IMG/VR virus record: IMGVR_UViG_2700989170_000010 | Direction: 5' to 3' (one strand) | Length of the DNA: 13,190 nucleotides | Source: a virus | Lineage: Duplodnaviria; Heunggongvirae; Uroviricota; Caudoviricetes | Part shown: one piece after another, positions 1 through 13,190 of the stretch | Layout of the letters: each line of letters opens with the position of its first letter | Numbering within the stretch: position 1 is the stretch's first letter | Translations under genes and position numbers: made by a program | Notes under the pieces: generated by a model | Databases searched by the model: none | What the model saw: only the letters and a program-made list of their open reading frames with translations | What the model was told of the DNA's origin: nothing

Positions 1-483
1 AATATCTGCGGCAGCGGGCTTGTAATGGGTTAAGTGATAACAGATGTCTGGAAATATAAGGGCAAATCCAGCATCATGTTCGAACACCACTCCAACATCT
101 GTTTGAACACCTGTTAAATTTCTCTCTTGTTTTGTTTGAACATCTGCTTCCTTTCTGCTTCTTCTGGCCTGAACAGATGCTTTTCCTGCGGCTGATTTTT
201 TGGTTAATTTTTCTCTGACAGATGCCAGATCTTCCTCAATCCGAAGATGCATCCATTCGTCGCCGTTATCACAAAAAAACTCCCGCAAGGATGGTTCAAC
301 ATCAACCCATCGCTCGTTAGTCAGACGGGCAATTTTTGCCAACCTGTTTTTGGGTATTGGCTTTCCTGTTTGCCAGTAATTGAACATCAGCAACAAATAC
401 GCGCCGTGCTCCTCTGCTGACAAATGCATGGTGTCAGCCAGGTAATCAGCTATGTACAGTTGCATGTATGGTAATGCGGCCAT
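1..483 (-). CDS. DUF1376-family phage/prophage protein (replication-module type), N-terminal 161 codons; 3' end runs off the window start
   Basis: Absent from the supplied ORF track because it runs off the window. Reverse-strand translation from ATG (complement of 481-483) is open to position 1: MAALPYMQLYIADYLADTMHLSAEEHGAYLLLMFNYWQTGKPIPKNRLAKIARLTNERWVDVEPSLREFFCDNGDEWMHLRIEEDL... This matches the YIxDYLxDT...EEHGAY...W signature I associate with DUF1376. Family assignment is from memory. Confidence 0.65.
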   Translation of the reverse strand, partial: MAALPYMQLYIADYLADTMHLSAEEHGAYLLLMFNYWQTGKPIPKNRLAKIARLTNERWVDVEPSLREFFCDNGDEWMHLRIEEDLASVREKLTKKSAAGKASVQARRSRKEADVQTKQERNLTGVQTDVGVVFEHDAGFALIFPDICYHLTHYKPAAADI

Positions 484-580
484 AATTGCCCCGTATGATG
501 CTACCCGGTTGCTTAGAATAAGTGAGGTAGCCTGAGTTTAACGGACACTCCTTCCTGAAATAGAATGGCATCAGAAGGAG

Positions 581-590
581 NNNNNNNNNN
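581..590. other. assembly gap (10 N), contig join of unknown true size
   Basis: Run of 10 N. Sequence on the two sides belongs to unrelated contexts (phage gene versus curA upstream region). Confidence 0.9.
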
Positions 591-706
591 GGATTCCTCG
601 ATGAAATTATTGCGTGTTGCAGAGGGGATGTGACGGCTGCAAACAAAACCAATCCCGTGAGCCTGCTACTATTGATGGATTCATGCCAAAAGCACAGGAG
701 AGCATT

Positions 707-1806
707 ATGGGGCAACAAAAGCAGCGTAATCGACGTTGGGTTCTGGCCTCGCGTCCACATGGCGCACCGGTTCCGGAGAATTTCCGTCTTGAAGAAGATG
801 ATGTCGCCACACCGGGTGAAGGACAGGTGTTACTGCGCACAGTTTATTTGTCCCTGGACCCGTATATGCGTGGACGTATGAGCGATGAGCCATCTTATTC
901 ACCGCCGGTTGATATTGGCGGCGTGATGGTCGGCGGTACGGTGAGCCGTGTCGTGGAGTCGAATCATCCTGATTATCAGCCTGGCGACTGGGTGCTGGGC
1001 TACAGTGGATGGCAGGACTATGACATATCCAGTGGTGATGACCTGGTGAAACTTGGCGATCATCCGCAAAATCCATCGTGGTCGCTGGGTGTGCTGGGGA
1101 TGCCAGGCTTTACCGCTTATATGGGGCTGCTGGATATCGGTCAGCCTAAAGAGGGCGAAACGTTGGTGGTAGCTGCGGCGACAGAACCAGTGGGGGCGAC
1201 GGGGGGGCAAATCGGCAAACTTAAAGGGTGCAGAGTGGNNNNNNNNNNNNNNNNNNNNNNNNNNNNNNNNNNNNNNNNNNNNNNNNNNNNNNNNNNNNNN
1301 NNNNNNNNNNNNNNNNNNNNNNNNNNNNNNNNNNNNNNNNNNNNNNNNNNNNNNNNNNTGTTTGCCTTGATCACCACGCGGACGATTTTGCCGAACAACT
1401 GGCGAAAGCGTGCCCAAAAGGTATTGATATCTATTATGAAAACGTGGGCGGTAAGGTATTTGATGCAGTGCTACCATTACTTAATACATCTGCGCGCATT
1501 CCCGTTTGTGGCTTAGTGAGCAGCTATAACGCTACAGAGCTACCACCCGGTCCGGATCGTTTACCCCTGTTGATGGCAACGGTGCTGAAAAAACGTATTC
1601 GCTTGCAAGGGTTTATTATCGCTCAGGATTATGGTCACCGCATCCATGAGTTTCAGAAGGAGATGGGGCAATGGGTGAAAGAGGATAAAATCCACTACCG
1701 CGAAGATATTACTGATGGTTTAGAGAATGCGCCACAGACGTTTATCGGCCTGCTGAAGGGTAAAAACTTCGGCAAAGTGGTGATCCGCGTCGCGGGTGAT
1801 GATTAA
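707..1806 (+). CDS. curA: NADPH-dependent curcumin/dihydrocurcumin reductase CurA (YncB), medium-chain dehydrogenase/reductase family; coding sequence interrupted by N-run 1239-1358
   Basis: ATG at 707 preceded by AGGAGA (694-699). Translation MGQQKQRNRRWVLASRPHGAPVPENFRLEEDD...GQIGKLKGCRV, then after the N-run VCLDHHADDFAEQLAKACPKGIDIYYENVGGKVFDAVLPLL...GKVVIRVAGDD, stop TAA 1804-1806. Matches E. coli CurA as I recall it. The ORF track splits it into 614..1516 and 1228..1806 only because of the N-run. Confidence 0.88.
1239..1358. other. assembly gap (120 N) inside curA
   Basis: 120 N. Flanking codons (…CRV before, VCLDHH… after) imply about 58 nt of real sequence is missing, so the N-run length is a placeholder and not a measured size. 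Confidence 0.9.
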
Positions 1807-1828
1807 AGTTTCAACGGCGGGGGGAGCC

Positions 1829-1940
1829 NNNNNNNNNNNNNNNNNNNNNNNNNNNNNNNNNNNNNNNNNNNNNNNNNNNNNNNNNNNNNNNNNNNNNNNN
1901 NNNNNNNNNNNNNNNNNNNNNNNNNNNNNNNNNNNNNNNN
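1829..1940. other. assembly gap (112 N) in the curA-mcbR intergenic region
   Basis: Run of 112 N between the curA stop and the mcbR upstream sequence. Confidence 0.9.
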
Positions 1941-2060
1941 ATTGTTCTGCTGCTAATAACAACAAAGGTGGGTGGTTTATGATTATTCACTTTAATACAC
2001 TAGGTGAACTCCTTCTGCCATGCAGGCAGGGTTGGACAGAAAACACGCGAAGGAATTAAA

Positions 2061-2726
2061 ATGCCTGGAACGGGAAAAATGAAACATGTCAGTTTGACTC
2101 TGCAGGTTGAGAACGACCTGAAACATCAGCTTAGTATTGGCGCATTAAAACCTGGCGCACGCCTGATTACTAAAAATCTGGCGGAGCAATTAGGTATGAG
2201 TATTACACCTGTGCGTGAAGCATTATTACGTCTGGTTTCGGTGAATGCGCTTTCTGTCGCACCTGCACAAGCATTTACAGTACCGGAAGTGAGGCAAAGT
2301 CAGTTAGACGAAATCAATCGGATCCGCTACGAACTGGAATTAATGGCAGTTGCCCTGGCTGTTGAAAACCTCTCCTCGCAAGACATAGCAGAACTTCAGG
2401 AATTGCTCGGGAAATTACAGCAGGCGCAAGAAAAGGGCGACATGGAACAAATCATTAATGTGAACAGGCTATTTCGCTTAGCGATTTATCATCGCTCAAA
2501 TATGCCCATCCTGTGTGAGATGATTGAGCAACTGTGGATCAGGATGGGACCTGCTTTACATTATCTTTATGAAGCGATTAACCCAGCGGAATTACGGGAG
2601 CGCATAGAAAACTATCATCTATTACTCGCTGCGTTAAAAGCAAAAGACAAAGAGGGATGCAAACATTGTCTTGCTGAAATTATGCAACAAAATATTGCTA
2701 TTTTATACCAGCAATACAATCGTTAA
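2061..2726 (+). CDS. mcbR: GntR/FadR-family transcriptional regulator McbR (YncC)
   Basis: ATG 2061 with GAAGGA 6 nt upstream. Translation MPGTGKMKHVSLTLQVENDLKHQL...LAEQLGMSITPVREALLRL (GntR-type HTH) ...AEIMQQNIAILYQQYNR, stop TAA 2724-2726. The ORF-track start at 2004 is an upstream in-frame extension; 2079 is an alternative start. Confidence 0.82.
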   Translation: MPGTGKMKHVSLTLQVENDLKHQLSIGALKPGARLITKNLAEQLGMSITPVREALLRLVSVNALSVAPAQAFTVPEVRQSQLDEINRIRYELELMAVALAVENLSSQDIAELQELLGKLQQAQEKGDMEQIINVNRLFRLAIYHRSNMPILCEMIEQLWIRMGPALHYLYEAINPAELRERIENYHLLLAALKAKDKEGCKHCLAEIMQQNIAILYQQYNR

Positions 2727-2731
2727 ATTAA

Positions 2732-2753
2732 ATGCCCGGCAAATACCGGGCAT
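2732..2753. terminator. perfect 8-bp stem / 6-nt loop hairpin after mcbR; putative bidirectional terminator
   Basis: ATGCCCGG (2732-2739), loop CAAATA, CCGGGCAT (2746-2753). Lies 5 nt after the mcbR stop. The flanks are A/T-rich, more so on the minus-strand side. Confidence 0.5.
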
Positions 2754-2760
2754 CAAGTAA

Positions 2761-2863
2761 TTACTCAAATCGCCACGCAATATTCATGCCGACACCATAA
2801 TTTCGTTCATCGATAGGAATTAAAACCCCAAAAAGATTAAAAAAACACCACAAAACGGATGTT
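2761..2863 (-). CDS. possible 3' end of a convergent gene (TonB-dependent receptor-like C-terminus, yncD-like), truncated by the N-run
   Basis: Minus-strand frame is open from the gap to stop (complement of 2761-2763): ...FNLFGVLIPIDERNYGVGMNIAWRFE*. The NLF and RNYG...WRF motifs resemble TonB-dependent receptor C-termini, and in E. coli K-12 yncD is convergent with mcbR (recall). Only 34 codons are visible, so this is weak. Confidence 0.3.
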
Positions 2864-2873
2864 NNNNNNNNNN
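2864..2873. other. assembly gap (10 N); boundary between chromosomal curA-mcbR contig and phage head-module contig
   Basis: Run of 10 N. Gene content changes abruptly across it. Confidence 0.9.
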
Positions 2874-2874
2874 A

Positions 2875-3384
2875 ATCATCAAACTGTCTTGGATAGAAGC
2901 CGCAGTGGATGCGCACAAAACGTTAAATTTCGAACCCAGTGGAAGAAAGCGTATTGGCTTTGACGTGGCTGACAGTGGTACAGATAAGTGCGCTAACGTT
3001 TACCGTCACGGATCCGTTGTTTTCTGGGCCGACGAATGGAAGGCCAAAGAAGATGAATTACTGAAGAGCTGCCAGCGTACTTATCAGGCGGCGCTGGAGC
3101 GTGAAGCAGATATTGTTTACGACTCTATCGGTGTTGGTGCGTCTGCCGGTGCTAAATTCTCTGAAATTAACGCTGACCGGAAGAGCGAGAACGCATACGC
3201 GCGACGTGTGAATTACCAGAGGTTTAACGCCGGTGCTGGTGTGCATGAGCCAGATGACGAGTACAACGGCATCCCCAACAAAGACTTTTTCGCAAATCTT
3301 AAGGCTCAGGCATGGTGGCTGACCGTTTCAGAAATACGTTTAACGCCATTAACAACGGAGAACAGTATCCTGTGGATGAGCTGA
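2875..3384 (+). CDS. terminase large subunit, C-terminal nuclease-domain segment (frame A); 5' part of the gene lost in the gap
   Basis: Frame is open from the first base after the gap: IIKLSWIEAAVDAHKTLNFEPSGRKRIGFDVADSGTDKCANVYRHGSVVFWADEW...FFANLKAQAWW. The GxDxAxxGxD motif is typical of terminase large-subunit RNaseH-like nuclease domains. The ORF track starts it at GTG 2905. Confidence 0.7.
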   Translation: MIKLSWIEAAVDAHKTLNFEPSGRKRIGFDVADSGTDKCANVYRHGSVVFWADEWKAKEDELLKSCQRTYQAALEREADIVYDSIGVGASAGAKFSEINADRKSENAYARRVNYQRFNAGAGVHEPDDEYNGIPNKDFFANLKAQAWWLTVSEIRLTPLTTENSILWMS

Positions 3385-3605
3385 TCAGCATAGATTCTCG
3401 TTGTCCGTTGCTTGAAAAGCTGAAACTGGAACTGACAACACCTCATCGTGATTTCGACCGTAACGGACGTGTGATGGTCGAAAGTAAAAAAGACCTCGCA
3501 AAACGCGAGATACCGTCACCAAACGTTGCTGATGCATTCATTATGGCCTTCGCGCCAATCGATACATCGCTGGATATCTGGGAACAGCTGGGGAGACAGG
3601 CCTGA
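3312..3605 (+). CDS. terminase large subunit, extreme C-terminal segment (frame B), continuation of the previous segment after a frame change
   Basis: Translation ...ADRFRNTFNAINNGEQYPVDELISIDSRCPLLEKLKLELTTPHRDFDRNGRVMVESKKDLAKREIPSPNVADAFIMAFAPI... matches the conserved C-terminal tail of terminase large subunits (…G.v.vESK.D.kKR...SP..ADA..maf). Stop TGA 3603-3605 overlaps the portal ATG (TGATG). Confidence 0.65.
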   Translation: MVADRFRNTFNAINNGEQYPVDELISIDSRCPLLEKLKLELTTPHRDFDRNGRVMVESKKDLAKREIPSPNVADAFIMAFAPIDTSLDIWEQLGRQA

Positions 3606-5071
3606 TGGCACGAAACAAACAAGCCCTGCGGCGAACTGTGCAGGCCACAGCTGATGGTTATGAGAATTTTATTGCCCGAGTAGGGATGCAGACACCTAAC
3701 CAGCACTCAGCATCCACCTACCGGGCTAATTTCACCAGTCGTAACCGCATGCTGGTGGAATGGTCCTATCGTTCATCCTGGATCATCGGCGAAGCAGTCG
3801 ATGCTATCCCGGATGATATGACCCGCAAAGGCATTCGCATCACTTCGGAAATTGATGCAAAAGATCGTGGCATTCTCGAATCACAACTGGATGAGTTGCA
3901 AATCTGGGATGCGCTGAATGACGTGCTGAAATGGTCGCGCCTCTACGGCGGCGCGGTGGGTTTCATCATGATTGAGGGGCAGGCACCAATGACCCCGCTG
4001 CGACCCGAAACCATCGGTAAGGGCAAGTTTAAGGGGATTCTCCCGCTCGACCGCTGGATGGTCGACCCGGCACTGACCCGCCGCATTAAAGATATGGGGC
4101 CGGACCTGGGTAAACCTGAGTTTTACGATGTGGTGACCACAGCAACGGGAATTCCTGCCTGGCGCATTCATCACAGTCGCCTGATTCGCTTTGATGGCGT
4201 CACGTTGCCATTTCAGCAGAAGATGACCGAGAACGAATGGGGAATGTCGGTTGTAGAGCGTATCTGGGATCGTCTTACCGCGTTCGACAGCGCTACTGTC
4301 GGCGCGGCGCAGCTGGTCTACAAGGCGCATTTGCGTACCTACAGCGTGGAGAAGCTACGCGAGCTTATCGCACTTGGTGGTCCTGCGTATGAAGCGTTGC
4401 TGAAGAATATCGACCTGATTCGACAGTTCCAGAGTAATGAAGGCATGACGCTCATGGACTCGCGGGATAAGTTTGAAACCCATCAGTACAGCTTCAGTGG
4501 TCTGGATGACATCCTTTCGCAGTTTGCAGAACAGATTAGTGGCGCTGTTGGTATCCCACTGGTGCGGTTGTTCGGACAGTCCCCGAAAGGATTTTCTACC
4601 GGTGATGCAGACCTTGCCAACTATTACGATCGCATCAGTTCGTTGCAGGAGAGGCGTTTACGTCTTCCGGTGCGGCGGATACTGGACATCATGCATCGTT
4701 CGGAACTTGGCAAGCCGCTGCCGGACGATTTCACGTTTGAGTTTAACCCGCTCTGGCAAATGTCTGATGTCGATCGCTCAACGGTGGCGTTAAACACCAC
4801 CAACGCAATCAGTACGGCGATGGGTGATGGTCTGATGACACTGAAAGCCGCTATGACTGATTTGCGAGAAAATTCTGACGTAACCGGCATAGGGGCATCC
4901 ATTACCAACGAGGACATCGAGAATGCCGAAGATGAAGCGCCGCCCGGCATCGGCGAACCTGATGACGAACCGCAGGAGCCGTCAGGCGGAAATCCGGTAT
5001 CGAACCAGCCTACGCAGGATAGCGAGGGCGGTCGGAGACATCGTAAATGGTCGCTACGATGGTTCAAATGA
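3605..5071 (+). CDS. phage portal protein (putative; DUF1073/portal-like) with acidic Pro-rich C-terminal tail
   Basis: 488-aa ORF immediately after the terminase with a translationally coupled start (TGATG). Size and position fit a portal. C-terminus EDEAPPGIGEPDDEPQEPSGGNPVSNQPTQDSEGG is a disordered acidic tail. Confidence 0.7.
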   Translation: MARNKQALRRTVQATADGYENFIARVGMQTPNQHSASTYRANFTSRNRMLVEWSYRSSWIIGEAVDAIPDDMTRKGIRITSEIDAKDRGILESQLDELQIWDALNDVLKWSRLYGGAVGFIMIEGQAPMTPLRPETIGKGKFKGILPLDRWMVDPALTRRIKDMGPDLGKPEFYDVVTTATGIPAWRIHHSRLIRFDGVTLPFQQKMTENEWGMSVVERIWDRLTAFDSATVGAAQLVYKAHLRTYSVEKLRELIALGGPAYEALLKNIDLIRQFQSNEGMTLMDSRDKFETHQYSFSGLDDILSQFAEQISGAVGIPLVRLFGQSPKGFSTGDADLANYYDRISSLQERRLRLPVRRILDIMHRSELGKPLPDDFTFEFNPLWQMSDVDRSTVALNTTNAISTAMGDGLMTLKAAMTDLRENSDVTGIGASITNEDIENAEDEAPPGIGEPDDEPQEPSGGNPVSNQPTQDSEGGRRHRKWSLRWFK

Positions 5072-5705
5072 CAGTATCACGGAAATTATTGCGGCGCTGG
5101 AGCGTTACAGTGAAATCATCACCCCCTGGGCGACAAAGGTCGCGGAAAACTTTACTGCGGACCTAACCCGGCAGAACGAGAAAGTTTGGCGGCAACACAG
5201 CAAGAACATCAGTCGCGAGCTCCGCAATCTTGTGGAAAGCGCTCCTGTGGGCCAGGTGATGCAATCCATCATCGCCGAACAGGTCAAGTACATCAAATCT
5301 CTGCCTCTCGAGGCCGCAGACAGGGTGTACGACATCCAGAACAAAGCGATAGAGGCTGTTGTCACCGGTGGTCGGGCGGAGCAGTTTGCTAAAGAGATTG
5401 CATCTACCGGCGATGTTGCTAAGTCTAGGGCCGATCTGATTGCCCGAACGGAACTGGGAAGAGCAACGGGCGCGCTGGATATGGCCCGAGCGATAGCTAT
5501 TGGCTCGGATGGTTATATTTGGCGTACAGCCGATGATGGCGATGTCCGAGATTCCCACGATCACATGAAAGGTAAATTCGTCCGCTGGGATTCACCTCCA
5601 ACTTTGGACGGCATGACCGGCCACGCGGGCGAGCTGCCAAACTGCCGCTGCTATAAAGAGATCGTGTTTGTTCGCGTTCCATTCGCAATGAAAAGGGCAG
5701 CATAA
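4923..5705 (+). CDS. phage head morphogenesis / minor head protein, Mu gpF-like (SPP1 gp7-like)
   Basis: C-terminal region ARTELGRATGALDMARAIAIGSDGYIWRTADDGDVRDSHDHMKGKFVRWDSPPTLDGMTGHAGELPNCRCY carries the Phage_Mu_F hallmarks (ARTE..., D.RVR.SH, P.CRC). Start is uncertain (ATG 4923 or ATG 4962). This frame is closed upstream at TAG 4890-4892. Confidence 0.8.
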   Translation: MPKMKRRPASANLMTNRRSRQAEIRYRTSLRRIARAVGDIVNGRYDGSNDSITEIIAALERYSEIITPWATKVAENFTADLTRQNEKVWRQHSKNISRELRNLVESAPVGQVMQSIIAEQVKYIKSLPLEAADRVYDIQNKAIEAVVTGGRAEQFAKEIASTGDVAKSRADLIARTELGRATGALDMARAIAIGSDGYIWRTADDGDVRDSHDHMKGKFVRWDSPPTLDGMTGHAGELPNCRCYKEIVFVRVPFAMKRAA

Positions 5706-5708
5706 CCC

Positions 5709-6929
5709 ATGAAATACTTTTTTGAGACCAGGCTCGGGGAAACCCGATACCGCCTGGCTGACGGCTCGTTGCTGTGCAAAGACGTGCCGATAGGACGAAC
5801 AGGTAAGCAGCTCTATGGTGCTGATGACCTGCCAAAACTGAAACCCGATAAGTTCGTTGAAATAGTCGTCACGCGTTCTCCTGAGCAGGTATTCCATCCG
5901 GCCACGCTTGCCTCATTCGAAGGGATGAGCATCACGATCCTGCATCCTGAAGATGAAAACGGGAATGTGCGGCTGGTAAATCCCGAGAACTGGAAAGTGC
6001 TTGCTGTCGGGCACCTCCAGAATGTCCGGCGCGGGACGGGTGAGCAGTCTGATTTGATGCTGGCTGACCTTATCGTCAAAGACGAAAGCGCCATTCAGCT
6101 TATCGAAGATGGCCTGCGCGAAGTGTCGTGCGGCTATGACGCGGAGTACGAGCAGACCGAGCCAGGTAAAGCCGAGCAGGTCGATATTACCGGAAACCAT
6201 GTGGCTCTTGTCCCTAAAGGCAGAGCCGGAAATCGTTGTGCAATTGGAGACAGAGACACAATGGCAAATCAAAAGAAAAACTGGTGGAACCGCATGCGTG
6301 CGGCCATCAAGACAGGAGATGCCGACACCATGAACGAACTGGTGGAGTCGGCTCCCGCATCGGTTACAGGAGATGAGGGGGATTTGCCGCAGGGCGTTAA
6401 TCTCAACATCAACCTGTCCCCGCAGCAACCACTACCGGACAAAGCACCAGAGATGGGCGGAGATCCAACCGGCGACAGTGATGATGACCTCAAAACATTA
6501 CTGAAAGCCCTGCTGGCTAAGCTGGAAAGAAATGCCACGGGCGATAACGATAATAAGCCTGACGATAATCCGACCGGTGACGGCGAGGACGATGAAGAGG
6601 AAACCACGATTACTGGTGACTCAGCCTGGCGTGCCGAAGTTATCGTTCCGGGTATCGATCTGAGCCGTAAGATGAAACCGACCGCGTTCAAACGCGAGGT
6701 TCTGGCTTCTGCTGACAAAACGCTGGTTCGCCAGATAGTCGGTGATGCGGATATCCGCAAATTACCGAAACAATCGGTCGACATGGCGTTTAATGCCGTG
6801 TCTGAGGTTGCCAAAGGGCGAAACACCCGCGCCACCACCGGCGATGCACAGCGCCTAAACATGGGCATGACCAGTATCGCTTCCCTGAACAAACAAAACG
6901 CTGAATTCTGGGCAAACCGTAAAGGGTAA
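5709..6929 (+). CDS. putative prohead scaffolding-type protein (possibly DUF2213-like N-terminal domain) with acidic TGD-repeat low-complexity core
   Basis: 406-aa ORF between the MuF and capsid genes. Residues about 200-305 are strongly acidic and contain repeated TGD motifs (TGDAD, TGDEGD, PTGDSDDD, ATGDNDN, PTGDGEDDEEE, ITGD) plus an LKTLLKALLAKLE helix-like segment. Function is inferred from position and composition; the family name is a tentative recall. Confidence 0.5.
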   Translation: MKYFFETRLGETRYRLADGSLLCKDVPIGRTGKQLYGADDLPKLKPDKFVEIVVTRSPEQVFHPATLASFEGMSITILHPEDENGNVRLVNPENWKVLAVGHLQNVRRGTGEQSDLMLADLIVKDESAIQLIEDGLREVSCGYDAEYEQTEPGKAEQVDITGNHVALVPKGRAGNRCAIGDRDTMANQKKNWWNRMRAAIKTGDADTMNELVESAPASVTGDEGDLPQGVNLNINLSPQQPLPDKAPEMGGDPTGDSDDDLKTLLKALLAKLERNATGDNDNKPDDNPTGDGEDDEEETTITGDSAWRAEVIVPGIDLSRKMKPTAFKREVLASADKTLVRQIVGDADIRKLPKQSVDMAFNAVSEVAKGRNTRATTGDAQRLNMGMTSIASLNKQNAEFWANRKG

Positions 6930-6932
6930 AAA

Positions 6933-7289
6933 ATGAATAATGTATTTCTGTACCGGATGCCTGTTGGCATTGCCGGGGCTGTCTCTCGCCCGCAGGACTT
7001 AACCGTCGAACCGGTGGTCCTTAAATCCGATAACGCCTTCGCTGCCTATGGCCTGGCTGGTAAATACGATGATGACGGTTTTTTCGTGCCGCTGGCAGAT
7101 GGTGATACCGCAGACAAGGTGAAGGGGATCTACGTGCGCCCTTATCCGACCACGTCGCAGCCGGACATGGTTCGCCAGGTGGGAACAGGCAAGAACTTCC
7201 CGGGCGACGCCATGAAGCGTGGCTACGTGACCGTTAATCTCGGTTCTGATTTTGATGCCAGCACTATCAAAAAAGGCGATCTCCACTGA
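6933..7289 (+). CDS. small head-associated protein (possible decoration/accessory protein), apparently truncated by a frameshift at an A6 run
   Basis: 118-aa ORF MNNVFLYRMPVGIAGAVSRPQDLTVEPVVLK... ends at TGA 7287-7289, 13 nt after AAAAAA (7269-7274). The +1 frame continues open to 7422. Confidence 0.55.
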   Translation: MNNVFLYRMPVGIAGAVSRPQDLTVEPVVLKSDNAFAAYGLAGKYDDDGFFVPLADGDTADKVKGIYVRPYPTTSQPDMVRQVGTGKNFPGDAMKRGYVTVNLGSDFDASTIKKGDLH

Positions 7290-7422
7290 TGAATCCATCA
7301 AAGTGCCTCTGGGTGGATTCATGTCCACGTCAGTCAGTGGCAAAAACGTGGTGCTGACCAACGCTGAATTCACAGGTGCCGGTGATGCTGACGGCAATGC
7401 AGAAATTTCCTGGAAGATTTAA
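7270..7422 (+). CDS. probable frame-shifted C-terminal continuation of the 6933 gene
   Basis: The frame entered by skipping one base in the A6 run reads ...AISTDESIKVPLGGFMSTSVSGKNVVLTNAEFTGAGDADGNAEISWKI* with stop TAA 7420-7422, immediately before the RBS and ATG of the capsid gene. It fills an otherwise anomalous 144-nt gap in a tightly packed operon. Confidence 0.45.
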   Translation, partial: KKAISTDESIKVPLGGFMSTSVSGKNVVLTNAEFTGAGDADGNAEISWKI

Positions 7423-7433
7423 GGAACAGACGA

Positions 7434-8375
7434 ATGATTACTTTTGATCAGGCAACCGTTGACAGCTCTGGTGCCTTTCTCATCGGGGAGCTGGAGAGAC
7501 TCGACCAGACGCTGAACCTGCCACTGGTGGGGTACACCTGGAGCCGCGATATTCAACTGCGTGAAGACGCCTCCATCGCAGATGACATTTCCAGCTGGAC
7601 GAATACCAGCTTCGCCGCTGCGGGTACTGGCGCAAATCCGAATGGAAAAAACTGGGTAGGCAAAGACTCAACCGCTATTGCTGGCGTGAACGTGGATATC
7701 GGCAAATCCGGTAACCCGCTGAACCTGTGGGGGATGGAACTTGGCTGGACGGTCATAGAATTGCAGGCTGCTCAGCAGGTCGGCCGCCCGATTGATACGC
7801 AGAAGTATGACGGTATGCAACTGAAATGGCAGATGGATAACGATGAACAGGTATATGTTGGCGATTCCGCATTAAACCTGAAAGGCCTTGTTACCCTGGA
7901 CGGCGTGCCTGTCAACAACGCTGCCAAAACGTGGGCAACCTCAACACCGGACGAAATCCGCGCAAGCATTAACCAGGTGCTGTCTGATGCGTGGGCCGCT
8001 TCTGGTTACTCTGTGGTTCCGCGTGATTTGCTGATCCCGCCTGAGCAGTTTGCTCTGTTGTCCAGCATCATCGTTTCATCTGCAGGTAACCAGTCCCTGT
8101 TGACGAACCTTCAGACCAACACCATCAGCTATCACCAGAACGGTGTTCCGCTGAATATCCGCGCGGTTAAATGGCTGAAAGGCCGTGGTGTGGGGAATAA
8201 GGATCGCATAGTTGCGTACACCAACGATAAAAAATACGTCCGCTACCCGCTGGTTCCGCTTCAGAGCGTGCCGGTGCAGTATCGCGGTCTGTATCAGATC
8301 GTCACTTACTACGGCAAGCTGGGTGCAGTCGAGCCAGTGTACAAAGAAACCATTTCGTACGTTGATGGCATTTAA
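7434..8375 (+). CDS. putative major capsid protein (possibly DUF2184-like)
   Basis: 313-aa ORF with RBS AAGGA 8 nt upstream, positioned after the scaffold-like and decoration-like genes and followed by a GC-rich hairpin. Translation MITFDQATVDSSGAFLIGELERLDQTLNLPLVGYTWSRDIQL... Family assignment is from memory and unverified. Confidence 0.5.
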   Translation: MITFDQATVDSSGAFLIGELERLDQTLNLPLVGYTWSRDIQLREDASIADDISSWTNTSFAAAGTGANPNGKNWVGKDSTAIAGVNVDIGKSGNPLNLWGMELGWTVIELQAAQQVGRPIDTQKYDGMQLKWQMDNDEQVYVGDSALNLKGLVTLDGVPVNNAAKTWATSTPDEIRASINQVLSDAWAASGYSVVPRDLLIPPEQFALLSSIIVSSAGNQSLLTNLQTNTISYHQNGVPLNIRAVKWLKGRGVGNKDRIVAYTNDKKYVRYPLVPLQSVPVQYRGLYQIVTYYGKLGAVEPVYKETISYVDGI

Positions 8376-8382
8376 CAGCCAC

Positions 8383-8403
8383 ATGGCCCCCTGGCGGGGC
8401 CAT
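8383..8403 (+). terminator. GC-rich perfect hairpin (8-bp stem, 5-nt loop) 8 nt downstream of the capsid gene stop
   Basis: ATGGCCCC (8383-8390), loop CTGGC, GGGGCCAT (8396-8403). No T-tract follows, so it is a putative attenuating or stabilising stem-loop and not a canonical intrinsic terminator. Confidence 0.45.
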
Positions 8404-8416
8404 TAAGGATGACCCG

Positions 8417-8662
8417 ATGGCAAAAAATGATGCAGTAATACACGTACATACCCCGTTTGTGCTCACGCTTCCCGACGGTTCTCGGCGCGAGTTTGTTAAA
8501 GGCCGTCATGTTGTGGAGGAAGACGTTGCCACGCACTGGTTCACTCGTGCGCACGCGGAAGTATCCGTTGGCAAAGCCACAGACGCGCGTAACGAGGTAA
8601 AAAATGCCAAAGAATTGAGGTGTACTGGCAATAGCGGACACTACCATTTGTTCTTTTTTTAA
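8417..8662 (+). CDS. small hypothetical phage protein downstream of the capsid gene; C-terminus near the contig end is unreliable
   Basis: 81-aa ORF with good RBS (AAGGA, 7-nt spacer): MAKNDAVIHVHTPFVLTLPDGSRREFVKGRHVVEEDVATHWFTRAHAEV... It ends ...HYHLFFF* in a T-run 11 nt before the N-run. Confidence 0.45.
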   Translation: MAKNDAVIHVHTPFVLTLPDGSRREFVKGRHVVEEDVATHWFTRAHAEVSVGKATDARNEVKNAKELRCTGNSGHYHLFFF

Positions 8663-8673
8663 GCAGCCATCTG

Positions 8674-8683
8674 NNNNNNNNNN
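8674..8683. other. assembly gap (10 N); boundary between phage contig and yfaL-nrdAB chromosomal contig
   Basis: Run of 10 N. Gene content changes across it. Confidence 0.9.
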
Positions 8684-8845
8684 CGTAATGCCTGAAAGGC
8701 TTTGCCTGCTGGCGTGACAACTCGCTTTGATATCATATCCCTGGCATAAATCAATGGCCGCCGCGACACCGTTAGCAGAGAAAAGAGATGCAATCATTGA
8801 CGGGAGTAGAGATAAATACTCCTTGCGTAGAAAGATAATCCGCAT
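8684..8845 (-). CDS. yfaL: 5' end (54 codons) of a divergently transcribed gene, consistent with autotransporter adhesin yfaL; truncated by the N-run
   Basis: Minus-strand ATG (complement of 8843-8845), then MRIIFLRKEYLSLLPSMIASLFSANGVAAAIDLCQGYDIKASCHASRQSLSGIT running into the gap. Signal-peptide-like N-terminus. Divergent from nrdA about 700 bp away, as for yfaL in E. coli K-12 (recall). The ORF-track extension across the Ns to 8372 is an artefact. Confidence 0.5.
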
Positions 8846-9378
8846 ATTAATCTGACCATCATTTTATATAAGACGGCATATTTAAACGCATTATACAATA
8901 TGGGTTATCTTTCTTTTGTAAATTGTCCAACCCGATGCAATGGCTATTTTGTTATTATTTGATGAATAATATCAGTGCGTCATAATTCAAGTTAATAACC
9001 TTAAGGGATACCAGTTATATTTAAACTAAATTAAAGTAATGAATAATTTTCTTATAATATAAGGTAAATTAACAAAATGGCTTCGCATTTAACAATAACC
9101 GAATAGAAAACAACCATTTCGACATCAACAATCGCTTACATTCGCTTATATATTGACCACAACTGATACATCAGATTATGTGATGACTCGTGCTTAGATC
9201 AATTTTTGCAATCATTAGCAAAAAGATTAATAAACCATCTATATCAATTTATCCAACCTATTCTGCCGTTCAAGAAATCGCCGAACAGTTATTTTTAACA
9301 AATTTTTCTCTTCCCATTGACTTTCCCGGACACCTTGTCTGACCTAAGGTGCGCGAAAGCCACTTTTTCCTTCCTGAG

Positions 9379-9399
9379 TTATCCACAAAGTTATGCACT
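9379..9399 (+). promoter_or_regulatory. two adjacent DnaA boxes upstream of the nrdA promoter
   Basis: TTATCCACA (9379-9387) is a perfect DnaA-box consensus. TTATGCACT (9391-9399) matches 7 of 9. DnaA control of nrdAB is established E. coli biology. Confidence 0.7.
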
Positions 9400-9427
9400 T
9401 GCAAGAGGGTCATTTTCACACTATCTT
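9399..9427 (+). promoter_or_regulatory. putative sigma70 promoter of nrdA (-35 TTGCAA, 17-nt spacer, -10 TATCTT)
   Basis: TTGCAA at 9399-9404 and TATCTT at 9422-9427 with a 17-nt spacer. Implies a leader of about 105 nt before the nrdA ATG at 9541. Confidence 0.55.
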
Positions 9428-9463
9428 GCAGTGAATCCCAAACATACCCCCTATATATAGTGT
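9417..9463 (+). promoter_or_regulatory. two NrdR boxes (repressor operators), one overlapping the -10 and one about 30 bp downstream
   Basis: Box 2 CCCCTATATATAGTGT (9448-9463) matches the NrdR palindrome core CTATATATAG with a TGT flank. Box 1 CACACTATCTTGCAGTG (9417-9433) is a weaker palindromic match over the -10. Confidence 0.6.
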
Positions 9464-9540
9464 TCTAAGCAGCTTCCCTTACTACAGGTAGTCTGCATGA
9501 AACTATTGCGGAAAGAATTCCAAAAACAGGTACGACATAC

Positions 9541-11826
9541 ATGAATCAGAATCTGCTGGTGACAAAGCGCGACGGTAGCACAGAGCGCATCAATCTCGAC
9601 AAAATCCATCGCGTTCTGGATTGGGCGGCAGAAGGACTGCATAACGTTTCGATTTCCCAGGTCGAGCTGCGCTCCCACATTCAGTTTTATGACGGTATCA
9701 AGACCTCTGACATCCACGAAACTATTATCAAGGCTGCCGCAGACCTGATCTCCCGTGATGCGCCGGATTATCAGTATCTCGCCGCGCGCCTGGCGATCTT
9801 CCACCTGCGTAAAAAAGCCTACGGCCAGTTTGAGCCGCCTGCGCTGTACGACCACGTGGTGAAAATGGTCGAGATGGGCAAATACGATAATCATCTGCTG
9901 GAAGACTACACGGAAGAAGAGTTCAAGCAGATGGACACGTTTATCGATCACGACCGTGATATGACCTTCTCTTATGCTGCCGTTAAGCAGCTGGAAGGCA
10001 AATATCTAGTACAGAACCGCGTGACCGGCGAAATCTACGAAAGCGCCCAGTTCCTTTATATTCTTGTTGCCGCGTGCCTGTTCTCGAACTACCCGCGTGA
10101 AACGCGCCTGCAATACGTGAAGCGTTTTTATGACGCGGTTTCCACATTTAAAATTTCGCTGCCGACGCCAATCATGTCCGGCGTGCGTACCCCGACTCGT
10201 CAGTTCAGCTCCTGCGTACTGATCGAGTGCGGTGACAGCCTGGATTCCATCAACGCCACCTCCAGCGCGATTGTGAAATATGTTTCCCAGCGTGCCGGGA
10301 TCGGCATCAACGCCGGACGTATTCGTGCGCTGGGCAGCCCGATTCGCGGTGGCGAAGCGTTCCATACCGGCTGTATCCCGTTCTACAAACATTTCCAGAC
10401 AGCGGTGAAATCCTGCTCTCAGGGCGGTGTGCGCGGCGGTGCGGCAACGCTGTTCTACCCGATGTGGCATCTGGAAGTGGAAAGCCTGCTGGTGTTGAAA
10501 AACAACCGTGGGGTTGAAGGCAACCGCGTGCGTCATATGGACTACGGGGTACAAATCAACAAACTGATGTATACCCGCCTGCTGAAAGGTGAAGATATCA
10601 CCCTGTTCAGCCCGTCCGACGTACCGGGGCTGTACGACGCGTTCTTCGCCGATCAGGAAGAGTTTGAACGCCTGTATACCAAATATGAGAAAGACGACAG
10701 CATCCGCAAGCAGCGTGTGAAAGCCGTTGAGCTGTTCTCGCTGATGATGCAGGAACGTGCGTCTACCGGTCGTATCTATATTCAGAACGTTGACCACTGT
10801 AATACCCATAGTCCGTTTGATCCGACCATCGCGCCAGTTCGCCAGTCTAACCTGTGCCTAGAAATTGCCCTGCCGACCAAACCGCTGAACGACGTCAACG
10901 ACGAGAACGGTGAAATCGCGCTGTGTACGCTGTCTGCTTTCAACCTGGGCGCAATTAATAGCCTGGATGAACTGGAAGAGCTGGCGATTCTGGCGGTTCG
11001 TGCACTTGACGCGCTACTGGATTATCAGGATTACCCGATCCCGGCCGCCAAACGTGGAGCGATGGGGCGTCGTACGCTGGGTATTGGTGTGATTAACTTC
11101 GCTTACTATCTGGCGAAGCACGGTAAACGCTACTCCGACGGCAGCGCCAACAACCTGACGCATAAAACCTTCGAAGCGATTCAGTATTACCTGCTGAAAG
11201 CGTCTAATGAGCTGGCTAAAGAGCAAGGCGCGTGCCCGTGGTTTAACGAAACCACTTACGCGAAAGGGATCCTGCCGATCGATACCTATAAGAAAGATCT
11301 GGATGCCATCGCTAATGAGCCGCTGCATTACGACTGGGAAGCATTGCGTGAATCAATCAAAACGCACGGCCTGCGTAACTCCACGCTTTCTGCCCTGATG
11401 CCGTCCGAGACCTCTTCGCAGATCTCTAACGCCACTAACGGTATTGAACCGCCGCGCGGTTACGTCAGCATCAAAGCGTCGAAAGACGGTATTTTGCGCC
11501 AGGTGGTGCCGGACTACGAGCACCTGCACGACGCCTATGAGCTGCTGTGGGAAATGCCGGGTAACGATGGCTACCTGCAACTGGTAGGTATCATGCAGAA
11601 ATTTATCGATCAGTCGATCTCTGCTAACACCAACTACGATCCGTCACGTTTCCCGTCAGGAAAAGTGCCGATGCAGCAGTTGCTGAAAGACCTGCTCACC
11701 GCCTACAAATTCGGGGTCAAAACGCTGTATTATCAGAACACCCGTGACGGCGCTGAAGACGCGCAGGACGATCTGGTACCGTCAATCCAGGACGATGGCT
11801 GCGAAAGCGGCGCATGTAAGATCTGA
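9541..11826 (+). CDS. nrdA: class Ia ribonucleoside-diphosphate reductase, alpha subunit (R1)
   Basis: 761-aa [36 protein letters not shown]... with N-terminal ATP-cone and C-terminal ...[12 protein letters not shown], ending at TGA 11824-11826. Matches E. coli NrdA. Confidence 0.97.
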
Positions 11827-11835
11827 TATTGAGAT

Positions 11836-12035
<200 letters not shown>

Positions 12036-12059
12036 TTAAACTCCCAACAGGACACACTC

Positions 12060-13190
12060 ATGGCATATACCACCTTTTCACAGACGAAAAATGATCAGCT
12101 CAAAGAACCGATGTTCTTTGGTCAGCCGGTCAACGTGGCTCGCTACGATCAGCAAAAATATGACATCTTCGAAAAGCTGATCGAAAAGCAGCTCTCTTTC
12201 TTCTGGCGTCCGGAAGAAGTTGACGTCTCCCGCGACCGTATAGATTACCAGGCGCTGCCGGAGCACGAAAAACACATCTTTATCAGCAACCTGAAATATC
12301 AGACGCTGCTGGATTCCATTCAGGGTCGTAGCCCGAACGTGGCGCTATTGCCGCTTATTTCTATTCCGGAACTGGAAACCTGGGTCGAAACCTGGGCGTT
12401 CTCAGAAACGATTCATTCCCGTTCCTATACTCATATCATTCGTAATATCGTTAACGATCCGTCTGTTGTGTTTGACGATATCGTCACCAACGAGCAGATC
12501 CAGAAACGTGCGGAAGGGATCTCCAGCTATTACGATGAACTGATCGAAATGACCAGCTACTGGCACCTTCTGGGCGAAGGCACCCACACCGTTAACGGTA
12601 AAACCGTAACCGTTAGCCTGCGCGAGCTGAAGAAAAAACTGTATCTCTGCCTGATGAGCGTTAACGCGCTGGAAGCGATCCGCTTCTACGTCAGCTTTGC
12701 TTGTTCCTTTGCCTTTGCAGAACGCGAACTGATGGAAGGTAACGCCAAGATTATTCGCCTGATTGCCCGCGATGAAGCCCTGCACCTGACCGGTACTCAG
12801 CATATGCTGAATCTGCTGCGCAGCGGCGCGGATGATCCGGAGATGGCGGAAATTGCCGAAGAATGTAAGCAGGAGTGCTATGACCTGTTTGTCCAGGCGG
12901 CACAGCAAGAGAAAGACTGGGCGGATTATCTGTTCCGTGACGGTTCGATGATTGGTCTGAATAAAGATATTCTCTGCCAGTACGTTGAATACATCACCAA
13001 TATCCGCATGCAGGCAGTCGGTTTGGATCTGCCGTTCCAGACGCGCTCCAACCCGATCCCGTGGATCAACACCTGGCTGGTGTCTGATAACGTGCAGGTT
13101 GCTCCGCAGGAAGTGGAAGTCAGTTCTTATCTGGTCGGGCAGATTGACGCGGAAGTGGACACCGACGATTTGAGTAACTTCCAGCTCTGA
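12060..13190 (+). CDS. nrdB: class Ia ribonucleoside-diphosphate reductase, beta subunit (R2)
   Basis: ATG 12060 with AGGA 8 nt upstream. Translation [37 protein letters not shown]...[12 protein letters not shown], 376 aa. The ORF-track start at 11829 is an in-frame read-through of the REP array. Confidence 0.95.

Follow-up and report, generated by a model that had tools for sequence, protein, structure and literature searches.

Four unrelated, IS-broken chromosome pieces chained with 10-N spacers in a probable draft scaffold of Shigella flexneri

Results

The window, that is, the whole stretch of 13,190 nt analysed here (IMG/VR record IMGVR_UViG_2700989170_000010), is very probably an artefactual draft scaffold of Shigella flexneri in which four unrelated pieces of chromosome, each broken by an insertion sequence (IS), were chained with 10-N spacers. 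The gene neighbourhoods that cross these spacers are assembly artefacts, not biology. It would be false to infer an operon, an island or a "phage next to nrdAB" arrangement across join 1, 2 or 3 (Table 1). The curA-mcbR block may be treated as contiguous.

An earlier note on this DNA had described five N-runs, which we found to be 10, 120, 112, 10 and 10 bases long, and had named three gene blocks that were all recovered: curA-mcbR, a phage terminase, portal and head block (2874-8673 with its IS600 end) and yfaL'-ypaB-nrdA-nrdB. Positions 1-580, which that note did not cover, hold an IS2 end, a ydaU fragment and an IS600 end.

Table 1. Features of the window. Prophage gene families were assigned by Pfam.
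Position	Strand	Feature	Comparison or remark
1-70	+	IS2, last 70 nt, right terminus ...GGGCAAATCCA	identical to closed-genome IS2 right ends except position 59
71-522	-	ydaU fragment, Rac-type prophage, 452 nt	99.6% to annotated YdaU-family pseudogene of E. coli VL40 and FDAARGOS_944
523-580	+	IS600, first 58 nt, left end TGAGGTAGCC..., contig right overhang	58/58 to annotated IS600 copies
581-590	.	10-N join 1, false adjacency	closed-genome neighbours differ
591-2863	+	curA-mcbR sub-scaffold	99.7-100% to 10 closed S. flexneri loci
707-1806		curA	within sub-scaffold (+)
1239-1358	.	120-N run inside curA	true adjacency, wrong length, 58 nt missing
1829-1940	.	112-N run, curA 3' end and curA-mcbR spacer	true adjacency, wrong length, ~55 nt missing
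2061-2726		mcbR	within sub-scaffold (+)
~2762-2808	-	pqqU, short 3' remnant	
2809-2863		IS91-family end, 55 nt	element carries Y2_Tnp/Zn_Tnp_IS91 transposase
2864-2873	.	10-N join 2, false adjacency	closed-genome neighbours differ
2874-8615	+	prophage remnant	99.9-100% to closed S. flexneri; 99.3% to intact prophage of E. coli VL40
to 3384	+	terminase large subunit, 3' part	
3605-5071	+	portal	
4962-5705	+	Mu-F head morphogenesis	
5709-6929	+	DUF2213	
6933-7289	+	cement protein, shortened	
7434-8375	+	major capsid	
starts 8417	+	ORF truncated by IS600	
8616-8673	-	IS600, last 58 nt, right end, reverse-complemented, contig right overhang	58/58 to annotated IS600 copies
8674-8683	.	10-N join 3, false adjacency	closed-genome neighbours differ
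8684-13190	+	yfaL'-nrdAB piece	100% to four closed genomes, including S. flexneri 2a 2457T (AE014073.1), across 4,507 nt
8684-8845	-	yfaL 5' end	
9270-9413	-	ypaB	
9541-11826	+	nrdA	
12060-13190	+	nrdB	

Every inter-gap piece was 99.7-100% identical to closed S. flexneri chromosomes (2457T, AE014073.1; 8401, CP000266.1; CP033510.1; CP026788.1; and others). These chromosomes also carry the same IS insertions, namely IS2 upstream of curA, in the terminase gene and in yfaL, an IS91-family element after mcbR and an IS600 truncating the phage ORF. This near-identity and the common, lineage-specific insertion sites place the DNA in the S. flexneri chromosome. The best closed E. coli genomes were only 97-98.7% identical at mcbR and nrdAB, and the prophage block is 95% identical to the vB_EcoM-689R2 phage group. 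Complete E. coli genomes proved insufficient as the sole comparison: the core pieces reached 97-98.7% in a collection that holds no Shigella, and junction-specific queries of this collection ranked no Shigella-like genomes at the top.

Aligned separately to closed genomes, the pieces flanking each 10-N join were non-neighbours, as had been predicted. The earlier note had argued from E. coli K-12, where it placed curA-mcbR and nrdA some 0.8 Mb apart; this separation holds (curA starts at 1,519,027 and nrdA at 2,344,865 in MG1655, that is, 0.83 Mb apart), but the organism is S. flexneri, and in closed chromosomes of this species distances of 1-1.7 Mb separate the pieces, whose neighbours also differ; in one 1.6-Mb contig the distance is 164 kb. 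The order seen in the window occurred in none of them. We searched for the ydaU'-IS600 junction by a genome contig scan, which gave two closed genomes, and for the other joins by exact-protein look-ups, which covered 28, 26 and 36 long or closed contigs for the three markers. None of the three 10-N adjacencies was found in these 26-36 contigs per marker or in the two closed genomes carrying ydaU'-IS600. Look-ups of three ORFs that extend through N-runs (707-1516, 1228-1806 and, on the minus strand, 8372-8845) gave no match.

The true neighbours differ at all three joins. At join 1, the IS600 that follows ydaU' is succeeded by ycjY-tyrR-tpx-ycjG-mpaA, not by curA, in the closed genomes CP178302.1 and CP182556.1, and upstream of curA closed S. 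flexneri carries IS2 and mnaT. At join 2, the IS91-family element after mcbR leads into narY-narZ-narU in closed S. flexneri. mcbR and the phage block are more than 1 Mb apart in four closed chromosomes (for example, 1.80 vs 0.745 Mb in CP000266.1 and 0.53 vs 1.64 Mb in CP026788.1), the distance from mcbR to the phage ORF being 1.06-1.1 Mb in CP000266.1, CP026788.1 and CP007037.1; the 164-kb spacing noted above is that of mcbR and the phage block. At join 3, the IS600 after the phage block is followed in closed S. flexneri by Mu-like transposase remnants and dcuC-pagP-cspE-crcB-tatE-lipA, and the genes upstream of nrdA are ypaB, yfaL', IS2, the rest of yfaL, ubiG and gyrA. In CP033510.1, the phage ORF and nrdA map at 3.65 and 0.62 Mb, respectively, or 1.7 Mb apart on the circular chromosome.

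We observed directly that all six interior ends at the 10-N joins fall at IS termini. In three of them, the sequence starts 2 nt beyond the right terminus of an IS2: position 591, position 2874 (where the IS2 interrupts the terminase gene) and position 8684 (where it interrupts yfaL). Two others extend 58 nt into IS600 and the sixth 55 nt into the IS91-family element. The IS600 boundaries were located from the flanking sequences of several copies, and both ends matched PGAP-annotated IS600 of VL40 at 58/58 positions. IS600 is represented in the window by its termini only, without the transposase. The assignment to the IS91 family follows from the element in closed S. flexneri, which carries a PF04986/PF14319 ORF, and from the GTTC target, which immediately precedes the IS91-family end at two different copies. 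The IS2 end that opens the window is contiguous with ydaU' in two of the fetched loci (L004 and L005) and departs from them at position 59, where the A is private to this record, all 30 IS2 right ends of the fetched loci having G.

The two inner N-runs behave differently. The earlier note had called adjacency across N-runs unreliable; this stands for the three 10-N joins, but not for the 120-N and 112-N runs, whose flanks are collinear and in the same orientation in every closed genome, including E. coli O145 and 10 S. flexneri loci, and only the lengths are wrong. The flanks of the 120-N run map to positions 9297/9356 of locus L006 and 3648/3707 of L003, and those of the 112-N run to 4176/4232 of L003. 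By alignment, the sequence missing at the 120-N run is exactly 58 nt, in agreement with the approximate figure given before, and that at the 112-N run about 55 nt; the runs exceed these by 62 and 57 nt, respectively. The view that gap lengths are placeholders was thus borne out, and the gap lengths of this record are uninformative. The N-runs are not length-preserving masks, a reading that we rejected because 120 and 112 N fill true gaps of 58 and 55 nt and because 10 N would have to stand for at least 2.5 kb. Three X-to-G errors lie within the last 8 nt ahead of the 112-N run, at 1821-1825, and others occur at 1203 and 1228.

Discussion

The anatomy of the record suggests how the chain may have formed. 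The window is very probably the start of a short-read draft scaffold of S. flexneri, whose chromosome has approximately 230 insertion sequences that collapse during short-read assembly and make contigs stop at IS boundaries. Shigella reference chromosomes carry 229-373 IS each (PMC7373316 S1 Table). Four such contigs were very probably chained (IS2-ydaU'-IS600, the curA-mcbR sub-scaffold, the prophage head block and yfaL'-nrdAB), the 10 N representing a minimum-length spacer between contigs that do not adjoin in the chromosome. The two longer runs, of 120 and 112 N, are very probably gaps of another kind, low-coverage breaks within the truly contiguous curA-mcbR region, with lengths about twice the missing sequence. 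Their over-estimates of 62 and 57 nt are only loosely explained by this model.

The assembler was probably of the de Bruijn type with k = 59, because both IS600 overhangs measure 58 nt, the window starts 58 nt before A59 (the only private base of positions 1-580) and 58 and 55 nt are missing at the coverage gaps. What linked the contigs appears to be the IS2 right-end flank that all of them share, and a scaffolder would lay IS2-flanked contigs successively at its minimum gap, shortest first. Contig sizes climb along the chain, from 0.5 to 2.3 and 5.8 kb and then at least 4.5 kb for the last one, which the end of the window truncates. Of the 229 IS of S. flexneri 301, 29 are IS2 (PMC7373316 S1 Table), so that IS2 right ends make up 6.3% of IS ends. 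The chance of three consecutive left ends at an IS2 right terminus is approximately 2.5e-4, or 2e-3 with contig orientation left free.

These figures bear on the possibility that a submitter concatenated contigs arbitrarily, for example in file order, with 10-N spacers and no linking information. The fixed 10-N length, which carries no size information, and the unrelated closed-genome neighbours are both compatible with it. However, we consider it improbable, as it leaves unexplained the same-orientation IS2 right end at every chained contig, the missing left overhangs beside the kept 58-nt right overhangs and the monotonic rise in size.

Less probable still is that the order is real, IS-mediated rearrangements having joined the four blocks and each 10-N run hiding a collapsed IS copy. 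Inversions and translocations mediated by IS are documented between S. flexneri strains (Nie et al. 2006, PMC1550401), which makes a strain-specific order conceivable from comparison alone. Furthermore, in the closed genome LR213452.1, the IS2 ahead of the phage block has Rac-like genes on its left in place of the terminase 5' part. Yet none of the three adjacencies occurs in any closed genome read, and the IS2 copies between mnaT and curA, within the terminase gene and within yfaL are simple insertions into collinear DNA in every closed genome read. Genuine rearrangements also have their breakpoints at IS copies, but they recombine two copies of the same IS, whereas the joins of the window pair different IS families, the left sides being IS600 left, IS91-family and IS600 right and the right sides always IS2 right. 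As no single IS copy could bridge a join, a tandem pair of IS and two independent rearrangements would be required at each, three times within 13 kb. A real order, which we regard as very unlikely, would bring the Rac fragment, curA-mcbR, the prophage head block and nrdAB into some 20 kb through nested IS2, IS600 and IS91 rearrangements, the gaps concealing tandem IS pairs.

The least credible alternative is an ordering of contigs against a K-12-like reference: the backbone pieces do follow increasing K-12 coordinates (ydaU, which we take to lie in the Rac prophage at about 1.42 Mb, then curA at 1.52 and nrdA at 2.34 Mb), but the approximately 0.8 Mb of backbone that S. flexneri keeps between curA-mcbR and nrdA is absent, the phage block could not be placed in K-12, and the common IS2-right flank and trimmed left ends stay unexplained. 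Both this ordering and arbitrary concatenation were rejected, as neither accounts for the common IS2-right flank.

De Bruijn scaffolders such as Velvet use a minimum gap of 10 N and drop the first k-1 bases of each contig that they append. The window resembles their output in its minimum 10-N gaps, its right overhangs of k-1 = 58 nt, its missing left overhangs and the full left end of the first contig, and differs from it in the two further unique bases lost at each left end. This loss of exactly 2 unique nt is unexplained by a simple k-1 trim. The regular 58-nt overhangs, together with the common IS2 flank, offer a simple means of recognising such repeat-driven mis-scaffolding in other parts of this record and in comparable Shigella drafts. 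IS-bounded breaks are also a feature of short-read Shigella assemblies: in most assemblies of the look-up index, this mcbR lies on contigs shorter than 5 kb and this phage ORF on contigs of 5-10 kb, which are the units of the 2.3-kb and 5.8-kb pieces of the window; in the window, these separate contigs are further chained into one record with 10-N spacers.

Source of the window

Closed Shigella flexneri chromosomes, reached through a scan for an exact junction and look-ups of exact proteins, match every piece of the window at 99.7-100% identity. In 5,426 complete E. coli genomes, identity to the backbone pieces does not exceed 97-98.7%. Segment 8684-13190 matches strain 2457T (AE014073.1) at 100% across 4,507 nt, and CP033510.1 matches both this segment and 2874-8673 at 100%. 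Since every piece matches at this level, the source of the window is, judging by identity, an S. flexneri draft. The relevant comparison is therefore with S. flexneri rather than with the E. coli K-12 frame of the earlier note. The distance given there is correct: in MG1655, curA starts at 1,519,027 and nrdA at 2,344,865, 0.83 Mb apart.

Three of the five gaps are false joins

The five N-runs divide the called bases into six segments (1-580, 591-1238, 1359-1828, 1941-2863, 2874-8673 and 8684-13190). The N-run positions and the gene content of 591-2863, 2874-8673 and 8684-13190 were correctly described in the earlier note. The window starts at a contig start, and its last base completes the nrdB stop codon, indicating that the right edge reflects how the window was cut rather than where a contig ends.

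Features of the window (positions in nt)
Feature	Position	Remark
IS2 right end	1-70	
ydaU fragment	71-522	
First 58 nt of IS600	523-580	
N-run	581-590	10 N
curA-mcbR and pqqU tail	591-2863	
N-run	1239-1358	120 N
N-run	1829-1940	112 N
mcbR	2061-2726	
IS91-family element end	2809-2863	adjoining GTTC target
N-run	2864-2873	10 N
Phage terminase/portal/head block	2874-8673	
Last 58 nt of IS600	8616-8673	closes phage block
N-run	8674-8683	10 N
yfaL'-ypaB-nrdA-nrdB	8684-13190	

At the first 10-N join, the exact junction of IS2 end, ydaU fragment and IS600 start occurs in two closed genomes (CP178302.1 and CP182556.1), where IS600 is followed by ycjY-tyrR-tpx-ycjG-mpaA, not by curA; upstream of curA in closed S. 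flexneri are IS2 and mnaT. At the second, mcbR is followed in closed S. flexneri by an IS91-family element and then narY-narZ-narU, and lies 1.06-1.1 Mb from the phage block in CP000266.1, CP026788.1 and CP007037.1, and 164 kb from it in one 1.6-Mb contig. At the third, the IS600 closing the phage block leads in closed genomes to Mu-like transposase remnants and dcuC-pagP-cspE-crcB-tatE-lipA, while upstream of nrdA are found ypaB, the first 162 nt of yfaL, IS2, the remaining yfaL, ubiG and gyrA. The window's neighbours were not seen in the 28, 26 and 36 long contigs in which they were sought for three markers, nor was a closed genome with the window's order, which the earlier note had named as counter-evidence, found among these contigs.

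All interior contig ends at these joins are IS boundaries. Two of the right ends carry exactly 58 nt of IS600-left or IS600-right; the third carries 55 nt of the IS91-family element, or 59 nt with the conserved GTTC target included. The contigs at 591, 2874 and 8684 start exactly 2 nt past the IS2 terminus (...GGGGCAAATCCA); they lack the first two unique bases (AC, GC and TG in closed genomes) as well as any IS2 overhang. In every closed genome, the IS2 copies preceding them are simple insertions in otherwise collinear DNA (mnaT|IS2|curA, terminase|IS2|terminase and yfaL|IS2|yfaL). With an IS boundary on both sides of each join, each 10-N run replaces at least one IS2 and the remainder of another IS, and in reality spans megabase distances.

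Two gaps of wrong length

The flanks of the 120-N and 112-N runs map 58 nt and about 55 nt apart, respectively; E. coli O145 and ten S. flexneri loci have them collinear and equally oriented. The runs, overlong by 62 and 57 nt, are true adjacencies in which only the length is wrong. Thus, the claim that the window is a scaffold of non-syntenic pieces is supported, and its warning on adjacency holds for the 10-N joins but not for the two long runs, where the lengths are indeed placeholders. The missing sequences, checked for repeats, are not repeats. Compared to closed S. flexneri, the contig tips carry five base errors within 36 nt of the runs, every one to G (1203 T>G, 1228 T>G, and C>G, T>G and A>G in 1821-1825). 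They resemble the low-quality ends of reads more than true variants and, together with the non-repeat gaps, fit low-coverage breaks. The window's curA sequence should not be trusted close to the gaps.

Probable origin of the scaffold

Shigella short-read assemblies are well known to fragment at IS copies; most assemblies in the look-up index have the mcbR allele on contigs shorter than 5 kb and the phage ORF on those of 5-10 kb. Three independent 58-nt regularities, namely the two IS600 overhangs, the coverage gaps of about 58 nt and the spacing of A59, suggest that the assembler was of the de Bruijn type and used k=59. A59, the sole base in 1-580 that differs from closed genomes and all 30 other IS2 right ends compared (G), sits exactly 58 nt from position 1, as expected of a contig that opens with the first k-mer to include a private variant. 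Through this base, perhaps a true SNP of this IS2 copy and perhaps a read error, the orfB stop of IS2 reads TAA instead of TAG, and the first contig can extend 70 nt into IS2.

S. flexneri 301 carries 229 IS, of which 29 are IS2 (PMC7373316, S1 Table), so that IS2 right ends make up 6.3% of all IS ends. A run of three left ends at IS2-right would arise by chance at about 2.5e-4, or about 2e-3 with orientation free; the contig chain is therefore non-random. The first contig likewise abuts an IS2 right end, and contig size climbs from the first to the last (0.5, 2.3, 5.8 and finally at least 4.5 kb). In the simplest reading, a scaffolder would have linked contigs via their common IS2 flank, judged them overlapping, and placed them in series at a minimum gap of 10 N, each appended contig losing its left overhang. 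Velvet presumably writes scaffolds in this manner, with a 10-N minimum gap and the left overhang dropped. The extra 2 nt missing at each left end are not accounted for by this chaining.

Arbitrary concatenation of contigs is very improbable, as it leaves the common IS2 flank and the trimmed left ends unexplained. Even less credible is a genuine strain-specific order: S. flexneri does rearrange at IS copies, as documented (PMC1550401) and as also seen in LR213452.1, but in genuine events both partners are copies of one IS, and the window's joins pair ends of different IS families. Ordering against K-12, the least probable, fails on the same flank and trimmed ends as arbitrary concatenation. Nothing in the window's arrangement is biologically new, and any finding that crosses 581-590, 2864-2873 or 8674-8683 should be treated with caution.

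Additional observations

What remains of the prophage is decaying, with IS2 interrupting the terminase and other sequence in place of the tail genes beyond IS600. The cement-protein gene (6933-7289) encodes 118 aa in the window and most closed S. flexneri, compared to 168 aa in S. flexneri 8401 and E. coli VL40, which has an intact relative of the block. In closed S. flexneri LR213452.1 (locus L020, 1-3215), Rac-like recE, IS600, ydaE and rha precede the IS2 upstream of the phage block, standing where the terminase 5' part would be; this difference is a genuine IS2-associated rearrangement between strains.

The IS91-family element leaves only about 46 nt of pqqU, from the 3' end (window 2762-2863; 10804-13456 of comparison locus L006). 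Past this remnant it directly adjoins narY-narZ-narU in closed S. flexneri, so this lineage appears to have lost the genes that lie between pqqU and narY in K-12. The mcbR gene is an intact 221-aa allele, 100% conserved in closed S. flexneri; the 867 nt around it share at most 97% identity with any of the 5,426 complete E. coli genomes, far more divergent than adjoining curA (99.2-99.4%). Finally, segment 8684-13190 gave a median of 32 hits per E. coli genome and hence holds a short dispersed repeat. The repeat is probably of the REP type and located between nrdA and nrdB, in a spacer where a 44-nt difference separates S. flexneri/K-12 from another E. coli (locus L030).

Follow-up and report, generated by a model that had tools for sequence, protein, structure and literature searches.

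An IS-bounded, defective head-gene remnant of a SEN34-like temperate myovirus in Shigella flexneri

Related phages and prophages

Salmonella phage SEN34 is a temperate phage that encodes an integrase and is a contractile-tailed myovirus by electron microscopy (PMC5261728). It joins lambda-like regulation to myovirus morphology, and Hafnia phage yong1 and Citrobacter phage Omnitron are grouped with it as related phages. Here, we compare with these phages a block of phage genes at positions 2874 to 8673 of the window, the whole stretch of DNA that was analyzed (13,190 nucleotides, IMG/VR record IMGVR_UViG_2700989170_000010). From portal to capsid, the block has the same gene order as this group and 79 to 85% nucleotide identity to it, with SEN34 at 82%. 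SEN34 is a complete, viable phage of a different host genus, whereas the window holds a broken fragment of head genes. The block belongs to a described phage type, the SEN34-like temperate myoviruses.

Intact relatives are also found in Escherichia coli. The prophage of E. coli VL40 is intact and 99.7% identical to the block after indels, and the prophage of E. coli C25 and the induced phages vB_EcoM-689R2, -611R5, -683R1, and -606R2 are each 95% identical to it. In all of these, the head module matches that of the block gene for gene (portal, MuF, DUF2213, cement, capsid, and STY1053). C25, the induced phages, and SEN34 carry excisionase, recET, and lysis genes in addition to the head module and a myovirus tail. 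Unlike the block, VL40 and C25 have an uninterrupted terminase of 467 aa, and the E. coli prophages and induced phages encode a 168-aa cement protein, a full STY1053 protein, and downstream neck, sheath, tube, and baseplate proteins. The vB_EcoM phages have a different terminase, and their similarity to the block begins about 50 nt before the portal gene.

More distant homologues come from Pam3, E217, Pa193, and XM1, which are myophages of unrelated hosts whose head structures have been solved. The portal and capsid chains in the solved heads of Pam3 and E217 are detectable homologues of the block proteins, with phmmer matches ranging from E = 2e-37 (Pam3 portal) to E = 2e-14 (E217 portal). 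The cement protein of the block belongs to the E217 gp24, Pam3 gp6, and XM1 gp53 families, and its DUF2213 protein belongs to the family of Pa193 gp24, a putative scaffold that is seen as a helix-turn-helix bound within the capsid five-fold vertices. No solved structure covers the N-terminal DUF2213 domain, and we infer its role in the block.

Gene content and lesions of the block

The block is a single gap-bounded contig of 5,800 bases between two 10-N joins; N runs occupy positions 581-590, 1239-1358, 1829-1940, 2864-2873, and 8674-8683 of the window. It has a coding fraction of 0.965 (96.5%) and a GC content of 53%, and every long open reading frame (ORF) within it that matches known families lies on the plus strand. 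The genes encode, in order, the nuclease half of the large terminase (TerL), portal, MuF, DUF2213, cement, major capsid, and a small STY1053-family protein (Table 1). They are closely spaced: the portal gene shares 1 nt with the TerL stop codon and, with MuF starting at 4962 as in RefSeq, 110 nt with the MuF gene; gaps of 3 nt separate MuF from DUF2213 and DUF2213 from cement, and a gap of 41 nt separates the capsid gene from the small ORF. The sequence-only reading had described a gap-bounded, co-directional, tightly packed head-assembly module in canonical order, and the N runs, strand, and junctions agree with that description. Its seven gene assignments are likewise upheld by profile searches and by matches to solved structures, the scaffold-like one as far as family and position go. 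It had also treated the module as intact, which is incorrect, as the module carries three inactivating lesions in addition to disruption by IS2.

Table 1. Features of the block and its edges, with positions in the window
Feature	Position	Strand	Basis or remark
10-N contig join	2864..2873		closed relatives have a 1,331-bp IS2 copy here
TerL 3' part, pseudogene, codons ~222-467 (nuclease domain)	2874..3605	+	alignment to intact E. coli VL40 TerL; phrog_2 terminase large subunit, 7e-08
Portal, 488 aa, intact	3605..5071	+	PF06381 Phage_portal_3, 3.3e-106; phrog_146 portal, 3e-174
MuF/SPP1-gp7-type minor head (head morphogenesis) protein, 247 aa	4962..5705	+	PF04233, 1.5e-18; phrog_324 head morphogenesis, 9.5e-86; TIGR01641 phageSPP1_gp7
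DUF2213/Pa193-gp24-family protein, 406 aa	5709..6929	+	PF09979, 2.5e-41; phrog_1961, 6e-196
Cement/decoration gene, truncated to 118 aa (intact 168 aa)	6933..7289	+	PF23982 XM1_gp53 minor capsid, 4e-22; PF22758 Phage_cement, 3e-12
Major capsid protein, 313 aa, intact	7434..8375	+	PF09950 Major_capside, 2.6e-85; phrog_264 major head protein, 5e-97
STY1053-family small phage gene, first 66/73 codons, cut by IS600	8417..8615	+	NF047914 phage_STY1053, 1.3e-19; phrog_6497, 1.6e-49
IS600 terminal 58 nt, begins TGAGGTGTACTGGCAATAGCGGACAC	8616..8673	-	100% match to annotated IS600 copies in related genomes
10-N contig join	8674..8683		next contig yfaL'-nrdA-nrdB; not the block's neighbor in closed genomes

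The large terminase gene adjoins the portal gene in the same orientation, and the copy in the window is a pseudogene. In its intact form, this TerL matches TIGR01547 (PBSX-family TerL), and the VL40 protein matches Sf6 gp2 (PDB 4idh) at 2.5e-79, with nuclease-domain chains aligning to residues 212-453. The earlier identification of a terminase nuclease domain was correct, but a 7-nt deletion at 3312/3313, where one copy of a tandem TGGTGGC was lost, breaks the domain into two frames (2875-3384 and 3312-3605). The 488-aa protein is a portal by HMM search (PF06381) and matches the solved portals of Pam3 (8hds, 2.4e-37) and E217 (gp19, 8fvh, 1.9e-14). The 313-aa protein is a major capsid protein by the same kind of search (PF09950), and it matches the solved Pam3 major capsid (8hdt) at 4.9e-18 over residues 72-312.

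For the MuF gene, we took the start at 4962 from the RefSeq annotation of a related genome, which gives a protein of 247 aa. The Pfam MuF domain covers residues 137-243 of the 260-aa ORF, which has no second Pfam domain and no C-terminal toxin domain, and the protein has no match among PDB sequences. A PADLOC scan of 10 proteins, including two from minus-strand ORFs, gave no significant defense match; the lone match for MuF was to PycTIR, below threshold (E = 0.006). The claims that MuF lacks a toxin fusion and that the block lacks defense-type cargo are therefore both sustained.

The DUF2213 protein occupies the scaffold/protease position between the portal and capsid genes. Its N-terminal DUF2213 domain is followed by an acidic stretch of low complexity and then by a helical C-terminus, and its conserved residues include the invariant H79, H102, S140, and H164. 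It is probably a scaffolding protein; it also matches phrog_12864 and phrog_530, related families labeled "head maturation protease." Single-sequence and profile searches of this protein against PDB sequences returned nothing meaningful. An AlphaFold2 model had a mean pLDDT of 41 and a pTM of 0.27, with only the C-terminal helices reaching a pLDDT of 60 to 80; its input was an alignment of 30 sequences, every homologue being at least 76% identical to the query, and the model is too poor for a fold search.

Both Pfam matches of the cement protein break off at about position 105-112 of profiles that are 146-154 long. The protein is truncated by a 17-nt deletion at 7279/7280, which leaves the rest of the gene out of frame at 7282-7422 and accounts for the seemingly noncoding stretch at 7290-7433. 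The ORF had been read as small and decoration-like: the family is right, whereas the small size reflects truncation of a 168-aa protein. No PDB sequence matched the cement protein. The last ORF, of 81 aa, is listed simply as a small ORF in the sequence-only reading; it is a chimera, in which codons 1-66 are from an STY1053-family gene and the last 15 codons come from the IS600 terminus.

Searches within the block found no Rfam RNA family. Promoter and terminator scans of the block gave results at or below shuffled expectation, which fits a promoterless operon fragment, and a GC-rich hairpin past the capsid gene (about 8383-8403) was not significantly more stable than shuffles (z = -1.46).

The same remnant in closed S. 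flexneri chromosomes

The block is identical at 5,800 of 5,800 bases to the closed chromosome of S. flexneri 2013C-3749 (CP034931.1; PMC9455713). It is therefore already known, being identical to sequence in closed, annotated S. flexneri genomes. The same prophage remnant is present in other closed S. flexneri chromosomes, for example those of FDAARGOS_690 (CP055138.1), AUSMDU00010535 (CP045941.1), and 61-4982 (CP026792.1), and three closed relatives other than CP034931.1 differ from the block by 1 to 3 bases over the same span. In the closed relatives, gene order, both deletions (7 nt and 17 nt), and the IS2 and IS600 edges are as in the block. Strain 61-4982 has one additional IS, within the DUF2213 gene, and otherwise nothing of substance differs; NXMF01000001.1 has extra IS2-related sequence at the left edge. 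The portal, MuF, DUF2213, and capsid ORFs are full-length in seven of eight closed relatives. Both deletions, the IS600 truncation of the small gene, and an identical 118-aa cement product occur in all eight; because these are independent closed genomes, we rejected sequencing error as the source of the two frameshifts.

The genome of the window's own strain is not closed, and we infer its flanks from the identical or near-identical closed genomes. At the left edge in these genomes, IS2 is inserted in the terminase gene with a 5-bp duplication (GCAAT), and it separates the nuclease half from the ATPase half, which lies just beyond it. In the local region of CP034931.1, IS2 spans 4609-5939 with GCAAT on both sides, and the block starts at 5942. 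Past IS600 on the right lies a Mu-type transposase/ner/repressor remnant, followed by dcuC-pagP-cspE-crcB, and neither the window nor the closed relatives past IS600 have any neck or tail genes following the head module. The integration context, described earlier as not visible, can thus be read directly from closed relatives. The proposal that genes are missing merely because the block ends at contig edges holds for the ATPase half of the terminase, but not for the tail genes, which are not adjacent. The window itself has no integrase or attachment sites bounding the element. In CP026772.1, a truncated integrase of 256 aa, which may belong to this prophage, is encoded next to a 427-aa pectinesterase gene some 3 kb upstream, with IS copies in between. 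We take the pectinesterase gene to be the ybhC of E. coli.

Because IS2 and IS600 are multicopy elements, short-read assemblers stop at them and produce a recurrent contig of about 5.8 kb; for the same reason, the 10-N joins and the absent context are products of assembly rather than of biology. The IS600 tail at 8616-8673 by itself matches thousands of places, and this repeat caused the right-hand contig break. The missing integration context is an assembly artifact. The exact 118-aa truncated cement product has entries in 3,048 blocks of the collection; in 2,326 of these, the longest contig that carries it measures 5 to 10 kb. The window as a whole is of low quality, having been strung together from contigs of chromosomal regions that are not linked (curA-mcbR-pqqU, the phage block, and yfaL-nrdAB). 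The block had been called the only clearly accessory DNA here; however, the window also contains an IS2 end (1-70), a fragment of ydaU from a Rac-type prophage (71-522), and an IS600 end (523-580).

Origin and fate of the block

We consider it very likely, with a probability of roughly 0.93, that the block is a defective fragment from the middle of a late operon that came from a SEN34-type temperate myovirus, fixed in the S. flexneri chromosome and cut by IS elements on both sides. The parent phage would have had lambdoid early genes and a contractile tail, and the block would be the surviving middle of its late (head-morphogenesis) operon. From what is established for these protein families, head assembly in an intact relative would involve four steps: a headful terminase of the P22/Sf6 type docks onto the portal dodecamer, the MuF/gp7 protein joins the portal, the HK97-fold capsid protein assembles with the DUF2213 protein as its scaffold, and the cement protein clamps the expanded shell. 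Inactivation came from IS2 splitting the terminase gene, a 7-nt slippage deletion shifting the frame of its nuclease half, a 17-nt deletion shortening the cement protein from 168 to 118 aa, and an IS600-associated rearrangement that removed everything past STY1053 codon 66, including all neck and tail genes. The head module is dead as a phage and cannot make phage in this genome. Full-length portal, MuF, DUF2213, and capsid ORFs leave room for some residual expression or use.

Such use is the basis of one alternative, which we regard as very improbable: the block may be a domesticated capsid cassette that is kept because it serves the host, for instance by disturbing the assembly of superinfecting phages or by forming capsid-like particles. 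The four full-length structural ORFs are near-identical across closed genomes of several serotypes, and the same contig recurs in thousands of assemblies. S. flexneri is, however, a young, clonal, IS-ridden lineage, so that retention is expected without selection, and an IS has already cost the 61-4982 lineage its DUF2213 gene. Differences from VL40, about 10 nonsynonymous to 4 synonymous substitutions in a small sample, suggest relaxed constraint, close to neutral. In addition, the cement gene is broken, no promoter-like signal rises above chance, IS2 severs the block from the late promoter, and no protein matches a defense family. Retention of the IS-bounded portal/MuF/scaffold/capsid cassette because it is expressed, and interferes with assembly of related superinfecting phages or forms capsid-like particles, is equally improbable; if this were so, the cassette would be a domesticated remnant, not neutral debris.

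It is still less probable that the block belongs to a complete prophage that can still be induced and whose terminase ATPase half, small terminase, tail, lysis, and integrase genes lie on other contigs. The window does break at both edges of the block, and complete relatives exist in E. coli and as induced phages. However, the closed genome that is identical over the whole block has IS2 within the terminase gene, the Mu-like remnant and chromosomal genes take the place of tail genes past IS600, and no closed relative examined has the terminase or the cement gene in frame. Least probable of all is an assembly chimera or contaminant contig, as the several N runs and low-quality joining of unlinked contigs might suggest, given that the internal order of the block follows that of intact prophages and phages and that of closed chromosomes, one of which it matches base for base.

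The reading that we prefer, a defective late-operon fragment, carries little biological weight, as each protein of the block can be placed in a Pfam or PHROG family that already exists. In practice, it serves as a worked example. Accessory DNA enclosed by gaps in draft assemblies of Shigella is usually a contig bounded by IS elements. In this window, what lies on the other side of a 10-N join is uninformative, and a small ORF at the end of a contig can be fused to an IS terminus.

Composition of the block and its neighboring contigs

The block (window 2874-8673) is exactly one contig of 5,800 bases, with a GC content of 53% and 96.5% coding on the plus strand. Profile searches bore out each gene assignment that the sequence-only reading had made for a phage head-assembly module (see table). 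The terminase remnant is 96 to 99% identical to residues ~222 to 467 of the intact 467-aa terminase large subunit (TerL) of Escherichia coli VL40, and this intact protein matches gp2 of Shigella phage Sf6 (PDB 4idh, 2.5e-79) as well as TIGR01547. The portal matches the solved structures of the Pam3 portal (8hds, 2e-37) and E217 gp19, and the major capsid protein matches the solved Pam3 capsid (8hdt, 5e-18). No additional domain was detected in the MuF protein by profile searches. Given the RefSeq start of MuF, the last 110 nt of the portal gene (4962-5071) also lie in the MuF gene, in a different frame; this overlap looks real, because MuF-frame similarity to phage vB_EcoM-689R2 and phrog_324 reaches into it.

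Features of the window by position, with profile matches and E values
Feature	Position	Strand	Profile match or remark
IS2 right end	1-70		
ydaU-family (Rac-type prophage) gene fragment	71-522		
IS600 end	523-580		
N runs	581-590, 1239-1358, 1829-1940, 2864-2873, 8674-8683		
Terminase large subunit, C-terminal (nuclease) half	2874-3605	+	phrog_2, 7e-08
Portal	3605-5071	+	PF06381, 3e-106; phrog_146, 3e-174
MuF / SPP1-gp7 minor head protein	4962-5705	+	PF04233; TIGR01641; phrog_324, 1e-85
DUF2213 protein	5709-6929	+	PF09979, 2.5e-41
Cement/decoration protein	6933-7289	+	PF23982 XM1_gp53; PF22758 E217 gp24 / Pam3 gp6
Major capsid protein	7434-8375	+	PF09950, 2.6e-85; phrog_264
STY1053-family gene, start only	8417-8615	+	NF047914, 1.3e-19
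yfaL 5' end (autotransporter gene)	8684-8845	-	cut by contig edge
nrdA and nrdB	within 9541-13190	+	window end is nrdB stop

The collection's precomputed Pfam labels name the DUF2213 family Pa193_gp24, and related PHROGs carry the label head maturation protease. In phage Pa193, residues 286 to 326 of gp24, which the authors termed a putative scaffolding protein, form a helix-turn-helix bound beneath the capsid five-fold vertices (PMC11456595). A Tn-seq and CRISPRi study of Burkholderia cenocepacia labeled DUF2213 (gene BCAM1066) a "putative essential domain" (PMC8770471). Here, the gene sits in a phage head-gene position and, in S. flexneri 61-4982 (CP026792.1) alone among the closed relatives, is disrupted by a further insertion sequence; the essentiality claim probably applies only in the setting of the Burkholderia prophage.

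PADLOC reported no defense protein in the block, and the earlier statement that no novel system could be supported was accurate; the two longest minus-strand ORFs had no match in that scan, and the block's minus-strand ORFs carry no annotation in any relative. Promoter-like and terminator-like sites in the block did not exceed shuffled expectation. A GC-rich 8-bp hairpin (ATGGCCCC...GGGGCCAT) without a T-run lies at 8383-8403, directly 3' of the capsid stop, and its stability is not significantly above that of shuffles (z = -1.46).

The window is a series of draft contigs, and those beside the block are other chromosomal regions (curA-mcbR-pqqU on the left, yfaL'-nrdA-nrdB on the right) that do not adjoin it in closed genomes; contig order across the joins is uninformative. 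The first small contig (1-580) consists of ydaU-family DNA with insertion sequences at both ends; contrary to the earlier claim, the window thus holds accessory DNA besides the block. The contig at 591-2863 has curA, mcbR, and the terminal part of pqqU (yncD) and matches E. coli at ~98% identity, with 2807-2863 outside the match; G-runs flanking its two sized gaps, of 120 N and 112 N, suggest low-quality read ends. A 157-aa minus-strand ORF at 8372-8845 is an artifact that runs across an N join. The only Rfam match in the window was naRNA4, a nucleoid-associated, REP-derived sRNA family, between nrdA and nrdB (11883-11953, minus strand, 76 bits).

Lesions relative to the nearest intact copy

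We defined lesions against the nearest intact copy, the prophage of E. coli VL40, from which the window differs at 17 positions in 5,742 aligned bases. A 7-nt deletion at 3312/3313, which removes one copy of a tandem TGGTGGC, frameshifts the terminase remnant into overlapping ORFs (2905-3384 and 3312-3605). A second deletion, of 17 nt at 7279/7280, cuts the 168-aa cement protein to 118 aa and puts the gene's final 46 codons out of frame (7282-7422), which accounts for the 144 nt that look oddly "intergenic" ahead of the capsid gene. The STY1053-family gene meets an IS600 junction after codon 66 of 73; therefore, the 81-aa ORF in the window ends in 15 IS600-translated residues. These three lesions and the IS600 tail were missed by the sequence-only reading. 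Sequencing errors are ruled out as their source, because the three occur together in each of the eight closed relatives.

Coding differences from VL40 comprise approximately 10 nonsynonymous and 4 synonymous substitutions, a pattern compatible with relaxed constraint in numbers too small to test. Four ORFs are still whole, which would favor a domesticated capsid cassette; however, the DUF2213 gene has already been lost in one lineage, the substitution pattern looks neutral, and the block has no promoter signal, making domestication very improbable.

Closed chromosomes and insertion-sequence boundaries

A public collection lists the exact 118-aa product of the cement gene in 3,048 blocks. The longest contig bearing it is only 5 to 10 kb in 2,326 of these, and it is also present in closed chromosomes of 4.5 to 4.7 Mb. 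Four closed-chromosome accessions are given as Shigella flexneri (PMC9455713). The block is identical to CP034931.1 (S. flexneri strain 2013C-3749, serotype 3b) at 5,800 of 5,800 positions (L004:5942-11741, the locus from that chromosome) and differs from three more closed relatives by 1 to 3 bases.

At the left edge of the block, the closed genomes carry a 1,331-bp IS2 within the terminase gene, flanked by a duplicated 5-bp target (GCAAT), and the window contig begins at base 3 of the right-hand GCAAT. The sequence across IS2 holds the ATPase half of the terminase gene, an upstream ORF of 254 aa, a gene of the DedA family, and a fragment of Rz1. At the right edge is IS600, whose terminus forms the final 58 bases of the block (8616-8673) and alone accounts for thousands of surplus megablast matches. 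The 10-N joins thus mark multi-copy insertion sequences that halted a short-read assembler.

Directly past IS600 in the eight closed relatives is a Mu-type remnant (L002-L009:12945-15471) encoding a 544-aa transposase, a ner-like helix-turn-helix protein, and a repressor-like protein, which abuts dcuC-pagP-cspE-crcB; no phage continuation was found beyond IS600 in these genomes. Because this remnant replaces the phage, the junction is a deletion or rearrangement end point rather than a simple insertion, and two unrelated phage remnants are joined through IS600. The absence of tail genes, previously ascribed to contig edges, is therefore real loss according to the closed genomes, which likewise contradict an intact prophage distributed over other contigs. 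An assembly chimera, one of the cases that would have overturned the earlier reading, is contradicted by perfect collinearity with closed chromosomes.

In CP026772.1, a truncated 256-aa phage integrase adjoins a 427-aa pectinesterase gene (L008:1-1028), which we take to be ybhC of E. coli, on the lambda attB side. This pair lies ~3 kb upstream, with IS copies between it and the terminase fragment, and may mark where the S. flexneri prophage first integrated.

Intact relatives and the fate of the module

E. coli C25 carries the same head module at 95% identity inside a ~41-kb prophage, which includes excisionase, recET, kilR, ydaT-type regulators, lysis genes, and TerL, followed after the head module by neck-terminator, sheath-like (DUF3383), tube-like (DUF3277), baseplate J, and fiber genes, and which ends adjoining pphA-yebW. 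The similar VL40 copy, near-identical to the block but fuller, is riddled with insertion sequences (IS600, IS1, IS2, IS4, and IS150) and ends at ipaH, a type III secretion E3 ligase gene (L001:44335-45766 in the VL40 locus). VL40 looks like an EIEC/Shigella-like genome, and this arrangement suggests that ipaH is carried as a moron by the block's phage type. The induced phages vB_EcoM-689R2, -611R5, -683R1, and -606R2 are 95% identical to the block from just before the portal gene on, and Salmonella phage SEN34, Citrobacter phage Omnitron, and Hafnia phage yong1 are 79 to 85% identical. SEN34 is a temperate phage regulated in a lambda-like manner, and electron microscopy showed a myovirus morphology (PMC5261728). 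The block is already known: closed genomes contain its sequence in annotated form, its phage type has been described, and all its proteins belong to existing families.

The gene identities, the insertion-sequence boundaries, the frameshifts, and the match to closed genomes are direct observations. Judging from general knowledge of these families, an intact relative would use a P22/Sf6-type headful terminase to package DNA via the portal, MuF/gp7 would bind the portal, the DUF2213 protein would scaffold and possibly also process the capsid protein, and cement trimers would stabilize the shell. In this genome, the module can yield no phage, because the terminase gene is both split and out of frame, the cement protein is cut short, the tail genes are missing, and IS2 would sever the head operon from upstream sequences. 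The best explanation, to which we assign a probability of approximately 93%, is that the block is a neutral, decaying prophage remnant.

What the first reader, a model, noticed from the sequence alone, without database searches (positions are those of the whole stretch)
7231..7422. Decoration-like gene split by a frame change at an A6 homopolymer
The 6933 ORF stops at 7287-7289, 13 nt after AAAAAA (7269-7274). Skipping one base in that run gives a frame open for 49 more codons (…AISTDESIKVPLGGFMSTSVSGKNVVLTNAEFTGAGDADGNAEISWKI*) ending right at the capsid gene RBS. Without it there is a 144-nt non-coding gap, which is odd in an operon whose other junctions are 1-4 nt. The cause could be a homopolymer sequencing error, a pseudogenising insertion, or a programmed +1 frameshift that makes short and long isoforms.
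Basis: seen in the sequence. Interest (0 to 1): 0.45.

Follow-up and report, generated by a model that had tools for sequence, protein, structure and literature searches.

The report
Phage cement gene broken by deletion
A phage head "cement" (decoration) gene in a decayed Shigella flexneri prophage remnant is split because 17 bases were deleted just after the A6 run; this is ordinary gene decay, not a homopolymer slip or a programmed frameshift.

Summary
The sequence facts hold. ORF 6933-7289 (118 aa) stops at TGA 7287, the +1 frame is open to TAA 7420-7422, and the capsid ATG is at 7434. The two frames are the two halves of one gene. Intact relatives in E. coli prophages, induced E. coli phages and Salmonella phage SEN34 have a single 163-168-aa "structural cement protein Gp24" (PF22758/PF23982). 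The break is not at the A6 run: intact genes carry the same A6 in a continuous frame. The window lacks 17 nt (TCCGGTATACGTTGTCG) at 7279|7280, with 2-nt TC microhomology. This removes the conserved PVYVV strand and shifts the frame. The lesion is real and inherited. The exact 118-aa product occurs on at least 1000 contigs, including complete S. flexneri genomes such as 2457T. The 5.8-kb piece 2874-8673 is 99.9-99.98% identical to them. None of 5426 complete E. coli genomes has the junction. The piece is a prophage remnant: the terminase is cut, tail genes are absent and IS ends bound it. Verdict: a fixed pseudogene. Low interest; already present in published genomes.

The parts
6933..7289 (+). 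5' part of the cement-protein pseudogene: codons 1-116 authentic (M1..D116), then two out-of-frame codons (L, H) and TGA
   Evidence: Translation. It is identical to residues 1-116 of the intact 168-aa protein. Pfam PF23982 covers profile positions 1-112 of 154 and PF22758 covers 7-105 of 146. PHROG 563 covers positions 4-114.
7269..7274 (+). A6 run (codons K113 K114). It is not the site of the lesion.
   Evidence: The same AAAAAA occurs in the intact genes of E. coli prophages L001 and L002, E. coli phage vB_EcoM-683R1 and Salmonella phage SEN34.
7279..7282 (+). Deletion junction. 17 nt (TCCGGTATACGTTGTCG) are missing between 7279 and 7280. Placement is ambiguous by 2 nt because of TC microhomology (7280-7281).
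   Evidence: DNA alignments. The junction 40-mer is found in all 12 Shigella-type loci but not in L001 or L002, and in 0 of 5426 complete E. coli genomes.
7282..7422 (+). 3' part of the same gene, now in the +1 frame: residues S123-I168 plus TAA
   Evidence: The translation is identical to the intact protein's C-terminus. PHROG 563 covers positions 121-164. One synonymous difference from L001.
7434..8375 (+). Major capsid protein gene (DUF2184/PF09950), 11 nt after the ancestral cement-gene stop
   Evidence: Pfam E = 2.6e-85 and PHROG 264. The same 11-nt spacing is seen in intact prophages and phages.
2874..8673 (+). Prophage remnant piece: terminase C-terminal fragment, portal, Mu-F-like, DUF2213, cement pseudogene, capsid, truncated STY1053-like gene and an IS end at 8616-8673. 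It is bounded by N10 spacers.
   Evidence: 99.9-99.98% identity without gaps to S. flexneri chromosomes, where IS elements flank it. N runs are listed.

Best explanation
The region is a pseudogene of a phage capsid cement (decoration) protein of the E217 gp24 / Pam3 gp6 / XM1 gp53 family. It lies in a defective prophage remnant that is fixed in a Shigella flexneri lineage. A 17-nt deletion between window positions 7279 and 7280, flanked by a 2-nt TC microhomology, removed codons P117-V121 and two bases of V122. That shifted the frame, so translation from ATG 6933 ends at TGA 7287 after 116 authentic residues. The remaining 46 codons (7282-7419) sit untranslated in the +1 frame and look like a 144-nt intergenic gap.

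Shown: the deletion, its polarity, its reality across independent assemblies, and the defective state of the element. Inferred: the deletion arose by replication slippage or microhomology-mediated joining, and the 118-aa product is non-functional. The inference of non-function rests on the loss of three predicted core beta-strands, residues 117-121, 144-156 and 161-167.
For: (1) Intact orthologues are single 507-nt ORFs of 168 aa annotated 'structural cement protein Gp24', with an 11-nt gap to the capsid gene.

(2) The DNA alignment shows A6 unchanged and a clean 17-nt gap in the window.

(3) Polarity: more distant homologues (Salmonella phage SEN34, Hafnia, Serratia, Pantoea, Xenorhabdus and others) are 163-174 aa, and those aligned keep the xPVYVxx segment, with V118 invariant and Y119 nearly so. 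All 41 phage records match over at least 98% of the query in one piece.

(4) The lesion is real and inherited. The exact 118-aa product is indexed in 3048 blocks and on at least 1000 contigs. It is named in S. flexneri 2a str. 301, and complete chromosomes including AE014073.1 carry it. Two further complete genomes carry the exact junction. Window 2874-8673 is 99.9-99.98% identical to them.

(5) It is absent from E. coli: 0 of 5426 complete genomes have the junction, with a positive control. 332-339 of those genomes carry the gene.

(6) The element is defective. The terminase is cut by an IS, only a C-terminal fragment remains in the window, no neck or tail genes follow the capsid gene, and the piece ends in an IS end. 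One strain has a further IS in the DUF2213 gene (L009).

(7) There are 12 nonsynonymous and 4 synonymous differences from the closest E. coli prophage, which is consistent with relaxed selection.

(8) An AlphaFold model of the intact protein puts strand 117-121 (PVYVV) and the best-predicted C-terminal strands in the lost part. The model's best PDB matches are the XM1 and Pam3 capsid accessory chains.
Against: No direct expression or protein data were available. RefSeq's own pseudogene annotation for Shigella could not be inspected because it is not in the available collections. The portal, DUF2213 and capsid ORFs in the remnant are still intact, so residual function of the remnant cannot be formally excluded. 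Loss of function of the 118-aa product is inferred from a model with a mean pLDDT of only 69.
Confidence: 0.95

Rival explanations
1. Homopolymer sequencing or assembly error at A6 (true length A5 or A8), so the gene is really intact in this genome.
For: A 1-nt shortening of the run would fuse the two frames. That error type does occur at this very run: E. coli assembly GCA_020556295.1 has A5 there, giving a 146-aa product. That record has 13 gap openings in 2.9 kb and a capsid gene in three pieces.
Against: A6 is the length found in intact single-frame genes. The difference from them is a 17-nt block, not a 1-nt indel. The same sequence is seen in many independent complete genomes and on at least 1000 contigs.
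Confidence: 0.01
2. A programmed, or at least usable, +1 ribosomal frameshift or transcriptional slippage at AAA-AAA-G makes short (118-aa) and long (about 162-aa) isoforms.
For: A P-site tRNA-Lys could re-pair AAA to AAG one base downstream. The +1 frame is open from 7231, and the fused product would regain residues 123-168.
Against: The two-frame arrangement is absent from every intact homologue and phage, so the A6 was not selected as a shift site. There is no stop or rare codon after the run (GGC follows). The local RNA fold is not significant, with z = -1.67 and 10 of 200 shuffles as good. There is no Rfam element, only a sub-threshold chance hit. The fused protein would still lack the conserved PVYVV strand. 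The prophage cannot make virions: the terminase is disrupted and there are no tail genes.
Confidence: 0.02
3. The 118-aa truncated protein, or a separately initiated C-terminal peptide (ATG 7255 or ATG 7321), is a retained functional product of a domesticated prophage remnant.
For: The lesion and the neighbouring intact portal, DUF2213 and capsid ORFs are maintained across many S. flexneri genomes. Gene callers sometimes call the 55-aa or 33-aa ORFs (L006 and L011).
Against: Divergence from the intact E. coli prophage is only about 0.4%, so retention needs no selection. Substitutions are mostly nonsynonymous. IS insertions continue to hit the remnant (L009). The truncated product lacks half of the predicted beta-core.
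Confidence: 0.02

Closest known systems
Structural cement / minor capsid proteins E217 gp24, Pam3 gp6 and XM1 gp53 (Pfam PF22758, PF23982)
   Same: Both Pfam models are matched above their gathering scores. The gene sits directly upstream of the major capsid gene. A model of the intact orthologue has the XM1 (7kmx_a) and Pam3 (8hdt_G) capsid accessory chains as its only convincing PDB matches. E217 gp24 is a trimeric beta-tulip protein at the threefold axes and a likely cementing protein (PMC10329688).
   Different: The window's copy is truncated at profile position about 112 of 154 and is out of frame afterwards. Sequence identity to the solved structures is only 17-20%. PDB sequence searches found nothing.
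Intact orthologue WP_001066732.1 in E. coli prophages and phages (vB_EcoM-683R1 and relatives) and SEN34_6 of Salmonella phage SEN34 (Brunovirus)
   Same: Residues 1-116 and 123-168 are identical to the E. coli protein. The head-module gene order is the same: portal, Mu-F-like, DUF2213, cement, capsid.
   Different: Those genes are continuous 498-507-nt ORFs in complete phage genomes that have terminase, neck, sheath and tape-measure genes. The window has the 17-nt deletion and only a fragment of the head module.
IS- and mutation-driven pseudogene accumulation in Shigella
   Same: This is a small frameshifting deletion in a non-essential gene of an IS-riddled prophage remnant, fixed in a Shigella lineage. 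IS-associated genome degradation in Shigella is described in PMC7373316 (title and abstract only).
   Different: Nothing is different in kind. This particular lesion is a microhomology-flanked deletion rather than an IS insertion.
Programmed frameshift sites (prfB +1 CUU UGA; dnaX -1 A AAA AAG; phage tail chaperone G/GT) — compared from general knowledge
   Same: An A-rich run lies in the overlap between two frames.
   Different: There is no conservation of the two-frame layout, no stimulatory stop, Shine-Dalgarno sequence or structure, and the required direction is +1 rather than -1. See the membership test.

Membership tests
Phage cement / minor capsid protein (PF22758 Phage_cement; PF23982 XM1_gp53_minor_capsid) | Sequence match to the family profile above the curated cut-off | tested here: met
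   The 118-aa ORF scores PF23982 79.1 bits and PF22758 47.2 bits, both with a cut-off of 27. The intact orthologue scores 105 and 76.6 bits.
Phage cement / minor capsid protein (PF22758 Phage_cement; PF23982 XM1_gp53_minor_capsid) | Complete domain in one reading frame | tested here: not met
   The window ORF covers only profile positions 1-112 of 154. The rest is in the +1 frame, at PHROG 563 positions 121-164. The intact orthologue covers 1-153 of 154.
Phage cement / minor capsid protein (PF22758 Phage_cement; PF23982 XM1_gp53_minor_capsid) | Fold resembling the solved capsid accessory proteins | tested here: met
   This was tested on the intact orthologue P0001, not on the truncated product. 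Foldseek gives 7kmx_a E = 4.5e-4 with TM 0.49-0.51, and 8hdt_G E = 1.7e-3 with TM 0.56-0.57. Model mean pLDDT is 69.
Phage cement / minor capsid protein (PF22758 Phage_cement; PF23982 XM1_gp53_minor_capsid) | Gene immediately upstream of the major capsid gene in a head module | tested here: met
Phage cement / minor capsid protein (PF22758 Phage_cement; PF23982 XM1_gp53_minor_capsid) | Binds the capsid as trimers at threefold axes | not testable with these tools
   Known for E217 gp24 (PMC10329688). It would need virions, which this remnant cannot make.
Programmed +1 ribosomal frameshift site | Two-frame gene organisation conserved among homologues | tested here: not met
   All intact homologues and all 41 phage records are single-frame.
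Programmed +1 ribosomal frameshift site | Shift-prone codon followed by a slow A-site codon or stop, with a stimulatory element | tested here: not met
   AAA AAA is followed by GGC. The local fold has z = -1.67. There is no Rfam match above threshold.
Programmed +1 ribosomal frameshift site | The shifted product reconstitutes the conserved protein | tested here: not met
   The product would read ...KKAISTDE... and lack P117-V122, including invariant V118 and nearly invariant Y119.
Homopolymer-length sequencing artefact | Run length differs from that of intact homologues | tested here: not met
   A6 is present in the window and in all intact genes examined. The same sequence appears in many independent assemblies.
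Pseudogene in a defective prophage | An identifiable disabling lesion relative to intact orthologues, with the derived state shown by outgroups | tested here: met
   A 17-nt deletion. Outgroups keep the segment.
Pseudogene in a defective prophage | The lesion is reproducible in independent genomes (inherited, not an error) | tested here: met
Pseudogene in a defective prophage | The surrounding element lacks essential phage functions | tested here: met
   The terminase is interrupted by an IS and is only a fragment in the window. There are no neck or tail genes, and IS ends lie at both sides, in contrast to the complete modules.

The most novel reading that the evidence does not exclude
Low-level spontaneous +1 slippage, ribosomal or transcriptional, somewhere in the 56-nt overlap (7231-7286), most plausibly at AAA-AAA-G, yields a small amount of a cement protein missing six residues. 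That protein, together with the still-intact portal, DUF2213 and capsid genes, would be used by S. flexneri or by a helper phage, for example in a capsid-derived particle.
Probability: 0.02. Interest if true: 0.3.

Novelty: already known. Interest (0 to 1): 0.07.

Why it matters
It matters little biologically. It is one more small deletion in a decaying prophage of a genome known for pseudogene and IS accumulation, and the truncated gene is already present, as a "putative bacteriophage protein", in published S. flexneri genomes.

It is useful as a caution. A homopolymer near a frame break is not evidence that the break is there; comparison with intact homologues moved the lesion 5 nt downstream and changed its nature. 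The junction 40-mer could also serve as a lineage marker: it is present in S. flexneri-type genomes and absent from 5426 complete E. coli genomes.

Tried and rejected
- **PDB sequence searches.** The intact protein (phmmer) and a 17-sequence profile found no solved relative. Only the fold search did.
- It was redone with P0001.
- **Rfam scan of 6800-7600.** It gave only a sub-threshold chance hit: SNORD66, 16.8 bits against a gathering score of 32.
- **RNA fold downstream of A6.** A hairpin is present but not significant, with z = -1.67.
- **Antisense ORF 6999-7397 (132 aa).** No family match, so it is treated as spurious.
- **curA-like split as a sign of a frameshift-rich genome.** The apparent split (ORFs 614-1516 and 1228-1806) was rejected as evidence because N runs at 1239-1358 interrupt it.
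- **Biological adjacency of curA/mcbR, the prophage and nrdAB.** Rejected, because N10 spacers separate these pieces.
- **A5 variant P0082 as proof that the run is a natural hotspot.** The one genome inspected is indel-rich, so it is probably a sequencing error.

Full report
**Observation**

The sequence facts in the finding are correct.
- An ORF runs from ATG 6933 to TGA 7287-7289 (118 aa).
- An A6 run lies at 7269-7274.
- The +1 frame is open from 7231 to TAA 7420-7422 and ends ...GNAEISWKI.
- The TAA overlaps an AAGGA Shine-Dalgarno sequence, 11 nt before the capsid ATG at 7434.
- The apparent non-coding gap 7290-7433 is 144 nt.

On composition alone this is weak evidence. A 63-codon open stretch has a chance probability of about 0.05. 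There are 10 runs of six or more identical bases (A or T) in the 5.8-kb prophage piece, so one would fall in the 56-nt overlap about one time in ten.

**What the gene is**

- The 118-aa ORF matches Pfam PF23982 (XM1 gp53 minor capsid protein, 79 bits) and PF22758 (structural cement protein E217 gp24 / Pam3 gp6, 47 bits). Coverage stops at profile position about 112 of 154.
- Against PHROG 563 ('virion structural protein'), the ORF covers positions 4-114 and the +1-frame piece covers positions 121-164. The two frames are therefore the two halves of one family member, with about six positions missing between them.
- The neighbours form a myophage head module: portal (DUF1073/Phage_portal_3), Mu-F-like head morphogenesis protein, DUF2213, then this gene, then the DUF2184 major capsid protein.
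- In E217 the homologous gp24 is a trimeric beta-tulip protein. It sits at the threefold and quasi-threefold axes and probably cements the capsid (PMC10329688).

**Where the break really is**

A megablast of 6700-7700 against 5426 complete E. coli genomes found 339 genomes with the region. The best matches spanned 1018 bases for 1001 query bases. In those records the gene is one 507-nt ORF of 168 aa, annotated 'structural cement protein Gp24' (WP_001066732.1), followed after 11 nt by the capsid gene.

The DNA alignment shows the following.
- The A6 run is identical in the window and in intact genes. This holds for two E. coli prophages, the induced phage vB_EcoM-683R1 and the more distant Salmonella phage SEN34.
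- The window lacks a 17-nt block, TCCGGTATACGTTGTCG, between 7279 and 7280. The deleted block begins with TC and the sequence after it begins with TC, a 2-nt microhomology.
- The deletion removes P117-V121 and two bases of V122, and puts S123-I168 into the +1 frame.

Polarity is clear. Homologues from Hafnia, Rahnella, Serratia, Salmonella, Edwardsiella, Pantoea, Xenorhabdus, Cronobacter and Providencia are 163-174 aa. Those aligned keep the xPVYVxx segment, with V118 invariant and Y119 nearly invariant. All 41 phage records with the protein match over at least 98% of its length in a single piece.

**The lesion is real, not an artefact**

- The exact 118-aa product is indexed in 3048 blocks of the assembly collection and on at least 1000 contigs.
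- Sources name it 'putative bacteriophage protein [Shigella flexneri 2a str. 301]'. Complete chromosomes carry it, including AE014073.1, which from my own knowledge is S. flexneri 2a 2457T.
- An exact 37-nt junction pattern also hits complete genomes CP182556.1 (S. flexneri) and CP178302.1 (labelled E. coli, 4.44 Mb).
- Window 2874-8673 is 99.9-99.98% identical to these chromosomes. Eleven of the twelve match without gaps; L007 matches from 2944 with a single gap.
- A 40-nt query centred on the junction finds nothing in the 5426 E. coli genomes. The same query does find all 12 Shigella-type loci under the same settings.

The deletion is therefore a fixed, lineage-specific mutation.

**Context**

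The window is a concatenate of pieces separated by N10 runs at 581-590, 2864-2873 and 8674-8683. The prophage piece is exactly the stretch that lies between IS copies in S. flexneri chromosomes.
- The terminase large-subunit gene is interrupted by an IS3-family element, and only its C-terminal fragment is in the window (2905-3384, PHROG 2).
- The piece ends in an IS end (8616-8673) that cuts the STY1053-like gene.
- No neck, sheath, tube or tape-measure genes follow. The complete modules of SEN34 and vB_EcoM-683R1 have them.
- One S. flexneri strain has a further IS inside the DUF2213 gene (L009).
- Compared with the closest E. coli prophage (L001), the aligned codons differ at 12 nonsynonymous and 4 synonymous positions, which is consistent with relaxed constraint.

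**Consequence for the protein**

An AlphaFold model of the intact orthologue has mean pLDDT 69, but 85-92 over residues 100-160. It predicts strands at 96-102, 117-121, 144-156 and 161-167. Its only convincing PDB matches are the accessory chains of the XM1 and Pam3 capsids. The 118-aa product loses strand 117-121, which is exactly the deleted PVYVV, and both C-terminal strands. I infer that it cannot form the fold.

**Rival readings**

- *Homopolymer miscount.* This is excluded because A6 is the intact length. That error type does occur elsewhere: E. coli assembly GCA_020556295.1 has A5 and a 146-aa frameshift product, in a record with 13 gap openings per 2.9 kb.
- *Programmed +1 frameshift.* This is very unlikely.
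  - No homologue has a two-frame layout.
  - GGC follows the run.
  - The local RNA fold is unremarkable, with z = -1.67.
  - Rfam finds nothing above threshold.
  - A shifted product would still lack the conserved strand.
  - The element cannot build virions.
- *Domestication of the remnant.* This cannot be formally excluded, but nothing supports it.

**Verdict**

This is an ordinary, already-sequenced pseudogene: a phage cement-protein gene inactivated by a 17-nt deletion in an IS-bounded prophage remnant of Shigella flexneri.

Noticed in passing
window 581-590, 1239-1358, 1829-1940, 2864-2873, 8674-8683: Runs of N. Three 10-N spacers divide the window into four unrelated pieces, and two longer N runs interrupt the curA-like gene region. 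The adjacency of curA/mcbR-like genes, the prophage remnant and nrdAB is therefore not biological. The apparent split of the curA-like ORF (614-1516 and 1228-1806) is an artefact of the Ns.
   Followed up: partly
window 1-77, 523-580, 8616-8673: Short (58-77 nt) ends of IS elements sit at the edges of the pieces. They match the ends of the IS3-family copies that flank the remnant in S. flexneri chromosomes. This is typical of short-read contigs that break in repeats.
   Followed up: partly
window 79-483 (- strand): An N-terminal fragment of a DUF1376 (YdaU-like) phage protein (PF07120, E = 9e-26) lies between two IS ends. It is another prophage fragment, unrelated to the finding.
   Followed up: partly
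L017 1501-1941 (E. coli GCA_020556295.1): The same A-run is A5 here, giving a 146-aa frameshifted product (P0082; cluster of 21 sequences). This record has 13 gap openings in 2.9 kb against L001 and a capsid gene in three pieces, so sequencing error is likely. The other cluster members were not examined.
   Followed up: partly
L018 5001-5447 (Shigella sonnei GCA_001257855.1): A 60-nt in-frame deletion (20 codons, R96-D116 replaced by H) ends right where the S. flexneri deletion begins. It is a single record. Several S. sonnei partial products end at residues 102-118 at contig ends, which hints at an independent break, possibly an IS, in that species.
   Followed up: partly
L001 1263-2006 (E. 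coli FDAARGOS_943); window 5586-5588: In the closest E. coli prophage the Mu-F-like head morphogenesis gene is annotated as a pseudogene with an internal stop (TGA). The window has TGG (Trp) there, so that gene is intact in the window but broken in the E. coli relative.
   Followed up: yes
L009 6333-7489 (S. flexneri CP026792.1): An additional IS3-family insertion lies inside the DUF2213 gene of the same remnant in one strain, showing continuing decay.
   Followed up: no
L003-L012, about 10945-13471: In S. flexneri chromosomes the remnant is followed by an IS and then Mu-like transposase and repressor genes (HTH_Tnp_Mu, DDE_2, Mu-transpos_C), next to dcuC and pagP. This is a second, Mu-like prophage remnant adjacent to the first.
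   Followed up: no

Follow-up and report, generated by a model that had tools for sequence, protein, structure and literature searches.

A conserved hairpin after the major capsid gene of a decayed prophage and its phage relatives, a candidate 3'-end protective element of capsid mRNA

Belasco and colleagues reportedly described in 1985 how a hairpin placed after the high-copy structural genes of the Rhodobacter pufBA-LMX operon confers stability on one segment of the mRNA and an unequal stoichiometry on the encoded proteins. Hairpins without a U-tract are poor at terminating transcription by E. coli RNA polymerase. In E. coli, the stoichiometry of operons is set by protective 3' hairpins, both in the malE-malF case and genome-wide (PMC5927463), and stalling of PNPase scales with the stability of the stem, an effect that was borne out with a gfp-hairpin-mCherry reporter (PMC10667835). 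Among phages, LUZ100 has a strong terminator directly after its capsid gene, as has T7 (PMC10134795).

Here we compare with these systems a hairpin at 8383–8403 on the + strand of a 13,190-nucleotide stretch of DNA, the whole of which is referred to as the window. Like the malE-malF REP stabiliser and selective RNA processing and stabilisation (SRPS), for which the mechanism is documented in E. coli, it is a stable stem-loop lacking a U-tract, conserved as a structure of the sense strand and lying between a much-needed upstream and a less-needed downstream gene of one operon (PMC5927463; PMC10667835). It differs from the malE-malF REP in being non-REP and non-dispersed, in measuring 8 bp, which is much shorter than a REP pair, and in belonging to a phage late operon. 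With T-phi of T7, located after gene 10, and with LUZ100 it has in common the site right after the capsid gene and the essential, read-through-dependent genes downstream, and the orthologous sites of its relatives hold canonical terminators (PMC10134795). In contrast to both, the window hairpin has no U-tract, and the polymerase that transcribes its operon is presumably that of the host, not one of phage origin. The T-phi stem is also longer. Compared with Rho-independent terminators of E. coli, the GC-rich stem, the short loop and the position just past a stop codon are all present, whereas a ribosome-binding site (RBS) stands where the U-tract would be, with 2 U in 8 nt. The pufBA-LMX case follows the same stoichiometry logic in an unrelated organism and operon, with several hairpins of larger size. 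At the level of titles and abstracts we found no description of the hairpin for this phage group, in which it thus appears to be previously undescribed, while its kind is well known; nor did any title or abstract concerning transcription of the SEN34/Brunovirus/STY1053 phage group surface, and the SPP1 genome paper contains nothing specific about a post-capsid hairpin.

The phage DNA of the window (3516–8615, + strand) is covered by a single blastn alignment with vB_EcoM-606R2 (L001) at 94.6% identity and, according to Pfam, comprises genes for a portal, a Mu-F-like protein, a DUF2213 protein, a decoration protein and the capsid, followed by the start of the next gene. In the region 5000–6000 the identity to vB_EcoM-606R2 is just 82–86%, which suggests mosaicism. 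The gene upstream of the hairpin (7434–8375, + strand; 313 aa; TAA stop at 8373–8375), taken for a capsid gene in the original prediction, indeed encodes the major capsid protein, as judged from matches to PF09950 (E = 2.6e-85) and to the phrog_264 major head protein, and its product is 98% identical to the capsid of vB_EcoM-606R2. The downstream gene has its Shine-Dalgarno sequence, AAGGA, at 8405–8409 (+ strand), 1 nt past the stem and 7 nt ahead of the ATG at 8417, a start that is also the one annotated for the CDS of vB_EcoM-606R2; the same succession of stem and AAGGA is seen in SEN34, yong1 and Omnitron. It is a small gene of the STY1053 family, the phage-derived part of which runs from 8417 to 8615 (+ strand), where phage homology ends, and an intact homologue matches NF047914 and phrog_6497, with no assigned function. 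The spacer of 41–42 nt between the capsid and STY1053 genes is the largest clear gap of the 13 gene junctions in vB_EcoM-606R2, the neighbouring junctions being at most 14 nt long or overlapping. The window hairpin is accordingly a stem-loop in a spacer between co-oriented operon genes, as expected of a stabiliser. In the RefSeq record of SEN34 (NC_028699), the annotated CDS SEN34_8 (L002 4985–5386) begins 8 nt past the capsid stop and spans the hairpin, while its family matches start only at residues 12–19 and an AAGGA-preceded ATG lies just 3' of the hairpin; its N-terminus is probably over-extended.

What remains of the prophage is a fragment of 5.1 kb with head genes only, from which the terminase, neck, tail and lysogeny modules are missing. 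The decoration (cement) gene is frameshifted by a 17-bp deletion at ~7280, leaving 118 aa compared with 168 aa in vB_EcoM-606R2, and from 8616 onwards the end of an IS600 element (IS3 family) abuts the phage DNA and truncates the STY1053-family gene. Mapping of transcripts on an induced lysogen, as originally proposed, presupposed an inducible prophage, and what the window holds is this decayed fragment. Because the fragment is both frameshifted and cut by IS600, the copy of the hairpin in the window is likely vestigial, probably a relic that is no longer used. The surrounding DNA is an Escherichia/Shigella-type chromosome with a GntR/FCD regulator and an oxidoreductase; a run of N (masked) at 8675–8683 follows the IS600 end, and to the right come the 3' end of yfaL, ypaB and then nrdA. 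A hint of a Shigella-like genome comes from how abundant IS600 is. The phage/IS600/yfaL junction was absent from all complete E. coli genomes.

The hairpin consists of a 5' arm, ATGGCCCC (8383–8390), a loop, CTGGC (8391–8395), and a 3' arm, GGGGCCAT (8396–8403), all on the + strand, and reads as RNA ATGGCCCC-CUGGC-GGGGCCAU. The predicted stem, perfect over 8 bp and with six G:C pairs, is thus present in the sequence, where it closes a loop of 5 nt, and folding with ViennaRNA recovers the hairpin in both the minimum-free-energy and the centroid structures, with a dG of −14.7 kcal/mol for the isolated hairpin. The offset of 8 nt from the capsid stop holds in the sense that the stem begins at the 8th nucleotide, with 7 nt (CAGCCAC) in between, and the position immediately before the RBS of the next gene agrees with the placement of AAGGA. 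The U-tract is absent, as claimed: the 3' flank, UUAAGGAUGA (given as UUAAGGAU when scored for termination), has 2 U per 8 nt, so that the hairpin combines the GC-rich stem and short loop of an intrinsic terminator with a flank that is not U-rich, and a consensus terminator scan made no call at this site. No RNase E-type site (RN|WUU) was evident within the short post-capsid spacer. In stem, position and flank, the first observation of the hairpin was correct.

To place the hairpin among related phages, 256 capsid-relative loci from annotated phages and IMG/VR were collapsed to 82 distinct post-capsid sequences. A GC-rich post-capsid hairpin, with dG from −8.7 to −20.7 kcal/mol, occurs in 75 of the 82; in the 37 of these 75 sequences that were measured it starts 3–10 nt past the stop and ends 1–8 nt before the RBS. 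The sequences of the hairpins vary widely, as illustrated by SEN34 (UGGCCCC-GAAA-GGGGCCA), Hafnia phage yong1 (GGCCCCC-AUAU-GGGGGCC), Klebsiella phage Mulock (GCGGCCC-GAAA-GGGCCGC), the EKP1-like clade (GGCGGG-GAAA-CCCGCC, GCGGGG-GAAA-CCCCGC and GGUGGGG-GAAA-CCCCACC) and a Ralstonia phage whose 11-bp stem includes two G.U pairs. In total, 14 distinct 6-bp stem types were found. At the three pairs nearest the loop, ~31 cores have G-C and ~22 have C-G, an orientation that flips between clades. Loops include GAAA, GCAA, UUAG, CUGGC, AUAU and ACAC; GNRA tetraloops cap 30 of the 54 distinct cores, while the window loop, CUGGC or UGGC, is not of this type.

A plain MAFFT alignment of the cores (A1) was unusable, as it set the 3'-arm G-run of one clade against the 5'-arm G-run of another. 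This failure shows, at the level of the aligned sequences, that the shared feature is a structure and not a sequence, the arms being effectively swapped between clades. We therefore rely on an alignment (A2) anchored on the predicted hairpin loops by means of artificial constant flanks, in which 88.5% of cells were paired vs 59.3% in shuffles, a percentage that is circular under this anchoring and biased upward. Double-sided changes numbered 101 vs 40 ± 4 in shuffles, and the covariation score was 0.643 vs 0.174, a value that none of 500 shuffles reached; sliding the 3' partners brought the score to 0.346 at most. Conservation is supported independently of the anchoring by the constant position of the hairpin and by shuffling of the spacers, which fold better than their shuffles in 19 of 21 representative lineages. 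Moreover, some six wobbles (G.U or U.G) are present in the core stems, as opposed to no more than one A.C mismatch, an asymmetry which argues that the conserved molecule is RNA of the + (coding) strand rather than of the minus strand or a DNA cruciform. The structure is thus a sense-strand one kept, in the loop-anchored alignment, through compensatory changes, and the loss of base-pairing in homologues that would have spoken against the original prediction was not what divergent phages displayed.

Six relatives (YP3, Magia, A785.1, IFTN9, BgManors32 and E192a) have neither the gap nor the hairpin, which indicates that the hairpin is dispensable, and a distant Rhizobium phage also lacks a post-capsid hairpin. 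The exact 121-nt capsid-hairpin junction, on the other hand, was found in 242 of 5,426 complete E. coli genomes, at 1–2 copies each, in every case on the chromosome and in prophages. Among near-identical E. coli prophages (L010, L046, L048, L053), the 5'-arm C-run varies from 4 to 9 C and the 3'-arm G-run from 4 to 5 G; such homopolymer slippage alters both loop size and stem length. In E. coli prophages the loop includes a CCTGG Dcm site. E. coli prophages with 98% identical capsids also show two alternative 3' ends (L033 and L036 vs L003 and L007), one made up of TAA, the hairpin with the CUGGC loop and an STY1053 protein of 73 aa, the other of TGA-TAA, a GAAA-loop hairpin and a longer SEN34-like protein; judging from these sequences, a junction formed by recombination lies close to the 3' end of the capsid gene.

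Taken alone, the window hairpin is non-random by a slim margin. A count over the whole window of perfect stems (≥8 bp, ≥6 G:C pairs, loop of 3–8 nt) gave 2 vs a Markov expectation of 0.46, and 30% of simulations contained at least one. The 71-nt fold around the hairpin has a z of −1.27, and for the 42-nt post-capsid spacer, compared with its shuffles, z is −2.25 (p = 0.024). When the prophage fragment was scanned in sliding segments of 30 nt, the hairpin came fifth, four coding-region hairpins being as strong or stronger; of the top eight, no other lies in an intergenic spacer. Its significance hence derives from position and conservation, not from lone statistics. The only other perfect GC-rich 8-bp hairpin of the window, ATGCCCGG-CAAATA-CCGGGCAT at 2732–2753, begins 5 nt past the stop of the GntR/FCD regulator gene and is without a T-tract on the + strand; on the minus strand, TTAATTTAA comes after it. 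A strong GAAA-loop hairpin (dG −18.4 kcal/mol) at 5728–5757 lies within the first 50 nt of the DUF2213 gene, and SEN34 has a comparable hairpin of other sequence at the matching place (L002 2309–2338); this may be a conserved coding-region structure or mere codon constraint.

The post-capsid hairpins grade into terminators. In the 8 nt past the GC core, at least 5 T are present in 15 of the 75 variants, 3–4 in 20 and at most 2 in 40, and the U-rich orthologues have U-tracts of 6–7, as in GGCGGGGAAACCCGCC-TTTTTTT and in the U7 form of the L106 type, GGCGGGGAAACCCGCCTTTTTTT. Every relative in the clade of the window (clade A) has at most 2 U in these 8 nt. Canonical terminators follow the homologous capsid gene in Vibrio phages 1.278.O and 24, Klebsiella phage FZ14 and Edwardsiella phage ZHS, and in Stenotrophomonas CUB19 a long post-capsid hairpin is followed by UUU.

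Based on these findings, we consider it on balance likely that in intact phages the hairpin is a protective element of the sense strand, located at the 3' end of the capsid message and raising capsid mRNA over that of the downstream neck and tail genes. What we observed directly is the hairpin itself, where it lies, how it covaries, to which strand it belongs and how it grades into terminators. As a structure of the late mRNA in the only sizeable non-coding gap of the head operon, it would act after the downstream, less-needed part of the message had been cleaved by an endonuclease, or after occasional termination at the hairpin itself. The 3'-to-5' exonucleases PNPase and RNase II would then trim the message as far as the base of the GC-rich stem and stall there, leaving a stable, translatable capsid message and more capsid mRNA than downstream neck and tail mRNA. 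To these observations we add, by inference, that exonucleases are blocked, that the message is cleaved and that stoichiometry is affected. In sister lineages that gained or kept a U-tract, the site should both terminate and stabilise. The stabiliser reading is tempered by the spacer's lack of an evident RNase E-type site, by the moderate stability of the window stem (−14.7 kcal/mol) and by the nearness of the stop codon, at which ribosomes that terminate would frequently open the 5' arm. The original prediction was of a partial terminator or 3' stabiliser favouring capsid mRNA. Conserved pairing and the terminators at orthologous sites fit this proposal, while the missing U-tract opposes efficient termination; since the window lineage lacks the tract, only weak intrinsic termination is expected there, and stabilisation is the likelier half of the proposal.

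Considering that the orthologous sites include genuine terminators, the hairpin might instead be a leaky intrinsic terminator at which some RNA polymerases stop, so that attenuation would come about through transcription and not through mRNA decay, an explanation which we regard as possible but unlikely. It draws on the U-tracts of 6–7 in the 15 of 75 orthologues and in distant relatives, on the resemblance of GC-rich stems with GNRA loops to typical terminator hairpins, and on the documented post-capsid terminators (PMC10134795). The window lineage and the rest of clade A, however, have at most 2 U per 8 nt, the terminator scan is silent, and the stop codon, only 7 nt upstream, places terminating ribosomes where they would hinder folding. 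That hairpins lacking U are poor terminators of E. coli RNA polymerase is established knowledge and tells against the explanation as well. Leaky termination is therefore plausible in the U-tract lineages and weak in that of the window.

The gradation in U content also allows a broader proposal, a long shot in our estimation, in which the post-capsid site is an evolutionary rheostat that tunes the ratio of capsid to neck and tail expression lineage by lineage, the form with a U-tract acting as terminator and stabiliser and the form without one as stabiliser only. In the latter form, the downstream RBS may occupy the place of the U-tract, and the short distance from stop to stem may tie formation of the hairpin to ribosome traffic on the capsid gene; a variant in which the GNRA-capped stem is bound by a phage factor is less likely.

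A role in translation, by which the hairpin would insulate or partly mask the RBS of the STY1053-family gene and thereby couple or damp its translation relative to that of the capsid, appears quite improbable. The proximity of the two elements invites it, the end of the stem being 1–8 nt from the Shine-Dalgarno sequence in the 37 sequences measured, and in the minimum-free-energy fold of the window CC at 8379–8380 pairs with GG at 8407–8408 of the Shine-Dalgarno sequence, with similar outer pairs in several relatives. Yet the Shine-Dalgarno sequence always lies outside the main stem, the outer helix contributes less than 1 kcal/mol, and the mean pairing probability of the Shine-Dalgarno sequence was 0.35 vs 0.38 with the 5' flank shuffled (p = 0.42; n = 37, a set of sequences other than those of the window type), a result that does not support a Shine-Dalgarno-masking coupling hairpin. 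The U-tract variants, furthermore, are left unexplained by such a role.

It is very improbable that the hairpin has no function, whether as a palindrome arisen by chance or as what descent has neutrally preserved of an ancestral terminator. This explanation would accord with the chance expectation of 0.46 such stems per 13 kb, with the several relatives that do without the element, and with the presence of the window copy in a dead prophage fragment; it is countered by the 14 stem sequences that stay paired at one site despite diverging flanks and loops, by single changes that are wobble-compatible on the sense strand, and by spacer shuffles that are significant across lineages. We give hardly any credence to a site recognised by an RNA-binding protein of phage or host, or to a protein-bound DNA palindrome, as loop sequences vary freely, stem sequences are swapped between arms, wobble asymmetry favours RNA over DNA and no Rfam match was obtained even at E ≤ 10, which outweighs the conservation of GNRA loops and a short GC stem.

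Several known classes of element were considered and rejected. Rfam yielded no family for the hairpin, either over the whole window at the gathering threshold or over 8250–8550 at E ≤ 10. A REP/BIME identity is contradicted by this lack of a hit at 8250–8550 and by the occurrence of the junction at 1–2 copies per genome, not dispersed. A true REP/BIME palindrome cluster does exist in the window, at 11835–12035, in the gap from the nrdA stop (11826) to the nrdB start (~12060), where Rfam calls naRNA4 (RF02564) at 11883–11953 on the minus strand with 76 bits; besides the phage hairpin, the window therefore contains a bona fide REP array of the intercistronic kind. An RNase III site of the T7 R-site type, which takes ~20 bp or more of double-stranded RNA, was dismissed in view of the 8 contiguous pairs, the extensions of the stem beyond 8 bp being 2-bp helices across internal loops. 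A function on the minus strand was likewise discarded: that strand has no U-tract, and the wobble pairs are compatible with the + strand only.

Returning to the 3'-end protective element that we favour, it has no physiological weight in the window itself, since the prophage there is a fragment. For annotation it is of practical use, the downstream ORF of the SEN34 RefSeq record being one that extends across the hairpin. Nature provides, at one orthologous site, a series of variants, some with a U-tract and some lacking it, by which termination could be told apart from mRNA stabilisation in experiments. The post-capsid hairpin is most likely ordinary biology, a familiar device that would give a surplus of capsid message. 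If this reading is true, phages with PF09950-type capsids would offer a clean comparative example of a short hairpin that sets the excess of capsid message over that for low-copy virion parts.
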